Shown: positions 1 through 64,000 of the stretch, one piece after another
Layout of the letters: the number at the start of each line of letters is the position of its first letter
Numbering within the stretch: position 1 is the stretch's first letter
Origin: an uncultured Verrucomicrobiae bacterium
GTDB lineage: Bacteria; Verrucomicrobiota; Verrucomicrobiia; Opitutales; JABDGR01
Assembly: GCA_963765205.1 (NCBI GenBank)
Contig: CAVXVB010000002.1
Span: 32,001-96,000, forward strand
DNA length: 64,000 nucleotides
Reading direction: 5' to 3'
The notes under the pieces: generated by a model
Database searches by the model: none
What the model saw: the letters and a program-made list of their open reading frames with translations, nothing else
Told to the model about the DNA's origin: nothing
Translations under genes and position numbers: made by a program

Positions 1-564
1 GCCGGCCTGGTGCGCAAGCCGATCCGCATGTCCCAATTTTATGAGGAGCTGCTGGAAGTGCTCAAGGATCGCGCGCAGACCCAGCCGGTGCTGCCGCCCG
101 CGCCGTTCCCGGTGGCGGCGTTCCATCCCCTGCGCATCCTGCTGGTCGAGGACAATTTCGGCAACCGCCAGATCACGCAACTGCTGTTGCGCAAACTGGG
201 CTACCAGCCCGCCGCCGTCGAACAGGGGACGCTGGCCTTGGACCTGCTCACGCGGCAGGACTTCGACCTCATTCTGCTCGACGTGCAGATGCCCGGCATT
301 GACGGCCATGAGACGGCGCGGCGCATCCGCATGTGGGAGCGCGAGCATGGCCGCGACAACCATCAACGCGGCGCGGCTTATATATGCGCGCTCACGGCCA
401 ATGCGATCAAGGGCGACCGTGAACTTTGCCTGGAGGCCGGCATGGACGATTACCTGGCCAAGCCCATGCATGGTTCCGAATTGCGCGCGCTCATCGAACG
501 GGCTTGGGCCCAAAAAGCCTCGCCGCAGGGCGCGCAGCCGGATGTCTCGGCGCAGGCGGGATGA
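1..564 (+). CDS. C-terminal receiver (REC) domain of a hybrid sensor histidine kinase; 5' part lies outside the window
   Basis: RILLVEDN...FDLILLDVQMPGIDG...ALTANAIKGDRELCLEAGMDDYLAKP is a canonical hybrid-kinase REC domain. Confidence 0.9.
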   Translation, partial: AGLVRKPIRMSQFYEELLEVLKDRAQTQPVLPPAPFPVAAFHPLRILLVEDNFGNRQITQLLLRKLGYQPAAVEQGTLALDLLTRQDFDLILLDVQMPGIDGHETARRIRMWEREHGRDNHQRGAAYICALTANAIKGDRELCLEAGMDDYLAKPMHGSELRALIERAWAQKASPQGAQPDVSAQAG

Positions 565-664
565 GGGCGGGAGGGAGACAGGAGGCAGGAGGCGGAAGAA
601 AGAGCATCTTTGGTTTGCGCGGATTTAGAAAACGCTCAACGTTTAAAGTTGAGCGTTCAGGCGG

Positions 665-1582
665 TTAGCCTCCCGCGAGGCAGCGGGCCAGGATCACGCC
701 TTTGCGCCAGGTGGGCACGTAGCGGCGGGCGGAGAACACGTCGTAACCGTGTTGTTCGATTTCATCCAGAATGCCCGCGTAGAGGCGGCCCATGACCCGC
801 GCGGTCATCCGCGAACCGTCATTTTCGAGCAGGGGCAGGCCTTGTTCCGCGCCGGCATACCAGCTGCGCGCGCGCGCGATTTCGAAACGCAGCAGCGCGC
901 GCCACGCGTCGTCCACGCGGCCGGCGCGCAGTTGGTCGTCGGTGACGCCGAAGCGGGCCAAGTCTTCGGCGGGAAGATAAATACGCCCGCGTTCACGGTC
1001 TTCGCGCACGTCGCGCAGGATGTTGGTCAATTGCATGGCGAGGCCCATTTCGACGGCGTGGGGCAGGCCGGCGGCGTCGCGCAGGCCGAAAATCCGGCTC
1101 ATCATGATGCCGACGACGGACGCAACGTAATAGCAATAGACTTCGAGTTCCGCCAAATCGCGCAAACGCAGGGGCAGGCGGTCGCGCGCGCAGCCCTCGA
1201 TCAAGTCGCGGCACCAGTCGCGTTCAATCCCATATTCGCGGCCCATGGCGGCGAACGCCGGCGCGAAGGGCAGGCTGCTGCTCCCGGCGAGGATTTCGTC
1301 GAGAGTGGAGGTTAGGGCGGCGGCGTCGGGCGGCTGGCGGGAGTGCTCGATTTCGTCGAAGGCGTCGTCCACCCAGCGGCAGAAGGCGTAGAGGGCGTAG
1401 GCAGCGGATTTTTTGGGCGCGGGCAGCAGGCGGGAGGCGAAGAAGAAACTGGTGGCGTGCGCGCGCGTGGCCCGGCGGCAGGCGGCGAGTGCGGGCGCGA
1501 GCGCCGGGTCGCGGGACCAGGCGGACGCGGGCGCGACCGGCGGCCAGGCGCGCGGGAGTTTGTCCAGCAGGGCGGGCGTCAC
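665..1582 (-). CDS. Phytoene/squalene synthase family protein (CrtB/HpnD-like)
   Basis: SFFFASRLL, YAFCRWVDDAFD, YCYYVASVVG and LAMQLTNILRDVREDRERGRIYLP motifs. Confidence 0.9.
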   Translation of the reverse strand: MTPALLDKLPRAWPPVAPASAWSRDPALAPALAACRRATRAHATSFFFASRLLPAPKKSAAYALYAFCRWVDDAFDEIEHSRQPPDAAALTSTLDEILAGSSSLPFAPAFAAMGREYGIERDWCRDLIEGCARDRLPLRLRDLAELEVYCYYVASVVGIMMSRIFGLRDAAGLPHAVEMGLAMQLTNILRDVREDRERGRIYLPAEDLARFGVTDDQLRAGRVDDAWRALLRFEIARARSWYAGAEQGLPLLENDGSRMTARVMGRLYAGILDEIEQHGYDVFSARRYVPTWRKGVILARCLAGG

Positions 1583-1729
1583 GCCGGTGAATTAAGAGGG
1601 AAGCAGCAGGGATTACGAAGGAAAAAACGCGGCGCTGCGGAAAATGCCGTTAGGTTCGGCATAATCAGGGCAGATGTAGATAGTGCTTCGTTTGCAATCG
1701 GGATGAAATGGATGACAAACACAACGCGA

Positions 1730-2217
1730 TTAGTTGCCATCGCCACTTTGTTTAATATACCACTTTCCGTCAATTTTGACAAAGATCAATTTACCCCGTG
1801 TGGCCATGTAGGTCGCTTCTTTGCCAGTGATGTTAAAAGTTGGATTCTGATATTCAAGGGTTTCGTAAGACTGCGCCAATGGTTCATACACCGATTTTTG
1901 CAATTTCTGTTGCAGTTCAGGGTTCTGGGCAACCTGCTGCTGTGTTTCTTGTATCTCTTTCAGCGCATGGGGGTCAAATTTGTCCGGCGGGGTGTAACGT
2001 AGCCAGAGCTTCACTATGTCACCATCCCGTTGTAAGCGCGCGATGTCCAGGATGGCGGTTTGCAAATCGGCTTGGGGGTCGGCTTGGGGGCCGGGGCGGC
2101 GATGGATTGGGTGGCGGCTTTTATCAGGGCAACCGCCGTTGGTCGCGTGAACCACCAAATACCGACGCCCGCGATGGCAATGACAAAGCCAACCATGATA
2201 AAGTTTTTAGGCTTCAC
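1730..2217 (-). pseudogene. Membrane-anchored protein of a dispersed paralog family (copy 1), split by a frameshift near 2080-2100
   Basis: GTG at 2217 gives (M)KPKNFIMVGFVIAIAGVGIWWFTRPT. Another frame continues ADPQADLQTAILDIARLQRDG...PTFNITGKEATY...FVKIDGKWYIK. Both halves match the intact paralogs at 53057 and 58731. Confidence 0.75.
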
Positions 2218-2339
2218 ACCGCTTCTTCTACCTGTTTTAGCCCGCAGAGCGCAATCACTTCTTCCAACTTCGCAACCCGGCGGCTCTAGCAACCCATTAT
2301 CAAATCCCAGTCGGCCCGAATTAACCAATCGAATGCCGC

Positions 2340-3623
2340 TTATCTTAACAGCGCGGTGGCGGTCCAGAGGACGGGGGCGTTGCCGTGCAGTTCGTTGAAA
2401 GTGTTGAGGGCGGCGCCGGCGAGGGGTTTTTGGCCGAGATAATACTGCACGCCGGCAGTGGTGTCGGTGCCGGTGTATTTGTTGGTGCCGGGGCAGACGT
2501 TGGCGATGTTGCCGTCCTGGTCAATCAGCTTGACCAGGCCGAGCCAGGCTTTGCGGGCGGCGGGGCCGTAGGTCTTGGCGTCGAGCCAGCCGTTTTTGAC
2601 GCCGGTGACGAAGGCAAAGGCGAACATGGCGGAGCCGGAGGATTCGCTCCACGCCTCGGGGTGGTCGAGCAGTTCCTTCCAGAGGCCGTCGTCGCCTTGG
2701 TCTTTCAGGAGCGCGGCCATCATTTTATGATAACCTTCGTAGATTTTGGGAAAGAGGGGATGGTCGGCGGGCAGCTCGCGGAGCAGCTCGGTCAGCCCGG
2801 CGGCGACCCAGCCATCGCCGCGCGACCAATAATAGGGCGCGCCGATGCCGTGGTAAAAGAGTCCGTCGGGTTGCTGAAGGCGGTCGAAATAGAGGGAGAA
2901 CATCTGCGCGGTGCGGTCGAGGTAGATTTTGTCGTGGGTGGCGCGGTAGGCCTGCATTTGCATGCTGGGCATCATATAGAGGTCGTCCACCCAGAGGCGC
3001 GCTTCGGCGCCGTTGCCTTCGACAATGGTTACGTCGGTGGAATTGGGGACGGGCTTGAAGACGCTGGCCAACTGCCGGTCGGCAAAGGCCTTGCCGTAAT
3101 CGAGGTAGCCCTGGGATTTGGTGAGCAGGTAAATCTCCAGCGGAACCGCGCCGAAGACGTGGAAGTCCACCGTGTTGTTCTGCGAGATATGGGCGGCGCC
3201 TTCAGCGGTGGAGAAGAGGGAGAATTTCTGAATGAGTTTCTGCTGCAAGTCGGCGTTTTTAGTCACCTCGGTAAAAGTGAGCGCGCCATACCAGGCAATG
3301 ACTTCGGGATAGACGACGGGGGCTGCGGGATTATTGGAGTATTGGGGGGTCTGATAGCGGAACTGGCGGGCCTCAAAATTCTCGGCGACGCGCAGGCCAA
3401 TGTCTTTGGGGTCGGCGCCGGCGGGCCATTGGCCGAAATACTCGGCGAGGGCTTCCTTGGTCGGCGGGGTGATGACGATTTTGGCCGGGGTGGCCGGGCT
3501 GGCGGCGGATGTTGTGGGTGCGGCGGCAGGCACGGGGGCGGATTGCGCCAGGCTGCGGGTGGTAAAGACACTGGACGCGACAAAGAGGCCAAGGGCGCCG
3601 GCGAGGAAGCGGGAGGGTTTCAT
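2340..3623 (-). CDS. Secreted glycoside hydrolase, GH105/GH88 family (unsaturated rhamnogalacturonyl hydrolase-like)
   Basis: Signal peptide; LWVDDLYM, DGLFYHG, YWSRGDGW and ESSGSAMF motifs. Confidence 0.85.
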   Translation of the reverse strand: MKPSRFLAGALGLFVASSVFTTRSLAQSAPVPAAAPTTSAASPATPAKIVITPPTKEALAEYFGQWPAGADPKDIGLRVAENFEARQFRYQTPQYSNNPAAPVVYPEVIAWYGALTFTEVTKNADLQQKLIQKFSLFSTAEGAAHISQNNTVDFHVFGAVPLEIYLLTKSQGYLDYGKAFADRQLASVFKPVPNSTDVTIVEGNGAEARLWVDDLYMMPSMQMQAYRATHDKIYLDRTAQMFSLYFDRLQQPDGLFYHGIGAPYYWSRGDGWVAAGLTELLRELPADHPLFPKIYEGYHKMMAALLKDQGDDGLWKELLDHPEAWSESSGSAMFAFAFVTGVKNGWLDAKTYGPAARKAWLGLVKLIDQDGNIANVCPGTNKYTGTDTTAGVQYYLGQKPLAGAALNTFNELHGNAPVLWTATALLR

Positions 3624-3780
3624 CTTGGGGGTGGGGCTGGCGAATTTCCAACTTTAGGGGCCGGGGGTCAAGGGGAAACCAGGCGGGCGGGAGTTGGTTG
3701 CAATTCGGCGGCGCGGACTTGCCTCGCGTGGGATTGTCCGTCATAGTCATCTTTTTACCCCCTTCCGGGTCGCCCTTGCC

Positions 3781-5136
3781 ATGAAGTTATCTTATGTAAT
3801 CCGCCAGCGCCGTTCGACAATCTCCGCGGTGTTTTTTCTCAGCGCGGCCGCGTATTTTCTTTATGCGTTTTTTAGCCAGCGCGAATACACGGCTTATGCG
3901 CTGGTGCAGGGCTATGCGGCGGGCGGGGCGGGCACCGCCGGGAGCCAGCCGGCGGCGGCCAATGACGACTTTAACACCAATGTGCGCATCCTTGAATCCG
4001 ACGAGATGGCGCAGGCGGTGGCGGCGAAACTGAACGACGCCGACCGGGGCCGGATACTGGCGCCCTATACGCATATTTTTCAGATTGGGCCGACGCCGAG
4101 CGTGGCGCAAATTTTACTGGCGGGCCGCATCATCGCACCCGGGCCGTCGGCGCTCAATCTTGACATCGGCTTCCGGCATCCAAACGCGGCGGTGGCGGCG
4201 ACGCTGGCCAACGCCCTGGCCGAAGAATTCCTCCGCCAGCACGATGCGCTGAATGCCGACAAGCTCAAAAACATGGTCGCCGCGTTGCAGGCGCAGGCGG
4301 ATGCGCAGCACAAACGGGCGGACGACATCCAGGCGCAGATGGACGAGCTGACCCAAAAATATGGAGTGACGAACATTGACGCCACATCCGACACGATTCT
4401 GGTCAGCGCCATTGAGGAGTTGAATAAAAAGGTCATTGAGAACAAGGCGGCGCTGGATGAACTGACCTTGCGCGGCCAGCAAATCCAGCAGCAGGCGGAC
4501 GCCAAGAAGCCGCTGTGGGATTTGAACTTCATCGGCAGCCAGCCGCACATCCTGGCGCTGGAGCAGGCGGTGCAGGCGCAGGCCGACCAATTGAAGCAGA
4601 TGCAGGCCCTGGGTTATGCGGACAATGCACCGATCATCACCGACGCCAAGGCCCGGGTGGATGCCGCCATGCAGGAATTGAACGAGGGGGCCGCGGCGGC
4701 GGTGAAGCAGGTGGCCTCCGACCTGGAGGCGGCCCAGAACAACTACAATCAATCGGTGGAGCGGCTCACCAACATGCAGAAGCAGACGGGGGACTTGGCG
4801 CAGCAGCGCGCGAAATATGACGCTTTGCGCAACGATTTGAGCACGGTGCAGCAGATGTATTCCGCGCAAGAAGTGGCGATGGCCAACACGCAAACGAAGG
4901 CGAAGCTGGACGCCGTGACGTATTCGATCGTCGCGCGGGCGGAGGCGCCACCCGAGGCCGACCCGCAGCCGTGGGTCAAGCTGGGGCTGGCCAGCCTGGG
5001 CTGGGGTATGGGTGGTGGAGTGCTGGCCTTGGCCGGTTTCGCCATCTTTATGCCGCCGCCGGTCGAGCAACATGCGGAATACGAGCGCCGCCGCCGCCGC
5101 CACCGGCACTTTCATTCTTCCTCCCGCCGCCGATAA
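3781..5136 (+). CDS. GumC/Wzc-type polysaccharide co-polymerase-like protein without a kinase domain
   Basis: N-terminal [23 protein letters not shown], long coiled coil, Pro-rich AEAPPEADP before a C-terminal TM. Confidence 0.7.
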
Positions 5137-5147
5137 GAAAGAACCAC

Positions 5148-6949
5148 ATGAACTCCCTGCCGCCAAAAACTTCCCATCCAGCCCTTTTGAAATGGGTTGG
5201 AAAAATGACCCAGATGTGCCAGCCAGCCACCGTGCATTGGTGCGACGGCTCGGCGGCCGAGGTGGACGCGCTGTTCGCGGAGATGGTGGAGCGCGGCACC
5301 GCCATCCGGCTCAACCCGGCGAAGCGTCCCAACAGTTTTTTGTTCCGGTCCGATCCGCGTGACGTGGCGCGGGTCGAGAAGCGCACGTTTATCTGCCCGG
5401 CGAACAAGGACGACGCGGGGCCGACGAATAATTGGGAGGAACCGCGCGCGATGCGGCACAAACTGGTGGACTTGTGCACGGGCTGCATGGCTGGGCGCAC
5501 GATGTATGTAATTCCTTTTTCGATGGGGCCGGTTGGGTCACCGCTCGCGCACATTGGCGTGCAGGTGACGGATTCGCCCTATGTCGTGGTGAATATGCGC
5601 ATCATGGCGCGCGTGGGCCAGGCGGTGCTGGATGTGCTGGGGGAGAAGGGATTTTTCGTGCCCTGCATCCATTCCGTTGGCTACCCGCTGCAGCCGGGGC
5701 AAAAGGACGTGGCGTGGCCCTGCAATCCCGACAACACCTACATCGTGCATTTTCCCGAGGAGCGCAGCATTGTGTCCTACGGCTCGGGCTACGGCGGCAA
5801 CGCGCTGCTGGGCAAGAAGTGCCTGGCGCTGCGCATCGCCTCGTGCATGGCGCGCGACCAGGGCTGGCTGGCCGAGCACATGCTCATCCTCGGCGTCGAA
5901 AACCCCGAGGGGGAAAAAACCTACGTCGCCGCCGCGTTCCCGAGCGCCTGCGGCAAGACGAATTTCGCGATGATCATCCCGCCCAGGGAAATGAAGGGCT
6001 GGAAGGTCACGACGGTGGGCGACGATATTGCGTGGATCAAGCCGGGCGCGGGCGGGCGGCTTTATGGCATCAATCCGGAGGCGGGGTTCTTCGGCGTCGC
6101 GCCGGGCACGTCGCTCGAGACGAACCCGAACGCCATCGCCTCCTGCGCGCGCGACACGATTTTCACCAACGTCGCGCTGACCGACGACGGCGACGTGTGG
6201 TGGGAGGGGTTGACGGAAAAACCGCCCGCGCATTTGATTGACTGGACCGGCCAGGACTGGACGCCGGGCTGCGGGCGGTTGTCGTCGCACCCGAAATTCG
6301 CGCTTCACCGCGCCGCTGGCGAACTGCCCGTGCCTCGACCCGGCGTTCGACGATTTGCAGGGCGTGCCGATCAAGGCGTTTGTGTTTGGCGGGCGGCGCA
6401 TGAGCGATGTGCCGCTCGTTTACCAGGCTTTCACTTGGAGTCACGGCGTTTATCTCGGCGCGACGATGGGGTCGGAGAAGACGGCGGCGGCCGAGGGCAA
6501 AATCGGCGTGCTGCGCCGCGACCCGATGGCGATGCTGCCCTTTTGCGGCTACCACATGGCGGATTATTTCCGGCACTGGCTCAAGGTCGGCAAGCACCTC
6601 GAGGAAACGCCGCGCATTTTCCACGTCAACTGGTTCCGCAAGGACGCGGCGGTGAAATTCCTCTGGCCGGGCTACGGGCAGAACATGCGCGTGCTGCGCT
6701 GGATCGTCGAGCGCGCCAACGGCCGGCGCGTTCGCGAAGGAAAGCCCGCTCGGCTGGCTGCCGCGTTATGAGGACATTGACTGGCGCGGCCTCGATTACC
6801 CGAAGGAAAAATGGGACGAACTGATGGTCTTTGACCGCCCGCGGACGGCGCTGCAAACCCTCACCCACGAGGAGCTGTTCATCTCGCTCTTCGAGCACCT
6901 GCCCAAGGAAATGATCTTCGAGCGCGAATTGTTGTTGTCGCGGCTGTGA
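5148..6949 (+). CDS. pckG: GTP-dependent phosphoenolpyruvate carboxykinase, with two apparent +1 frameshifts (about 6295 and 6725)
   Basis: [56 protein letters not shown]. Continues in shifted frames as NSRFTAP...[13 protein letters not shown]...FHVNWFRKD, then [15 protein letters not shown]. Confidence 0.95.
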
Positions 6950-7000
6950 TTTTTTAGAAGAATTTTTTATGAATATCTCATTTTAGGCCGACTCAATTCC

Positions 7001-8418
7001 ATGAAGAGCATTGCTTTTTTATTTGCTGCGCTGCTGAGTGTTTCAACGCTGCAAGGGGCGGTGACTTCCGATGATCCGCGCACGCAGGCGGAAGCGGGCA
7101 ACAGCACCGCGCAAATTTCCCTTGGCGCAAAGTATGAGCAAGGCGATGGCGTGCCAAAGGATTTCACCACGGCCATGAGTGGTACCGCAAAGCGGCTGAT
7201 CAAGGGGATGCCAAGGCCCAATACGCCATTGCCTTGATGTATAATAACGCCGAAGTGACGCCGCAGGATTACACCGAGGAAATGAAGTGGGCCCGCAAGG
7301 CGGCCGACCAAGGATTGGCCAAAGCCGAACTCCTGCTGGCCACAGCGTATCTACGTGGCCTAGGGGTGGATAAAGACCCGGTGGCAGGCATGACATGGCT
7401 GCGCAAAGCGGCCGACCAAGGTGACTCCTTGGCAATGGGATTGGTCAAAAATGCCATCGCATCTTTTAGCCAGCCTGCGGAGCAAAGTGACGCCACAGCC
7501 AAGGAAATCCTCGGTATCTTGACCGAACCGAAACCGGCGTTCCCCGACGGTTCTACAACCACTCTTGAGGATCTGCACGCGAAGGCGGAAGCGGGCAATA
7601 GCACCGCCCAAGTTTTGCTGGCGGTGCGGTATGGCATTGGTTCGGGAGTGCCGCAAAACTTTGGCGAATCACTTAAATGGATCGTCAAAGCGGCGGAGCA
7701 AGGGGAGTCGGACGCCTCGGATGTAGTGGCCGACATGTATGTCTTAGACCTGCCGGGGATTCCGGAAGACGCCATTGAGGGCTGGAAATGGCGCCGCAAA
7801 GCGGCCGATCAGGGTAGTGCCAGATCCATCGGCGCTATCTACGATGTCATCCCGATGTATCGCCACCAAGCGGAACAAGGCGGCGCTGAGGCCAAGGCCA
7901 TTTTGGATATCCTAACCAAGTCACCGCTGCCGCCAGCGCCCGCCGTCGCGCCAATCACTCCTTCCACTCCTGCAACCGGCGCAACCAAAGGCAACCCCCA
8001 GGCCGAGTTGAAGACGGCCATCACGGACATCGCGCGCCTGATGAAAGCGGGCGAGGGAGCGAAAATGACCAAGACCTATATGCCACCGCCGATGCTCAAG
8101 CAAATGCCGCCATCGGCGTTGTCCGACCTAAGGCTAAGCATGCTACAAACGGACCAAAAGATGGGGTTCCAGGTGCGCGACACGCTAAAAGAGCTGCTGG
8201 AATTGTTTAATGCGCGGGCCTTCGCGGCCATGGCCGACCAGACTCCGACTTACAACGCGGCCGGAGACGAGGCCACTTACACGCTCATTTGGCCCATGGA
8301 GGGAGGCGAGAAAACCCAGCCGGTGATTTTCGTCAAAATCAACGGTCTGTGGTATTTTAAGACCGTCAAAAACACCAATCCTGACACGGAAAAGGAAACA
8401 CCGTATTTTAATTTCTGA
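7001..8418 (+). CDS. Secreted Sel1-repeat protein with a C-terminal copy of the dispersed paralog domain; frameshift near 7178
   Basis: Signal peptide; repeats AQISLGAKYEQGDGVPKD and WLRKAADQG. Adding one base at ~7178 restores AMKWYRKAADQGDAKAQY and joins the 7001 and 7234 ORFs. Confidence 0.8.
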
Positions 8419-8449
8419 AATCAAATCGGGAAACAATCCTTAACGCAAA

Positions 8450-9433
8450 ATGAAATACCGCGAAATGGGCCGGACTGGGTGGAAGATCTCGACCGTCAGC
8501 TTTGGCGCGTGGGCCATTGGCGGGTCGTGGGGCGGCGTACGCGACGAGGAGTCGCTCGCCGCACTGCACCGGGCGCTCGACTTGGGCGTCAATTTCTTTG
8601 ACACCGCCGACGTGTATGGCGACGGCCATAGCGAGCGCCTCATCGCCCGGCTACGGCGCGAGCGCAAGGAGCCGTTCCATGTCGCCACCAAGGCCGGCCG
8701 CCGCTTGGAGCCGCATGTGGCCGATGGCTACAACCGCGCGAACCTCACGGCCTTTGTCGAGCGCAGCCTGAAGAACCTGGAAGTCGAGGCGATTGACTTG
8801 CTGCAACTGCATTGCCCGCCGACGGATGTTTATTACCGGCCCGAGGTGTTTGCGGCGCTCGACGGTCTGGTGCAGGCTGGCAAGGTGCGCCATTACGGCG
8901 TGAGCGTCGAGCGCGTCGAGGAGGCGCTCAAGGCGATTGAATACCCCGGCGTGCAGTCGGTGCAGATCATCTACAATATTTTCCGGCAACGACCGGCGGA
9001 ATTGTTTTTCAAAGAAGCTAAAAAGCGCAAGGTCGGCATTCTCGCGCGGCTGCCGCTGTCGTCGGGCCTGCTGTCGGGCAAGATGACCAAGCAGAGCCAG
9101 TTTGCGAAGGAGGACCATCGCAACTTCAACCGCCATGGCGAACAGTTCGACCGGGGCGAGACCTTCTCCGGCGTGGACTTTGACACGGGTCTCGCCATCG
9201 TCGAGCAACTGCGCCCGTTCGTGCCAAAGGGGATGAGCCTGGCGCAATTCGCGTTGCGCTGGATCCAAATGCACCCGGCGGTGACGTGCTCGATTCCCGG
9301 CGCGAAACGGCCGAGCCAGGTCGAGGAGAACGCGCGCGCGGCGGATTTACCGCCCCTCTCGAAGGCCAAAATGGCCGCGATACAAAAAATCTACGACACG
9401 CGGCTGCGCCCGTTGGTGCAGCATTATTGGTGA
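8450..9433 (+). CDS. Aldo/keto reductase
   Basis: GVNFFDTADVYGDGHSE, VATK, IDLLQLH, GKVRHYGVS and IPGAKRPSQVEEN motifs. Confidence 0.95.
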   Translation: MKYREMGRTGWKISTVSFGAWAIGGSWGGVRDEESLAALHRALDLGVNFFDTADVYGDGHSERLIARLRRERKEPFHVATKAGRRLEPHVADGYNRANLTAFVERSLKNLEVEAIDLLQLHCPPTDVYYRPEVFAALDGLVQAGKVRHYGVSVERVEEALKAIEYPGVQSVQIIYNIFRQRPAELFFKEAKKRKVGILARLPLSSGLLSGKMTKQSQFAKEDHRNFNRHGEQFDRGETFSGVDFDTGLAIVEQLRPFVPKGMSLAQFALRWIQMHPAVTCSIPGAKRPSQVEENARAADLPPLSKAKMAAIQKIYDTRLRPLVQHYW

Positions 9434-9447
9434 GATAGCCTCAAGCA

Positions 9448-9572
9448 ATTCACCGCAAAGGCGCAAAGAGCGCAAAGGTTTTTTTTTACGGAATTAACAA
9501 AATCACGCCCGGCTCTTCGTACCTTGGTGAACAGAACTTCTTCTTGGCGCTCTTCGCGCCTTTGCGGTGAAT
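9448..9572. repeat. Palindromic intergenic repeat (TTCACCGCAAAG family), copy A
   Basis: 30 bp inverted arms at 9448-9477 and 9543-9572 (28/30 match) between convergent genes. Confidence 0.85.
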
Positions 9573-9591
9573 AAGAATTATAAGACAGAAC

Positions 9592-10613
9592 TCAATCCAG
9601 CAGCCGCGCGACCTGGGCGCGGACGTAGGTGGCGAGGCTAAGGAGGCGGGCGCTGGCGGGCAGGCCGTCCCATTGGGCGAGGGCTTCCGTGCCGGCGCGC
9701 AGCTCGGTTTCGAAGCGGTCGCGCACGGCTTGGAGGACGCCGTGCTGGTGCATACGTTCGGCGAGGTCTTTGACATTGGCTCCGCCCGCCAGTACCTCGC
9801 GGCGCAAGGCGGTGGCTTCGCTTTCGGGCAGGCGCTCGAGGAGCAATAAAAGGGGAGCGTAAATTTGCCGCTGGCGAGGTCGGTGCCGAGGGTTTTGCCG
9901 ATTTTGCCCTCGTCGCCACAAAAATCGGCGAGATCGTCAAAGAGCTGGTAGGCGATGCCCAGTTGGAGGCCGAAGCGGGTGGCGGCGTCCACAAATTCCT
10001 CGGGGTGGCCGGCCACGCGCGCGCCCAGCAGGCACGACACGCCGAATAGCTCGCCGGTTTTCATCGCAATGACCTCGAAATACTCGTTGACGGAAAAGCG
10101 CGGGTTGCCGCGTTCGAGGGTCTGGTGGATTTCGCCGGCGCAAACCCGGCGGGTGGCCGCGGCCATGGCGCGGCAGACTTCGATGGACAGGGAGTCGGAC
10201 GCGATCTTGAGGGCCTGGGTCAGCAGGGCGTCGCCCAACAGGACGGCGACAGACGCGCCGAATTTGTCGCTGACGGTGGGCAACTGGTGGCGCAGCGCCG
10301 CGCCGTCGAGCACGTCGTCATGCACCAGGGTGGCGAGGTGGATCAGCTCGACCACAGCGGCGGCATAAACTTGGTCGGGCACGATGCGGCCATTGTCCGT
10401 CCACCCGCTGCAAAACACGAGGCTGGGGCGGATGCGCTTGCCCTGGTTGGCGAAAACGTAGCGGACGAGTTCGCGCAGGTGCGGCTCGAAGGTCTCGACC
10501 TGGCCGGAGAAAAAGCGCTCGAATTCGGCGAGGTGCGGCTGCACTTCGCGCGGCAGGGCGGGCGAGGGGGCCGTGGTGGGCGGGGCTGAACGCGCGGTGG
10601 TCGGGGCCAGCAT
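9592..10613 (-). CDS. Polyprenyl diphosphate synthase (IspB/HepT-like), frameshift near 9853
   Basis: GKRIRP, ELIHLATLVHDDVLD (FARM), MKTGELF, YQLFDDLAD (SARM), GKTLGTDLASGKFTLP. The C-terminus LLLLERL... lies in an adjacent frame. Confidence 0.9.
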
Positions 10614-10731
10614 AGGAGTAAAAAGTGAAATTGGTTGGACAAGACCCCGCCGGGCGGACAAACCGCCAAGAGGGCTGGCGATGCCTGCCCATCCTCCCGG
10701 CGGTTGCCGGACACCACAACTAAGCGCATAA

Positions 10732-11382
10732 ATGCCTGTGAGTCAAGACTACCCCTTGCTGATCCTCGCCATTGCCGGCCTTACTGCCTACGTTTTTTAC
10801 GTGTGGCTGGGGGATTTTCGGCACGGGCGCGCGGGGACGCCGGACGCGCGGGCCTTCCCGGGCGCGACGCCGTGTTCGCGGGCGGCGGTCGTGGTCGCGG
10901 TAGCGGGGGCGTTGGTGTTGCTGGGCATGGAAACTGGGGGTGAATACTGCCTGGGCGTGTCGGAGCAGCAAAGCAATATCACCGCGCTTTATTTGGTGGC
11001 GATGGTCTGTGCGGCATTTGGAGAGGAGTTGGTTTTCCGGGGCTTTTTGGTGGTGACGACGCGCGGGCGCGCGGCGTTGGTCGGGAGCATCATTGGCTTT
11101 TCACTGCTCTTTGCGCTGGGGCACCCGTTCTTGTGGGATTGGAAAAGCCTGGCGGACGGCCAGCCCAAACAGTTGGTTTTTGATTTTTCCCTGAAAGCCG
11201 GCTGGAGCGCTGCAATGGTTTTTCTGTTTTCCCTCTGGCAGTATGCGATGCGGTTTCCACTGCGCTATCCCAAGCTCAATCCCCGGGGCTCGCTCATTCC
11301 CTGCATCGCGGCGCATTTGGCGAAGAACCTGGGTGTGTTCGCCATCAAACTCGCGCAGGGGCACGTGAGCGGGTGGTGGTAG
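10732..11382 (+). CDS. CPBP (CAAX/Abi) family intramembrane protease
   Basis: GEELVFRG, FALGH and SLIPCIAAHLAKN motifs with TM segments. Confidence 0.85.
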   Translation: MPVSQDYPLLILAIAGLTAYVFYVWLGDFRHGRAGTPDARAFPGATPCSRAAVVVAVAGALVLLGMETGGEYCLGVSEQQSNITALYLVAMVCAAFGEELVFRGFLVVTTRGRAALVGSIIGFSLLFALGHPFLWDWKSLADGQPKQLVFDFSLKAGWSAAMVFLFSLWQYAMRFPLRYPKLNPRGSLIPCIAAHLAKNLGVFAIKLAQGHVSGWW

Positions 11383-11395
11383 GAGGCGCGGGCGG

Positions 11396-12343
11396 ATGGT
11401 CTATTGCGGGGTTGCCTCGCCAGTGGATTTTTGTCAAAGGTCGGTAGTGAGAATTGCCCCATTCGCAAATCGTATCGTTCGTCAACTGGCGGCGCTGGGT
11501 GCCTGCCTTCTGGCTGGTGTCATGGTTCGCGCTGCGGAGAGTTCTCCTGCGCCAGCGGCGATCCCGACCCCGGCAGCCTCGACGGCAGCCGTCGCGCTGG
11601 CAAATTCGACTTCTACTGCGCCCGGGGCCAGTAAACCAAACACGGCCATCATCGCGGTGCCGCAGCGGACGGAGGATGGGTTGCCGCAGAGCGCCGTCAC
11701 AGCCTACGAGCGGGAGCACGCCGCTTATGCCGCGTTGGCCAAAGCGGGCGGCATTGATGTGTTGTTCCTGGGCGATTCCATCACGGATGGCTGGCATAGC
11801 GTTGGTCAGGCGGTGTGGAAGCAGTATTATGGTTCGCAGAAGGCGGCGAATTTCGGCATCGGCTACGACCGCACGCAGCATGTGTTGTGGCGGCTGCAAA
11901 ACGGCGAGGGCCAAGGTTTTGCGCCCAAGGTGGTGGTGCTATTGATCGGGACGAACAACGCGGGCGTGAACACCAATGAGGAGGCCGCGGCGGGGGTTGG
12001 CGCCGTGGTGGCCGAACTGCGGAAGGATTTTCCCTACGCCAAAATTTTACTGATGGGCATTTTCCCGCGCGGCAATCCCGGCGACGCGGCCCGCCGGCAA
12101 GTCGCCGCCATCAACCAAGTCATTGCCAAGCTTAATGACGGCCGTCATGTATTCTACCTCGATATTTCCGCAAAATTTTTGGACGCGGATGGCAACATGC
12201 TCCCCGGCGTGATGCGCGACGCCCCAAAACTCCACCCCTCCGCCGCGGGCTACACGATTTGGGCCGAGGCGATCAAGGAGCCTCTGGCGAATTTGCTGGC
12301 GGGGCGGCCGGCGTTTGGGGAGTCGGGCATTGCGGCAAAATGA
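11396..12343 (+). CDS. Secreted SGNH/GDSL esterase (start uncertain)
   Basis: FLGDSIT, NFGIGYDRT, LIGTNN and D..LHPS blocks. Confidence 0.9.
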   Translation: MVYCGVASPVDFCQRSVVRIAPFANRIVRQLAALGACLLAGVMVRAAESSPAPAAIPTPAASTAAVALANSTSTAPGASKPNTAIIAVPQRTEDGLPQSAVTAYEREHAAYAALAKAGGIDVLFLGDSITDGWHSVGQAVWKQYYGSQKAANFGIGYDRTQHVLWRLQNGEGQGFAPKVVVLLIGTNNAGVNTNEEAAAGVGAVVAELRKDFPYAKILLMGIFPRGNPGDAARRQVAAINQVIAKLNDGRHVFYLDISAKFLDADGNMLPGVMRDAPKLHPSAAGYTIWAEAIKEPLANLLAGRPAFGESGIAAK

Positions 12344-12347
12344 AGGG

Positions 12348-12755
12348 CTACCCCACGTCAATGTCACAGAGGGAATATAAAAAGAAAATAGAGTACATGT
12401 ATCCGGCAAAAAACACAAAAAACAAAGTGAGTTTCTTTGCTGAATTTGCGTGCCCATCCGTTGCCAATCGAAATGTCTGAAAAAGCAATGCTGATGACAG
12501 TAGCGAAACAGAAAGCCAGCAGAGAAAATCTATTATTCCTGAATCGCCATGATAATGAACCGGTGCCCTTCGCGATATTTCTATGGAATAAAGTTCCAGC
12601 GCGCGATTCCCAAAGATAGAGGCGAAATAGGCGAAGTTCAGCAAGGGCAGGAGCAGACCAAGCCACTGCCTTAAGGTCGGCAATTTATAGAAGGCGGAAG
12701 CACTCATGGCCTGGACAACTACGTCATATCCCCACATGGATGGATTGTTCAACAA
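12348..12755 (-). CDS. Hypothetical small membrane protein, AT-rich
   Basis: About three hydrophobic segments; no recognisable motif; start uncertain. Confidence 0.45.
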   Translation of the reverse strand: MLNNPSMWGYDVVVQAMSASAFYKLPTLRQWLGLLLPLLNFAYFASIFGNRALELYSIEISRRAPVHYHGDSGIIDFLCWLSVSLLSSALLFQTFRLATDGHANSAKKLTLFFVFFAGYMYSIFFLYSLCDIDVG

Positions 12756-12816
12756 AAAATAAGAATTGCCGCGTCCAGCGGAAAAATCCCAGCTTCTAGC
12801 CTCGGTGGATTGGGCC

Positions 12817-13017
12817 TCGCGGAGCTAGGCAGCGAGATTAGCCGGGGGTTTTAACCCCCGGAATGGGTAAGAGGGGAACTGCGTCGCGTCGCGACGCTTG
12901 AAAGAGGCGCATCGTGCATTTGACTGAATTTCAAGCGTCACTACGCGACGCACTGCGGATGGTATTCCGTTTCCGTGGACTGAAGTCTACGGCTATGTTC
13001 GAGTCGTTGCTCCGCGA
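12817..13017. repeat. Nested palindromic (REPIN/cruciform-like) element
   Basis: Outer arms TCGCGGAGC / GCTCCGCGA; hairpins CCGGGGGTTTTAACCCCCGG and CCGTGGACTGAAGTCTACGG; inner arms TGCGTCGCGTCGCGACGCTTGAAA / TTTCAAGCGTCACTACGCGACGCA. Confidence 0.8.
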
Positions 13018-13061
13018 CTTCATGAAAGGCGAGATGCGCATGTATTCATTCTCATTAAAAA

Positions 13062-15549
13062 TCACCCCAGCGTCCCTCGTGTCACACCCAATTGGTTGGT
13101 GGCCTTGAGTTCGCGCCAGAGGTCGGGGCCGTTGATTTCGCCATGGAGGAGTTGGCGGTAGCTATCGAGGGTGCGCGTCACGTCGTCGGCGGATTCGTGC
13201 AGGAATTCGATGCGGAAGGCGGGTGCGCCGAGCGCGGCGAGATGGCGGGCGAATTCCGCGCCGGTTTGCGCGCGGGCGTTGTAGAGCGTGTTGCGGCAGC
13301 CGGCGTCGGCCTTGAGCGTGTGCAGCGCGCCGACGCGGTCGCGCAGGCGCACTTCGCGTGTGTCGCAGGGGCGGCCGCAGTCGCGGTAATCCTTGCCCTT
13401 GGTGAGGAAGGCGCAAAATACGCAATGCTCCATGTGGAAGAGGGGCATGTGCTGGTGAATGGTGATCTCGAACCACGTCGGCGGCGCGGCGCGCAGCAGC
13501 GCATCGAGCTGGCGGATGTTCAAGTCGTAGGAGGCGGTCAGCCGCTCCAGCCCGTATTCGGCAATGAAATACTCCGCGGTGAGCGGGTTGACGACATTGA
13601 GGGAAAAATCCCCGCGCCTGCGGTCGTGCTTGAAAAATTCGAGATGGTCGTAATTGCGCACGAGGTAGCCGTCGGCCTCACATGAACGGACTTGTTTCAA
13701 AATCCATTCCTCGCCGGTTTTGAAAATTCTCGGCGGCATGACCCAGATTTCGACGGGTTGGCCGTCGAGTGGCGGGAGCGCGCGGATGAATTTCACGGCG
13801 TCGCGGTAGCGTTTGGGGTCTTCAAATTCGGCGTAGATCGTGCGTGGCGACCGCGGCGGCGGCTTCCAGTTGCGCCATCGTGCGTATGACGAGGATGAGT
13901 TCGGGTTCGGCGGTTGGTGATGCGGTGCGCGGTAGGGACGCCTCTCCGAGGCGTCCGGGTTCGCCTTCGACCGTCTCATTGATGGTCCACCGTTGCGGGG
14001 CGGCGCGCAATTCATCAAGGCGGGTGGCCAATTCGCGGCGCAGGCGGTTGGTCTCGCTCACGGGCAAAATGACGGCGCCTTCGACGCGAAAATCCAAATC
14101 CGCCAGCGCGAGCGGCGTGCCGCCGAGGCGGTCCAGTTGCGCGCGCAAACTTTCCTTGGTCAGGGGCTGGTTGGTGGCCGGTTGCAACGGCACAGTGGAA
14201 TCCATCCGTGCCTCGCGCCCATGGGCATCGCGGATTTCCAGCGTCAGCGGCGCGCCGGCGTGGCCGTGCGCGGCGAACCAGACCGGCTCGCGGCGGCGCG
14301 ATTGTTCGCCGGTGAAGGTTGCGCGAATTTTTTTTTCGAGGGCGGGGTCGCTGGTTTTCCAGACGCGCTGGCCAGGGCGCACGCGGTCGAAATTCACCCG
14401 CGCCGGGTCAAAGCTTAACGCGGTTTCACCGTTTTTGGTTTTGAGGGTGAAGATGCGACCGCCCTCCTCGCCCTCGTCGGGCCGGCCGGCGTCGAAGACG
14501 ACGCCGTCGCCCGCCTTGACCGGCGCGGCGGGGCGCAGCCAGACGACGGGCGCGGTGACGCGGGCGACCTCGCCCAGATACACGCCGCGCTTTGTGCCGA
14601 AGCGCGCGTGGACGAGTTTTTGGTTGTCAATGCCGCCAAGCCAGCCGGTGAAGAGGCCGCGTGAAAAACTCATTTCCAAATCATAGCGCGTGTCGCGCGT
14701 GATTTGCCCGGCGACCGCACCCGCCTGCGCGGGCGGGCTGGCGGCCAGCTTATCAATCGCCTGGCGATAGACGCGGGTGACGTTGGCGACGTATTCCGGC
14801 GTTTTCAGCCGGCCTTCGATTTTGAGCGACGCGACGCCGGCGCGCGCCAACTCGGGCAAAACTTCCAAGCCCGACAAATCCTGCGGGCTGAGCAGGTAGC
14901 GCCGGTCGCCCAGCTCGACTTTTTCACCGTCGGCGATGAGGTCGTAAGTCATGCGGCAGGCCTGCGCGCACTCGCCGCGGTTGGCGGAGCGCCCGCCGAG
15001 AGCCTCGCTGGTCAGACACTGCCCCGAATACGCGACACAGAGCGCGCCATGGACAAAGACCTCGAGCGGCACGGCCACCGGCGAACTGGCGTGAATTTTT
15101 TCGATCTCCGCAATCGAGCACTCACGCGCGAGCACGACCAGCGACGCCCCGAGCTTATGCGCGAAGGCCACGCCCGCCGCGCTCGTCACGGTCATCTGCG
15201 TCGAGGCATGGATGGGAAAATCCGGCGACAGGCGGCGAATCAGCCGCGCGATGCCGATGTCCTGCACGATGAGAGCGTCCGCGCCGGCGCTGATGATGGC
15301 ACGCAACGAGCGCTCGGCGTCGGCCAGTTCATCGGTGAAAATGAGCGTATTGAAGGTCACATAGCCGCGCACGCCGTGGCGGTGAAGGTAGGCCATCAAC
15401 TCCGGCAAATCCGCCTCGGTGAAATTAGCCGCGCGCAGGCGGGCATTGAAGCGCCCCAGGCCGAAATAAATCGCGTTCGCGCCGTTTTCGACGGCGGCGC
15501 GCGCGCAATCCCAATTGCCGGCAGGCGATAGCAGGTCAAGGCCAGACAT
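13062..15549 (-). CDS. rlhA: Peptidase U32 family Fe-S protein (RlhA-like 23S rRNA hydroxylation protein), frameshift near 13845
   Basis: LLSPAG, IHASTQM, LEVFVHGALCVAYSGQC, SANRGECAQACR, LKIEGRLK. The C-terminal half (IYAEFEDPK...MEHCVFCAFL...CGRPC) is in an adjacent frame. Confidence 0.8.
13930..13957 (+). repeat. GTAG-type REP-like palindrome, copy inside the U32 CDS
   Basis: CGGTAGGGACGCCTCTCCGAGGCGTCCG, identical to 56758-56785 and to the reverse complement of 58585-58612. Confidence 0.9.
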
Positions 15550-15557
15550 GTTTCTAT

Positions 15558-15648
15558 TTCACCGCAAAGCCGCCAAGAACGCAAAGGGGAAAGATTCGTT
15601 CATCAAAAACACTTCTTTGCTTTGCGACCTTGGCAGCTTTGCGGTGAA
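15558..15648. repeat. Palindromic intergenic repeat (TTCACCGCAAAG family), copy B
   Basis: 29 bp inverted arms at 15558-15586 and 15620-15648 (26/29 match). Confidence 0.85.
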
Positions 15649-15681
15649 GATTCCTGACTCTGTCACGTATGGTTGAACAAT

Positions 15682-17286
15682 TTATTCCGCAATCAAACTC
15701 TGGCCGGTCATGGCGGCGGGCTGGGGGAGGCCCATCAGGCGCAGGAGGGTCGGCGCGAGGTCGGCCAGGCGGCCGGGTGGCTGCTGGCGCAGTTGCAAGC
15801 CTTGCAGGCCGTGGCCGTAAACCACAACTTCCACCGGGTTGAGCGTGTGTCGTGTATGCGGGCCGTTGGATTCGAAGTCCCACATCTGGTCCGCGTTGCC
15901 GTGGTCGGCGGTGATGACGGCCGCACCGCCCACCTCGTCGAGCGCGGCAAGCAAGTCGCCCAGGCAGGCGTCCACCGTCTCGCAGGCCTTGATGACGGCG
16001 GGCAGCGAGCCGGTGTGGCCGACCATGTCGGGGTTGGCAAAATTAACGACGATCAGGCCGTATTTTTTGCTCAGGATGGCGGCGCGGGCGGCGTCGCGCA
16101 CGCCGAAGGCGCTCATCTCGGGCTGCTGGTCGTAGGTGACAAGCGGTTCGCCGTTGGGCAGCAACTTGGGCGAGGGGATGATGGCGCGCTCCTCGCCGGG
16201 GAACGGCTCTTCGCGGTAGTCGTTGAAGAAAAAGGTGACGTGCGGAAACTTCTCCGTCTCCGCGCAGCGGAACTGCGGGATGCCCTGGGCGGCGACATAG
16301 GCGCCGAGGATGTCGGGCATTTTCGGCGGCTTCTCGAAGAGCACGTTTGGGCAGAGGCCTTCCTCGTAATTGGTCATCGTCGCGTAGTAAAGGCCGAGCT
16401 TGGGGCCGCGGTCGAAGCCTTTGAAATTGTCGTCGGTGAAGGCGCGGGTGATTTCGCGCGGGCGGTCGCCGCGAAAGTTGAAGAAGATGACGCCGTCGCC
16501 GTTTTTCACGACCGCCACGGGTTTGCCGTCCGCGCCGACGATTTGAGTGGGGAGGACAAATTCGTCGCCCTTCATGGTTTCCTGCGCGGGGTGGTCGTAG
16601 TAGGCCTGCACGGCGGAGGCGGCGCGGGGGGCAGAGCGTTCGACCTTGCGGCCGGTGAGAGCGTCATAGGCTTTTTGCACGCGGTCCCAGCGTTTGTCGC
16701 GGTCCATTGCCCAATAGCGGCCGGTGACGCTGGCGATTTTGCCGACGCCGATTTCGGCGCATTTTTTCTCGAGCTGCTGGATATAGCCGAGGCCGGCGGT
16801 TGGCGGGCTGTCGCGCCCGTCCATGAAGGCGTGGATGAAGACGCGCTTGAGGCCGGCTTTTTTGGCGAGTTCGAGCAGGGCGTAAAGATGTTCGAGCATC
16901 GAGTGGACGCCGGCGTCGGAGACCAAGCCCATCAAGTGCAGCGCGCCGCCTTTTTTCTCGCGGTCGAACGCAGCCTTCATGACCGGCGAGGACGCGATGG
17001 AGCCGGTGGCAAAGCCCTTGTCAATGCGCACGAGTTCCTGGTCCACGATGCGCCCGGCGCCGATGTTCTGGTGGCCGACTTCGCTGTTGCCCATGACGCC
17101 TGGCGGCAGGCCGACATCCAGCCCGCAGGCGAGGATTTCCGTGCGCGGCCACTCGGCGGTCAGGCGGCGCGAGACGGGCGCGTTCGCGAGCTTGACGGCG
17201 TTGCAGGCATCGTGCGCTGGGTTGTGATTGGACCCCCAGCCGTCACGGATGACGAGGAGGACGGGCTTGTAGGCGGGAAGGGTCAT
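15682..17286 (-). CDS. gpmI: 2,3-bisphosphoglycerate-independent phosphoglycerate mutase
   Basis: [60 protein letters not shown] and TADHGN motifs. Confidence 0.97.
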
Positions 17287-17293
17287 AAGGAAA

Positions 17294-17328
17294 GGCAGAA
17301 TGTAGAAGGTAGAATGAAGAATGCAGAA
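17294..17328 (+). repeat. Heptamer tandem repeat (NGNAGAA x5)
   Basis: GGCAGAA TGTAGAA GGTAGAA TGAAGAA TGCAGAA. Confidence 0.75.
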
Positions 17329-17363
17329 TGAAAACCAAAATCGGGGCGTCGGAAAGGGTGGAT

Positions 17364-17729
17364 TCAAGTGGTCGGGAGGTCGTTTCCGGGCAACGGCGGA
17401 GGCAGATGGGGGGTGACGCGGCGGCGCAGGAGGTCAATGAGTTCGGGTTGCATGAAGCCGTATTCGTCGGGGATATCCAGGCAGATGATGCGCTGGTCTT
17501 TCAGATAAGGCCGGAATTTTTGCGCGAGGCGGCGGCGGTGCGTTTTTTCCATGACGAAGATGAGGTTTGCCCAGGTGAGCAGTTCGGGCGTGACCTCGAC
17601 CTCGGCTCGGTGGTCGGTGCCCGCCGAAGCAACTTCAATGCCCGGCCAATCCGTAAACACGTTTTCCGCCGTCGGGCTGCGCTGGCGGTTGGCACTGCAG
17701 ATGAAGAGAACGTGCTTTGGCTCGAGCAT
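17364..17729 (-). CDS. Low-molecular-weight protein-tyrosine phosphatase family protein
   Basis: [16 protein letters not shown]-loop (CX5R) and CLDIPDEY. Confidence 0.9.
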
Positions 17730-17836
17730 GGCAGAGAGAAAATAACCCAAAACCGAACTTTGTAAACACCGGCTGACACCTGCCTTTGGGCTTGCCTGAC
17801 GAGCCGGGAAGGATTTAACTCACCCTTCCGACCTAT

Positions 17837-17913
17837 GGGGGCATAGCTCAGTTGGCTAGAGCGCATCCTTGACATGGATGAGGTCACAGGTTCGAGCCCT
17901 GTTGCTCCCACCA
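17837..17913 (+). tRNA. tRNA-Val(GAC)
   Basis: GGGGGCA/TGCTCCC acceptor stem, anticodon arm CATCC-TTGACAT-GGATG, TTCGAG T-loop, encoded CCA. Confidence 0.97.
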
Positions 17914-18125
17914 GTTTCCGCAAGTAAGAATTAGGAATTAAGAATTAAGAAAGCAAGGCCGGCAGAGGACTAAAACCTTTCCGGTGGAATTTTCCGGCTA
18001 TTTGTTTCGTCATTCATCATTCGTGATTTGATAATTTCGCCCGCGCATCCCCATCCGCGGCTTGCTTCGCGCCACTGGATTCTCTACGTTCATCGTTCCG
18101 CGCCTGTCTTGGCGCGCTTCTCCTT

Positions 18126-19364
18126 ATGGCCCACCTCAACGATCATTTTTTCAAACTCAAGGCCGGTTACCTTTTTCCGGAAATCGGCCGGCGGGTGAAG
18201 GCTTTTTGCGAGGCCCACCCGGCCGCCGCCCCGCGCGTCATCCGCTGCGGCATTGGTGACGTTACCGAGCCGCTGCCACCCGCCGTCATCGCGGCCCTGC
18301 ATCAAGCCGTGGACGAGATGGCCGTGCGTGAGACCTTCAAGGGTTACGGCCCGGAGCAGGGCTACGAGTGGCTGCGCCAGGCCATCGCGCAACATGATTT
18401 CCGCAGCCGCGGGCTGGACATCGCCGACGACGAGATTTTTGTCAGCGACGGCTCGAAGTGCGATTGCGGCAACATCCTCGACATCCTCGGCGCGAAAAAC
18501 AAACTCGGCATCAGCGACCCGGTGTATCCCGTGTATGTGGACACGAACGTCATGGCCGGCCACACCGGCGAGGCGAACGCGGCGGGCCGCTACGGCAAAA
18601 TCACCTACCTGCCCTGCACGGCGGCCAACGGCTTCATGCCCGCGCCGCCCGCGAAGCCGCTCGACGTCGTTTACCTCTGCTCGCCGAACAACCCGACCGG
18701 GGCCGCCGCCACGCGCGCGCAGCTCGAGGCCTGGGTGCAATACGCCCTCGCGCACAAAACGCTGCTGCTGTTCGACGCCGCCTACGAGGCCTACATCACC
18801 GACCCGGCGTTGCCGCATTCGATTTACGAAATCCCCGGCGCGCTCGAATGCGCAATTGAGTTCCGCAGCTTTTCCAAAAACGGCGGTTTCACCGGTCTGC
18901 GCTGCGCGTTCACCGTGGTGCCCCATACGCTTCTCGCGCAGACCAAGGCCGGCGAGTTCAAGCCGCTGCATCCGCTCTGGCTCCGGCGCACGACGACGAA
19001 GTTCAACGGCGTGAGCTATATCGTGCAGCGCGCCGCCGCGGCGCTTTATTCGCCCGAGGGCCAGGCGCAGGTGCGCGCGCTCGTCACGCATTATCTGGGC
19101 AACGCGCAGGTCTTGCGCGAGGGGGCGCGGCGCGCGGGACTGAAAGTGTTCGGCGGCGTGAACGCGCCGTATATCTGGGTGCGCACGCCCAAGGGTGTCA
19201 CCAGTTGGGCGGCGTTCGACAAAATTTTGCAGGAAGCCAACGTGGTCATCACGCCGGGCAGCGGATTTGGCGCGAAGGGCGAGGGCTATTTCCGCATCAG
19301 CGCCTTCAACAGCCGCGCGAACGCCGAGGAAGTCGCCCGCCGCCTGCCGGAATTGAAGTGGTAA
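18126..19364 (+). CDS. dapL: LL-diaminopimelate aminotransferase
   Basis: [50 protein letters not shown] and [13 protein letters not shown] motifs. Confidence 0.97.
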
Positions 19365-19379
19365 CGCAGAATTCCGCGT

Positions 19380-20606
19380 TCAGCCCTTGCCTTCGAGGAA
19401 CATTTGCAGCGCACCTTGCAGCAGGCCGTGGCAGAGGGGCTGCGCGCGGCGGTCGAGGATTTCGGTTTGGCGGAGGAATTTCGCGTAGGCGGGCGGGGCG
19501 TCGCCGGGAAAGCCGTGGAACCAGGCGGCGAATAGTTCGCGGTTGGCCTGCGCGGCGGTGAGCGGCAGCAGCACGTCGCCGATCAGCGTGTCCAGCCGCG
19601 CGCCCTGCCAGACGTTGGCGAAAACCTCCTGCGCGACATATTTCCGCAGCGCCGTCAATTTGTGCCGCCGGCGAAATGGCCCGGAGTCTTCGACCGCCGT
19701 CGCGCCTTCCGGCCAATCTTTCGCCAGTCGGAGCAACGCCTGCGGCCAATCGGGTTGCGCCGCGACGACTTTCGCATATTGTTCGAGCCGCAGGCGCGGA
19801 TGGTTCGCGGGGCGCAGGCCGGCAAGTTTCCAGCGGCCTTTTTCCTCTTCGAAGAGCAGGCCGGGCAGGGGCGCGTGTCTAGCCCAGGCGGCCAGCGGAT
19901 ATTTCAGCGCCAGGGCCGACATCGGCGGGCGGTTGCGGCGGTAGCCGAGCGCCTCGAGCGTCAACTGGTGGCACGCCTCGGCGAAACCGGCCTGGGCAAT
20001 GCGGTGCGCGGCGAAGGCGCGTTTTTGCCGCCAGCGGTGCAGCGCGCGGTCGAGCAGCCGCGCGAGGCGGTCGGCCGGGGGGCGGCGCAAAAACTCCTCG
20101 AGCGGGCCGAGCGGGTCGCGCCCCTCGGCGGCGAGGAGAGCCTCGTCTGCGGCGTATTCCTCCAAATCACGCTCGAGATGGTCGAGGAGGACGACCTGTT
20201 CGAGCGTCTGGCCCGCGCTGGTGCGCGGCGCCGGCTCGTCCGCCGCGGGCGGAAACAGCAGCACATGCAGGGCGACGCCCGCGTAGTTCGGGTCCCGGCC
20301 GTGGCCGTGGGCGGCCCAATCGCGCGCCTGGAAATGCACCTCGACATCGCCGCGCACGCGCCGGCCGTCGAGTTCCCATTCGCCGCCGTGAAAGTCCGGC
20401 CCCTCCTGCAAATTCCAGCGCCCCGGATGCCGCACGCGCAGCGCGTGGCCCGAGAGGGTGCGCAGGTTCGCGGCGCGATAATCCCTGCGCAGCCAGATCT
20501 TCTGCACCACGCGCTCGGAAACGGTATACGGCCCATACCAGCCCTGCATTTCGGCCACGATCGGCTCGGCGGGGAATGGCTCGGCCACGGCAAACGGCGT
20601 GCTCAT
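19380..20606 (-). CDS. DUF2851-like protein of unknown function
   Basis: ERVVQKIW, PGRWNLQEGPDF, GDVEVH, W..HGH..DPNY..V.LHV and RPANHPRLRL motifs. Confidence 0.8.
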   Translation of the reverse strand: MSTPFAVAEPFPAEPIVAEMQGWYGPYTVSERVVQKIWLRRDYRAANLRTLSGHALRVRHPGRWNLQEGPDFHGGEWELDGRRVRGDVEVHFQARDWAAHGHGRDPNYAGVALHVLLFPPAADEPAPRTSAGQTLEQVVLLDHLERDLEEYAADEALLAAEGRDPLGPLEEFLRRPPADRLARLLDRALHRWRQKRAFAAHRIAQAGFAEACHQLTLEALGYRRNRPPMSALALKYPLAAWARHAPLPGLLFEEEKGRWKLAGLRPANHPRLRLEQYAKVVAAQPDWPQALLRLAKDWPEGATAVEDSGPFRRRHKLTALRKYVAQEVFANVWQGARLDTLIGDVLLPLTAAQANRELFAAWFHGFPGDAPPAYAKFLRQTEILDRRAQPLCHGLLQGALQMFLEGKG

Positions 20607-20718
20607 GCCGCCAGTATTCCGTATGCATCCGTCCGTTTCCAGCCTAAAGAGGCGCGTTTTTTGGAGACGGAAAAGAGGAACTCGCGCAGAGGCGCAGAGC
20701 CGCAAAGAAAACCGAAAG

Positions 20719-21216
20719 CTACGGTTTGGCTTGCTGCCGCTTGATTCGTTCCAGAATTTCCCGGTCTTCCACATCGCGGGCGCGATACGAACGTTTCAGC
20801 TTGAGCATCAAGTCCAAGTTAGCGAAGGGAATTTTCACTCCCTCGACTTCATGCCAAAGAATGTCCTTCGCCGCCTCTTCGTAGGACACACCACACGCTT
20901 TGGTCATCAGGTCCACAGTCACCTCATCGAACACTCGCACCACAACCACCGCGGCCATGTCTTCGTCCGGGCCTAGTTCCTTGATGGCTTGATCCGGCAG
21001 GATTTCCAACGCCTGGCGCACGCGGCTTTGGTTGGGCCGGTCGCTGGCGATGAGAAAATCAATATCCTGGGTGGCGCGATTGACCCCGTGGTGGTTGACG
21101 GCAAAGCCGCCCACCACGATATATTTTGCCCCCAGCCGGTTCAATTCCCGGGCGAGGGCGACGAGGTCGTCGTTGGTGGGCGAGCGGCTCGGAAGGTTCG
21201 GTGTTTCCATGTCCAT
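20719..21216 (-). CDS. Pol-beta-fold minimal nucleotidyltransferase
   Basis: YIVVGGFAVNHHG..RATQDIDFL and terminal KLK...RARDVED motifs. Confidence 0.85.
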   Translation of the reverse strand: MDMETPNLPSRSPTNDDLVALARELNRLGAKYIVVGGFAVNHHGVNRATQDIDFLIASDRPNQSRVRQALEILPDQAIKELGPDEDMAAVVVVRVFDEVTVDLMTKACGVSYEEAAKDILWHEVEGVKIPFANLDLMLKLKRSYRARDVEDREILERIKRQQAKP

Positions 21217-21374
21217 TCTTCACATTCCTCGAAAGATTTAAACCCCTTGGCCGTGCGCGGCTGGGAGAAACTGCCGGCGCCGAGTTCGCTGGTCATGCGC
21301 TGCAGTTTCACAAAGCGATCCCACGACGTGCCTTTCAGCCGTCCGACGACCCTCATGCCCTCCGTGGTTTCCAT
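21141..21374 (-). CDS. Small hypothetical protein overlapping the nucleotidyltransferase (possible partner)
   Basis: 77 aa, GFKSFEECEEW motif, 3' end overlaps the NTase start. Confidence 0.6.
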   Translation of the reverse strand: METTEGMRVVGRLKGTSWDRFVKLQRMTSELGAGSFSQPRTAKGFKSFEECEEWTWKHRTFRAARPPTTTSSPSPGN

Positions 21375-21555
21375 GCTCCAACCCTAGCCCGCGTCGGCGG
21401 CCGCGTCAAGCCCGGGCCGGGTGCTTTCGCGGTGCTTCCGCGCGTGTTTTTGGAGGCGGAGAAGAGGAACTCGCGCAGAGCCGCAGAGAAAGCGGAAAGA
21501 AGAAAGCGCTTTTTTGAGGGTTGCCGGAGTATGGGGGTGCATTAAGGCAAGCGCT

Positions 21556-22473
21556 CTATTTTTTCCTGAGAGCATAAATTGTAGCGATCACAAAAAGGAT
21601 TGCCATAAGGCCAATCCAGGGGGTAAGCTGCGAAATTGGTGTTGGCTCTGATATGAAGTTTGGCCCGGCTTTCGAGGAGACAGAAGTTGGAGGCGTGCTT
21701 GCATCAGTCGTCACTTGATTTGAGGAAACCATAGGTGTTGGCTGGGTATTACTGCTGTCTCTGGTGACGTTCAGTTCTTTCATCGCCGCCTCCGACCGTG
21801 CTAGTGCAACCGGATTAACAGGAGGATTTTGGCTTGGTTCATCCGAAGGCGGATCCATCGAGAAATTTTCGTAACCGGGCGGGGGCTTGATCGGTTCAGT
21901 CAAGAATTCCATTTTACCATCGGCAACCGGCCATGTTAATTCAACTGTCACACGCGTAGGTGCATCTTTGACCGGTAAGGAAAAATCACCAAAAATTGAT
22001 ACGTTTATTCCTCCCTTTTTAGCATCCAAATTAAATGCTGGCTTAACGTAAACACTGCTATCGAGCTTTGAAATGAAATCGTCGAATTCTGCTACGGGGA
22101 TGTCCACTGACTGGCAAATATTGTGAACTTGCTGATCACTGTGAACTACAGAAGGAAAATCTTAAAGTTGTATTGCCAGGGGATACTATTTTTACAATGC
22201 ATATTGAAAGTGCTGATATAGAAGTATTGGCTCAAAATCGGCTTTACCGGATCGATTTTATCAGTCCGATCATGACTCAAGATGCCGCAGCCCAGCAAGT
22301 CCCAAATAACGCCTTGGTCTCAAACCCGCGTCAAAAATTGCCTTGAGGTTGTCACTATTGCTGAAATCAACGGTGTATTGCGTGGGTGCATTTTCGCCCT
22401 CCACGACTGAACGCATAAGTGTTGCAGCTACGATGGCCGCAAATTTTAGCAGAGAATGTTTTGCCACATGCAT
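21556..22473 (-). pseudogene. Disrupted exported protein with a C-terminal TM anchor, AT-rich
   Basis: ORFs 22270-22473 (signal-like) and 21556-22107 (S/T/P linker, TM, RKK tail) share a frame. The interval has several stops in that frame but about 43 open codons in a neighbouring frame. Confidence 0.55.
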
Positions 22474-22596
22474 ATTATTCGATTCAAATTAAATCTTTGT
22501 TTGCTCATAGGCAATAGCGACTAAACGGAAGAGGAATGGCTTTTTTAGGTTGCCGGGGGATGTGGGGAAGGGCTTACATCGAAAAGAATCTTGCCC

Positions 22597-23535
22597 GTGA
22601 AAACCACCGCCCGCCACGCTTCGCTTGGGATTTGCCGGCGCATCGGCGTGGCGCTGGTGGGCGTGCTCTTTCTCGCAGCCGGTTCGGGATGCGAGGTCGC
22701 CGAGCCTGCGGGCGCTTCTGGCTCCGCTCCGGCCTTTGTTCCGCCGCCGCCACCGCCGCCGGTGGCCGCATTGGCGGTTGCCCGCATCCCGTCGGTGCCG
22801 GCGGAATTGGGCGGGTTGCTTGCGCATCTGGCAGCCGATCCCGGCATCAAGCTCGTTCCGATTCCCGCCGGGACTTTTCTGATGGGCAGCGCTCCCGACG
22901 AGCCGGATCGTGGCGACGACGAGGGGCCGCAGACGCAGGTGACTTTGACCAAGGATTTCTTCCTCGGCGCGACCGATGTGACGCAGGGTCAGTATGCGGC
23001 GTTGATGGGCGTGAATCCGAGCGATTTCAAGGACGTAGGCCTGAACGCGCCGGTCGAGAGCGTTTCGTGGGGCGACGCGATGGCGTTCTGCCAAAAGCTG
23101 ACCGAGTGGGAGCGCGCGGCGGGGCGTTTGCCGGCGGGCTACGTTTTTACACTGCCGACGGAGGCGCAGTGGGAGTATGCGTGCCGCGCGGGGACGACGG
23201 GGGAATATGTGGGCGACCCGGCTGAGATGTCGTGGTATGGCGACAACAGCGGCGGCAAGACGCATCCGGTGGGCATGAAGCAGCCGAATGCCTGGGGCCT
23301 CTACGACATGAGCGGCAACGTCTATCAGTGGTGCCTCGACTGGTATGGGAAATATCCCGGCGGCGACGTGACGGATTGGGCCGGCCCGCCCACGGGCAAG
23401 TGGCGCGTTCTGCGCGGCGGCAGTTGGTATTACACGGTGTTGTATTGCCGCTCCGCCTACCGCGATTTCGATCCCGGGTTTGTCGGCAACTATTTTGGTT
23501 TCCGTGTGGCGTTGGTGGCGGTGCCGAGGAAGTGA
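22597..23535 (+). CDS. Formylglycine-generating enzyme (SUMF1/FGE-sulfatase) family exported protein
   Basis: IPAGTFLMGS, LPTEAQWEYACRAG, PNAWGLYDMSGNVYQWCLDW, RVLRGGSW and GFRV motifs. Confidence 0.9.
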   Translation: MKTTARHASLGICRRIGVALVGVLFLAAGSGCEVAEPAGASGSAPAFVPPPPPPPVAALAVARIPSVPAELGGLLAHLAADPGIKLVPIPAGTFLMGSAPDEPDRGDDEGPQTQVTLTKDFFLGATDVTQGQYAALMGVNPSDFKDVGLNAPVESVSWGDAMAFCQKLTEWERAAGRLPAGYVFTLPTEAQWEYACRAGTTGEYVGDPAEMSWYGDNSGGKTHPVGMKQPNAWGLYDMSGNVYQWCLDWYGKYPGGDVTDWAGPPTGKWRVLRGGSWYYTVLYCRSAYRDFDPGFVGNYFGFRVALVAVPRK

Positions 23536-23554
23536 GCTCGCGGTTGTTTGGCGG

Positions 23555-24367
23555 TTACGGCCGCATGAGCACGGCGCCGTTCATGTCTATGACGCAGCCG
23601 GTCAGGGTGGCCGGGGCGTCGAGCGCGAGCCAGGTCGCGGTGGTGGCCACTTCCTCCGCGGTGTTGACGCGGCCGAGGGGGATTTTTTCGCAGACCTCTT
23701 CGTGGCGCGGGCCGTGGATATGTGGCGCGGCCATGTCGGTGTCCACCCAACTGGGCGCAATGGTAAAGACAAGCACCTGGGCGCGGCCATAGGCCGCCGC
23801 GAAGGAATGGCCCAGCGAGTTGAGCGCGGCCTTGGACGCGCTGTAGGCGGGCGTCGTCACCTGGCCGCCGAACGCGCCGCGCGAGGAAATGTTGATGATG
23901 CGCCCGCCGCCGCGTTCGCGCAAATGCCGGCCGACGAGAAACGACAGATGCGCGGGCGCGACCAGATTCAGCGCGAGCGTGCGCTTCCACATGTCCTGCC
24001 AGGCGGCGAAATCCACCTCGCCAATCGGGTGTAGCTCGAAGATGCCGGCGTTGTTCACCAGCACGTCAATCTGGCCGAACGCGGCGAGCACGGCTTCGTA
24101 TAACTGCGCCGAAGCATCGGCCAAGCCAAGGTCGGCTGCGAACAAGGTGTGCCCTTCGCCAGCCAGCGAGCGCAAAGTTTCCTCCGCCGCCGCGCGATTG
24201 CTATGGTAATGGATGGCGATGCGCAGTCCGCGCGCGGCGAGTTGTTGGGCGATGGCCCGCCCGATGCCGCGCGACGCGCCGGTGACTAGGGCAACCGAAG
24301 TGGAGGAGGGGGGCACGGCGCAAACCGTTGCCGCCGGGGCGGGTGATGGCAAGTGGATTTTAGCCAC
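23555..24367 (-). CDS. Short-chain dehydrogenase/reductase (start uncertain)
   Basis: TGASRGIG, LVNNAG and YSASK motifs. Confidence 0.93.
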   Translation of the reverse strand: MAKIHLPSPAPAATVCAVPPSSTSVALVTGASRGIGRAIAQQLAARGLRIAIHYHSNRAAAEETLRSLAGEGHTLFAADLGLADASAQLYEAVLAAFGQIDVLVNNAGIFELHPIGEVDFAAWQDMWKRTLALNLVAPAHLSFLVGRHLRERGGGRIINISSRGAFGGQVTTPAYSASKAALNSLGHSFAAAYGRAQVLVFTIAPSWVDTDMAAPHIHGPRHEEVCEKIPLGRVNTAEEVATTATWLALDAPATLTGCVIDMNGAVLMRP

Positions 24368-24400
24368 TGGCCGGAGATCTAATCGGCTGAAAACGCCAAC

Positions 24401-25353
24401 CTAAAACATCACCCCGAGTTCCACGCCAAGGCCGAGCGCGGGCTTGACGTTGAAGCTGTTCGCAGAGTTGCCATTGACGTGGAATTGGTATTCGCGGTCG
24501 AAGATGCCAGAGACATAACCGCGGACGAAGCAGTAGGGGCACAAAGCCTGGCGCACGCCGAATTTAACGGTCACGTCGGTCTCGTCCACGGCTTGGGGCG
24601 CGGCGGTCGCGTTGTCGCGCAGGCGGAACCAACTGGAATCATATTCGACGGACGCGTCAAGCACGGTGGCGCGGTTGTTGAAAACGTCATAGGAAACGGT
24701 TACGCCGTTGGACACACCTAAGTAGGCGTGCAAGTCCCACTGGGGCAAAAATGCCCATTTGACATCAGCCATGGGTATGACGGTGTTGGCATCTTCCATG
24801 CGGGTGTAATACATCGGGCCGAGGGCGAGGCTGAGGTCTTTGTTCACCTGGTAGGTCGGCCCGAGGGCGACGGCAATCTGCCCGCCGCGCGTGAGGGTCA
24901 TCGCCGTGTCGGCGGAGAAGCCGGCACTGATATAGCCGAACGCGCCCCAGTCGGGGGAAAAATCATGCGCGAAATATCCGTTGAGGCCGAATTGCTGCAT
25001 ATTGCCAAACGGCGCGGTCGTCCCGCTAAAATCATTATTGGTGTAGATGTAAGCCCAACTGACGACCCGGTGGTTGTCACCCGAGTCATGCGTGTATTGG
25101 CCGCCGACGCCATAGATGTTTTCGTTGAGCTTGCCGCTGGCGCTGTCTTTGAGGTTGGCGGAAAAATCGTGCTCGAAGAACGCGACCATGACATCCGTTA
25201 GCGGGGTGGGCGTGGGAGCCGCGCTGGGGGGGGGGCGCCGGGGGCCGGCGTGGTTTGCGCGCCCAAGGGCGCGGTAGCCAGGGCCAAGACGGCGAGCGGC
25301 AGTGCGCGCCGGAGGGTGGAAGATAGATTCAGGAGGGAGGCGAGATTGGACAT
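24401..25353 (-). CDS. Outer-membrane beta-barrel protein, frameshifted in a G10 run (25226-25235)
   Basis: Alternating beta-strand pattern ending in Phe (LGVELGVMF). A signal peptide from ATG 25353 joins the barrel frame if one G is added. Confidence 0.7.
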
Positions 25354-25443
25354 GAGGGTGGTGTTAACGGCTCAAGCAGCAAATAGCAAACCTTTGCCGG
25401 AACCTTCTGTGGGTGTCTTTTCACCACTCTGCGGCAATCAGTG

Positions 25444-26094
25444 TCACCGGTATTCCGGCACGCCGGTTTGCGCCTCCAGAATCTCGACATAGATGCCCAG
25501 GCGCGCGTCCGTCGCCGCCTTCTCGTCGAGGGTGATTTGCAGCAATTCGGCGACCGGGCCGAGGCCGAGCAACTGCGCGAAGTCGCGCGCGCTGCCATAA
25601 CCGGCGATCTCGAATTGTTTGACTTTGCGGACCGCCGCCACCAGCGCCCAATCGCGCGCGGGGCCGTCGGGGTTTTCGGTGATGGTTTCCTCGACGCCCT
25701 GCAGGAGGCTCTCCATTTGCGCGCAGACGCGGCCATCGAATTGCCGGCCGAGCATTTCCTGCACGCGTTCGAGGCGTTGCCGATGCCCGGCGGAATGCGC
25801 AAACTCCGCCTGGCAAATTGCCCACATAACCGGGTCGGCGGCCGCCCGCCCAATGCGGGGCCACATGGCGGCCGCTTGTTGTTCCGCGCTAAAGAGTTCC
25901 TGGATTTCCTCGGTCAGCACATGGGCCAGCGTGTGCAGCCAATGCTTTTCAAGCTCACCCTCGGCGGCTGGCTCTGCGGCATCCGACACAAAGCACGACA
26001 GGGTGGTGATGGGCGCGCGCAAATCCACCGCGAACGGGCTGGCGGCGTCGTCACCAAAAAAGTCTTGTGAGGGGTTGGGATGAAAGTTGGGCAT
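25444..26094 (-). CDS. DUF892 (YciE/YciF) ferritin-like protein
   Basis: ELFSAEQQ, HRQRLERV, EIAGYGSA and LLQITLDEKAATDARL motifs. Confidence 0.8.
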   Translation of the reverse strand: MPNFHPNPSQDFFGDDAASPFAVDLRAPITTLSCFVSDAAEPAAEGELEKHWLHTLAHVLTEEIQELFSAEQQAAAMWPRIGRAAADPVMWAICQAEFAHSAGHRQRLERVQEMLGRQFDGRVCAQMESLLQGVEETITENPDGPARDWALVAAVRKVKQFEIAGYGSARDFAQLLGLGPVAELLQITLDEKAATDARLGIYVEILEAQTGVPEYR

Positions 26095-26128
26095 GGACAA
26101 GAGCGGGTTGTGGCCGCGAGGGGCGGCC

Positions 26129-26425
26129 TCAAGAGAAGTGACCGCTTTGGGTAAGGATAAGTTCCTCGAACTCTTGGCGGGGCCGGCAGGTTCGCCGTTC
26201 CAAGTGTTCGAGTAATTCGTCCTCCCGGCCTTCGCAATAAGCCAAGTCATCGTCAGTGAGGACGAGGTAGCGCTCCTTCAACTCGGTTTTGAGAAACGGC
26301 CAATGTTGCTGGAGGACCGCAACCAACATTTGGCGGTCTTGGGTCGACGCATCCGGCTCTGATACGAAGACCGGTGATGAGGAATGACGGATGGGTGGGG
26401 TTGGCAGGGGCAGTTCTGTTTTCAT
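26129..26425 (-). CDS. CsbD-like general stress protein
   Basis: W..LK..LKERY..LTDDDL...EGREDELL..L..RT motif. Confidence 0.75.
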   Translation of the reverse strand: MKTELPLPTPPIRHSSSPVFVSEPDASTQDRQMLVAVLQQHWPFLKTELKERYLVLTDDDLAYCEGREDELLEHLERRTCRPRQEFEELILTQSGHFS

Positions 26426-26716
26426 AATAGACCGGTGTGGAAACCTGGTCGGCGGCGGCCTCCATATGCGCCGCAAAACGGTCAAGTCCCCACGATCCGC
26501 TCCGTGAGGGGGGTGAAACTTAGTTTTCTAACGTTATTATACACCCATCTTCGCGGAAAATAAAGGCCTGAGCGCGTGTTTAGCACGCGGCTTATGAAAC
26601 TCATTCCCTTTTTACATCATCTGGTCGGAACACCCTAACGGGAATAGGGTCTTGGCTTAGCGCGATGCGCCCAATTTCACCCGGAATCCGTCACCGACCC
26701 TTGATGGAGGTGCACG

Positions 26717-27202
26717 TTATTGCCCGCTGCGAAGATATTCTGGCAGGACTTTGGCGGGATCCCCATCACAATCAATGGACGTAACCAGCCATTTCTCCTG
26801 AGACTTGTAACAAGCAAAGCACATATACAAGCCGCCTCGTTGATACTTTCCGAAAATATAAACGAGCATGGAGGACGGCGACAAGTTCACGGTCTTGATG
26901 ATTTCCGGGGCGATAAAAGTACCGGCGACGCTTTCCTCGGCGGAAAGGCTTTTGGTGACGGCCAGTTGGGCGTTGGCGTCAATTTCCAGGCTGGAGCCAC
27001 GCGACCAGGCCTCCACAGCTGTGGCATAGCCAGACTTCATGTAAATCAGAAAGCCGTTGGCGAGCGTGTCCGGCACGCCGGATATGGTGGTTGGAGTCGA
27101 GGTGGCCGCAGGCCCCGCGGGAACCGGAGTCGGGGCTTGGGCGCCGAAGGTCCAAGTGGCACCCGTCATTGCCAGGGCGAGAAGGAGGAACAGTTTTGTC
27201 AT
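26717..27202 (-). CDS. Hypothetical secreted protein
   Basis: Signal peptide, P/T-rich linker and a small globular domain. Confidence 0.7.
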   Translation of the reverse strand: MTKLFLLLALAMTGATWTFGAQAPTPVPAGPAATSTPTTISGVPDTLANGFLIYMKSGYATAVEAWSRGSSLEIDANAQLAVTKSLSAEESVAGTFIAPEIIKTVNLSPSSMLVYIFGKYQRGGLYMCFACYKSQEKWLVTSIDCDGDPAKVLPEYLRSGQ

Positions 27203-27399
27203 GGGGGTTGCGTGTTGCATAAGTTAGCCAGCATATTGAGAAACAGAAATTTGTAAATTGGAGAATCGGCGGCAATTCGTTAGGGAAAATCCTTAGGATT
27301 CCCGCGTGGCCCGCTTGGGGGGACTTGCGGCCGGGCAAGTTCGAGGTTTGGCTTCCTCCTTGACTCGCCGGCGAAGGAGTGACGAAATAAAAGACCCCT

Positions 27400-28032
27400 A
27401 TGAATAAATTCCGATGCTTACTGCTGTTCTTTTCAGCGTCTGTGGCCGGCGCGTTGCCTTTGACGGCCCAAACTGCTCCGGCGGCTGCGCCGGCCGACAC
27501 CGTGGCGGTTCCGCCGCCACCCCCTGCCCGGACCAGCCCGCATGAGACGATTAGTTTGCACATCGGCAGTGGTGGCAATGCTGCGCCGCTGGTGACCATC
27601 ACTTACGGGCGCCCTTATTCCAAAGACCCCAAGGCCCCCACCACGATTCGCAAAATTTGGGGCACGCTGGTGCCGTGGGACAAGGTTTGGCGCATGGGTT
27701 CCGACGAGGCCACGACCTTGGTCACCCAGCAGCCGCTGGACATTGGCGGCACGACGGTGCCCGCCGGCGCGTATACCCTTTGCATGTTTCCCACCGAGCA
27801 AGGCCCGACCAAGCTGATCGTCAACAAGCAAATCGGGCAATGGGGCATTCCCTACACGGCCGCCATCCAGGCCAACGAACTGGCGCGCATTGACATGAAG
27901 AAGGCCACCCTGGACAAACAAGTGGACGAGTTCACCATTGCGCTGGTGGCGGATCCGGCAACCGGCGGCGGCATTCTCAAGGCCTTTTGGGAAACCACGC
28001 AGTATTCGGTGCCGTTCAAGTTGATCAAGTAA
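27400..28032 (+). CDS. DUF2911 family secreted protein
   Basis: RTSP, ITYGRPY, RKIWGTLVPWDKVWRMGSDEAT, VPAGAYTL and QWG motifs. Confidence 0.85.
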   Translation: MNKFRCLLLFFSASVAGALPLTAQTAPAAAPADTVAVPPPPPARTSPHETISLHIGSGGNAAPLVTITYGRPYSKDPKAPTTIRKIWGTLVPWDKVWRMGSDEATTLVTQQPLDIGGTTVPAGAYTLCMFPTEQGPTKLIVNKQIGQWGIPYTAAIQANELARIDMKKATLDKQVDEFTIALVADPATGGGILKAFWETTQYSVPFKLIK

Positions 28033-28055
28033 GACGCCCCCCCGCCATCATCGCC

Positions 28056-30572
28056 ATGCGACGAGGCCCCGCCATTGTCCGCTTTGCCGCCTTGGGCTTT
28101 GCCGTGCTGGCGGCGCTGATGTCCGGTGTTCGCGCCCAGGCGACCGCGGCCGGCGCGCCCCCGCCCGCGGGGATGGCGTTGTTGCAGGACTTGCGCAGTT
28201 TTGACGAGCTGGGCAGTGTGCTCTACATCGCCGCGCATCCCGACGATGAGAACAACCAGTTGCTGGCGTATCTCGCGCGCGGGCGCTATTACCGCACGGC
28301 CTACCTGTCGCTCAACCGCGGCGAAGGCGGGCAAAATGAACTCGGCCCCGAATTGGGCGCGGAACTCGGCGTGATCCGCACGCAGGAATTGCTCGCGGCC
28401 CGACAGGTGGACGGCGCGCGGCAGTTTTTTTCCCGCGCGTTTGATTTTGGCTACTCCAAAAGTCCCGAGGAGACCTTGCGCATCTGGGACCACCAGGCGG
28501 TTTTGTCCGACATGGTGCGCATCATCCGCGAGTTCCGGCCCGACGTGCTGATCACGCGCTTTTCGCCGCCGCCCAGCAACACGCACGGGCATCACACCGC
28601 CTCGACGATCATCGCGCAGGAGGCCTTCAAAATCGCGGGCGATCCCAAGGCGTTCCCCGAGCAACTAGCGGAGGGGCTGACGCCGTGGCAACCCAAACGC
28701 ATTCTCTATAATGGTGTCATCGCTGGCAGCAATGCCGGTGTCGTGCGCCTCAGCACTGCGGGCAACGACCCGGTGAATGGCGAGTCCTTCGCTTCGATTG
28801 CGGCGCGCGCCCGCTCGATGCACAAAACCCAGGGCTTTGGCGATACCGTGGCTGGCGGCGGCCCGGCGACTGAAGCATTCCAGCTTCTCGACGGCGAACC
28901 GGCGACGAACGACATTCTCGATGGCGTGGACCCCACCTGGGGTCGTTATCCAGGTGGCGCGGAAATCGGCCAGCTGACTGATGCCGCCATCGCCCAATTT
29001 AAACCAGACGATCTGGCGGCCAGCGTGCCCGCGTTGCTGGAGATTCGCGCGAAGCTGGCCACGCTGCCGAAGGACCCCGTGGTGGATGAAAAACGCGTGC
29101 AACTCGACCAAATCCTGCAAGGCTGCCTCGGCCTCACCGTCGAGACCACCATTCCCAACGCGGAAGTGGTGCCGGGCGAGGAATTGAAAATGCATTCAAC
29201 GGCGCTGGTGCGTTCCGCCATTCCCGTCCAATGGGTCGGCACGCGTTATACGGGCGTCAATGACCAAATCACTTCCGTGGGCGCGGTAAATTTGATCGCC
29301 GATCAGCCGGCCAGCCGGGACTCGACCCAAACTTTGTCGCCTACCACTCTCCTAACCACGCCCTATTGGCTGCGCGCACAAGGCACGGCAGGCATGCTTC
29401 GCGTGGACGATCCCGCGCTGATTGGGCGGCCGGATAACCCGCCGGTGTATCCCCTCGAGCAGGTCTTCGAAGTCGGCGGCCAAACTTTGGAAATTCCCGA
29501 TGAGCCGGTGCAGATCACGAACGACCCGGCAACCGGCGAGACGCATCGCCGGCTCGATGTGATTGCCCCGGTGGCGCTCAGTTTTGCGAACGAAGTGCAG
29601 CTTTTTGCGCCCGGCGCAACCAAGTCGGTCGAGGTTGAAATCACGGCATTTCGCGCGGTCAACCGCGGCACGGTGCAACTGGACGCGCCCGCCGGGTGGA
29701 AAGTCACTCCGGCGTTGCAGCCCTTCCAACTCGCCGCCGTGGGCGATAAAATGAAGTTCGCTTTCAACATCACGGCCCCGGCGCAACTGACTTCCGCCAA
29801 CATCTCGGCGCAGGTGGACATCAACGGCGCGCACTTTGCCAATGAACGCATTGTCCTCCACTACCCGCATATTCCTGTGCAGATGCTCCAGCCGCCCGCG
29901 CAATTCAAGGCGGTGGCGCTCGACCTCGCCATCCGGGGCCAGAAAGTCGGCTACCTGCCGGGCGCGGGCGACAGCGTGGCGGCGGCGCTCGAGGAAATGG
30001 GTTACGCGGTCACCGAACTCACCGGCGCGGATTTGACGCCGGAAAAATTGCGCGGGCTGGATGCCGTCGTGCTTGGCGTGCGCGCATTTAACGAGCGCAC
30101 GGATCTCGCTCCGAATCTGCCGGGCCTCTTTGCCTACGTCGAGCAGGGCGGCACCGTCATCGCGCAATACAACCGGCCGAGCGGATTGCAGACCACGACC
30201 CTCGGGCCGTATGCCCTTTCCATTGCGGGCCAGGCGCCGCCGTTGCGGGTGACCGATGCGAACTCGCCGGTGCAAATCCTCGTGCCCGACCATCCCGCCT
30301 TCACGACGCCGAACAAAATCACCGCGGCGGATTTCGACGGCTGGGTGCAGGAGCGCGGCGCGTATTTTCCGAGTTCGTGGGACAAGGCGCACTACGCGGC
30401 GTTGCTGGCCATGAGCGATCCCGGCGAGACGCAGCCCAGCAGCAGCCTGCTCGTAGCCAAATACGGCCGGGGATATTATGTTTACACCGCGCTCGGCTGG
30501 TTCCGGCAGCTCCCGGCGGGCGTCCCCGGCGCTTACCGGCTGTTTGCCAACCTCGTTTCGCTCGGCAAATGA
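28056..30572 (+). CDS. Large secreted PIG-L/LmbE family deacetylase/amidase with a C-terminal GATase-like domain
   Basis: Signal peptide; AAHPDDE, RGEGGQN, RTQELLAAR, DFGYSKS, HGHH and WVQERG motifs. Confidence 0.88.
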   Translation: MRRGPAIVRFAALGFAVLAALMSGVRAQATAAGAPPPAGMALLQDLRSFDELGSVLYIAAHPDDENNQLLAYLARGRYYRTAYLSLNRGEGGQNELGPELGAELGVIRTQELLAARQVDGARQFFSRAFDFGYSKSPEETLRIWDHQAVLSDMVRIIREFRPDVLITRFSPPPSNTHGHHTASTIIAQEAFKIAGDPKAFPEQLAEGLTPWQPKRILYNGVIAGSNAGVVRLSTAGNDPVNGESFASIAARARSMHKTQGFGDTVAGGGPATEAFQLLDGEPATNDILDGVDPTWGRYPGGAEIGQLTDAAIAQFKPDDLAASVPALLEIRAKLATLPKDPVVDEKRVQLDQILQGCLGLTVETTIPNAEVVPGEELKMHSTALVRSAIPVQWVGTRYTGVNDQITSVGAVNLIADQPASRDSTQTLSPTTLLTTPYWLRAQGTAGMLRVDDPALIGRPDNPPVYPLEQVFEVGGQTLEIPDEPVQITNDPATGETHRRLDVIAPVALSFANEVQLFAPGATKSVEVEITAFRAVNRGTVQLDAPAGWKVTPALQPFQLAAVGDKMKFAFNITAPAQLTSANISAQVDINGAHFANERIVLHYPHIPVQMLQPPAQFKAVALDLAIRGQKVGYLPGAGDSVAAALEEMGYAVTELTGADLTPEKLRGLDAVVLGVRAFNERTDLAPNLPGLFAYVEQGGTVIAQYNRPSGLQTTTLGPYALSIAGQAPPLRVTDANSPVQILVPDHPAFTTPNKITAADFDGWVQERGAYFPSSWDKAHYAALLAMSDPGETQPSSSLLVAKYGRGYYVYTALGWFRQLPAGVPGAYRLFANLVSLGK

Positions 30573-30739
30573 AGCCGCCCGCGCCCCAGCATGAAGCCGG
30601 TGTATCGCCGGGCACTTCGGAAAATGAAGCGACCGGCTTGCCGGGCTTCCGTACCTGGCGCGCGGTTTATTGGTTCGTGGCCGGCGTGTTTGCGGCGGTC
30701 GTCGGACTGCTCACCGTGCTTTCCCGGATGTTTTCGTGA
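30569..30739 (+). CDS. Small single-TM protein preceding the symporter
   Basis: 56 aa, PGFRTWRAVY followed by a TM; 4 nt overlaps with both neighbours. Confidence 0.75.
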   Translation: MKPPAPQHEAGVSPGTSENEATGLPGFRTWRAVYWFVAGVFAAVVGLLTVLSRMFS

Positions 30740-32451
30740 ACACCCTCGACTACGTTGTGCTGTTTGGCACCCTGCTCGGCATCGCCCTTTACGGCGTGTG
30801 GCGCACGCGCGGCCGGCGCGACTTGCGCGGCTACCTGAAGGGTGACGGCCAGGCGCGCTGGTTCATCATCGGCCTTTCCGTCATTGCCACCCAGGCCAGC
30901 GCGACGACGTTTTTGTCCATTCCCGGCCAGGGCTACCAGGACGGCCTGGGCTTTGTGCAAAATTATTTTGGCGGGCCGTTCGCGATGATCCTGATCGCCG
31001 CGGTTTTCTTGCCGATTTTCCGGCGCCTGCAGGTGTTCACCGCCTATGAATTTCTGGGCCGGCGCTTCGACAGCAAGACGCGGCTGCTCGGTGCGGCGCT
31101 GTTCCTCACCCAGCGGGGCATTGGCGCGGCGCTGACCATTTACGCGCCGGCCATCGTGCTGTCGGCCGTCTTCGGCTGGCCGCTCAATTGGACCATTATT
31201 TGCAGCGGGCTGGTCTGCGTCGTCTATACGGTCACGGGCGGCAGCGACGCCGTGCGGCTCACACAAAAATACCAGTTGGGCATCATCTGCGCGGCGATGG
31301 TGGCGGCTTTTTTTCTTTTGCTGGCGAAGATGCCCACGGGTTTTCGCGACACGCTGGCGCTGGCCGGGGGCTTCCACAAATTGGCGGCGGTGGATTTTTC
31401 GCCCAACCTGCACACGCGCTACACGTTCTGGTCAGGCACCATCGGCGGCTTTTTCCTCGCGCTGGCGTATTTCGGCGCCGACCAGTCGCAGGTGCAGCGC
31501 TATATTGGCGGCGCTTCGCTGCGCGACGGCCGCCTCGGGTTGATGTTTCACGCGGTGTGCAAAATCCCGATGCAGTTTTTTATTCTGCTGCTCGGCGTGC
31601 TGCTGTTTGTGTTCTACCAGTTTGCGCCGTCGCCGCTGCTGTATGCGCGCCAGTCGCGCGAATTCCTCGCGCAAAACGCCCCCGCGGAAAAACTGCAACC
31701 CATCGAGGCGGAATTTGCGGACGCGCGCAATGCGGAGGGGCAGCAATTGCAGGCGTGGCTGGCCGCACGCCGGACCGGGGATGCCGCGTCCGCACTGGCC
31801 GCGTTGACGGCCGCGCAGACTGCAAATGCGCAGAGTGCGGACGCCCGCCAGCGCGCCGGCGATTTACTGGAGGGCCTGCATCCGCCGACCAAGGCCAACG
31901 AGGCCGACTATGTTTTTATCACTTTCATCCTGAATTATCTGCCGCACGGGTTGATCGGCCTGCTCGTGGCCGCATTTTTTGCCGCGGCGCTTAGTTCGAA
32001 GGCCGCCGAGCTGAACGCGCTGGCTTCCTCGACCACGGTGGATTTCTACCGCCATCTCTGGCGGCGCGACGCGACGCAGGCGCACTATGTTTTCGCCTCG
32101 AAATGTTTCACGGCCTTCTGGGGGTTATTCGCCATCATCGCGGCCATCTATGCCAACCTGGTCGAGAACATCGTGCAGGCGGCGAACATCATTGGCTCGC
32201 TGTTTTACGGCCCGGTGCTGGGTTTGTTTTTAATGGCGTTTTTCATCCCGCGCGTGCGCGGCACGGCGGCGTTTTGGGGCGCGCTCGCGGCCCAGGCGCT
32301 GGTGCTGGTGCTCTACCATTACGACGTGCTCGGTATTTCCTACCTCTGGTTTAATGTGCTCGGCCCGGCGCTGTGCGTGCTGTTCAGCCTCGTCATCCAG
32401 GCCGCCATCGGTTTTGCTCCTCCGACCCCCGCCGCGCCGGCCGCCCCATGA
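30736..32451 (+). CDS. Sodium:solute symporter (SSS) family protein
   Basis: ATQASATTFLS.PG, TAYEFLGRRF, YFGADQSQVQRY and GLIGLLVAA..AAALSS motifs; many TM segments. Confidence 0.93.
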   Translation: MNTLDYVVLFGTLLGIALYGVWRTRGRRDLRGYLKGDGQARWFIIGLSVIATQASATTFLSIPGQGYQDGLGFVQNYFGGPFAMILIAAVFLPIFRRLQVFTAYEFLGRRFDSKTRLLGAALFLTQRGIGAALTIYAPAIVLSAVFGWPLNWTIICSGLVCVVYTVTGGSDAVRLTQKYQLGIICAAMVAAFFLLLAKMPTGFRDTLALAGGFHKLAAVDFSPNLHTRYTFWSGTIGGFFLALAYFGADQSQVQRYIGGASLRDGRLGLMFHAVCKIPMQFFILLLGVLLFVFYQFAPSPLLYARQSREFLAQNAPAEKLQPIEAEFADARNAEGQQLQAWLAARRTGDAASALAALTAAQTANAQSADARQRAGDLLEGLHPPTKANEADYVFITFILNYLPHGLIGLLVAAFFAAALSSKAAELNALASSTTVDFYRHLWRRDATQAHYVFASKCFTAFWGLFAIIAAIYANLVENIVQAANIIGSLFYGPVLGLFLMAFFIPRVRGTAAFWGALAAQALVLVLYHYDVLGISYLWFNVLGPALCVLFSLVIQAAIGFAPPTPAAPAAP

Positions 32452-33215
32452 CGACGCCCCGCATCTGTTTCGGCCAGCAACCCTGCGGATTTTTCCCGAA
32501 GCGGTTTCTGTTCGCCAAAATCGCCACGGCCCGCCGGCTCCAGGCCGAACTCGGCGGCGAAATTGTCTTCTTCTACCACGACAGCGACCACGACCCGCGC
32601 GAAACAACGACTATTTTGCATTACCTCCGCACCGGCGAGGCGGCGCGCCTTAACTTCGCCTTCGCCAATAAAATCCAGCGCAAGTGGTCACCCCTCTACC
32701 TCAAGCGGGTTTTGCCCGACTGGCACGCGAACACGACCCGACAATTACCGGCTTTTGTCGACCAGCGCTGGGTCGCGGCGTTCAAAAACATCGCACTGAC
32801 GAACGTCGCCGACTTTTGCCTTGAGATGTATCGCGCAATGGGCCTACTCGACCATATCCGCGTCGTGCGCTCGAGCGACCCGGCCGTGCGCCGCGCGGCG
32901 TGCGAGGTGGCGGATTATTTTGTGGACGTGCCTTTTCAGGGCGAAATCGCGCGGGCGCGGGTGGTCGCGGGCGCGCTGCAATTGCACCAGGGCGGGAGTT
33001 GCCATTTGACGCTGCCGCTGGTTGACTTGACGAAGGAGCAGGTCAGCCCCGCGCGCGACACGCGCCTGCGCTGGATGCAGTCCGTCGTGCGCTGCACGTA
33101 CTACGTGGCCGGCCTCGGCGAACAAGCCTACCTGAACCGCGCCGACGCCCCCGACGTCACCTTTATCAACCGCGACGAAATCGAACGATCCGATGAAGCC
33201 TACACCGACACCTAA
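32448..33215 (+). CDS. Minimal BshC-like protein (putative bacillithiol cysteine-adding enzyme)
   Basis: GQQ..K...A..L, VFF...SDHD..E, SP....R...Q and YVAG.GE.AY match BshC motifs in order; adjacent to bshB1 and bshA. Confidence 0.7.
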   Translation: MTTPRICFGQQPCGFFPKRFLFAKIATARRLQAELGGEIVFFYHDSDHDPRETTTILHYLRTGEAARLNFAFANKIQRKWSPLYLKRVLPDWHANTTRQLPAFVDQRWVAAFKNIALTNVADFCLEMYRAMGLLDHIRVVRSSDPAVRRAACEVADYFVDVPFQGEIARARVVAGALQLHQGGSCHLTLPLVDLTKEQVSPARDTRLRWMQSVVRCTYYVAGLGEQAYLNRADAPDVTFINRDEIERSDEAYTDT

Positions 33216-33897
33216 TAACGCGACTCTCCTGGCCTTTGGCGCGCACCCCGATGATATTGAATTCGGCTGCGGCGGCGTCATCGCGCGCGAGACCCGCGCG
33301 GGTTGCGCCGCGCACTTCGTCGTCTGCTCGCGCGGCGAGGCCGGCACCAACGGCACGCCGCGCCAGCGCGTGGCCGAGGCCAAAAGCGCGGCCGGCATCC
33401 TCGGCGCAACCCTCGAATTTCTCGAGCTGGACGGCGACGCGCACCTCGAAGTGCGCGCCGCGCACGCGCTGAAACTGGCGCGCATCCTCCGCCGCGTGCG
33501 GCCCGCCGTGGTGCTTGCGCCGACGGTCGATCCCAACCAGCATCCCGACCACTGGCGGCTGGGCCAGCTCGTGCGCGACGCCGCGCGCCTCGCGCGTTAC
33601 GGCGGCTTAAAGGAATTGCGCCCGCTCGCCCCGCACACGATTGGCCGGCTTTTCTTCTACGCCGTCACCCCCGACGCCGAGCCGCCCGGCGCGCTGCCGA
33701 TGCTGGTGGACATCTCCCCGCCCGCAATCATGCAAGCCTGGACCGCCGCGATGAAAGCCCACGCCTCGCAAATGAAAACCCGCAACTACGTCGAGTTCCA
33801 ACTCGCCCGCGCTAGAGTGCATGGCATGAGGGCCGGGCTGAAATTCGCGCAGGCGCTGTTTCCGAACGACCCACTCGTTTTGGATTCTATTATCTGA
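33193..33897 (+). CDS. bshB1: BshB1-like GlcNAc-malate deacetylase (PIG-L family)
   Basis: FGAHPDDIEFGCGG, GEAGTNGT...R..EA..AA.ILG, HPDH and HASQ motifs; bshA context. Confidence 0.8.
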   Translation: MKPTPTPNNATLLAFGAHPDDIEFGCGGVIARETRAGCAAHFVVCSRGEAGTNGTPRQRVAEAKSAAGILGATLEFLELDGDAHLEVRAAHALKLARILRRVRPAVVLAPTVDPNQHPDHWRLGQLVRDAARLARYGGLKELRPLAPHTIGRLFFYAVTPDAEPPGALPMLVDISPPAIMQAWTAAMKAHASQMKTRNYVEFQLARARVHGMRAGLKFAQALFPNDPLVLDSII

Positions 33898-33922
33898 TTT
33901 TGAACTTTAATGCATTTTTCTT

Positions 33923-34603
33923 GTGTCGATCACTACCAAAATTAACGCTTTTCAAAAGCGGGGTCAAAGCGATCAGCATCATCGCTATTACTCCTGGGTA
34001 TATTGCTATCGCTATTTTCAAAGTTCTTGGAACGATGGAGGTTTCACATCCAAAGACGAAGCTGCATTGCAGCTTGGTTTTTATCTGGCGAGTTGGGGTA
34101 TGTATAGGGGATCAGGCTTCCTTTTAAAAAAAGCGTATACCATCCACATTGATACTGTTCAGTTGTTATTAGAAAAACGATGGCGCCCCCTTTGGTGCAC
34201 TGAATTTGGGGTCCGTTTTAACGATCAGGAATTGATAGACCTTGCCTTGAAGCTTTTTAAAAGCATTCATCAGTGCTATCGTTCTAATGATTCTAGTATT
34301 CCAACAAACCAACCTAGTGACACGCTAATCACAAAAATTCTTTTAGGGACGGTTGGCTGCTTGCCGGCTTGTGATCGTTGCTTTGTCGCGGCTTTTAAGC
34401 ATGAAAAAAACCCATTTTCTTCTGTGAACGAAAAATTTATTTACCGACTTATTGAATTCTGCGGGGAAAATGTAAGAGAGCTGAACGCCATCCAGCGTTC
34501 TATAGAGCAAAAGGACGGGTTTCGTTTCCCTATTATGAAGCTAGTAGATATGTATTTTTACCAAGTAGGTCGCGACTTGGATTCAAATTCGGAAAAAGAC
34601 TAA
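33923..34603 (+). CDS. AT-rich conserved-looking hypothetical protein inserted in the bsh operon
   Basis: RYYSWVYCY, LGFYLASWGMYRGS, DTLITKILLGTVGCLPACD and MKLVDMYF motifs; sharp composition shift. Confidence 0.75.
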   Translation: MSITTKINAFQKRGQSDQHHRYYSWVYCYRYFQSSWNDGGFTSKDEAALQLGFYLASWGMYRGSGFLLKKAYTIHIDTVQLLLEKRWRPLWCTEFGVRFNDQELIDLALKLFKSIHQCYRSNDSSIPTNQPSDTLITKILLGTVGCLPACDRCFVAAFKHEKNPFSSVNEKFIYRLIEFCGENVRELNAIQRSIEQKDGFRFPIMKLVDMYFYQVGRDLDSNSEKD

Positions 34604-35742
34604 TGACTACCTCTCGTCCCCTCAAAATCGGCATCACCTGCTACCCGTCGGTGGGGGGGAGCGGGGTGTTGGCGTCGGCGCTGGGTGAGGAGCTGGCGGG
34701 GCGGGGGCATGAGGTGCATTTCATCAGCTACGAGCGCCCGTTCCGCATCCCGCACGATTTGCCGCGGCTACAATTCCATCCGGTGGTCATCAACGACTAC
34801 GGGCTGTTCAAATACCCGGACTACACGCTGCCGCTGTCGGTGAAAATGGCCGAGGTCAGCCGCGACTACGGGCTGGACGTCCTGCACGTCCATTACGCGG
34901 TGCCGCACGCGACGGCCGCCATCCTCGCGCGCGACATGCTGCCGCCGGAGCGGCGCCCGCGCGTCGTCACCACCCTGCACGGCACGGACACGACGCTGCT
35001 CGGGCGCGACGCGGGTTACGGCCCGGCCATCCGTCACGCGCTCGAGCGCTCGGACGCGGTCACGACCGTCTCTGCGTTTTTGGAAAGGGAGACGCGGCGC
35101 CTGCTCGCCGTCGAGCGGCCCATCGAGGTCATCCACAATTTCTTTGCCCCGCGCGCGCCGAAACATTCGCGCGAGGAAGTGCGGCGCGAACTCGGGCTAA
35201 AAGACGAGGCGCTGATTTTGCACGCTTCGAACCTGCGGCCGCTCAAGCGCATTGACCTCCTGCTGGAAACGGCAGCGCGCCTGCGCCCACGCGAGTCGTT
35301 CAAGCTCTTGATTCTGGCCGGCGACGATTTTGGCCCATTCCAAAGCGAGGTGGCGCGGCTGGGCCTAACCGACCGGGTCATTGTCCGCGAGCGCGTCACC
35401 GAGATGGAAGACTACCTGCAAGCCGCCGACGTGGGGCTGTTCACCTCGGAGACGGAAAGTTTTTGCCTGGGCATTCTGGAAGCGATGTTTTTCGGCTGCC
35501 CCAGCGTGGCCACGGCCGTCGGCGGCATTCCCGAGGTAACGATTTCGGGCGAGACGGGCCTGCTCATCCCCTTTGGCGACGCCGACGCGTTGGCTCGCGC
35601 GGTCGAATCGCTCCTGCACAATCCCGCCCGGCGCGCCGCGTTCGGCCAAGCGGCCCAAGCCCGCGCGCGCGAAAAGTTTACCGCCGCGACGATTGTCCCA
35701 CTCTACGAGGATTTATACCGGCGGGTTTGTGCGGTGAAATAG
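34603..35742 (+). CDS. bshA: N-acetyl-alpha-D-glucosaminyl L-malate synthase (GT4)
   Basis: KIGITCYPSVGGSG, LHVHYAVPHA, VVTTLHGTD, HASNLRPLKR and ESFCL..LEAM motifs. Confidence 0.93.
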   Translation: MTTSRPLKIGITCYPSVGGSGVLASALGEELAGRGHEVHFISYERPFRIPHDLPRLQFHPVVINDYGLFKYPDYTLPLSVKMAEVSRDYGLDVLHVHYAVPHATAAILARDMLPPERRPRVVTTLHGTDTTLLGRDAGYGPAIRHALERSDAVTTVSAFLERETRRLLAVERPIEVIHNFFAPRAPKHSREEVRRELGLKDEALILHASNLRPLKRIDLLLETAARLRPRESFKLLILAGDDFGPFQSEVARLGLTDRVIVRERVTEMEDYLQAADVGLFTSETESFCLGILEAMFFGCPSVATAVGGIPEVTISGETGLLIPFGDADALARAVESLLHNPARRAAFGQAAQARAREKFTAATIVPLYEDLYRRVCAVK

Positions 35743-35893
35743 GGCGCGCTTGGTTATCATTTACCGCACGCCGTTCAACCCTGAACGGCATGCACAACCA
35801 CCCTTTCAGCAACCGCCCCGCTACGCAGGGTTGCTGCTGTGTCGCGTCATCCGGTCAACTGAACCCGGCGTTGAAGCCAGGGGGTGCGTCCCG

Positions 35894-36070
35894 TTATCGG
35901 GATTCGGAGAGCGCCGCCATGGTCTTGGCGATGAAGTTCGAGCGATTCCGGTTCTCGGCATCGGCCATTTTATCAATGCGGGCGACGAGATCGGAAGGCA
36001 TCGAAAGGGAAATCTGGGTCATCCCTTTGGCGCGTGCTGCTCTACGTGTTTTTTTTGTTTTATTTGCCAT
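35894..36070 (-). CDS. Ribbon-helix-helix (CopG-like) DNA-binding protein
   Basis: TQISLSMPSDLVARIDKMADAENRNRSNFI. Confidence 0.75.
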   Translation of the reverse strand: MANKTKKTRRAARAKGMTQISLSMPSDLVARIDKMADAENRNRSNFIAKTMAALSESR

Positions 36071-36198
36071 AGTGTGTGTCATGGTAAGGTTTGCCCCGGC
36101 GAACACAAACATTAATTACTCGCTGGATTAAATGCAAAAGCCCGGTTTGGTTTCGCGACCCTGGCCCGCAAGGTTGTGGCACCAATAGGAGCGCGGAC

Positions 36199-38625
36199 TT
36201 ACCGCAAAGCACGGTGTGGACGGAAAAACGAGCTGACGAGGGCCAGCGAGAGCAGGGAACTCGACGGCATTAAAATCGCCGCGAGGAGGGGATTCATTTT
36301 GCCCGCCAGGCAAAAGCCGCCCACCACGAGGTTGTAAGTGATGGCAAAGGCAATGGCGGCGCGCGCGGCGCGGCGGCGCACCCGGCCCACCGCCAGCAGT
36401 TGCCGCACGCCATCGAGGCTTTGACCGGTGAGAAAAAAGTCCGCAACTTGGCTGAGCACCACACGGTCGGCCACCGGGGTGCCGCGCACCGCGGCGCAGC
36501 GGAACGCGAGCGCATCGTTTGCGCCGTCGCCAAGCATGAGCACGCGCTCCGGCTGGTGCGCGGTGACCCACGCGGCCTTGTCGTCGGGCATCAGGGCACC
36601 ATGGGCGTGGTCGGGCGGCAGCCCCAGTTTCGCTGCGAGTGCGAGGACGTTTTCGGTGCGGTCGCCGCTGAGGATATGGATGTCGTAACCCTCGCCCATG
36701 AGCGCGGCGACTTCGGCGGCGACACCAGGGCGGACGGATTCGGCAAAGCCAAAACCCGCGAGCAAACGACCCTGGTGGCGAAACTCGACGCGGGGCGTGG
36801 CGCGGTCAGGTTCCGTGGATTGTGGGGTAGCCGGCCCATCGCAGCCTGGAATCCAGTCCGGTCGTCCCAGCGACCAATTTTCCGAGCCAATTTCCGCCAC
36901 CAGGCCGAGGCCCGGCGTTTCACGCACGATCAGATTGGTCAAACCGGGCTCCAGGGCATCCGGGTAGCGCAGCAGCGCTTCGCGCAAGCCGCGGCTGAAG
37001 GGATGCAGGCTATTTTCGACGAGTTGGAAAAGAATGCGCCGCTCACCGGACGTGAGTGCTGTGAGGGCCTCCGTGTTTTGCAATACAGGATGTTCGAGCG
37101 TCAGCGTGCCGGTTTTGTCAAAGACGATGGTGCGCACGCGCGCGAGGCGCAACCACAGATGTGTCTCGCGCACAAACACACCCACGCCACGGAGGCGGGC
37201 CACGGCAAATTCGTGCGCCATCGGCAACGCCAGACCGAGCACGCACGGGCAGGACACCACCAGCAAGGAAAGCGTCACCCGTGCGGCCGTAATGGGTTGG
37301 TCCGCCGCCAGCCAGACGAGGCCGCCCGCCAACGCGAGCACCAGCACGGTGGCGAGGTAAACTTTGAGCGCGCGTTCGAGGCCGGTGGCACGCGGACGGC
37401 CATCGGCGCAGGCCTTCAGCAGACGCGCGAGCAACGAATCATCCCAGCGCTCCTGGGCTTGGAAGGTCAAATCCGCCTGCCCGGCGTTGAGGGCGCCGGC
37501 GGGCGCGAGGCGGCCGGCGGGCAGGCGGCGCGGTTCGGGTTCGCCCGTTATCCACGCCAGGCCGAGGGTTGCTTCGTGGTTAAGCACGCGCGCCGCCACG
37601 GGCAAAAGCTGGCCGGGGCCGATCAAAAAACAGTCCCCGGCAACCAGCGACTCCAGCGCGATAGAGCCGCCCGCCACCCCGGCCCGGCGCACTGAGGAAG
37701 GCACGGGATTGAGGCGGAGCAATTGATGGCGATTGCGCTCGATGGCGGTTTCCTGGGTCCAGCGGCCCACGAGCATAAAAAACATAAACAGGGAAACGAA
37801 ATCGAAATAGGCCAGTTCGGGATGCCCAAACATCCAGCCGGCGAGCGAGCCAAGATACGCGCCCGTCACGCCGAGTGCAATGGGTAGGTCGAGGTCGAGC
37901 ACGCCGATGCGCAAGCCGCGCCACGCCCGCGCCATGAAATAACCACCACCGACGATGAGGCTCAACGTCGCACACACCGCGGTGATGGCGGCAAACAGGC
38001 CGGTCCATTCACTTTCGCGCGCGAGGCCGATATAGCCCGGCAGCGTGAAGAGCATGTTGTTGAGGGCGAGGGCCGCACAAATGCCGAGCCGGCCGGCCAG
38101 CGCGCGGCTGCCAGGTGGCATGGGGCCGTCGAGGGGGCCGAGTTGGTAGCCGAAGCGGTGGAGTTCGCCCGCGATGGCCGACAAGTCCGCCACCTGCGAC
38201 TCCCAGGTCAGGCGCGCGCGACCGCGCGGGGCGTCCACCTCGATGCGCACGGCGCCGGGCTGGCGGGAAAAAACTTGATCCACCAGCCAGACACAAGCTA
38301 CGCAGGCGAGGCCCTGAATTTGGACGGACAATTCGGCCACCCCCCTGACCGCGCGCGTTTCCGCGTCGGCCTGGCGCGAACGCAACCAGGAGAAATCCAC
38401 CGGTTGCAAAATCGAAGGCGCCACCGGCGGAATTATCGTGGACTTTAAATCATAATAGCGACCCCAGCCGGCCTGGTAGATAAGGCCATGGACATATTCA
38501 CAGCCGGCGCAGCAAAACTCGGTCTGGCCAGCGGCCAGCGGCGTGCCGCAATGCTGGCAACCGCGGGTTGCTTCCGCGTGAGCTGCCGTCAGTATGGGGC
38601 GCGGGGGATCAAGGGCTAATGACAT
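36199..38625 (-). CDS. ccoI: CcoI/FixI heavy-metal P1B-type ATPase
   Basis: CQHCG..FCCAGC, CVAC, TGE, SCPC, DKTGTLT, HP and GDGAND motifs; cco cluster context. Confidence 0.92.
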   Translation of the reverse strand: MSLALDPPRPILTAAHAEATRGCQHCGTPLAAGQTEFCCAGCEYVHGLIYQAGWGRYYDLKSTIIPPVAPSILQPVDFSWLRSRQADAETRAVRGVAELSVQIQGLACVACVWLVDQVFSRQPGAVRIEVDAPRGRARLTWESQVADLSAIAGELHRFGYQLGPLDGPMPPGSRALAGRLGICAALALNNMLFTLPGYIGLARESEWTGLFAAITAVCATLSLIVGGGYFMARAWRGLRIGVLDLDLPIALGVTGAYLGSLAGWMFGHPELAYFDFVSLFMFFMLVGRWTQETAIERNRHQLLRLNPVPSSVRRAGVAGGSIALESLVAGDCFLIGPGQLLPVAARVLNHEATLGLAWITGEPEPRRLPAGRLAPAGALNAGQADLTFQAQERWDDSLLARLLKACADGRPRATGLERALKVYLATVLVLALAGGLVWLAADQPITAARVTLSLLVVSCPCVLGLALPMAHEFAVARLRGVGVFVRETHLWLRLARVRTIVFDKTGTLTLEHPVLQNTEALTALTSGERRILFQLVENSLHPFSRGLREALLRYPDALEPGLTNLIVRETPGLGLVAEIGSENWSLGRPDWIPGCDGPATPQSTEPDRATPRVEFRHQGRLLAGFGFAESVRPGVAAEVAALMGEGYDIHILSGDRTENVLALAAKLGLPPDHAHGALMPDDKAAWVTAHQPERVLMLGDGANDALAFRCAAVRGTPVADRVVLSQVADFFLTGQSLDGVRQLLAVGRVRRRAARAAIAFAITYNLVVGGFCLAGKMNPLLAAILMPSSSLLSLALVSSFFRPHRALR

Positions 38626-39302
38626 ATTGCCTCCAGCCAATGGGTGCCACCGGATGAGGCGCGCCAGGCGACGATGCCTGCGGCGCCGAGCGCAACCGCG
38701 CTTTGCGTCCAGCGCACGCGTGCGGGGGAAAAGTGGATTTGCCAGCGGGCGAGGCCGGCTTGCACGAGCCAGAGCAGCGGCAAAGTGCCCAGGCCAAAGG
38801 CCAAAGCGAGCGTCGCGCCGTGCACTGCGGAGCCGGCAAACAAGCACACGGTAAATAAAACATACAACGGCCCGCACGGCAGCAGGGGCGTGGCCGCGCC
38901 CAGCAGTGCGCCCAGCAACGGTGCGGGTGTATTCCGCGCCAAGCACATGATCCGACCATGCCAGCGGGAAAGCCACAGCGGCTTCGGCAGCCACCGATCC
39001 AACCGCAGGGCGAAGATGACCAGAAACAAGACGAGCACCCACGGCAACGCCCTGGCCAGCGGCCAGGTAAACGCTTTTTCGGTGACGGTACCGATACCGC
39101 CCGCCAGCGCGCCAATCACCGCATAGGCCGTTAACCGCACACTCTGGTAAACCGACATGGCTGGCAGGGTCGCAGCCGCCGGGCGGCCGGCGGTGAGCAC
39201 TGCGCATCCGAGCGGCCCGCACATTAGCGCGCAATGCGGACTGGTCGCCAGCCCGATTAAAAAGGCCGCCGCAACGCCATCAATGGATGCTGGGGAAAAC
39301 AT
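38616..39302 (-). CDS. DsbD_2 / sulfite exporter TauE-like cbb3 biogenesis membrane protein
   Basis: SPHCALMCGPL, LLPCG.LY and AFGLGTLP motifs. Confidence 0.88.
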   Translation of the reverse strand: MFSPASIDGVAAAFLIGLATSPHCALMCGPLGCAVLTAGRPAAATLPAMSVYQSVRLTAYAVIGALAGGIGTVTEKAFTWPLARALPWVLVLFLVIFALRLDRWLPKPLWLSRWHGRIMCLARNTPAPLLGALLGAATPLLPCGPLYVLFTVCLFAGSAVHGATLALAFGLGTLPLLWLVQAGLARWQIHFSPARVRWTQSAVALGAAGIVAWRASSGGTHWLEAICH

Positions 39303-39320
39303 GGAGCAAGCGCGAGTGGC

Positions 39321-39548
39321 TTAGGGCGTGGATCGTGCCACGGAAATATTTTCAGCTTTGACATCCCGCGCTGGATTATTGGCCGCGATGATTAAAAAAA
39401 TCGTCCAGGCTACAAGTAACGCGGCAAAGGCGGCGGCGCACCACAGCCAAGGCCAGCGCACCAACGGATTGCGGGATGGGGCGGCGGGGTTAATGGCGTG
39501 GGTGGGGCAGTGTCCTCGCGCAGGAGCCGTGCATCCGGCCCCAACCAT
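39321..39548 (-). CDS. Small membrane protein in the CcoH position (start uncertain)
   Basis: RWPWLW followed by a single TM, directly after ccoG. Confidence 0.5.
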   Translation of the reverse strand: MVGAGCTAPARGHCPTHAINPAAPSRNPLVRWPWLWCAAAFAALLVAWTIFLIIAANNPARDVKAENISVARSTP

Positions 39549-40909
39549 TCAACCCGCAAGGGAAGCGTAAAAGAGGGGTCCGTACCCATGACGCGTACGG
39601 TGACGTTGGCCGGCCCGGCATAGTCGCCGCGGTTTTGTTGCAGGACGATGGGCAGCACCGTTTCATCGCTGGGCGGTAATATGACCGTGTCGTTGGTGCC
39701 GACCAGGTGTAGTCCCGCCGGTGCGTTTTCCAGAGCGAAGTGCAAGGACTGCGGAGCATCGTGCTTGTTGATGAGGCGGAGGTTGAACTGGTTGCGCACG
39801 GTGTCAGGCGTGATGAAATAGGGCCGGCCGGTCATGCGCACAATCGAGGCGTCCACCGGCCGCAGGGTCGAAAAGCTGAACAAGGCCACGGTGGCGCCGA
39901 TCAACAGTAGCATGGTGTAGAGAATCATGCGTGGGCGCAGCACGCGGCGGCGCTTGCCGACCAGCCCGTTGAGCGAATCATAACGCACCAGGCCGCGCGG
40001 GCGGCCCAGCTTTTCCATCACTTGATTGCAGGCGTCAATGCAGCCGGCGCAGCCGATGCACTCGATTTGAAAACCCTGGCGGATGTCAATGCCCGTGGGG
40101 CATACTTGCACGCAGCGCAGGCAATTCGCGCAGGCGCCCGCTGCGGGGTCGGTGGCTTTGCCGCGCGGCTCGCCGCGTTTCGCGTCATAGCCGATGACCA
40201 GCGTGTCGTCATCCGTGAGCGCCGACTGGAAGCGCCCGTAGGGGCACAAAATGAGGCAGAATTGCTCCCGAAACCAGGCGAAGTTGAAATAGAGCAGCCC
40301 GGTGAGCGCCGCCACGAACAGGAACGCGCTCCAATGCTGGGCCGGGTCGTCGCGCATCCACTCGTAGAGTTGCGGGATCGAAACAAAATAGGCCAGAAAG
40401 AGGTGCGCGATGATGGCGGAGAGCAACAGGAAGATCACCACTTTGGCGCCCCGGCGGAAAAATTTGTCCGGGGTGGCCCACGATTGGCTGTCCAACAGGC
40501 GCTGATGGTGCGCAGGGCCTTCGAGCCAGCGTTCGACGCGGCGGTAGAGATGTTCGAGAAAAATCGTTTGCGGACAGGCCCACCCGCACCAGATGCGCCC
40601 GAGCAGCGCCGTGACGTAAAACAACGTGAAGCCCAAGCCGGTGATGAGGAAAAACATCAGCCACAGATCCTGCGGAGCAAACGTCAGCCCGAACAAATGG
40701 AAACGCCGTTGCGCGACATCCAGAAATACCGCCGGGTAGCCGTTGATTTTAATCCAGGGCAACAAGACATACACGCCCATGATCACGACGGCGGCCAGCC
40801 GCCGACTTTGCGTGAACTTGCCATCCACGTCCGCCGGGTGCAGAAAATTGCGCGAGCCATCGCGGTTGATGGTCGTGACGACATCACGGTTGGGCAGGGA
40901 AATGGCCAT
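39410..40909 (-). CDS. ccoG: Cytochrome c oxidase accessory protein CcoG
   Basis: GRIWCGWACPQT, REQFC...CPYGR.QS, CVQVCPTGIDIR and ECIGCAGCIDAC motifs. Confidence 0.95.
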   Translation of the reverse strand: MAISLPNRDVVTTINRDGSRNFLHPADVDGKFTQSRRLAAVVIMGVYVLLPWIKINGYPAVFLDVAQRRFHLFGLTFAPQDLWLMFFLITGLGFTLFYVTALLGRIWCGWACPQTIFLEHLYRRVERWLEGPAHHQRLLDSQSWATPDKFFRRGAKVVIFLLLSAIIAHLFLAYFVSIPQLYEWMRDDPAQHWSAFLFVAALTGLLYFNFAWFREQFCLILCPYGRFQSALTDDDTLVIGYDAKRGEPRGKATDPAAGACANCLRCVQVCPTGIDIRQGFQIECIGCAGCIDACNQVMEKLGRPRGLVRYDSLNGLVGKRRRVLRPRMILYTMLLLIGATVALFSFSTLRPVDASIVRMTGRPYFITPDTVRNQFNLRLINKHDAPQSLHFALENAPAGLHLVGTNDTVILPPSDETVLPIVLQQNRGDYAGPANVTVRVMGTDPSFTLPLRVEWLGPDARLLREDTAPPTPLTPPPHPAIRWCAGLGCGAPPPLPRYL

Positions 40910-40919
40910 GGTAGCGAGA

Positions 40920-41513
40920 TTACGGTTGCGCGGGCTTGTGCTGGAGCGTGGGCTCCTGGTCGCGCGGGATGAGAATCATGTTGTTCGGGTCCTGCTTGCT
41001 GAGCAGAAACGCGACGACTTGGGTGATTTTTTGCGGGCCGAGTTGGGCACCCCAGGTGGGCATCCCCGTGCCCGGCACGCCTTTGGTCACCACCATGAAA
41101 ATTTCCATCGGCTTGGTGCCATGCACCCACAGGTTGTCGCTGAGCCGGAACCCGATGCCGCCTTGCAAGTTAACGCCGTGGCAGGTGTAGCAGATGCTTT
41201 GGTAAACCTTTTCGCCTTGGGCGACGATGGTTTGGTTGCGGGACATACCCCACAGGGTTTTGTCATCGAGGTTCTTAATAGCAGCGAAACGCCTGGCGTC
41301 CAATGCGTCCATTTGGCTGTCGAGCCGGCGCGTGTCGGCGTCGGCACCCTTGTCCGTGGTGAAAAACAGCCACGCGAACGCCCCAAAGGCGATGGCGCCA
41401 AACAGGGTATAGAGCCACCAATTCGGCAGCCGCTGGTCGAACTCCTGAATGCCGTCGAAAGAATGCTCGCGGAGCACCACTTCGTTATCGGTCGGTTTTT
41501 TGGGAGGGTTCAT
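40920..41513 (-). CDS. ccoP: cbb3 oxidase subunit III (monoheme)
   Basis: HSFDGIQEFDQRLPNWW, one CYTCH and GMPTWG. Confidence 0.92.
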   Translation of the reverse strand: MNPPKKPTDNEVVLREHSFDGIQEFDQRLPNWWLYTLFGAIAFGAFAWLFFTTDKGADADTRRLDSQMDALDARRFAAIKNLDDKTLWGMSRNQTIVAQGEKVYQSICYTCHGVNLQGGIGFRLSDNLWVHGTKPMEIFMVVTKGVPGTGMPTWGAQLGPQKITQVVAFLLSKQDPNNMILIPRDQEPTLQHKPAQP

Positions 41514-41526
41514 GATCGGGAAAAAG

Positions 41527-41718
41527 TTAGTGGGGGTCGTTCTTCGGCGACCGGGGCACTTCGTGGTCATCAAGTGGCAGGCGTGCGGCGCGCTCCGCGT
41601 GGCGCGAATCCATCCGCCAGAGGCGCAACGCGGAAAACGCATACACGCCGAACACAATCGCGAAGGCGATGGCCGGAACCCAGGCAAGCCAATCCTCGTA
41701 ATTCAAATGATAGAGCAT
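41527..41718 (-). CDS. CcoQ-like small subunit
   Basis: Single TM followed by ARLPLDD, between ccoNO and ccoP. Confidence 0.75.
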   Translation of the reverse strand: MLYHLNYEDWLAWVPAIAFAIVFGVYAFSALRLWRMDSRHAERAARLPLDDHEVPRSPKNDPH

Positions 41719-41731
41719 GGGTGGTGATGGG

Positions 41732-44128
41732 TTAAGGTTTCAGGGCGGCGGAAGGGGGTGCAACCGGGGCGGCTGCGATGGGGGCGGCTGCGACAGCCGC
41801 CGTCCCCGCCTCCGGTTGATCTTGCACGTTTTTGCCCAGGCGCTCCAAGTAGGCGATGACGGCGACGATTTCCCGGTCCGGATCGGTGTAGAGGTCTTTA
41901 CCAGGCTTCTTGAGTTCGTCGGCGATGCCTTGGGCCTGCTCCTTGGCCTGGCGGTCAATTTCCGCCGGCGTGAGCGTCAACGGGTAGGGTACACCCAACG
42001 TGCGCAAGGCGTTGATTTTTGACGGGAGCGAGGCGTAGTCGGTGTCGTCATTATACAGCCAGGTGTAGCGCGGCATGATCGAGCCGGGTGAGGTGGAGCG
42101 CGGGTCGGCCAGATGGAGGAAGTGCCAGTCCACGGAGCGTGCCCCGCCTTCGCGGGCCAAGTCGGGGCCATTACGTTTTGAGCCCCACTGGAACGGGTGG
42201 TCATAAATGCTTTCGCCGAGGCGGGAATAATCGCCGTAACGCATCACGTCCGGCAGGAGCGTGCGAATCATCTGCGAATGGCAGAGGTAGCAACCTTCGC
42301 GGATGTAGATGTCACGGCCGGCGAGTTCAAGCGGGGTAAAAGGCGTTTCAATGCGGCCTTCCAGATTTTTGTCGGTGTCGAGCGTGACGGTGGGCAAAAT
42401 TTCAATTGTGCCGCCAATGGCCACCGCGATAAAAGTCAGCACGCCGAACGAGAGTGAGCTGCGGATCAGCCGGTCATACCACTGGCTCCAGGTGGCACCG
42501 GACAATTCGAAGTGAACAATGGCCAGGGCCGTCCATACCGTGAGGCTGACCAAACCGGCGATGCTCCAGAAGCCGCCGCCCAGCAGCCACAGCGCGAAGC
42601 TGACGATGATGGCAAAGCAATAAACCACCGGCGCGTTGAGGAACGTCCCCCCAAAGCTGAGGCGCGCGACCGCCGCGACTGTGGGAATTTGAATGGTGCC
42701 GTTGACCGGCTGGCCGGAGCGCGCGGTGTGCCAGATATTATAGACCAACATGAAAAACCCGCCTAGGTAGAGCGTGCCTCCGACCAAGCGCGTGGCGAGC
42801 ATCGGATGGATGGCCTGGACTGTTTCGAGAAACTGATTTTTCAGCGCCAGGCCGTCCGGGGTGAGCTGGTTGAGCATCAGCCCCTGCGTGATGCCGCTCA
42901 CCCACATTGAGCCGACGTAGAGCAGGATGCCGACCATCCCGATCCAAAAGTGCAGGTTGGCCAGGCTGGTCGAATAGAGCTTGGTGTTCCACAGGCGCGG
43001 AGCTAGCCAGTAGAACATGCCTGCGGCCATAAAGCCGTTCCAACCGAGCGTGCCGCCATGCACATGTGCGATCACCCAATCCGTATAGTGAGCAAGCGCG
43101 TTGACCGACGGAATGGCCAGCAGCGGGCCTTCGAAGGTGGACATTCCATAGAATGTCACACCGGCGGCGAAAAATTTTAAGACGGGATCTATGCGGACCT
43201 TGTCCCACGCGCCGCGCAAGGTGAGCAAGCCGTTCAACATGCCGCCCCAGCTCGGTGCCCAGAGCATCAGGCTAAAGATCATGCCAAGCGTTTGGAGCCA
43301 GGCGGGCAGCGCGGAGTTGAGCAGGTGGTGCGGCCCGGCCCAGATGTAAACAAACACCAGCGACCAGAAGTGGACCACGCTAAGGCGGTAGGAATACACC
43401 GGCCGCTCCGCCGCCTTGGGCAGGTAATAATACATGATGCCCAACACCGGCGTGGTCAAGAAGAAGGCCACCGCGTTGTGCCCATACCACCATTCGACAA
43501 GGGCGTCCTGCACCCCGCCAAACACCGGGTAGCTCTGCAGCATGCTGGTGGGAAGCGAGAGGTGGTTGATGACGTAAAGCATCGCCACCGTGATGATGGT
43601 CGCGATGTAGAACCAGAGGGCCACATAGAGCGTCGGCTCATTCCGCCGCGCCAGCGTCCAGAAAAAATTCACCGCAAAGATTATCCAGATGAGCGCGACG
43701 GCGATGTTGATGGGCCAGATCAACTCGGCGTATTCCTTGCCGCGGGTCAGCCCCAGCGGCAGGGTGATGGCCGCGGCCACAATGATGAGCTGCCAGCCCC
43801 AGAAGTGAATCCACGACAGCGTCTTCGAGGCCAGGCGGCATTTGCACAACCGCTGGGTTGAGTAATAGATGCCCGCGAAAATCATGTTGCCCACGAATGC
43901 GAAGATCGCGCCATTGGTGTGCAGGGGGCGGATGCGACCGAAGGTGATCTCCGCGATGTTGAGATTCACCTGCCAAAAATTGAGCTCGGCGGCGATAAGC
44001 ACGCCGATGGCCATCGCGACGATGGACCAGAAGATGGACGCGCACATGAACCACCGCACGATGCGATCGTCGAATTCAATCGTCGTGAGGCGGGCGCCGG
44101 ATGATGAGGGTTGGGTGGAATCAGTCAT
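41732..44128 (-). CDS. ccoN: Fused cbb3 cytochrome c oxidase subunits I/II (CcoNO)
   Basis: FGRIRPLHTN, WWYGHNAVAF, WAGPHHL and HVH, then GRDIYIREGCYLCHSQMIR, WGSKRNGPDLAR and SIMP. Confidence 0.97.
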   Translation of the reverse strand: MTDSTQPSSSGARLTTIEFDDRIVRWFMCASIFWSIVAMAIGVLIAAELNFWQVNLNIAEITFGRIRPLHTNGAIFAFVGNMIFAGIYYSTQRLCKCRLASKTLSWIHFWGWQLIIVAAAITLPLGLTRGKEYAELIWPINIAVALIWIIFAVNFFWTLARRNEPTLYVALWFYIATIITVAMLYVINHLSLPTSMLQSYPVFGGVQDALVEWWYGHNAVAFFLTTPVLGIMYYYLPKAAERPVYSYRLSVVHFWSLVFVYIWAGPHHLLNSALPAWLQTLGMIFSLMLWAPSWGGMLNGLLTLRGAWDKVRIDPVLKFFAAGVTFYGMSTFEGPLLAIPSVNALAHYTDWVIAHVHGGTLGWNGFMAAGMFYWLAPRLWNTKLYSTSLANLHFWIGMVGILLYVGSMWVSGITQGLMLNQLTPDGLALKNQFLETVQAIHPMLATRLVGGTLYLGGFFMLVYNIWHTARSGQPVNGTIQIPTVAAVARLSFGGTFLNAPVVYCFAIIVSFALWLLGGGFWSIAGLVSLTVWTALAIVHFELSGATWSQWYDRLIRSSLSFGVLTFIAVAIGGTIEILPTVTLDTDKNLEGRIETPFTPLELAGRDIYIREGCYLCHSQMIRTLLPDVMRYGDYSRLGESIYDHPFQWGSKRNGPDLAREGGARSVDWHFLHLADPRSTSPGSIMPRYTWLYNDDTDYASLPSKINALRTLGVPYPLTLTPAEIDRQAKEQAQGIADELKKPGKDLYTDPDREIVAVIAYLERLGKNVQDQPEAGTAAVAAAPIAAAPVAPPSAALKP

Positions 44129-44153
44129 GGTGGAATAAGGAAAAATGCTGGAT

Positions 44154-44339
44154 TTAACGGGTGGTAGGCGGGCTGGGCGGCCGCTGGCGCGCGGGCACGG
44201 GCGTTTCGTCCTCGAGTGGCAGGAGGGACGCTCGCTCGGCGCTGGCAAACGGATGGGAGCGCCAGTCGCGCAGGAACAGCCACGCGAACATCCCGGCGAG
44301 CAGCATGCTCAGGAACATGGTTAGGAAAAGGACTTGCAT
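44154..44339 (-). CDS. ccoS: CcoS-like cbb3 assembly protein
   Basis: Short N-terminal TM followed by ERASLLPLED, first gene of the cluster. Confidence 0.7.
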   Translation of the reverse strand: MQVLFLTMFLSMLLAGMFAWLFLRDWRSHPFASAERASLLPLEDETPVPARQRPPSPPTTR

Positions 44340-44914
44340 GATGGTGATGGGTGAATTTTTTTATCGTTTAAAATAACCACGTATTAAACAGGCAGTCCGA
44401 AGCTTAATTGGCTCGTTTAGCCAGGGACTAACCCTGGTGGTTTTTGGCTCCAAAGCCGATCGGGTCTGGCTCCGAGCACAGGCCGGGCGGAGGACAGCGC
44501 CAAGCGCCGGCCAGACGCCGCCTCCGCCGGCCTCTCCTCATTCCGGGCCGGAGTCCAGGGTCAGACGCAGCCCGGAGACTCGGAATTTTTCCGGCCCGCG
44601 TATAGCACGCGCGGCCAAGGGCACTGGTAACCTGGCTGCCGAAGCAGCCAATGGAAATGGATGGAGTGGGAGCATCTTGAGGACTTCATGGCTCCGGCGG
44701 ACACGTGGTGGATGGTTTCCCGCGATCGCCGGCTCGCCGCGGGTTGCCATGGGGTAATTCGGCCAAACACCTGAAACCGCGGCCCGCGCAAAACACCACT
44801 CCGCCCTTATTGGATGGCGGCTGCATTTGTCAGGCTTCAAGTTCCGGCGCTTCATATATCCGCAGCATAGCGGATTTTTTATAATCAGGAAATTGGGGGT
44901 GCTGCCGTAATTCG

Positions 44915-44972
44915 CTAAGAAAAATTCTTAGACGGCCCGGCCAAAAAAAACCCGCCTAAGAAAATTCCTTAG
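44915..44972. promoter_or_regulatory. Pair of 17 bp palindromic operator-like sites
   Basis: CTAAGAAAAATTCTTAG (44915-44931) and CTAAGAAAATTCCTTAG (44956-44972). Confidence 0.6.
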
Positions 44973-45031
44973 TGAATGCAAGGCGCGCCCCCCATTTACG
45001 TTTGGCCGGAATCAGGTAAAATACGACCAGT

Positions 45032-45538
45032 ATGAATACTTCCCTTGAATTTCCAACAGCATGGACGTCCTACCGCGCGGCGAACGAACCATTCACCCTT
45101 TCCATTTTCATCGTGTACAGTGACCAGTCTGCCGCGGCCCGGGCCTTGCAAATGGTGGAATATCTGCGCCGTATATTTAACGGCCAATTGCGACCGCGCC
45201 TGCAGCCATTGCGGTTGAAACAACTGGATGACCCCGCCAAATTTGACCATTCACTCGCCACGGCAGTCACTGCGGATTTGATCATAGTTTCCGTCAACGG
45301 GCCAGGTTTGCCGCCGGAGACTGCGCGACAGTGGATGGCCGATTGCGCTTTCCACCAACGGGCCGGGGCCTCGACCGTGGTGGCGCTGTTAAATGCCAGC
45401 GAAGAAGCCGGCCCAGTGGATTCACCCCGGCTGCGGTTTATCCTGCCTTCTCCACTGGGCGGCCGGCGGGATTCCTGCTCTGCGGGTGCGTTGCAAGAGT
45501 CTTCCGAGATGATTTTTTCCTGTACTGCGGTGGGCTAG
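45032..45538 (+). CDS. Hypothetical protein
   Basis: 168 aa ORF with an alpha/beta pattern (IFIVYSD...ADLIIVS); no firm family. Confidence 0.55.
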   Translation: MNTSLEFPTAWTSYRAANEPFTLSIFIVYSDQSAAARALQMVEYLRRIFNGQLRPRLQPLRLKQLDDPAKFDHSLATAVTADLIIVSVNGPGLPPETARQWMADCAFHQRAGASTVVALLNASEEAGPVDSPRLRFILPSPLGGRRDSCSAGALQESSEMIFSCTAVG

Positions 45539-45562
45539 TGAAACGGCCGCGGCTCGTTGTAT

Positions 45563-45598
45563 AAAAGAGCGCCCCCACGGGGAATCGAACCCCGATTT
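45563..45598 (+). repeat. att core duplication (3' end of tRNA-Glu)
   Basis: AAAAGAGCGCCCCCACGGGGAATCGAACCCCGATTT, identical to 52363-52398. Confidence 0.97.
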
Positions 45599-45669
45599 CT
45601 ATACCGCAGGGGTAGGGATTGGTAACTCCCTCTGGATTGGACACTAACAAACGCTGTTGACAGCATTTG

Positions 45670-45690
45670 CTTGTTATAGTTTGCTATAGT
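45670..45690 (+). promoter_or_regulatory. Putative integrase arm-type sites overlapping the int promoter
   Basis: CTTGTTATAGTTTGCTATAGT, identical to 52306-52326; each 10-mer contains TGnTATAGT (extended -10 like). Confidence 0.75.
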
Positions 45691-45691
45691 C

Positions 45692-46867
45692 ATGGCAAGC
45701 ATCTACAAACAACCGGGTTCGCGTTTCTGGTTTGCGCGCTATCGGCTGCCCGATGGCAAGTGGACTGCGAAGACAACCAAACAAAAAGACCGGGGCGCGG
45801 CGCTACGCACGGCCTATGAGTTAGAGGGGCTGGGAGCATCGGCAGTGGAGTTATCGCCTGTTGGCGCGGCCTTGGCGCGCAACGTGCGCGAGATTTACGA
45901 GCGCGCCACCCGGCAAAAGGTGGAAGCCGTCACTGTGGGCGATTTCCTGCGCCAGTGGGTTGCTCGCATCGAAGCCACAAAATCTGCCAACACCGGGAGC
46001 CGATACAAGCAAATTGTGGACTTGCTGCTTGCCTACCTGGGGCCGCAAGGCGAGCGCCGCAACCTTGCCAGCCTCACCCCGACTATTTTGCAAGGCTTCA
46101 TTGACAGCCAATCCGCCACCGGCAAGGGCGCGCACACTGTCGCGCTGGCCGGAAAAATCCTATCCATCGCCCTAAAGTCCGCCGTGCGCGCGGGCTTGTT
46201 AGAGCGCAACCCCGCCGGACAGCTTGACCTGCCCGCCTTTGCGATGAAAGAGCGCGAAGAATTCAGCGCCGCTGAATTGGAATCCCTACTGGCAGAAGCA
46301 CGCGGCACGGAATGGGAAACCGCCGTCCTGTTGGGCGCGTATTGCGGCGCGCGGCTGGGCGATGCCACTTCTATGCGTTGGGAAAACGTTGACCTGGCCG
46401 GGGCCAAAGTAACCTTCACCCCGCAAAAAACCTCCCGGCGGGGCAACAAGGTGGAATTGCCGATACCCCCGCGCGTGCTCGCGCACTTGGAAGGCTTGGC
46501 GGGCCGCGAGGATGCCCAGCACAACGAATTTATCACGCCGGGCTTGGCCGCGCGGGGGATTGGTGGCCGCACCGGGTTAAGCCTTAGCTTCCGCGCCCTC
46601 ATGCGCCGCAGCGGCGTTTCGGGCAAAACCACCGCCAGAGCCAAGGACAGCGCCGCCCGTTCGTTCAGCACAAAATCGTTTCACTCGCTTAGGCATTTTT
46701 TCATTGCCAATATGCACCGTGGGGGAGCCGACGCGGAAACCGCCCAAGCGGGCGCGGGCCACAGTGACGCAAAAGTGCATGAGCGTTACGATCACGACAA
46801 GCGCGACCGCGTGGCGCGCAATCTAAAAGCCGCCGTGGAGAATATCCCCGGCGCGAAAGGGAAATGA
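45692..46867 (+). CDS. Tyrosine recombinase/integrase
   Basis: N-terminal arm-binding-like MASIYKQPGSRFW; catalytic GARLGD, K, FHSLRH, AGHS and RY. Confidence 0.95.
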   Translation: MASIYKQPGSRFWFARYRLPDGKWTAKTTKQKDRGAALRTAYELEGLGASAVELSPVGAALARNVREIYERATRQKVEAVTVGDFLRQWVARIEATKSANTGSRYKQIVDLLLAYLGPQGERRNLASLTPTILQGFIDSQSATGKGAHTVALAGKILSIALKSAVRAGLLERNPAGQLDLPAFAMKEREEFSAAELESLLAEARGTEWETAVLLGAYCGARLGDATSMRWENVDLAGAKVTFTPQKTSRRGNKVELPIPPRVLAHLEGLAGREDAQHNEFITPGLAARGIGGRTGLSLSFRALMRRSGVSGKTTARAKDSAARSFSTKSFHSLRHFFIANMHRGGADAETAQAGAGHSDAKVHERYDHDKRDRVARNLKAAVENIPGAKGK

Positions 46868-47763
46868 TTTCACCCATGAAAGACACTCCCGAAAAAATCA
46901 CTTTGCCGCCAATTCCGCCGGGGGCTGGGTTGGTTTACCAACGGTTCTCCTTTGTCAAACCAGCGCCGCCAACGCCAGAACCAGCGCCGCCAGAGCCAGA
47001 CTATCCGGCAGGATGGCCCTGGGAACTTATGGCGGACAGAGAAAAGCGGATGCCGGATTGGAAGATGCGGGCGGACGCCGAAAAGGCCGATTTCACTGAT
47101 GGGGTTGCTAAGGGATGCGTGACCGCACTTCACCAAGGAGCCCGCAAAGGCAACATAATTGCCACTATTCATCTGCTCGAATTAAGCCGGGATATTTGTG
47201 AGCGGCTCGCGTCTCTGGCAGCCGATTCTGGCTTACACGCTCAATTGCGTTCTTTGGCTTGTCTTTACCCAACCTTTCCAGTTTTGGTGGGGCGCAATAG
47301 TCTTAACAAGGGCCGTGAGAAAAATCTTTTAGAAAGTCTGCACGTCGGCGAATCTGTCCCTTTCAGCAACCCTTACCGAAAGCGCCCAGGGAGGCGAGTC
47401 AGTTTTTCAAAAAATATCGTAAACCAATGGGCGAGGCTGATTCTCAATCATATTTTATTTTATCATCAATTTCTCGCGCTGGGTGGAAAGCTGGATAAAC
47501 CGTGGCCCGCTTGGCTAACAGCGGCAATGCCGATTCCTCCGCTGAATGAGAGCACGGCCAAGGATTGGCTAGAGATTGCGTGGGCTTTAATCATGGAAGA
47601 AACCGGCCAGCACCCCGAGGACATTGACTGGTTAAGAGAAATTGGCGAAAAGCGCGGACGCAAAGCAAAGGGAACACCGGCCAGCAAAAACAAAGCGATT
47701 CGCCGGGGCCTAAAGGAGACATTGGGCGAAGCCATTGAACGCCTTGCGCGGATTGCTGGATAA
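46864..47763 (+). CDS. Hypothetical protein coupled to the integrase
   Basis: 299 aa ORF with ATGA overlap on the int stop; AT-richer core. Confidence 0.7.
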   Translation: MISPMKDTPEKITLPPIPPGAGLVYQRFSFVKPAPPTPEPAPPEPDYPAGWPWELMADREKRMPDWKMRADAEKADFTDGVAKGCVTALHQGARKGNIIATIHLLELSRDICERLASLAADSGLHAQLRSLACLYPTFPVLVGRNSLNKGREKNLLESLHVGESVPFSNPYRKRPGRRVSFSKNIVNQWARLILNHILFYHQFLALGGKLDKPWPAWLTAAMPIPPLNESTAKDWLEIAWALIMEETGQHPEDIDWLREIGEKRGRKAKGTPASKNKAIRRGLKETLGEAIERLARIAG

Positions 47764-47842
47764 AAAACTCCCGAGTTTATTTTAATAAAGTAGGTAAAAA
47801 GTTTCGTCAATTCAGTGGCGGAGATAGGTGTATAAAGTGGGC

Positions 47843-48148
47843 ATGAGCAAATCATCTCTGCCCGCACGCGACGGCGGTTTTACAACAGTCGCGCCAATCG
47901 TGGCCGCGCCCGTGGCCACTATCGCCCCGGAATTTTTACGACTCCCGACGGGGCGCAATGTCGAGCCGTTAAGCGGCCTCCGCAGAAGCCAGCTTTATAA
48001 CCTGATTGCCGAGCGGAAAATCCAAGCGATTTCCCTACGCCCCAGAGGCAAGGCGCGCGGAACCCGGCTGCTTGTCGCGCAATCAGTCAGAAATTATTTG
48101 CACGGCCTCGCCATTGAACAGAACCCGCCGCAGACTATCACACAATAA
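47843..48148 (+). CDS. AlpA/excisionase-like DNA-binding protein
   Basis: EFLRLP...LSGLRRSQLYNLI...R...SV..YL MerR-like wHTH pattern; upstream of the replication genes. Confidence 0.75.
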   Translation: MSKSSLPARDGGFTTVAPIVAAPVATIAPEFLRLPTGRNVEPLSGLRRSQLYNLIAERKIQAISLRPRGKARGTRLLVAQSVRNYLHGLAIEQNPPQTITQ

Positions 48149-48238
48149 CCACTAACCTATTTGCCCACCACCGGGCGAGCGTTGCCAAAACAATGCCCGC
48201 CCCCAGCGTCAACTGGAAGGCGGGCGAAACCAATCACT

Positions 48239-49405
48239 ATGGAAACGATACAAAATACAACGTCACCACGTCAAGACACAACGCCACAATCCAGCGGCGA
48301 TGCTACCAAACCACCACCGCCACCTGACGCAATTTGTGCCGCTGCCGCAGCGCCGGAGAACGCCCCACACACTCCGCCACCGGGAGCGGGTCGCATTATC
48401 CACTTCCCGCCACCGTCAAACTTGCTTGGCTCACTCGATAAGCGCCCCAAAACTGTTTCCTTGGACACGATTAAACGGGCGGTGTTAAACGAGTCCACCT
48501 TTGATGCGTTGGATATTCCCCATCGGCCCGCCTTGCTGGGCGATTGGTTTTTGGCGGGCGATCTGGGGTTTATCTATGCCCCGCGCGGCGGGGGTAAAAC
48601 GTGGATTGCTCTGGCGTTGGCGCGCGCGCTGGCAGAAGGCGGCAAGTGCGGGCCGTGGCAAGCTCACGTTCCCGTCAAATGCCTCTACGTTGACGGCGAA
48701 ATGCCCTTGGATGAAATGCGAAAACGCAACCAGTCCTTGCGCGGCGCTGCCGGGGATAATCTGATTTTTCTTTCCCACCAACGAAACTTTGACGTTGGCG
48801 TGGATAACCTTTGTTTGACTGACCCGGAGTCGCAAAACGCCCTCACAGAGTTTTGCGTCGAGACGGGAATTAAAGTATTATATCTTGACAACCTAAGCAC
48901 GCTGTTTACCCGCGTGGAAGAAAACAAAGCCGATGCCTGGCGGGATTCTGTCGAGGGTTGGCTTTTGAAATTGCGGCGGCACGGTGTTGCCGTGGTCATC
49001 ATCGCCCATGCCGGGCGCAATGGAGAGATGAGGGGAACGAGCAAGCGCGAGGATTGCGCCTTCTGGCAAATCTGTCTTGAACCAATGGAAAAAAGCGGTG
49101 AAGGAGTGCGCTTCACCTCCCGCTTTACTAAAAACCGCAACGCGACGGAAGACCCGCCGCCCCTCAAATGGCACTTCCGCCCCGATAACGGGCGCGTGGT
49201 GATTTCATGGGAAGAAGCCGACGCCTTGCAAATTCTGCGCGCGCATATTGAGGGTGGCTTGGAAACGTGCTCTGAAATCGCCGAGGATATGGGTATTGCC
49301 AAATCCACGGTTTCCAAACTCGCCAAGCAGGCGGAGCGGGCGGGTTGGTTGAAAATCACCGGCACCGGCAACCAGCGCCATTATAAGCTCAAAACCGATG
49401 CCTGA
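48239..49405 (+). CDS. AAA_25/RepA-like helicase with a C-terminal wHTH
   Basis: Walker A APRGGGKT, LYVDGEM, Walker B LYLDNLS, IIAHAG, RGTSKRED and EIAEDMGIAKSTVSK. Confidence 0.88.
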   Translation: METIQNTTSPRQDTTPQSSGDATKPPPPPDAICAAAAAPENAPHTPPPGAGRIIHFPPPSNLLGSLDKRPKTVSLDTIKRAVLNESTFDALDIPHRPALLGDWFLAGDLGFIYAPRGGGKTWIALALARALAEGGKCGPWQAHVPVKCLYVDGEMPLDEMRKRNQSLRGAAGDNLIFLSHQRNFDVGVDNLCLTDPESQNALTEFCVETGIKVLYLDNLSTLFTRVEENKADAWRDSVEGWLLKLRRHGVAVVIIAHAGRNGEMRGTSKREDCAFWQICLEPMEKSGEGVRFTSRFTKNRNATEDPPPLKWHFRPDNGRVVISWEEADALQILRAHIEGGLETCSEIAEDMGIAKSTVSKLAKQAERAGWLKITGTGNQRHYKLKTDA

Positions 49406-49419
49406 CCCGGCTTCCCATC

Positions 49420-49578
49420 GGAAACGGAGCCATGCCATTCGTTTCCTGTTTTCCAAAAGTCATGTTTGCGACTCGTTTCCGCGTTTCCCCTATGAGGAAA
49501 CAAAAAGCGCCCTCTCGTTTCCACTTTCGTTTCCACTCCGTTTCTCGTTCTCCACCTATAGGCAGTAAACAGGAAACG
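49420..49578. repeat. Iteron-like cluster (CGTTTCC/GGAAACG), putative replication origin
   Basis: Seven exact copies in both orientations plus near-copies within about 160 bp between helicase and primase. Confidence 0.7.
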
Positions 49579-49590
49579 AGCATCCCCGCC

Positions 49591-50598
49591 ATGCCCCTAG
49601 ACCTTGCCCGCTTGGAAAACGCCCGCCAGCGCGGCAACCGCCTGACGGCCCGCTGCCCGGCCTGTGCCGAAACCGGGTCCGACCGCAAAGGCGAGCACTT
49701 GGCGATCTTCGCGGATGGCCGGTTTGCCTGCGTTATGAATCCCGGCCCGGCGGGCGAAGTCCACCGCCAGCGCATTTTCGATCTGGCCGGAATCAAAGAG
49801 CACCCCGGCCAGCCCGCCCGCGCCCCCGTCATTGCCCTACAGCGGCCCCAACCCGCCCGGCCAGCCCTTCACCTTCCGCCGTTGCGCCGATTGACCGTGG
49901 GGGAAATGCTCGCCATTATCAAGTTGCGCGGCTGGCCGATGGATGCCGGGTTGGAATTGCTCACGCGACGCGGCTTGCTCTGGCAGGGCAACGTCTTTGA
50001 CGGCGGGGAGCACCACCCCGCTTGGATCGTGACAGATAGTGCCCGCCGCAACGCGCAAGCCCGCCGTCTTGACGGCCAGCCCTGGCAGGGCATCAAAGGC
50101 GCAAAGGCCAAAAGCCTGCCCGGCTCGCAAGCATCCTGGCCGATAGGCGCGCCGGAAATCGGCGCGCGCCCGTTCGTCATGCTTTGCGAAGGCGGCCCTG
50201 ATTTTCTCGCGGCGCTGCTTGTGGCATGGTTTGAAAGCGAGCGCATGGCCGGATTCAGTGTCGAGCACGCGGCCCCGGTTTGCCTGTGCGGCGCGGGTCA
50301 AACGATTCCCCCCGATGCGCTGGATTTCTTCACGGGCAAGCACGTTAGAATTTTCATCCATGCCGACGATGAAGGAAACGCGGCGGCAAAACGCTGGGCC
50401 GCGCAACTTTACCAAGCGCGCGCAAAGAGCGTTGACGGCTTCGACTTCGCCGGACTCACCCGCCCCGACGGCCAGCCCGTCAAAGACCTGGCCGACTTTG
50501 CCAAGTTACTTGACCCGGAAGACCCGCCAGTTGCGCGGGCGCTGGCCGGATTGGCGACGAAGGCAGAGGCGGAGCGGTTCGCGGCGTTATCGTCGTGA
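49591..50598 (+). CDS. Primase-like protein (Zn finger + Toprim)
   Basis: ARCPAC...EHL...FAC zinc-binding motif; CEGGPD, HADDEG and KDLAD Toprim motifs. Confidence 0.8.
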   Translation: MPLDLARLENARQRGNRLTARCPACAETGSDRKGEHLAIFADGRFACVMNPGPAGEVHRQRIFDLAGIKEHPGQPARAPVIALQRPQPARPALHLPPLRRLTVGEMLAIIKLRGWPMDAGLELLTRRGLLWQGNVFDGGEHHPAWIVTDSARRNAQARRLDGQPWQGIKGAKAKSLPGSQASWPIGAPEIGARPFVMLCEGGPDFLAALLVAWFESERMAGFSVEHAAPVCLCGAGQTIPPDALDFFTGKHVRIFIHADDEGNAAAKRWAAQLYQARAKSVDGFDFAGLTRPDGQPVKDLADFAKLLDPEDPPVARALAGLATKAEAERFAALSS

Positions 50599-51294
50599 TT
50601 ATTTCCAAATCATGGTGTATTTTACAATGACGGTTTGCTTCAAAACCTTATTGGACATTACATCGTAACTGAGAAGTTTGCTCGTTTGTTCCTCGATGGC
50701 ATAGGCCGTCAATTTTTTCCCTTGTTTGAGCCAATTGAGAAATTGAGTTTGCGTCGGGCCGGGTTCGGCACCGACTTCCTGATAGCATTTGATCGTTCGT
50801 TTCGCACCCAAAACGGTGATGTAGGAATACGGGTCAGTCGCCACAACCCAAAGAATGCCGCAATCTTGATTATCCACCCAGTCTTTGTGCGAAGCGATGG
50901 TTTTTAACGCGAAATCGTCGCAAATAAAGAGCGTTGGGCTGACCACCTGCGTCACCTGAATGTCCATGAAATCCGCGTTTTCCAACGAGGGCTTGACAAT
51001 GATCGCGCCGGTTTTATCCGTCGTGTAGTAACTTTGGACATCGGCAAAGAGTTCGAGCAATTTATCCCGAGTTTCGACGGCACCGCGCTGGCCCACTTCG
51101 CTTACATAAAATGTTCTTTCCTGAATTTTTGGCTCCGGCGCAGGGGATGGAGCGCCGCTATAATTGACGCCCGCTTGGCTCCCCCCAATGCTGCGCAAGC
51201 CAACCTGTCCGAGCGCCGGTAAAGTGATAAGACTTAATGCTAGGCAAGTCAGGATTTTCATGGAGGAAAAAAGATGGGTAAGTGTCGCCCTCAT
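50599..51294 (-). CDS. Hypothetical exported protein (element cargo)
   Basis: Signal peptide KILTCLALSLITLPALG; ATGA overlap with the terS-like gene. Confidence 0.7.
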   Translation of the reverse strand: MRATLTHLFSSMKILTCLALSLITLPALGQVGLRSIGGSQAGVNYSGAPSPAPEPKIQERTFYVSEVGQRGAVETRDKLLELFADVQSYYTTDKTGAIIVKPSLENADFMDIQVTQVVSPTLFICDDFALKTIASHKDWVDNQDCGILWVVATDPYSYITVLGAKRTIKCYQEVGAEPGPTQTQFLNWLKQGKKLTAYAIEEQTSKLLSYDVMSNKVLKQTVIVKYTMIWK

Positions 51295-52061
51295 GCCGCC
51301 TCTTTGGTCGTGCTTTCCGTCAGCCCCGCCGCAAACCTGTTCTTTTGGAAGCGCGCAAACATCTTGTTCACCTCGTCGCGGTAAATCGCCCGCTGCTCCG
51401 CCCGCGTCTTGTCTTCCGCCCGCACGATGAAGCGGTCAAAGAGACTGAAAATCTCGGTGGCGATGCCGCCATGAATCTTAGCCAGTTCGCCCGTCATTTG
51501 CTCAATTTTGGCATACTGGCCGGCCTTCTCCGAAACCGCCAACGCCGCCAATTCCAGTTTGCGCATGGATTCAGAGACGGCGGTGAACTGTTTTTCAAGC
51601 GTGTTCAAAATCCGGGCGTTGGGCGCGGCCCGCGCTTCCTCCGCTTCCAACCGCGCCGCAATTTTGCCCGCCCGCCGCCGCGTGGCCGTGAGTAGCATCC
51701 CAAAGTCCATTTCCTCGACTGGCAGCCCCAGCAGCGGCGGGGAATCCGCCGGGTTATCTCTCCGGGGAGACAACGGCATGGACATCGGCAGCATCCGGGC
51801 ATCCGCCGGGGGCAACTCCGGTTGCAAACCGGGGCTGGGGCCATCGGCGGCAGCCTCAATCCGATCCCGCACTCCCGCGTTCAAATCGCGCTGGATATGC
51901 TGCTCTAGCCATCCCAGCAATTTGCCCGGCTCAGTCACCGGGCATTCATCCCCGGCAGCCCGGCCTTTAGCTACCCAAAGCCTAAGTGTCCGGGTTGTCA
52001 CCCCATAGAGGTCAGCCCAATCTTGCCGGGATTGCGGCTCTAATGAAATTTCCGCTTCCAC
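51291..52061 (-). CDS. Terminase small subunit-like protein (lambda Nu1-like)
   Basis: N-terminal SRQDWADLYGVTTRTLRLWVAKG resembles the Nu1 wHTH; coiled coil RKLELAAL..SEKAGQY followed by a helical tail. Confidence 0.7.
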   Translation of the reverse strand: MEAEISLEPQSRQDWADLYGVTTRTLRLWVAKGRAAGDECPVTEPGKLLGWLEQHIQRDLNAGVRDRIEAAADGPSPGLQPELPPADARMLPMSMPLSPRRDNPADSPPLLGLPVEEMDFGMLLTATRRRAGKIAARLEAEEARAAPNARILNTLEKQFTAVSESMRKLELAALAVSEKAGQYAKIEQMTGELAKIHGGIATEIFSLFDRFIVRAEDKTRAEQRAIYRDEVNKMFARFQKNRFAAGLTESTTKEAA

Positions 52062-52305
52062 TGGGGAAAATTAACCCTCCCTCATAGCGGAAGCAAGGAA
52101 ATTTGTTTTTCCAAGCCCCCGCGCGAAAACCTCCAAGGAGTGCCCAACACCCTGGGGGGCCATAAACCTTTTCAAAGAGAATCCCTAGCACCCCTAGTGG
52201 GGGCGGGGGGTCAGGGCGGGGGCAACCTACCTGCCGGAGATTGTGGGCGAAGGGGTAGCCCACTGGCCCGGCAGTAATGGAAAACACTACTGCACACTAG
52301 CTGGC

Positions 52306-52358
52306 CTTGTTATAGTTTGCTATAGTTTTGGCGCTGAAATCTTCGTAAGTCTTTGATT
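52306..52358. promoter_or_regulatory. Arm-type repeat and IHF-like site next to the att core
   Basis: CTTGTTATAGTTTGCTATAGT at 52306-52326; minus-strand AATCAAAGACTTA (52346-52358) fits WATCAANNNNTTR. Confidence 0.7.
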
Positions 52359-52369
52359 ATCAAAAAGAG

Positions 52370-52441
52370 CGCCCCCACGGGGAATCGAACCCCGATTTGA
52401 AGAATGAGAATCTTCCGTCCTAACCGTTAGACGATGGGGAC
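52370..52441 (-). tRNA. tRNA-Glu(CTC)
   Basis: GTCCCCA/TGGGGGC acceptor stem, GAAGA-TTCTCAT-TCTTC anticodon arm, CGGGG-TTCGATT-CCCCG T arm; CCA not encoded. Confidence 0.96.
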
Positions 52442-52446
52442 AAGCT

Positions 52447-52561
52447 GCCAGAAGCGAGAAGCTAGAAGATAGAAGGCAGAATGCCAAGCGCGAAGAAGCG
52501 GATTCATCCAAATGGCATCTTTCTTTGTTTCCATTCTAGCTTCTAGCTTCTAGCTTCTAGC
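52447..52561. repeat. Inverted pair of heptamer tandem arrays
   Basis: GNNAGAA x5 (52447-52481) facing TTCTAGC x4 (52534-52561). Confidence 0.85.
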
Positions 52562-52568
52562 TCCCACC

Positions 52569-53030
52569 ATGTCCGCCTCCCCCGCTACTCCCCGGCCCGA
52601 CACCGGCGCGATTCTTTACGATTTGCCGTCGCCCTACCTGCCGCATCCGGCGTTCGGCTTGCTCCACTTGCCGCGCTTCCTCGCCAAGGCCCGCAAGTAC
52701 TTGGCCGGCGCGCTGCCGCCGTCCTATCAGCGCAACTTCACCAAGGGCTTCGACGGCTTCCTCTGCCTGCATCTGGGCGTGGACCCGCAGGCCGTGATCG
52801 CCGCCGTGCGTGAGGCCAAGGATGAGGACGACCTGACCGCCCGGTTGCGCGCGCTTTTTCCCGCGGACGTGAAGGCTGCCAAGTGGAACCGCCAGGTCGT
52901 GCAAATGGGCATGAGCGAAATGGGCCGCGAAGCCCTCGCCGCCACCAAGAAGAAAATGGCCATCGAGCACCGCGACGACCTTCGCTCCTTCGCCGACCTC
53001 ATCGAATACGATGAGGAACGACTGAATTAA
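52569..53030 (+). CDS. DUF5069-like protein
   Basis: DLPSPY...GLLHLPRFLAKAR....G.L...Y...GFD...L.V and terminal FADLIEYDE.R. Confidence 0.75.
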   Translation: MSASPATPRPDTGAILYDLPSPYLPHPAFGLLHLPRFLAKARKYLAGALPPSYQRNFTKGFDGFLCLHLGVDPQAVIAAVREAKDEDDLTARLRALFPADVKAAKWNRQVVQMGMSEMGREALAATKKKMAIEHRDDLRSFADLIEYDEERLN

Positions 53031-53056
53031 TTACGTGGCGGACAACTCCATGACGA

Positions 53057-53695
53057 TTAGTTCCCTTTCTCCGGTTTTATATACCACTTGCCATCAATTT
53101 TGACAAAAACCATGGGTTGCGGGGCGTTGCTCCCCGCACCCTGGATTGGGTCTGGATGCACGGTGATCATGTAGGTGGCTTCGTCGCCGTCGGCATTAAA
53201 GGTCGGAGTCAGGCCAGCGAGTGTGTCAAAATCCTGCGCCTCTCCTTCAAGCCTCTTTTGCCATATCGGCCGTTGTAACGACCCGCTGGCTTGAGCCGCT
53301 TGTATTGCTTGCATACCATCAAAATTTGCCAAATAGGCAGGCGGGGTCGAAGCTTGTGTGAACCCCACCATATCACCGGCCCGCAACAAGCTTGCGTATT
53401 TCGCGAAGGCGGTTTTCAAGTCAGCTTGGGCATCGGCGGATGCCAAATCGGACGAGGAATTGGCAGTCTCGCTCGCAACGCCCGAGCGCGGTGCGGGTGG
53501 AGCAATGGGCGGAGCGATGGCTTGCGGCACGACATATTCTGATGCCCCCGGTTGGGACGCCAATTCGACTGCACTTCTTCGGGTCGGAGCCGGCCATATG
53601 AGCCAGTAAACACCCGCCTCACGCATGAACAACCAAAGGCCGAGAAACAAGATCGCAAAAGCAAGAACAACCAAAATGGAGTTTTTCGGTTTCAT
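53057..53695 (-). CDS. Membrane-anchored protein of the dispersed paralog family (copy 2)
   Basis: MKPKN followed by a TM, then ADAQADLKTA, TPTFNADGDEATY and MVFVKIDGKWYIK. Confidence 0.8.
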   Translation of the reverse strand: MKPKNSILVVLAFAILFLGLWLFMREAGVYWLIWPAPTRRSAVELASQPGASEYVVPQAIAPPIAPPAPRSGVASETANSSSDLASADAQADLKTAFAKYASLLRAGDMVGFTQASTPPAYLANFDGMQAIQAAQASGSLQRPIWQKRLEGEAQDFDTLAGLTPTFNADGDEATYMITVHPDPIQGAGSNAPQPMVFVKIDGKWYIKPEKGN

Positions 53696-53866
53696 GCCAT
53701 AAAGAAAACCAAAGCATACACTCAATGCGTAAGAGCCGCAAGGTCTATCGTTTCAGCGGCATTTAACACCTCCGCCTCATCATACCCAATTTCATCCCTC
53801 GTCGTTCATCCTTTCTCCCTCTCCCTTTCGCTCTTTTTTCCATTTTCCATCTTCCATTAATTCCCT

Positions 53867-55309
53867 TCACTCTTCCCCGCTCAAGACCCAGGTGTCCTTC
53901 GAGCCGCCGCCTTGGGAGGAGTTGACCACGAGGGAGCCTTTTTTCAGCGCGACGCGCGTCAGCCCGCCGGGCATGATTTTAATGTCTTCGCCGTAGAGGA
54001 TGTAGGGGCGCAGGTCAATGTGGCGGCCTTCAAATTTGCCGTCGCACCAGGTCGGGTGGCGCGAGAGGGAAATGGGCGGCTGGGCGATGAAGTTGCGCGG
54101 GTTCTCCTTGATTTGCTCGCGGAATTTCTCGATCTCGGCCTTCGGCGCCCAGGGGCCCATCAGCATCCCGTAGCCGCCCGCTTCATTCGCGCTTTTGACG
54201 ACGAGCTTCGCCAGGTTGTCCAAAATATAGTCGTAATCCTTTTTTTCCGAGGCGAGGTAGGTTTCGACGTTGGGGAGAATCGGCTCCTGGCCGAGGTAGT
54301 ATTTAATCATCCGTGGCACAAAATAATAGATAACCTTGTCATCGGCCACGCCGGTGCCGATGGAGTTCGCCAGCGCGACGTTCCCGGCGCGGTAGGCTGA
54401 GACGAGGCCCGGCACGCCGAGCATCGAATCGCGCCGGAACACGGTCGGGTCGAGGAAATCGTCGTCAATGCGCCGGTAGATGACATCCACCGGCTCGAGG
54501 CCCTTGGTGGTGCGCATGAACACGCGCTGCTCGCGCACAACGAGGTCGCGCCCCTCGACGATCTCGACGCCCATCGAGCGCGCGAGGAAGCAGTGCTCGA
54601 AGTAGGCGCTGTTGTAAACGCCGGGCGTGAGCAGCACGACGGTCGGGTCCTCGCGGCCGGCGGGCGCGATGTAGCGCAACATGCGCAGCAGCTCGTCCGC
54701 GTATTGGTCAATCGGGCGCACGTTACCGCGGGCAAAGAGGCTGGGGAAGGCGCGCTTCATCGCTGCGCGGTTTTCCTGCATGTAGGAGACGCCCGACGGG
54801 CAGCGGCCGTTGTCCTCGAGCACCAGGTATTGGCCGTCGCGCCCGCGGATGAGGTCGGTGCCGCAGATATGGATGTAAATGTCGCGCGGGACTTTCGTGC
54901 CCCGGAATTCCGGGCGGTAATGCTTGGCGGAGAGGATGTAGTGCTCGGGGATGATTTTGTCCGCGAGGATTTTCTGGTCCGTGTAAATGTCCTTGAGGAA
55001 CAGGTTGAGGGCGGTGATGCGCTGCTTGAGGCCGTTTTCGAGGTGCGTCCATTCGGACGCGGGGATGATGCGCGGGACGAGGTCAAAGGGGAAGATGCGC
55101 TCGGTGCCCTCGTTGTCGTTGTAAACGGTGAAGGTGATGCCCTGGCGCAGAAAGGACAGGTCGGTGCTCTGTCGTTTTTGCTCGAATTCCTCGGCGTCGA
55201 GGGCGGCGAAGCGCTCGAGGAACTTGCGGTAATGCGGCCGCACGCCGGCGGGCGCGGGGCCGGCGAACATCTCGTCAAAAAAGTCTTCGGGTTGGTATTT
55301 CTCGAACAT
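53867..55309 (-). CDS. Circularly permuted type 2 ATP-grasp protein
   Basis: GITFTVY...[43 protein letters not shown] and [15 protein letters not shown] motifs. Confidence 0.93.
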
Positions 55310-55400
55310 GGGGGCGCAGCAGGGGGATGGCGGCATAAAATCTGGCAGGGTGCCTCTTCCTGAGCAAGCCTCATGCCGGGTGGATGGCTAGTTCACCGCG

Positions 55401-55682
55401 CTACCGGTAAATTTCCCGTCGGTGGCCGATCTCGGCCACCCGGATCAGCCGGCGGGCATCGTCAATCTGATAGAGAATGCGGTATTGGCCCACCCGAATG
55501 CGCCAAATTTGTTCGCCCCCGGAAAGTATTTTGGCGCCGGGCGGACGCGGCTGGAAGCTGAGTTGGCTGATGGACTCCTCCATCCGCCGGCCCAAACTCG
55601 CATCGCGCAGTTTCCGCAAAAACTATTCTGCGGCTGGCCGCAGGGTTATGCGGTAACCGGGCGGCGGGGTTTGCAGTTCCAT
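55401..55682 (-). pseudogene. RelE/ParE family toxin with an in-frame TAG at codon 20
   Basis: MELQTPPPGYRITLRPAAE*FLRKL...PRPPGAKIL...WRIRVGQYRILYQI...IGHRREIYR; TAG at 55623-55625. Confidence 0.85.
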
Positions 55683-55867
55683 GGCAATTCACTGCGCAGG
55701 TTTTCCCAGTTGGTGTCCGGCCCGCTGTCCGCCAAAGCGTGCCTGGCCGCCGCCAAGTCGCGGGCGTCTTCCTCTTTGGCGACTATGCGCGCGAAAAACG
55801 TTTTCACCTTGCGGCGCTCCGGCGCGGGCAAGGTTTCATAGCGGGCCAAAAAGGTTTTGGCGGTCAT
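55646..55867 (-). CDS. Putative antitoxin
   Basis: 73 aa with EEDARDLAAAR...WENLRSEL acidic motif; overlaps the toxin start. Confidence 0.75.
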   Translation of the reverse strand: MTAKTFLARYETLPAPERRKVKTFFARIVAKEEDARDLAAARHALADSGPDTNWENLRSELPWNCKPRRPVTA

Positions 55868-55990
55868 GGCGCTTAGTTTACTTTTCCCTTGGTTTTGGTC
55901 AATGCCGAAACCCGGCGCAAAATCGTAAATAAGGTTCGCCGCGCGACGCAGGCTTGCGTGGGCGGCGCGGTTGCGGCAGGGTGGGGGGCC

Positions 55991-56749
55991 TTGAAAAACT
56001 CCCCGCCCACCGACGAACTGCTGACCCTTGCCGCCGCCACTGCGCGCGCGGCGGGCGCCGCCCTGGCCAAACGCGCCGACCGCACCGTCAATTCCGAGAC
56101 CGGCCACGACGTGAAAATGCAGGCCGATATTGACAGCGAGACGCTCATCCGCGAGCGCCTGGCGCGCGCCAAGCTGCCCGTCATCGGCGAGGAAATTGGC
56201 GGCGACGCCGCCTTGCTGGGCCGTGACGAGCTGTTCTGGGCGGTGGACCCGGTGGACGGCACTTACAATTACCTGCGCAATTTTCCAGGCGTGTGCGTGA
56301 GCATCGGCTTGTGGCGCGGGCGGCGGCCCGTGCTGGGCGTGATTTACGACTTTTGGCGCGACGAGCTGTTTGCCGGCGGCGCGGGCCTCGGCCTGACCTT
56401 GAATGGCCGCGCCCTCCAACCGCGCTGGGCGGCGGACGTGCCCCACGCCGTGCTCTGCACGGGCTTCCCTTCGACGGCGGATCGCGGCGCGCAAGCGGTG
56501 ACCGGCTTCGTCGAGCGCGTTGGCAAATTCAAAAAGATCCGCATGATCGGCACGGCGGCGCTCGCGCTGGCCTATGTGGCCGCCGGGCGCGCGGACGCCT
56601 ATTTCGAAGAGACGATCAAGCTCTGGGACATCGCCGCCGGGCTGGCGCTCGTCGAAGCTGCGGGCGGCTACACGAGCGTCGAGCCGGTGCCCGGCCAGCC
56701 GCTGGCGTTCAATGTCTGGGCGACGGGCCGCGCGGACCTGGCCGGGTGA
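55991..56749 (+). CDS. Inositol monophosphatase family protein
   Basis: GEE, WAVDPVDGTYNY, GTAALALAYVAAGR.D and WDIAAG motifs. Confidence 0.92.
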   Translation: MKNSPPTDELLTLAAATARAAGAALAKRADRTVNSETGHDVKMQADIDSETLIRERLARAKLPVIGEEIGGDAALLGRDELFWAVDPVDGTYNYLRNFPGVCVSIGLWRGRRPVLGVIYDFWRDELFAGGAGLGLTLNGRALQPRWAADVPHAVLCTGFPSTADRGAQAVTGFVERVGKFKKIRMIGTAALALAYVAAGRADAYFEETIKLWDIAAGLALVEAAGGYTSVEPVPGQPLAFNVWATGRADLAG

Positions 56750-56757
56750 TCTCGGGA

Positions 56758-56785
56758 CGGTAGGGACGCCTCTCCGAGGCGTCCG
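56758..56785 (+). repeat. GTAG-type REP-like palindrome
   Basis: Same 28-mer as 13930-13957, between convergent genes. Confidence 0.9.
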
Positions 56786-56794
56786 TTGCTCCCC

Positions 56795-57268
56795 TCATAA
56801 CCGCCGTGCGTAGCGCACGATGCGGAATTCCGGCGTGGTCTTCAGCGTTTCCGTTGGCGTGAACAGATTCTCATACGGCGGAAAAAAAGCGTCGCCCGGT
56901 GGCGAACCCGCCACCTGGGTCAGATAAAGCTCCGCGCAGCGCGGCAGCGCCAGCGCATAAATTTCCGCGCCGCCGATGACCCAGATGTCGCCCGCCGCCG
57001 GCAGTTGATCCACCGCGACCAGGTCGTCTACGACAACCGCTCCCGGCAATGTGTTGGCGCCCGGCGCCAGTGTGCGCGAGACGACCACGTTGCGCCGCCG
57101 GGGCAACGTGCGGCCCAGCGATTCCCACGTCTTGCGCCCCATCACCACCGTGTGCCCCATGGTCTGTTCCTTGAAAAACTTCAAGTCCTCCGGCAACCGC
57201 CACGGGATTTTCCCGCCCGCGCCGATGACGCGGTTCTCCCCCAGCGCGGCGATGGCTTTCCAAGTCAT
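56795..57268 (-). CDS. folA: Dihydrofolate reductase
   Basis: NRVIG...IPWRLPEDLKFFK, MGRKTWES, LPRRRNVVVS, IGGAEIY and GDAFFP motifs. Confidence 0.96.
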   Translation of the reverse strand: MTWKAIAALGENRVIGAGGKIPWRLPEDLKFFKEQTMGHTVVMGRKTWESLGRTLPRRRNVVVSRTLAPGANTLPGAVVVDDLVAVDQLPAAGDIWVIGGAEIYALALPRCAELYLTQVAGSPPGDAFFPPYENLFTPTETLKTTPEFRIVRYARRL

Positions 57269-57278
57269 TGTAATTTTT

Positions 57279-57343
57279 TTACCGCTAAGGCGCGAAAACC
57301 GCAAAGGAAATGGTTGGCCTTTCTCTGCGTCTTTGCGGTGAAT
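57279..57343. repeat. Degenerate copy C of the TTCACCGCAAAG palindromic family
   Basis: TTACCGCTAAGGCGCGAAAACCGCAAAG ... CTCTGCGTCTTTGCGGTGAA between thyA and folA. Confidence 0.7.
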
Positions 57344-57347
57344 CTCC

Positions 57348-58160
57348 TTAAACCGCAATCGGCGCCTTAATCCCCGGATGCGGATCATATTCCAGCAGTT
57401 CAATGTCCTCGAATTTGAAATCTTCCAGATTTTTAATTTCCGGGTTAAGCCGCACGCGGGGCAGCGGGCGCGGCGCGCGGGCCAGTTGCGTCTCCACTTG
57501 TTCGAGGTGGTTGAGGTAGAGATGCATGTCGCCAAAGGTGTGGACGAATTCGCCGGGCCGCAGCCCGCACGCCTGGGCCATCATCAGCGTCAGTAGTGCA
57601 TACGAGGCGATGTTGAACGGCACGCCGAGGAATAAATCCGCGCTGCGTTGGTAAAGCTGGCAGCTTAATTCGCCGCGCGTTGAAACGTAAAACTGAAACA
57701 GCGCATGGCAGGGCGGCAGCGCCATTTTTTCGACATCCGCCGGGTTCCACGCCGTCACGATGTGCCGGCGCGATTGCGGCGATTTTTTAATCGCGGCGAC
57801 CACCCGCGCAATCTGGTCAATCGTTTGCTCGCGGCCCGCGGCGTCCCGCCCCGCCGGCCAGTGGCGCCACTGATGGCCATAAACCGGCCCGAGGTCGCCG
57901 TGCGCATCGGCCCATTCGTCCCAAATCGTCACGCCGCGTTCCTGAAGCCATTTGATGTTCGTGTCGCCGCGCAAAAACCAGAGCAACTCATAGACGACCG
58001 ACTTCCAATGCACCTTCTTGGTGGTCAGCAGTGGAAAGCGCTCGCGCAAATCAAAGCGCGCCTGCGCGCCGAACACGCTGCGCGTGCCCACGCCGGTGCG
58101 GTCGCGGCGCTCCTCGCCGTGGTCGCGCACCAGCCGCAGCAGGTCCAGGTAAGTTTGCAT
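57348..58160 (-). CDS. thyA: Thymidylate synthase
   Basis: [27 protein letters not shown] and [19 protein letters not shown] motifs. Confidence 0.98.
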
Positions 58161-58275
58161 GGCCTGATGTAAGCGGGTTCTTCACGCCGGGCAAAGAAAA
58201 ATCCCATGGGCGGGGCGCCCCACGATCCCTTTCTTTTATCTTGTGAATCTATCCGGCCAACCCTAGTTTCCATGC

Positions 58276-58560
58276 ATGACTGCGGATGTGCCTCCTCTCT
58301 TGTCTCCGGCCCCGCCGCTGCGGAAACCGCCCCATTTGGCGTATTTGTTGCTGGCTACCGCCCCGGCTGCCATGGCCTCAGGAATATGCGGCTTTATGAG
58401 CATTTTTATTGGAGTATTAGGAGTCCATTCCAGCCAGGCGTTCATCCAAACTTGTGGCGTGCTCGAAGTGGTTGGCGGAGCGATGGTGGTCATTGGCTCG
58501 CTCGCTGCCTTGGTGGCAATGTGCTGCGCGGCTCGGGCTGCCCTGAAAACAGAAGCATAA
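58276..58560 (+). CDS. Hypothetical small two-TM protein
   Basis: Hydrophobic 94 aa ORF ending just before a REP-like palindrome. Confidence 0.45.
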   Translation: MTADVPPLLSPAPPLRKPPHLAYLLLATAPAAMASGICGFMSIFIGVLGVHSSQAFIQTCGVLEVVGGAMVVIGSLAALVAMCCAARAALKTEA

Positions 58561-58584
58561 GTCATTGGCCCACTCGCTACCCTG

Positions 58585-58612
58585 CGGACGCCTCGGAGAG
58601 GCGTCCCTACCG
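58585..58612 (-). repeat. GTAG-type REP-like palindrome
   Basis: Reverse complement of the 28-mer at 13930 and 56758. Confidence 0.9.
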
Positions 58613-58730
58613 TGTCGCGGAATTTCAAAAAGCTTCATTATGCTTGCTTTGCAGTCCCGTCCAATTTGAAACATATCGCTGAAAAAGGGGTTACTTATTA
58701 GGAATGGATTACCCATTAGTGGCAAAGGCT

Positions 58731-59399
58731 ATGAAGCGCAAAAACCTCATCTTGATTGCCCTGGCCGTCGCCATTGTGAGCCTCAGCCTCTGGTGGTTCA
58801 TGCGGCCCACGGCGGCAGCCCCGAAACCAATCGCTGAGATTGGAGCGCCTGCGCTGAGCAAAATCGCAACGCCCAAGCCGATCGCGTCGCCGGCCATCGC
58901 CCCGCCCGTCGTTTCCCTTGCGCCAAAACCAGACTCCGCGTCAGTCGCCACCGCGCAATCTGTCGCCGCGCCGCTTTCAGACCCCAACGCCGATTCCAAA
59001 GCTGAGTTGAATACTGCATTGGAGGATATGGCGCGCTTGCAGCGGGCTGGCCATTTTATGGAATTCGCGCAAACCTACGACACGCCTGACGAATGGGCAA
59101 AAGAAGAACCTCGTTTGATTCAAGGAAATCAATTAGTTCAAGCCGCCTTAGCTCAGGATCCGGAACTTTCAACGGATGAGCTACCAATAGGAGAAACGTA
59201 TGCGCAGTCATATGAAGCCCTCGAAAAGCAAACTCCGACCTTCAACGCCTCTGGCGATGAAGCCACCTACACCTATATGAGTCCAACGGACTCTGATATA
59301 ATGAATGGCGTCGCTTCTGGCACCGGCACCCCCACTCCCTTGGTCTTTGTCAAAATCAACGGTAAGTGGTATCTAAAAAAGGAAGAGGCGGGCAATTAA
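58731..59399 (+). CDS. Membrane-anchored protein of the dispersed paralog family (copy 3)
   Basis: MKRKN followed by a TM and WWFMRPT, then AELNTALEDMARLQRAG, AQSYEALE..TPTFNASGDEATY and LVFVKINGKWYLK. Confidence 0.8.
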   Translation: MKRKNLILIALAVAIVSLSLWWFMRPTAAAPKPIAEIGAPALSKIATPKPIASPAIAPPVVSLAPKPDSASVATAQSVAAPLSDPNADSKAELNTALEDMARLQRAGHFMEFAQTYDTPDEWAKEEPRLIQGNQLVQAALAQDPELSTDELPIGETYAQSYEALEKQTPTFNASGDEATYTYMSPTDSDIMNGVASGTGTPTPLVFVKINGKWYLKKEEAGN

Positions 59400-59573
59400 T
59401 CGAGTTGCGTTTGTCATCCTTAATTATCCCGAATCCCATTCCGCCCAATTCCAACCAAGAACTAAAAACTAGAAACTAAAGCACCAAGCGCCAGATCACT
59501 ACCCCCCGAACACTTATAAGATTGACCACCCCCCGCGCCCCCGGCATCCTCACCGTTTCCCTTTAACGAATTT

Positions 59574-59646
59574 GGGGCTGTAGCTCAGTTGGAAGAGCGC
59601 GACAATCGCACTGTCGAGGTCGTCGGTTCGAGCCCGATCAGCTCCA
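59574..59646 (+). tRNA. tRNA-Ala(CGC)
   Basis: GGGGCTG/CAGCTCC acceptor stem with G3:U70, CGACA-ATCGCAC-TGTCG anticodon arm; followed by CTA rather than CCA. Confidence 0.95.
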
Positions 59647-59659
59647 CTATTTTAAACCC

Positions 59660-61513
59660 ATGAGCACCCCCGAACGGCACGCCTTCCAGGCCGAGGTGCG
59701 CCAGCTCCTCGACATCGTCGTCCACGCCCTCTACACCGACCGCGAGATTTTCCTGCGCGAGCTGGTTTCAAACGCCTCCGACGCGCTGGAAAAACTGCGC
59801 CACCTTCAGCTCGCCGGCGAAAAGCCCTTTGACGAGCATCTGCCGCTCGAAATCAACCTCACGACCGACGACACTGCGGGCGTCATCACCCTCCAGGACT
59901 TCGGCGTCGGCATGACGCGCGAGGAGCTGATCGAAAACCTGGGCACCATCGCGCACTCTGGCTCGAAGAAGTTTTTGGAGGCGCTCAAGGAAAAAGGCGG
60001 CGGCGCGGAGAACCTCATCGGCCAGTTCGGCGTCGGTTTTTACAGCGCCTTCATGGTCGCGCAGGAGGTCAAGGTCTTCGCGCGCTCGTGGCAGCCCGAC
60101 GCCGCCGGCGTGGTCTGGACCAGCGACGGCTCCGGCGAATACGCCCTCGAACCCGCCGAGGGCCAGCGCCGCGGCTGCAAAATCGTCCTGCACCTCAAGC
60201 CCGACGCGCGCGAGTTCGCCAAAGCCGACCGTGTGCGCGCGATTTTGGAGCGCTATTCGAATTTCGTCGCCTTCCCGGTCAACCTCAACGGCGAGCGCGT
60301 GAACAAAGTTGAGGCGCTGTGGCTGAAGCAAAAAAAAGACATCACGCCCGAACAATACAAGGAGTTTTACCGTTTTCAGGCTCACCTGCCCGACGAGCCG
60401 CTCGCCTGGCTGCATTTTTCCGCCGACGCCCCGCTCGCGCTCAACGCGCTCCTGTTCGTGCCCGGCCTGAACCCGGAAAAATTCGGCTTTGGCCGCACCC
60501 CGCCCGGCGTCGCGCTCTATTGCCGCAAAGTTTTGATTGACCCCGCGCCGAAGGAACTGCTGCCGGAATGGTTGCGCTTCATCCGCGGTGTGGTGGACAG
60601 CGCCGACCTGCCGCTCAACATCTCGCGCGAAACGATGCAGAACAGCGCGCTGATGCAAAAACTCAACCGCGTGCTCACGAAGCGATTTTTGAAATTCCTC
60701 GATGAACTCGCCGGCAAGGACGCCGCCGCCTACGAAAAAATTTACCACGCGTTCAACCACTATTTCAAGGAAGGCATCGCCGCCGACTTCGAGCACCGCG
60801 CCGCGCTCGCGGGGTTGCTGCGCTTCGAGTCCAGCGCGCAGGCTGCCGGCCAGCTCACGGGTTTCGCCGATTACGTGGCGCGCCAGTCCTCCGGGCAGAA
60901 GGAAATTTATTTTCTCCAGGCCCATGACCGCGCCGCCGCCGAAAGCGGCCCCTACCTCGAAGCCTTCAAGGCCCGCGGCCTCGAAGTCCTGCTCTGCTTC
61001 GAGCCGATTGATGATTTTGTCATGTCGCAACTGGGCGCGTTTCAGGACAAACCCCTTGTCGCCGCCGACCAGGCCGACTTGAAACTGGCCGATTTGCCGG
61101 CGCCCGCCGGCGCGGAACCGCTCTCTCCCGAGGCGCTCGCCGGCTTGTGCGCCTGGCTCAAGGAAATCCTCCGCGAACAAAACGTCGTTTCGGTCGAGGG
61201 CGGCTCGCGCCTGGTGGACAGCCCGGCCATCGCGCTTAATGCCGACGCAGCGGTCAGCTCGAACATGCGTCGCATCCTGCGTGCAATGAAAAACGACGAA
61301 CTGGCCGCGCCGCCGTCGGTCATCCTCCAGGTCAACCCCCGCCATCCGCTCGTGAAAAACCTCGACACGCTGCGCGGGAAAGACGTGGACCTCGCCCGCC
61401 TCGTCGGCGAACAACTTTATGACAATGCGCTGCTGGCCGGCGGCCTGCTGGAAGATTCGCGCCGGCTCGTGCAACGCTCCTACACGCTCCTCGAACGCGT
61501 CTCCCAAAACTGA
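59660..61513 (+). CDS. htpG: Chaperone HtpG (Hsp90)
   Basis: FQAEV, EIFLRELVSNASDA, NLGTIAHSG, IGQFGVGFYSAF and DSADLPLNISRE motifs. Confidence 0.98.
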   Translation: MSTPERHAFQAEVRQLLDIVVHALYTDREIFLRELVSNASDALEKLRHLQLAGEKPFDEHLPLEINLTTDDTAGVITLQDFGVGMTREELIENLGTIAHSGSKKFLEALKEKGGGAENLIGQFGVGFYSAFMVAQEVKVFARSWQPDAAGVVWTSDGSGEYALEPAEGQRRGCKIVLHLKPDAREFAKADRVRAILERYSNFVAFPVNLNGERVNKVEALWLKQKKDITPEQYKEFYRFQAHLPDEPLAWLHFSADAPLALNALLFVPGLNPEKFGFGRTPPGVALYCRKVLIDPAPKELLPEWLRFIRGVVDSADLPLNISRETMQNSALMQKLNRVLTKRFLKFLDELAGKDAAAYEKIYHAFNHYFKEGIAADFEHRAALAGLLRFESSAQAAGQLTGFADYVARQSSGQKEIYFLQAHDRAAAESGPYLEAFKARGLEVLLCFEPIDDFVMSQLGAFQDKPLVAADQADLKLADLPAPAGAEPLSPEALAGLCAWLKEILREQNVVSVEGGSRLVDSPAIALNADAAVSSNMRRILRAMKNDELAAPPSVILQVNPRHPLVKNLDTLRGKDVDLARLVGEQLYDNALLAGGLLEDSRRLVQRSYTLLERVSQN

Positions 61514-62523
61514 ACCCGCCCACTTCCAGCCGCCTGCTCCTCGCGCGTCCGGGCTATACGCGGTTCCTCGCCCGCGAAGCGGCCGAAGGCGGCCCGCCGC
61601 CCCTCGCGCAAGGGCCGACCTGGGTGCTGGCCGCGCCCGGCCCCGGCGACTTGTGTTTCGCCTATGCCTCGTTCACCGACCCGCACGAAATTTCCGCGAC
61701 CTCGGTGAACGGCGCGGCCAAGGCCATCTTGAATTATTTTTTGGAATCCTGCCGCGGCGAACAATTCACCCAACCCTGGCCGCTCCAGTTTCGCGCGGAT
61801 GAAACCGTGGTCGGACTCAGCCGCCGTGCCATCGCCGTCGAGAAAACCTTCAAGCTCGAGCTGACGAAACGCCTGGCGCGTGTCGCGAAGCTCGCACAGC
61901 CGCGGGCGGAAGATACTTTGGGTGCGCAGCGCGGCCTCTTTGCCTATTGGCGGGATTTCACCCATTGCTGGGTCGCGCGCGACGCCGTGCCCGGCGGCCA
62001 GCGCCGCATGGCCGACGACCCCGCCGCGCCGTCGCGCTCATATTTGAAATTGGAGGAAGCCTACGGCCTGCTTGGCCGCGAACCGCAACCTGGCGAAACC
62101 GTGGTGGACCTCGGCGCGGCGCCCGGCGGCTGGAGTTTCAGCGCCGCCAAGCACGGCGCGAGCGTGCTCGCCCTCGACAACGGCCCGCTCAAAGGCGGCG
62201 CGCTCGGCCATCCGCTCATTCGCCACGAACAAGTGGACGCCTTTCGCTTCGCTCCGCCGCCGGGCCAGACTTTTGACTGGCTGCTTTGCGATGTCGTGGA
62301 CGATCCGGACAAAGTACTCGCCTTGCTCGAACGCTGGGTGGCGCAACGCGCCTGCCGCCGCTTCGTTGTCAATTTGAAATTTGGCCGCACCGACCCGCTG
62401 CCGTTGCTGCACAAGACGGTGGGGCCGGCATCGTCGTTAGCGCGGGCTTGCGTCTCGCTGCGCGCGCGGCATCTTTTCCATGACCGCGAGGAATTCACCC
62501 TCGTCGGAGAATTGCGCGCCTAA
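61510..62523 (+). CDS. RlmM/FtsJ-like rRNA 2'-O-methyltransferase, probable CTG start
   Basis: APSRSYLKLEEA, VDLGAAPGGW, LCDV, NLK and HDREEFT motifs; frame is open upstream to CTG at 61510. Confidence 0.85.
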   Translation: MNPPTSSRLLLARPGYTRFLAREAAEGGPPPLAQGPTWVLAAPGPGDLCFAYASFTDPHEISATSVNGAAKAILNYFLESCRGEQFTQPWPLQFRADETVVGLSRRAIAVEKTFKLELTKRLARVAKLAQPRAEDTLGAQRGLFAYWRDFTHCWVARDAVPGGQRRMADDPAAPSRSYLKLEEAYGLLGREPQPGETVVDLGAAPGGWSFSAAKHGASVLALDNGPLKGGALGHPLIRHEQVDAFRFAPPPGQTFDWLLCDVVDDPDKVLALLERWVAQRACRRFVVNLKFGRTDPLPLLHKTVGPASSLARACVSLRARHLFHDREEFTLVGELRA

Positions 62524-62526
62524 ATC

Positions 62527-63339
62527 ATGCCCGCCCCCGCCGCCAAGCCCGCGATGCGCCCCGTGACCGTGTGCGGCTTCAAAGCCGTGGCCGCGGCTTT
62601 TGCGCGCCGGCCCAAATGCATCCAGCGCCTTTTTTTTGACGCCGCCACCGCGCCGAAGACCGGCGAATTCTGCTCCTGGCTCGCCTCGGAACGCCGCATC
62701 TACCGCCAGGTGCCTGCGGAGGAATTGGAGCGCATCGCCGGCACCATCCACCACGGCGGCATCGTCGCCGCGACCGAGCGGCCGCTGCTGCGCGCGCCGC
62801 GTTTCGGCGAATTTGCGGAATGGCAGCGCGCGGGCGAGCCGGTGCTCATCCTCGACCGCATTGGCAACCCGCACAACCTCGGCGCCATCGCGCGCTCCGC
62901 CGCGTTTTTTGGCGTACCGCGCATGATGATCGCGCGCCACCCGCAGCAAGCCCAGCCCAACGACGCCGCGTATCGTGTCGCCGAGGGCGGCCTGGAACAT
63001 GTGCAAATTTTCGAAGTCGCTTCGCTGCCGTTGATTGTCAAACAACTGCGCGAGCGCTTTCTGATCGTCGGCGCGGCCGTGCGCGGCGGCAAAAGCCTCG
63101 ACACCGCGCGCCCTCCGCGCGCCCCCGGCCGGCCCGTCGTGCTCATGCTCGGTAATGAAGAAACCGGCCTCGACCCCAAACTGCAAAGCCTGTGCGAACT
63201 GTTTGTGCGCATCCCCGGCGGCGGTGCGGTCGAGTCTCTCAATGTCAGCGCCGCTGCGGCGATTTTGCTGCACTGGATGATGATTGGCACCCACGACAAA
63301 AAAACCGTGCCGCCGGGCCAACCGCCGCTGACGCGTTAA
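62527..63339 (+). CDS. TrmH/SpoU family RNA methyltransferase
   Basis: LDRIGNPHNLGAIARSAAFFG, LGNEETG and VESLNVS motifs. Confidence 0.93.
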   Translation: MPAPAAKPAMRPVTVCGFKAVAAAFARRPKCIQRLFFDAATAPKTGEFCSWLASERRIYRQVPAEELERIAGTIHHGGIVAATERPLLRAPRFGEFAEWQRAGEPVLILDRIGNPHNLGAIARSAAFFGVPRMMIARHPQQAQPNDAAYRVAEGGLEHVQIFEVASLPLIVKQLRERFLIVGAAVRGGKSLDTARPPRAPGRPVVLMLGNEETGLDPKLQSLCELFVRIPGGGAVESLNVSAAAAILLHWMMIGTHDKKTVPPGQPPLTR

Positions 63340-63356
63340 CTTTCCTAAATTTTTCC

Positions 63357-64000
63357 ATGTCACTGCCGCTTTCCTATAACGCCGCCGAACTGGGCCAGGC
63401 CGACCGCCTGCACGGTTGTGAATGGCTGGAGACAAACGGCCTCGGCGGGTGGGCCGGCAGCACTATTTCCGGCGCGCACACCCGCCGCTACCACGGCCTG
63501 CTCGTCGCCGCGCTCCATCCGCCGGGCGGGCGCATGGCGCTGCTATCGAAGCTGGAGGAGAACCTGCTCTGCGCCGGCGCAAGTTACGACCTCGGCTGCA
63601 ATCAATATCCCGGCGCGATCGCGCCCTGCGGGTTTCAATACATTGAAAATTTTTCCCTCCTGCCTTTCCCCACCTGGCGTTACCACGCTGGACCGCTGGT
63701 GCTCGAAAAGCAAATCGGCGCGATCCACGGCGAGAACACGACGGTCATTCAATACAAGCTGCTCGAAGCGCCCGGCCCGGTTCAGTTGCTGCTGCGCCCG
63801 CTCGTCTCGGTGCGGGATTACCATAGCCTCCAGCACGCCAATAACAACATCTTGCGCGATGCGCCTTTCGCCGGCGGCATTTTGACTTTACACGCCTATG
63901 ACGGCACGCCGCCGTTTTATATCCACGCGCCCGGCGCTTCCTTCGATTACGCGCCCTATTGGTATTACCACTTTCAATACCGCGAAGAGCAGGCCCGTGG
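63357..64000 (+). CDS. Glycogen debranching enzyme / amylo-alpha-1,6-glucosidase N-terminus; runs off the window
   Basis: Manual translation from ATG 63357: MSLPLSY...EWLETNGLGGWAGSTISGAHTRRYHGLLVAA...LSKLEE. Confidence 0.9.
   Translation, partial: MSLPLSYNAAELGQADRLHGCEWLETNGLGGWAGSTISGAHTRRYHGLLVAALHPPGGRMALLSKLEENLLCAGASYDLGCNQYPGAIAPCGFQYIENFSLLPFPTWRYHAGPLVLEKQIGAIHGENTTVIQYKLLEAPGPVQLLLRPLVSVRDYHSLQHANNNILRDAPFAGGILTLHAYDGTPPFYIHAPGASFDYAPYWYYHFQYREEQAR

What the first reader, a model, noticed from the sequence alone, without database searches (positions are those of the whole stretch)
32448..33215. Half-size BshC-like protein: a possible minimal cysteine-adding enzyme for bacillithiol
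Seen: a 255 aa ORF directly before bshB1 and bshA with CFGQQ...AKIATARRL...IVFFYHDSDHDPRE...VSPARDTRLRWMQ...YYVAGLGEQAYL. Known: BshC is roughly twice this length and has motifs of the form TGQQ/TGHQ...K...A..L...VFW...EDHD..E...SPNV..R...Q...Y.GGPGE..Y, plus an N-terminal region and a long coiled coil. Its ligation mechanism is unresolved. Inference: this is the bare Rossmann-type catalytic core, likely to be annotated as hypothetical. It could define the minimal enzyme or make a variant thiol.
Basis: partly seen in the sequence, partly recalled or inferred. Interest (0 to 1): 0.8.

Follow-up and report, generated by a model that had tools for sequence, protein, structure and literature searches.

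The report
Half-size BshC-like enzyme in Opitutales
A 255-residue "hypothetical" protein in a soil/freshwater Verrucomicrobium is a stripped-down relative of the catalytic core of BshC, the still poorly understood last enzyme of bacillithiol synthesis, and it always travels with the other bacillithiol genes in genomes that lack a normal BshC.

Summary
The ORF is real: 32448-33215, + strand, 255 aa, with the quoted motifs. No Pfam or NCBIfam model detects it. Three tests that do not depend on each other link it to the catalytic domain of BshC.

- **Structure:** the AlphaFold model has pLDDT 94. Its best match is B. subtilis BshC (4WBD), Z 20.2, rmsd 2.5 Å over 237 of 255 residues. The next match is class I LysRS at Z 14.5, and all others are at or below 8.7.
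- **Profile comparison:** hhalign against a BshC alignment gives 93% probability, E 2.9e-7, over 217 columns. Thirty column shuffles gave a best E of 0.03.
- **Conserved residues:** 16 of BshC's 34 most conserved core columns are identical, including GQQ, K, DHD..E, S..R and G.E..Y.

The protein lacks BshC's N-terminal ~73 residues, a ~38-residue internal segment and the C-terminal ~180-residue part that holds the coiled-coil dimerisation domain.

In 151 Opitutales genomes it occurs in exactly the 20 that have BshA, and none of the 151 has a canonical BshC. It sits in a conserved module: exported PIG-L protein, SSF symporter, X, BshB1-like, BshA.

The most likely role is the amino-acid-adding step on GlcN-malate. 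No activity has been shown. These genomes lack the known bacillithiol reductase and bacilliredoxins, so a variant product remains possible. I class it as a new variant of a known kind.

The parts
32448..33215 (+). X: 255-aa BshC-like Rossmann-type core (the finding). No Pfam or NCBIfam hit.
   Evidence: no family; pLDDT 94.1; 4WBD top hit, Z 20.2; profile match and conserved residues
33193..33897 (+). BshB1-like PIG-L deacetylase; its start overlaps the end of X by 23 nt
   Evidence: PF02585 83 bits; TIGR04001 132.9 bits (best family, but below its cut-off of 182.5)
34603..35742 (+). BshA (GlcNAc-malate synthase, GT4)
   Evidence: TIGR03999 395.8 bits, cut-off 273.7
30670..32451 (+). Sodium:solute symporter family transporter, substrate unknown. 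Its stop overlaps the ATG of X. It has a ~85-residue non-membrane insertion (about 321-405).
   Evidence: (PF00474, TIGR00813 212 bits); upstream of X in 72 of 73 and 46 of 47 loci with enough flank
27987..30572 (+). 861-aa protein with an N-terminal PIG-L domain and a signal-peptide-like N-terminus (my reading of the sequence). It has the same phyletic pattern as X and BshA.
   Evidence: PF02585 55 bits; best NCBIfam hit Mca, 45.5 bits; 10 of 201 genomes, the same ten as X; 60 of 64 and 28 of 29 loci
33923..34603 (+). 226-aa ORF in a 40% G+C stretch, inserted between bshB1-like and bshA. It is not part of the module and is specific to this genome.
   Evidence: G+C 0.404 against 0.62-0.68; no family; no hit in 9+80+80 loci

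Best explanation
X is a very diverged, compact homologue of the Rossmann-like catalytic domain of BshC. It stands in for BshC in Opitutales. BshA makes GlcNAc-malate and the BshB1-like deacetylase makes GlcN-malate. X then adds the amino acid, most likely cysteine, to the free amine, giving bacillithiol or a close derivative. X keeps the BshC-specific active-site residues: GQQ at the position where class I synthetases carry HIGH, a lysine on the first helix, DHD..E after strand 2, S..R, and G.E..Y after the last strand. It has no N-terminal region and no C-terminal part with the coiled-coil dimerisation domain. Shown here: homology, fold, residue conservation, gene linkage, co-occurrence and absence of canonical BshC. 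Inferred: the reaction, the substrate and the product.
For: Fold:
- AF2 model pLDDT 94.1, pTM 0.91.
- Foldseek top hit 4WBD BshC, E 6.7e-10.
- VIA-align Z 20.2, rmsd 2.5 Å, 237 of 255 residues; next is class I LysRS at 14.5-14.6; all others are at or below 9.2. The same ranking came from a Foldseek-independent scan of 48,161 chains.

Sequence:
- hhalign of 19 X-family sequences against 35 BshC sequences gave probability 93.2, E 2.9e-7, 217 columns (X 4-230 to BshC 74-335).
- Controls: reversed columns E 0.33; best of 30 column shuffles E 0.03.
- 16 of 34 BshC columns conserved at >=90% in the aligned span are identical in X, and these positions are near-invariant in X as well.

Context:
- In the only canonical-BshC genome of the phylum sample (G070) the order is bshC-bshB-bshA. 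X occupies the bshC position.
- With >=2,500 bp downstream, BshA follows X in 64 of 65 genome loci and 35 of 36 metagenome loci.

Phyletic pattern:
- Phylum sample of 201 genomes: X in 10, BshA in 11, BshC in 1. The ten X genomes are the ten BshA genomes without BshC.
- Order sample of 151 genomes: X in 20, BshA in the same 20, BshC in 0. In two of the 20 the genes lie on different contigs.

Own genome (92% complete):
- No TIGR03998, PF10079 or PF24850 match.
- One CysRS only, so no MshC-type ligase.
- No GshB.
- Three single-contig X genomes (G177, G180, G189) also lack BshC.

A language-model search placed PF10079 clusters right after X's own clusters (a lead only).
Against: - No enzymatic or metabolite data exist, and canonical BshC itself has never been reconstituted in vitro (PMC5790435 and PMC4360819, passages read).
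- HMMER-level models do not connect X to BshC. TIGR03998 and PF10079 give no hit. An X profile over 1.84 billion representatives listed no ~500-aa BshC among its best 150 of 261 hits.
- BshC-invariant residues R354, T358, Q473, E474, R475 and H505 lie in parts that X does not have. T91, R271, P312 and Q315 are not matched in the aligned columns.
- The own genome has no Bdr/YpdA above cut-off (best 41.8 bits), and no BrxA/B or YtxJ. X genomes G177 and G189 have no YpdA hit at E<=1e-20 and G180 only a 137-bit hit below cut-off, while the canonical-BshC genome G070 has a real YpdA at 428 bits. So the usual bacillithiol redox cycle is not evident.
- The window's own copy has Y at position 218, where 278 of 280 members have H.
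- AlphaFold has seen 4WBD in training, so the model is not fully independent of it.
Confidence: 0.7

Rival explanations
1. X is a BshC-type ligase, but the pathway product is not plain bacillithiol. X adds another amino acid or acyl group, or the product is a modified or exported derivative used for something other than a cytoplasmic redox buffer.
For: - No Bdr/YpdA, BrxA/B or YtxJ in the own genome. No YpdA hit in G177 and G189, and only a sub-cut-off one in G180, whereas the BshC genome G070 has YpdA.
- X has its own near-invariant Cys/His set (C13, H44, C124, C216, H218) that BshC lacks.
- The module always includes an apparently exported PIG-L protein and a symporter.
- A distant member sits next to a GNAT acetyltransferase.
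Against: - BshA scores well above the equivalog cut-off for GlcNAc-malate synthase.
- All polar BshC-invariant residues of the core are kept.
- No GshB was found, so the cell needs some low-molecular-weight thiol.
Confidence: 0.17
2. X shares ancestry and fold with BshC but is not the ligase. It has a different role in the module, for example nucleotide binding, regulation, or a reaction on an imported amino sugar. The last step is done by an unrecognised enzyme or does not occur.
For: - About half of BshC is missing, including six invariant residues of its C-terminal part.
- X is linked to the symporter and the big PIG-L protein as tightly as to BshA.
- A fold match alone does not show function (notes).
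Against: - The retained residues are exactly the BshC-specific motif residues and are near-invariant in 280 members.
- X and canonical BshC are mutually exclusive, and X sits in the bshC slot of the operon.
- No other candidate ligase was found: a single CysRS and no BshC.
- A distant member without symporter or BshA nearby is still beside a BshB1-like gene.
Confidence: 0.1
3. The resemblance to BshC is convergence within the broad class I synthetase / nucleotidyltransferase (HUP) fold, and the shared motifs are chance.
For: - Identity is only 14-16%.
- HMMER finds no link.
Against: - Z 20.2 to BshC against at most 9.2 for all HUP proteins other than LysRS-I.
- hhalign score 59.2 against at most 23.6 in 31 controls.
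- Motif residues match in the same order and spacing.
- The genomic context is independent of any sequence argument.
Confidence: 0.03

Closest known systems
BshC (YllA/UPF0747; TIGR03998; Pfam PF10079 Rossmann-like_BshC + PF24850 CC_BshC; structure 4WBD)
   Same: - Rossmann-type core with its connecting subdomains: Z 20.2 over 237 residues.
- Shared motifs: GQQ, K, DHD..E, F, S..R and G.E..Y.
- Same operon slot before bshB-bshA.
- Co-occurrence with BshA.
   Different: - 255 aa against about 510-570 aa.
- No N-terminal ~73 residues, no ~38-residue internal helical segment, and no C-terminal ~180 residues (coiled-coil dimerisation domain with its invariant R, T, QER and H).
- Not detected by either Pfam model or by TIGR03998.
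- Has extra invariant Cys/His residues.
- The accompanying genomes lack Bdr and Brx.
Class I lysyl-tRNA synthetase catalytic domain (1IRX)
   Same: Second-best structural match: Z 14.5-14.6, 207-208 residues aligned. Same HUP Rossmann topology.
   Different: 11% identity. I see no HIGH or KMSKS motif in X (my reading of the sequence) and no anticodon-binding domain. The genomic context is thiol biosynthesis, not translation.
MshC (mycothiol cysteine ligase, a CysRS paralogue; 3C8Z, 8HFN)
   Same: Analogous step in a parallel pathway (Cys added to a GlcN-aglycone). Class I synthetase fold. Weak structural match, Z 7.3-7.6.
   Different: A different branch of the fold. The genome has only one CysRS-like gene. 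X is not matched by the cysS model.

Membership tests
BshC (TIGR03998 / PF10079 + PF24850) | Scores above the curated cut-off of the family HMMs | tested here: not met
   No hit at E<=0.1 in Pfam or NCBIfam. No TIGR03998 or PF10079 match at E<=10 anywhere in the genome.
BshC (TIGR03998 / PF10079 + PF24850) | Rossmann-like catalytic core with the fold of 4WBD | tested here: met
   Z 20.2, rmsd 2.5 Å, 237 of 255 residues; top of 48,161 chains. Foldseek E 6.7e-10. This is a predicted model, not an experimental one.
BshC (TIGR03998 / PF10079 + PF24850) | Family-invariant core residues (GQQ, K, DHD..E, S..R, G.E..Y) | tested here: met
   16 of 34 columns conserved at >=90% are identical, including all those listed. 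18 are not, among them T91, R271, P312 and Q315.
BshC (TIGR03998 / PF10079 + PF24850) | C-terminal coiled-coil dimerisation domain (PF24850) | tested here: not met
   X ends about 25 residues after the G.E..Y motif. No PF24850 match in the genome at E<=1.
BshC (TIGR03998 / PF10079 + PF24850) | N-terminal ~70-80-residue region before the GQQ strand | tested here: not met
   GQQ is at residues 9-11 of X, against 79-81 in a canonical BshC.
BshC (TIGR03998 / PF10079 + PF24850) | Co-occurrence and linkage with bshA/bshB (how BshC was originally found; PMC5790435, passage read) | tested here: met
   X and BshA in the same 20 of 151 and 10 of 201 genomes. BshA downstream in 64 of 65 and 35 of 36 loci.
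BshC (TIGR03998 / PF10079 + PF24850) | Required for adding cysteine to GlcN-malate in vivo | not testable with these tools
   Needs genetics and thiol analysis.
Class I aminoacyl-tRNA synthetase catalytic domain | HIGH and KMSKS signature motifs | tested here: not met
   Read directly from the sequence: GQQPCG follows strand 1 where HIGH would lie, and there is no KMSKS-like loop. The motif positions are from my own knowledge.
MshC / CysRS | Match to the cysS/MshC models; a second CysRS-like gene in the genome | tested here: not met
   TIGR00435 finds one gene above cut-off (360 bits) on the window's contig, outside the window. The other three hits score at or below 25.5 bits.

The most novel reading that the evidence does not exclude
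Opitutales run a self-contained, previously unseen bacillithiol-type system built around a minimal ligase. X performs the cysteine-adding step as a bare ~250-residue core, without the coiled coil. It may recognise the cysteine thiolate through its own invariant Cys/His cluster (C13, H44, C124, C216, H218), in the way CysRS and MshC use zinc. The always co-occurring exported PIG-L amidase and the translationally coupled symporter would recover GlcN-malate from exported conjugates for re-ligation. If so, X would be the simplest handle on the unresolved BshC reaction, and it would give Verrucomicrobiota their first predicted low-molecular-weight thiol.
Probability: 0.15. Interest if true: 0.85.

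Novelty: new variant of a known kind. Interest (0 to 1): 0.72.

Why it matters
- **The BshC reaction is unsolved.** The activated cysteine donor is unknown and the reaction has never been reconstituted (PMC5790435 and PMC4360819, passages read). A natural version cut down to the conserved core shows which parts are dispensable. It is also a smaller target for biochemistry and crystallography.
- **It fills a gap in thiol surveys.** Hiras et al. 2018 state that Verrucomicrobia have no documented or predicted low-molecular-weight thiol (PMC6282198, passage read). Both that survey and the 2025 NmbA survey required BshC hits of similar length to the query, so they could not have seen X (PMC6282198 and PMC12719100, methods passages). 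The two supplementary files of the 2025 paper held as text contain no Opitut* or Verrucomicrob* entry.
- **The family is large and unannotated.** More than 6,776 database proteins and 573 matching stretches in the scanned collection of one genome per species, all named hypothetical or left unnamed.

Tried and rejected
- **Direct sequence searches against solved structures:** phmmer of X and an HMM of the family found no BshC, only chance-level hits.
- **X profile over 1.84 billion representatives:** 261 hits. The best 150 are X-family proteins, fragments or frameshifted read-throughs. None is a full-length BshC, and the other 111 were not listed.
- **Natural short forms bridging X and BshC:** 194 short PF10079 proteins were found. 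The 120 listed are 71-280 aa, have 1-4 members each, and several are labelled 'partial'. I read them as fragments, not a family.
- **Homodimer prediction of X:** no verdict.
- **RNA-seq evidence:** no RNA holder listed.
- **Symporter insertion as a docking site for X:** its length is conserved, but its sequence is less conserved than the membrane core (0.44-0.53 against 0.75-0.86). I make no claim.
- **Earlier scan notes:** the two near this place concern a mobile island at 45.5-52.4 kb, not this locus. No look-alike was found by sequence.
- **VanDuinen et al. 2015 structure paper:** not held. Its content is cited second-hand from PMC4360819.
- **Possible Cys/His metal site:** it could not be checked, because no model coordinates are available to scripts.
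- **Literature searches for prior description:** searches found no paper that links bacillithiol genes to Opitutales or describes a short BshC. For some searches I saw the listings. I read passages of PMC6282198, PMC5790435, PMC12719100, PMC4360819, PMC10033563 and PMC8261052.
Full report
**1. The observation**

- ATG 32448 is the true start. All 38 aligned homologues begin a few residues before P-x-I-C-F-G-Q-Q.
- The ATG overlaps the stop codon of the upstream gene (ATGA). The 3' end overlaps the next gene by 23 nt. The genes are therefore packed like an operon.
- Downstream lie a BshB1-like PIG-L deacetylase (TIGR04001 132.9 bits: the best family, but below its 182.5 cut-off) and a clear BshA (TIGR03999 395.8 bits, cut-off 273.7).
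Between bshB1-like and bshA there is a 226-aa ORF in a stretch of 40% G+C, against 62-68% in the neighbours. It has no family hit and no counterpart in any of 9+80+80 syntenic loci. It is a foreign insertion specific to this genome.

**2. X is a real, conserved, unannotated family**

- X matches nothing in Pfam-A or NCBIfam at E<=0.1.
- More than 6,776 database proteins match it at E<=1e-3 (8,000 candidates scored). The best 120 are 253-269 aa, and those that carry a name are all 'hypothetical protein'. The named records are Opitutaceae and Oleiharenicola.
- At 50% clustering there are 261 representatives. A few full-length members are only 31-41% identical to X.
- In 280 distinct members, 69 columns are >=97% conserved.

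**3. Homology to BshC**

*Structure*
- An AF2 model from 38 sequences has mean pLDDT 94.1 and pTM 0.91.
- Foldseek against the PDB puts B. subtilis BshC (4WBD) first (E 6.7e-10, TM 0.64 on the query), followed by class I synthetases.
- VIA-align gives Z 20.2, rmsd 2.5 Å, 237 of 255 residues for 4WBD. Class I LysRS scores 14.6 and everything else is at or below 9.2.
- A Foldseek-independent scan of 48,161 representative chains gives the same order: 20.2, 14.5, then at most 8.7.

*Profile comparison*
- I built a BshC alignment of 35 sequences, 25-67% identical to its first sequence, all carrying PF10079 and all but one also PF24850.
- hhalign of the close X set against it gave probability 84.9, E 6.5e-6.
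- After adding the distant X members, it gave probability 93.2, E 2.9e-7 over 217 columns, X 4-230 to BshC 74-335.
- Controls: reversed BshC columns gave E 0.33. Thirty column shuffles gave a best E of 0.03 and a best score of 23.6, against 59.2 for the real alignment.

*Conserved residues*
- Of the 34 BshC columns conserved at >=90% inside the aligned span, 16 have the same residue in X: G79 Q80 Q81, K94, F117, D123 H124 D125, E128, G206, F263, S305, R311, G327, E330 and Y333. These positions are near-invariant in X as well.
- Three more are conservative changes (Y/F, W/F, F/Y).
- Not matched: T91, E122, R271, P312, Q315 (X has an invariant Q one position later) and several G/P residues.

*What X lacks*
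- BshC's first ~73 residues, a ~38-residue internal segment, and the last ~180 residues.
- The last part holds the coiled-coil domain and the invariant R354, T358, Q473, E474, R475 and H505.

*Caveats*
- HMMER-level methods do not bridge the families.
- AlphaFold was trained on 4WBD.

**4. Genomic evidence**

*Phylum sample (201 Verrucomicrobiota genomes)*
- TIGR03998 BshC is found in 1, X in 10 and BshA in 11.
- The ten X genomes are exactly the ten BshA genomes without BshC.
- The eleventh, G070, has bshC-bshB-bshA in a row, so X sits where bshC sits.

*Order sample (151 genomes)*
- X is in 20, spread over at least 7 families. BshA is in the same 20. BshC is in none.
- In two of the 20 the genes lie on different contigs, so the association is more than adjacency.
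- These genomes are related to each other, so the counts are descriptive and not a statistical test.

*Own genome and complete relatives*
- The own genome is 92% complete. It has no match to TIGR03998, PF10079 or PF24850.
- Three single-contig X genomes (G177, G180, G189) also lack BshC.
- The own genome has a single CysRS, so no MshC-type ligase, and no GshB.

*Linkage in scanned collections*
- Among 80 genome loci, 65 have >=2,500 bp downstream. Of these, 64 have BshA, 64 have BshB and 63 have both.
- Among 80 metagenome loci, 36 have >=2,500 bp downstream. Of these, 35 have BshA and 20 have BshB on the same strand; the 36th, L110, lacks BshA and has a BshB1-like gene on the opposite strand.

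**5. A wider module**

- Upstream of X there is nearly always an SSF symporter: 72 of 73 and 46 of 47 loci with enough flank.
- Before that lies an 861-aa protein with a PIG-L domain: 60 of 64 and 28 of 29 loci.
- The big PIG-L protein occurs in exactly the same 10 of 201 genomes as X, at E<=1e-40. In G180 it lies elsewhere on the chromosome.
- Its N-terminus looks like a signal peptide (my reading). Its best NCBIfam hit is the mycothiol-conjugate amidase Mca.
- Flanking genes beyond this five-gene block are not conserved.
- In one clade X is followed directly by BshA: 15 of the 36 metagenome loci.
- The genome G201, a single ~4.5-Mb chromosome record, has this arrangement. Its only TIGR04001 hit is the big PIG-L protein.
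- A distant X-like gene (44% identity, locus L110) has no symporter or BshA nearby. It still sits next to a BshB1-like gene (155 bits) and a GNAT, between gatA and gatB.

**6. What speaks for caution**

- The own genome has no Bdr/YpdA above cut-off (best 41.8 bits), and no BrxA/B or YtxJ.
- X genomes G177 and G189 have no YpdA hit at E<=1e-20. G180 has only a 137-bit hit. The canonical-BshC genome G070 has a genuine YpdA at 428 bits.
- So the product may be handled differently from bacillithiol in Firmicutes, or it may be a variant.
- X also carries near-invariant Cys/His residues that BshC lacks: C13 275/280, H44 279, C124 280, C216 279, H218 278. I could not test whether they form a metal site.
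- The window's own copy has Y218 (codon TAC) at one of these positions.

**7. Mechanism proposed**

- BshA makes GlcNAc-malate, the BshB1-like enzyme makes GlcN-malate, and X makes an aminoacyl (most likely cysteinyl) GlcN-malate.
- X would use the same pocket as BshC. The GQQ loop follows strand 1, where class I synthetases carry HIGH. The acidic DHD..E follows strand 2, and G.E..Y follows the last strand.
[quoted passage not shown] The same review says its active sites are open to an unknown partner or cofactor (PMC4360819, passage read). The original paper is not held.
- Which activated cysteine donor is used is unknown for BshC, and therefore for X.

**8. Comparison and novelty**

- X works like BshC and descends from the same domain. 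It fails three membership features: the HMM cut-offs, the N-terminal region and the coiled coil.
- I therefore file it as a new variant, not as a member of the family as currently modelled.
- Searches of the paper library found nothing that describes it.
- The 2025 survey of 3,842 species required similar length and >80% coverage (PMC12719100). The two supplement files of that paper held as text have no Opitutales or Verrucomicrobiota entry.

**9. Verdict**

- Observation confirmed. Interpretation supported.
- Homology to the BshC core: about 0.95. Role as the amino-acid-adding enzyme of a bacillithiol-type pathway: about 0.7.
- Interest 0.72.

Noticed in passing
window 33898-34602 (ORF 33923-34603, +): A 40% G+C stretch with a 226-aa ORF inserted between bshB1-like and bshA. 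Its stop overlaps the bshA ATG. It has no Pfam, NCBIfam or PADLOC hit, is absent from all 169 syntenic loci, and has no flanking direct repeats.
   Followed up: partly
window 27987-30572 and 30670-32451: An 861-aa PIG-L protein with a signal-peptide-like N-terminus, and an SSF symporter with an ~85-residue insertion. Both travel with X and BshA, and the PIG-L protein is present in the same 10 of 201 genomes. This could be a recycling or uptake arm of the pathway.
   Followed up: partly
window 33099-33101 (X residue 218): This genome's copy has Tyr (TAC) where 278 of 280 family members have His. It could be a real variant, a loss of function, or an assembly consensus error.
   Followed up: no
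X residues 7, 13, 44, 124, 216, 218: X has family-specific near-invariant Cys/His residues that BshC lacks. They could form a metal site, as in CysRS and MshC. No coordinates were available to test proximity.
   Followed up: no
L061/G201; metagenome loci such as L116-L118, L136, L164: A clade in which X is followed directly by BshA, with no small BshB. In the single-chromosome genome G201 the only BshB1-model hit (27 bits) is the big PIG-L protein of the cluster.
   Followed up: partly
L110:5801-6595: A distant X-like gene (44% identity) lies after gatA and a GNAT acetyltransferase. It is convergent with a BshB1-like gene (155 bits), which is followed by gatB. The GNAT hints at an N-acetylated, mycothiol-like variant.
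   Followed up: partly
L001:723-1481 (genome G070): A 252-aa ORF that I read from its sequence as a SAM-methyltransferase lies directly upstream of the canonical bshC-bshB-bshA. It may be an NmbA-type N-methyl-bacillithiol synthase.
   Followed up: no
loci L059, L060, L091, L098, L102, L103, L105: These records are labelled Limnocylindria, Phycisphaerales, Bifidobacteriaceae, Phycisphaerae, Binatia, Tepidisphaeraceae and Abditibacteriaceae. They carry the full Opitutales-type module at 66-69% identity, so they are probably mis-binned or mislabelled contigs.
   Followed up: no
window 35894-36112 (-): A 72-aa ORF just after bshA that I read as ribbon-helix-helix (CopG-like). It lies next to a 1,011-aa ORF (36199-39234, -) that I read as a P-type ATPase. 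The ATPase ORF gave no hit in the 9 sister loci; the 72-aa ORF was too short to be included in that search.
   Followed up: no

Follow-up and report, generated by a model that had tools for sequence, protein, structure and literature searches.

A 6.8-kb element integrated at a tRNA-Glu gene

Within the 64-kb stretch of DNA analyzed here (the window), two 36-bp repeats that are 100% identical lie 6,800 bp apart, at positions 45563 to 45598 (attL) and 52363 to 52398 (attR). ARAGORN places an intact tRNA-Glu(CUC) gene, the integration target, at 52369 to 52441 on the minus strand, so that the right repeat, lying within and just past this gene, consists of the 30-nt 3' end of the tRNA and 6 nt downstream. 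The left repeat is a displaced copy of this 3' end. Within the 4.02-Mb genome, the two repeats are the only places that match a 22-mer taken from their core. Alignment of attL with relatives sets the break point after the sequence ending in CCCCGATTT.

In same-genus genomes, a DUF5069 gene adjoins the same tRNA-Glu. The site is empty in one of them (G005), with the order DUF892, tRNA-Glu, DUF5069; in another (G006), a tRNA fragment and then the start of an int gene come directly past the same DUF892 gene. An empty tRNA-Glu site, which a first, sequence-only reading of this DNA had proposed to search for, is seen in G005. No clean empty site bearing the element's own left flank was found, and this flank shows no synteny with the tRNA-Glu neighborhood of relatives. 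No joints of the attP circle that the same reading proposed to look for were seen in the four public runs holding the element, which are labelled soil metagenome and available as contigs only.

Repeat comparison and a tandem 10-mer search revealed a second pair of repeats, at 45670 to 45696 and 52306 to 52332, identical at 25 of 27 nt and made of two tandem TTG[T/C]TATAGT 10-mers. The left copy abuts the int start codon, and the related element L070 carries an analogous 22-nt pair on either side of its core. These repeats are candidate Int arm sites or an operator.

Genes for integration and replication

The seven ORFs between the att repeats are all intact and open. The plus strand carries int, a gene overlapping it, an AlpA-like HTH gene, a helicase gene, iterons and a primase-like gene; the opposite strand encodes an exported protein and a TerS-like protein. 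The tyrosine integrase (45692 to 46867, plus strand; PF00589, E = 4.6e-12; phrog_1, E = 7.8e-46) is 57 to 60% identical to the integrases of two islands, L012 and L013. Its TGA overlaps, as ATGA, the ATG of ORF2 (46864 to 47763, plus strand), and such an overlap with an ORF of at least 60 aa was seen at 9 of 17 related int loci. ORF2 has no homolog and was assigned no family in Pfam, PHROGs or NCBIfam; by analogy with iolg, as described for the phage-inducible chromosomal minimalist islands of Vibrionaceae, or PICMIs (Barcia-Cruz et al. 2024, PMC10803314), it may act in excision. The small AlpA/Xis-like HTH protein (47828 to 48148, plus strand) matches Pfam AlpA below the cut-off (E = 0.055), as do two of its homologs with HTH_17 (E = 5e-4 and 3e-3), and at 11 loci its homologs have int on one side and the replication genes on the other.

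The replication module starts with a RepA/DnaB-like AAA_25 helicase (48161 to 49405, plus strand; PF13481, E = 2.8e-24; phrog_906, E = 2e-12) with a C-terminal winged HTH (HTH_29, E = 9e-5). A cluster of CGTTTCC iterons in both orientations follows at 49420 to 49578, a putative replication origin. These 159 bp hold 7 of the 24 matches in the window, for which shuffling gave a mean of 15.6 per whole window, and also contain a 12-nt tandem unit. The Zn-finger/Toprim primase-like gene (49591 to 50598, plus strand) probably starts at 49591, past the iterons. Its product has 413 homologs. Among relatives, Toprim_2 is present in some and a fusion to an AAA_25, DUF3987 or DUF5906 helicase domain in others; a Pfam search of the protein itself gave no match, and PADLOC gave a weak DnaG-like one (E = 0.0012).

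On the minus strand, the gene at 50599 to 51294 encodes a protein with an N-terminal signal-like hydrophobic stretch and no family or Atlas match (Pfam, PHROGs, NCBIfam and PADLOC). Its ATG overlaps the TerS stop codon as ATGA, and the two genes are predicted to form one co-transcribed operon.

Searches of the seven ORFs against Pfam, PHROGs and NCBIfam detected no capsid, portal, TerL, tail, lysis, relaxase or cI-type repressor family. This is in good agreement with the sequence-only reading, which had described the identical repeats and their spacing, the tRNA-Glu 3' end in one of them, the gene set, the lack of frameshifts and these same missing functions.

An orphan small terminase homolog

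The TerS-like gene (51291 to 52061, minus strand) encodes an orphan homolog of Nu1-type small terminases. It matches phrog_57 (E = 4.9e-5), the family that lambda Nu1 itself matches at 1.3e-76. A full HMMER search recovered 111 representatives at E ≤ 0.001, and phrog_57 was matched by 15 of the 40 relatives scanned. With hhalign, the family profile aligned with lambda Nu1 over the N-terminal wHTH (80.7% probability, E = 1.3e-5), and its best PDB matches, with marginal E-values, were N domains of Nu1-type TerS proteins (6hn7_B, 0.015; 1j9i, 0.045; 7lw0, 0.052). The C-terminal part aligns to positions 100 to 181 of the 199-position phrog_57 profile. Unlike gpNu1, the small terminase of cos phages, the protein is 256 aa long rather than 181, contains a low-confidence linker of about 40 residues and has no TerL adjoining it; Pfam Phage_Nu1 matched none of the seven ORFs at E ≤ 0.1. 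The similarity to Nu1 is remote.

In four of six other verrucomicrobial loci, full-length relatives lie immediately 5' of a GpA-type TerL (PF05876 and PF20454), downstream of which come portal (phrog_21), protease and capsid genes; the portal family PF05136 was checked on L030 only. Since relatives at these loci adjoin GpA-type TerL in the Nu1 position and phrog_57 is common to part of the relatives and lambda Nu1, the predicted TerS is more than the generic HTH protein that the sequence-only reading had considered as the alternative. That reading had also called Rpp a TerS homolog, which was loose: the protein looks like TerS and not like Rpp, and RppC matched the profile at E = 0.72 only. 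In cos-type E. coli PICIs, Rpp re-aims the phage's own TerS.

The stretch from the TerS start to the right arm repeat (52062 to 52305) holds no ORF with a family match. The TerS promoter and a cos/pac site might be expected here; no cos/pac site was recognized in it, and the repeats found were short and of chance size.

A helper prophage with a similar TerS, which the sequence-only reading had proposed to look for, did not emerge. In the host genome, which is 92% complete, nothing matched PF03354, PF05876 or PF03237 (TerL), PF05065 (HK97 capsid) or PF05136 (lambda portal), and scans of viral, genome and metagenome contigs returned no close TerS relative.

Comparison with known satellites

The element resembles the PICMIs as described by Barcia-Cruz et al. 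(PMC10803314), among them PICMI115 (6.1 kb). It shares their size of about 6 to 7 kb, their order of int, ATGA-overlapping gene, alpA, replication gene, short accessory slot and att, and the lack of capsid-remodelling or structural genes. No helper prophage is resident in either case, the PICMI helpers being virulent phages. By the same account, however, PICMIs integrate beside fis and not in a tRNA gene, encode a primase of the DUF3987 or DUF5906 type instead of an AAA_25 helicase and a separate Zn-finger/Toprim protein, and are packaged as 8-mer concatemers without a terminase gene of their own, whereas a TerS-like gene is present here. The two have no detectable sequence relationship, and their hosts belong to different phyla.

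Four of the five PICI core components given by de Sousa et al. 2023 (PMC10085698) are present, namely int, a regulator, pri-rep and TerS. As in SaPIs and Gram-negative PICIs, an alpA-type regulator, an origin and a specific att site accompany them, and tail, lysis and portal genes are absent; the small terminase of PICIs is described as redirecting helper packaging (PMC10085698). Unlike PICIs, the element has no capsid-morphogenesis gene, and its TerS is Nu1-type with relatives paired with GpA-type TerL. It is also about half the usual PICI size of 10 to 15 kb. Of 1436 PICIs detected, more than 99.9% were reported from Proteobacteria or Firmicutes (PMC10085698).

The statement in the sequence-only reading that no characterized satellite was known from Verrucomicrobia has to be softened, as the marine virion-encapsidated integrative mobile elements (VEIMEs) are described as virion-packaged, with some integrated in Verrucomicrobia genomes (Eppley et al. 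2022, PMC9618062). Like the present element, they are small and integrative and encode integrases, primase/helicases and AlpA, with TerS homologs in some. According to the same source, they were defined by concatemers recovered from virus particles, whereas the present element is known from soil metagenomes; the likeness is one of description.

A probable phage satellite and its proposed cycle

Taken together, with moderate confidence we read the element as a small phage satellite that is integrated and apparently intact, with PICMI-like architecture and four of the five PICI core functions. A PICI/PICMI-like satellite is thus the probable identity, and the sequence-only interpretation is partly supported: its anatomy was right and its TerS assignment is upheld, and hijacking of packaging is what we infer from these. 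The element would probably hitch-hike on phage particles; no such element has been tested in this bacterial phylum.

Infection by a helper phage would switch on the AlpA-like regulator, and Int, together with the product of the overlapping gene, would excise the element by recombining its two 36-bp att repeats. The TTG[T/C]TATAGT repeats, which would flank the core in the circle, could serve as arm sites for Int. The AAA_25 helicase/initiator would then bind the CGTTTCC iterons via its winged HTH and, with the Zn-finger/Toprim primase, amplify the circle, probably into concatemers. For packaging, the N-terminal winged HTH of the orphan TerS would bind a site on the element, and its C-terminal part, aligning with that half of the Nu1 family profile that binds TerL, would recruit the GpA-type TerL of the helper. 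Helper capsids would thereby be filled with multimers of the 6.8-kb unit. Once these are injected into another cell, Int would return the element to the tRNA-Glu gene. The exported protein would be an accessory product.

Related elements and alternative explanations

The search for elements with the same gene order proved fruitful: six more share the layout, with att sites in tRNA genes for Gly, Leu, Ala, Cys, Cys and Val, and backbone relatives with defined ends measure 5.9 to 9.5 kb. TerS is not conserved across this family. Its family HMM matched 0 of 80 primase-family loci, and a PHROGs scan of 34 related loci left three with an orphan TerS of another lineage and no TerL adjoining (L097, PF20901 Sf6_terminase, 1.6e-36; L044, phrog_57, 2.3e-13; L072, phrog_1206, 2.2e-7).

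Such variability would suit an island that integrates and replicates by itself but is not packaged by phages. TerS would then be accessory cargo, either poisoning or misdirecting the terminase when GpA-type phages invade, as interference or defense, or serving as a co-opted DNA-binding regulator, and would not act to spread the element itself. We consider this explanation possible, if doubtful. Indeed, the gene occupies the accessory slot, which extends from the primase gene to att and in which relatives have unrelated genes (a serine recombinase in L070) and PICMIs are described as holding defense genes (PMC10803314). Furthermore, its predicted co-transcription with the exported protein fits a cargo role, and related integrases accompany quite different cargo (L013 encodes an SMC/AAA_21-like protein and L012 one of 2102 aa). 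However, PADLOC recognized no defense family in TerS or the exported protein, nor in the cargo that five relatives carry, and both TerS domains are conserved full-length in a 62%-identical relative, which argues for a working terminase subunit. In known PICIs, moreover, interference and self-packaging are not exclusive.

It is unlikely that the element is a PICMI-like satellite with a DNA motif recognized by the helper's own terminase, in which TerS would be dispensable for transfer. Architecture and size match those of PICMIs, and most backbone relatives are without any TerS, but in four elements of the family the same slot has gained a TerS, each time of a different lineage, which is hard to explain if the gene brings no benefit for packaging.

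Finally, the element might be what a deletion left of a full prophage, with int, the replication genes and TerS retained, an outcome that the sequence-only reading had named as refuting it. This is highly improbable. The L030 and L031 prophages with this TerS family do have primase and helicase genes just 5' of TerS, but these proteins share no BLAST similarity at E ≤ 0.01 with the helicase and primase of the element, whose TerS, unlike that of the prophages, lies on the strand opposite to the replication genes. Up to 9 kb from the primase homolog, none of the 80 loci encodes a protein homologous to TerL, portal, protease or capsid of the verrucomicrobial prophages. No longer prophage version of the backbone was found among relatives, and, in addition to the perfect att repeats and intact ORFs, the six same-backbone relatives are complete small elements.

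Ends and integration site of the element

The element at 45563-52398 is, in our judgment, probably a small phage satellite that combines a PICMI-like architecture with an orphan Nu1-type small terminase (TerS), within a family that swaps TerS lineages. It is bounded by a perfect 36-bp direct repeat (45563-45598 and 52363-52398; spacing, 6800 bp), the right copy of which overlaps a tRNA-Glu(ctc) gene on the minus strand (52369-52441) and consists of the final 30 nt of this gene and 6 nt downstream. Repeat and tRNA searches thus bore out the sequence-only reading, which had described identical 36-bp repeats 6800 bp apart, one being the tRNA-Glu 3' end. A 22-mer of the repeat core occurred twice in the 4.02-Mb genome, both times at the att copies. 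We found a second pair of repeats (25 of 27 nt identical), each made of two tandem TTG[T/C]TATAGT units. The left copy, 72 nt inward from attL, directly adjoins the start codon of int; the right copy is 31 nt inward from attR. These are candidate arm sites of the integrase, as in an excised circle they would flank the core in the manner of arm sites. A related element, L070, carries an analogous 22-nt pair of another sequence at equivalent positions.

An empty tRNA-Glu site, looked for in related genomes, was found in part. In G005, of the same genus, the tRNA-Glu gene is directly followed by a DUF892 gene with no integrase between them. In a second congener, G006, the DUF892 gene is followed by a 3' fragment of tRNA-Glu, a sequence resembling the attL arm and the start of int at the contig end. 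The site is therefore occupied by a related element in one of these congeners and empty in the other. No exact empty site for the element's own left flank was found in the relatives. This flank consists of a 168-aa ORF and a cbb3 oxidase that do not neighbor tRNA-Glu in the relatives, where the contig with the oxidase side is not the one with the tRNA-Glu side, so that the comparison concerns the tRNA side only. The element is listed in four public DNA runs of one study and in no RNA run. In the DNA runs, it was recovered as contigs only, breaking at the repeat and without joints. One gene-call record of ORF2 (P0233) lies on a 6824-nt contig, whose length equals the 6764 nt that separate the att repeats with 30 nt added at either end. 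This probably reflects a k=31 assembly graph broken at the 36-bp repeat and is thus probably not evidence for a free circle.

Around the element, we noted an 838-aa ORF at 41732-44248 (minus strand) that looks like a fused cbb3-type oxidase CcoN-CcoO, with 87-91% identity in its longest tblastx matches to same-genus genomes. Tandem arrays occur between tRNA-Glu and a DUF5069 gene, namely, 4.1 copies of the 7-mer TTCTAGC at 52534-52562 and GCCAGAA-like units at 52447-52486. The TTCTAGC-type stretch matches many scattered contigs of another same-genus genome (G003) and looks like a dispersed short repeat.

Gene content

All seven ORFs are open, in agreement with the earlier statement that no frameshift is evident. 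None of them matched a structural, lysis, relaxase or (cI-type) repressor family in Pfam, PHROGs or NCBIfam, as had also been claimed. The int gene (45692-46867, plus strand) matches PF00589 (E 4.6e-12) and phrog_1 (E 7.8e-46). Its stop codon is overlapped, as ATGA, by the start of ORF2 (46864-47763, plus strand), for which we found no family (Pfam, PHROGs, NCBIfam), homolog or Atlas lead. ORF3 (47828-48148, plus strand) is weakly AlpA-like, its Pfam match (PF05930, E 0.055) being below the cut-off. Homologs of ORF3 occupy the same position between int and the replication genes in 11 related loci, and two of them match HTH_17 at 5e-4 and 3e-3, both below the cut-off.

ORF4 (48161-49405, plus strand) encodes an AAA_25 (RepA/DnaB-like) ATPase with a C-terminal winged helix-turn-helix (HTH) domain (AAA_25, E 2.8e-24; phrog_906, E 2e-12). 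It is followed by iterons: 7 of the 24 CGTTTCC matches in the 64-kb window (shuffle mean for the whole window, 15.6) fall within 159 bp at 49420-49578. The folding of this region was unremarkable (z = -1.78). ORF5, on the plus strand, most likely starts at 49591, downstream of the iterons. It has no Pfam match of its own. Among its 413 homologs, relatives carry Toprim_2 or fusions to AAA_25, DUF3987 or DUF5906 helicase domains, which, together with its CxxC motifs, supports a role for ORF5 as a putative Zn-finger/Toprim primase acting with ORF4.

On the minus strand, the gene of an exported protein (50599-51294) overlaps the 256-aa TerS-like gene (51291-52061; phrog_57) by ATGA, and because of this overlap we regard the two as one operon. 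The exported protein had no homologs or Atlas leads. At 50400-51400, the G+C content drops to about 0.53 over this gene, from about 0.65-0.68 over the preceding primase gene, which fits cargo acquired separately. Promoter and terminator scans gave nothing above shuffles.

The 256-aa protein is very probably a small terminase

Taken alone, the TerS-like protein matched phrog_57 at E 4.9e-5 over residues 169-250, that is, over its C-terminal third only. It matched no terminase family in Pfam, and Phage_Nu1 (PF07471) was unmatched at E <= 0.1. With this single protein, phmmer against the PDB returned coiled-coil noise only. Apart from the gene call of the window itself (P0001), a word-based protein search turned up just one true relative, located on a contig of 1257 nt. 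No close relative with gene context was found in scans of genome, viral or metagenome contigs. A full HMMER search with the query and a 62%-identical relative gave 111 representatives at E <= 0.001. Among 40 of these hits, chosen for long matches, 15 matched phrog_57 at E <= 0.01, some of them spanning profile positions 15-173 of 199. Since lambda Nu1 (NC_001416) itself matches phrog_57 (1.3e-76), as well as Pfam Phage_Nu1 (2.5e-100), phrog_57 represents the Nu1 family.

We then built an alignment of 48 sequences, adding to the query and its close relative 46 of the 111 hits, picked for near full-length matches. Against the PDB, the top matches of this profile were the N-terminal domains of Nu1-type TerS proteins, at marginal values (6hn7_B, E 0.015; 1j9i, 0.045; 7lw0, 0.052). 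Aligned by hhalign to lambda Nu1, it gave 80.7% probability (E 1.3e-5) over 54 columns covering the winged HTH. A first structure model, from a two-sequence alignment, was poor (pLDDT 55.6). The second, from the 48 sequences, reached a pLDDT of 84.1 and predicted a helical domain at the N terminus, then a disordered linker and a long helical hairpin bundle. Foldseek of this second model against PDB and BFVD returned nothing at E <= 0.001, and a wide VIA fold search matched only the generic helical hairpin (residues 116-208), so that the fold result bears on this part of the protein and does not speak against a TerS. The proposed likeness to gpNu1 thus held at the level of profiles, over the N-terminal winged HTH.

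The strongest evidence for the TerS assignment is the position of its relatives beside TerL. Of 401 genomes sampled from the phylum, 7 contained the TerS family, the element's own genome being one of them. In four of the six other loci (L030, L031, L033 and L035), the gene of the TerS relative immediately precedes or overlaps that of a GpA-type TerL (PF05876 and PF20454), followed by portal (phrog_21), protease and capsid genes; PF05136 was confirmed for L030, the sole portal scanned against Pfam. The TerS gene of the element itself is not placed upstream of a GpA-type TerL. Taken together, the profile matches and the gene positions make it very probable that the 256-aa protein is a remote Nu1-type TerS.

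The two remaining loci are L032 and L034. At L032 (G206:C72, 9586-10314), a phrog_57 TerS (E 5.1e-13) adjoins an ERCC4-type nuclease, with no recognizable TerL downstream in the 11.9-kb stretch covered, and this TerS may be another orphan. The compact locus L034 (G250:C38, 408-9495) encodes a primosomal-like protein, a short integrase, an excisionase-type HTH protein and a head maturation protease. Its TerS-family match lies at 3986-4498. ORF picking in this locus, which may represent either a small prophage or a satellite that forms capsids, was confounded by a long antisense ORF.

As neither the element nor the genome contains a TerL, the TerS of the element is an orphan. The sequence-only reading had suggested looking for a helper prophage in the host or its virome: no TerL (three families), HK97 capsid or lambda portal was found in the 92% complete genome. 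Any helper must be external, as it is for PICMIs. No cos or pac site was recognized, the stretch 52040-52400 holding chance-size repeats only.

Comparison with known satellites

According to the PICMI115 report (PMC10803314), this 6.1-kb element consists of int, an ATGA-overlapping gene needed for excision (iolg), alpA, prim and an accessory hotspot, and it has no terminase; a virulent helper packages it, as 8-mers, in capsids of full size. Set against that description, our element has the same architecture (int, an ATGA-overlapping gene, an alpA-like gene, a primase gene and an accessory region) in 6800 bp compared to about 6 kb. With respect to the SatelliteFinder model of PICMI (Barcia-Cruz et al. 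2024), int carries one of the accepted integrase domains (PF00589, among PF00589, PF00239 and PF07508). For AlpA (PF05930 or PF12728), there is the PF05930 match at E 0.055, below the cut-off. Neither ORF4 nor ORF5 matched the DUF3987 or DUF5906 primase, although some ORF5 relatives are fused to such domains. Furthermore, PICMI integrates beside fis, whereas the element lies in tRNA-Glu.

The PICI core, as outlined in the main text of de Sousa et al. 2023 (PMC10085698), has five components: integrase, regulator, primase-replicase, capsid morphogenesis and TerS. The element has four of these, the regulator match being below the cut-off. It carries an integrase. For the regulator (a homolog of alpA, merR or stl), ORF3 gives the AlpA match at E 0.055, with a conserved position. 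The primase-replicase and origin are represented by AAA_25 (Pfam), phrog_906, the iterons and the relatives of ORF5. The TerS matches phrog_57 and has relatives adjoining a GpA-type TerL. No head or capsid family was found among the seven ORFs; type B PICIs, in the same text, also lack a capsid morphogenesis gene. As in PICIs, no tail, holin, portal or connector gene was matched in the element. More than 99.9% of the 1436 PICIs detected in that study were in Proteobacteria or Firmicutes, and the string "Verrucomicrob" is absent from its main text.

PHROG and Pfam searches revealed no psu, sid, delta or P4 alpha-type primase, the genes of P4-like satellites. VEIMEs, which are packaged in virions, are described by Eppley et al. 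2022 (PMC9618062) as integrated in Verrucomicrobia, some with TerS homologs. That class is defined by recovery from virus particles as concatemers. Because VEIMEs have been found integrated there, satellites in Verrucomicrobiota were anticipated but not characterized; a full-text literature search for "phage satellite" together with "Verrucomicrobi" found no characterization.

A family of related elements with different small terminases

A 42-homolog alignment of ORF5 led to 171 confirmed stretches in species-representative genomes, of which we used the best 80. These were mostly from Opitutae and other Verrucomicrobiota, and many of them repeat the order int, (gene), alpA-like, AAA/primase. 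The ORF5 family was matched in 15 of 401 genomes sampled from the phylum and once in the element's own genome. In six related loci, we found att repeats with the right copy inside a tRNA gene and in the same orientation as in the element: L046 (Gly; att spacing, 5859 bp), L047 (Leu; 6571 bp), L070 (Ala; 7807 bp), L097 (Cys; 6486 bp), L103 (Cys; 9459 bp) and L072 (Val; 7697 bp). In 9 of 17 int loci that we examined, the stop of int is overlapped, as [A/G]TGA, by the start of an ORF of at least 60 aa.

A PHROGs scan of 34 loci showed that the stretch between primase and att holds variable cargo. Fifteen loci were scanned with greedily chosen non-overlapping ORFs of at least 60 aa, and 19 with ORFs of at least 90 aa within 5 kb; the resulting counts are lower bounds, shorter or overlapped ORFs having been dropped. 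At least 3 of the 34 loci carry a TerS of another lineage without an adjoining TerL: L097 (phrog_1482, 8.2e-39; PF20901 Sf6_terminase, 1.6e-36), L044 (phrog_57, 2.3e-13, dissimilar to the element's TerS family by hhalign) and L072 (phrog_1206, 2.2e-7). The element's own TerS family was found in none of the best 80 of 171 ORF5 loci. With varied orphan TerS genes in a few loci and its own family in none of these 80, TerS is accessory yet repeatedly acquired, as one expects if the elements depend on phage packaging.

The main alternative to a satellite is a replicative island in which TerS would serve interference or regulation and not self-packaging, and we consider it rather unlikely. PADLOC assigned neither TerS nor the exported protein nor the relatives' cargo to a defence family. 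It is very unlikely that the element is a prophage remnant, and homologs of verrucomicrobial prophage TerL, portal, protease and capsid were found in none of the best 80 of 171 ORF5 loci.

Characterized phage satellites come almost all from Proteobacteria and Firmicutes. If our preferred reading of the element as a satellite is right, a PICMI-like minimal element that has a Nu1-type TerS of its own would extend the range of satellites to Verrucomicrobiota, and its seven ORFs would form a defined, testable set. Of greater interest is the comparison among relatives: a single replication/integration backbone bears, in one and the same slot, TerS genes from different lineages, which suggests a simple route for satellites to change helpers. 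We tentatively propose a verrucomicrobial family of minimal tRNA-integrating satellites that might change helper by swapping the TerS cassette in the att-side accessory slot, Nu1-type for GpA/cos phages and Sf6-type for pac phages. If true, this would be the first satellite family defined for Verrucomicrobiota and a natural case of modular retargeting of phage packaging. An orphan TerS beside the ORF5 primase family is a candidate marker by which to find satellites, and their helpers, in metagenomes from soil and freshwater.

An integrase 57-60% identical to int also heads islands with quite different cargo. L012 (G001:C273, 1393-10601) also contains a gene overlapping int, an alpA-like gene with 61% identity and an ORF of 2102 aa without a Pfam match, and L013 (G008:C35, 1129-5354) contains the gene of a 935-aa SMC_N/AAA_21/AAA_23 protein.
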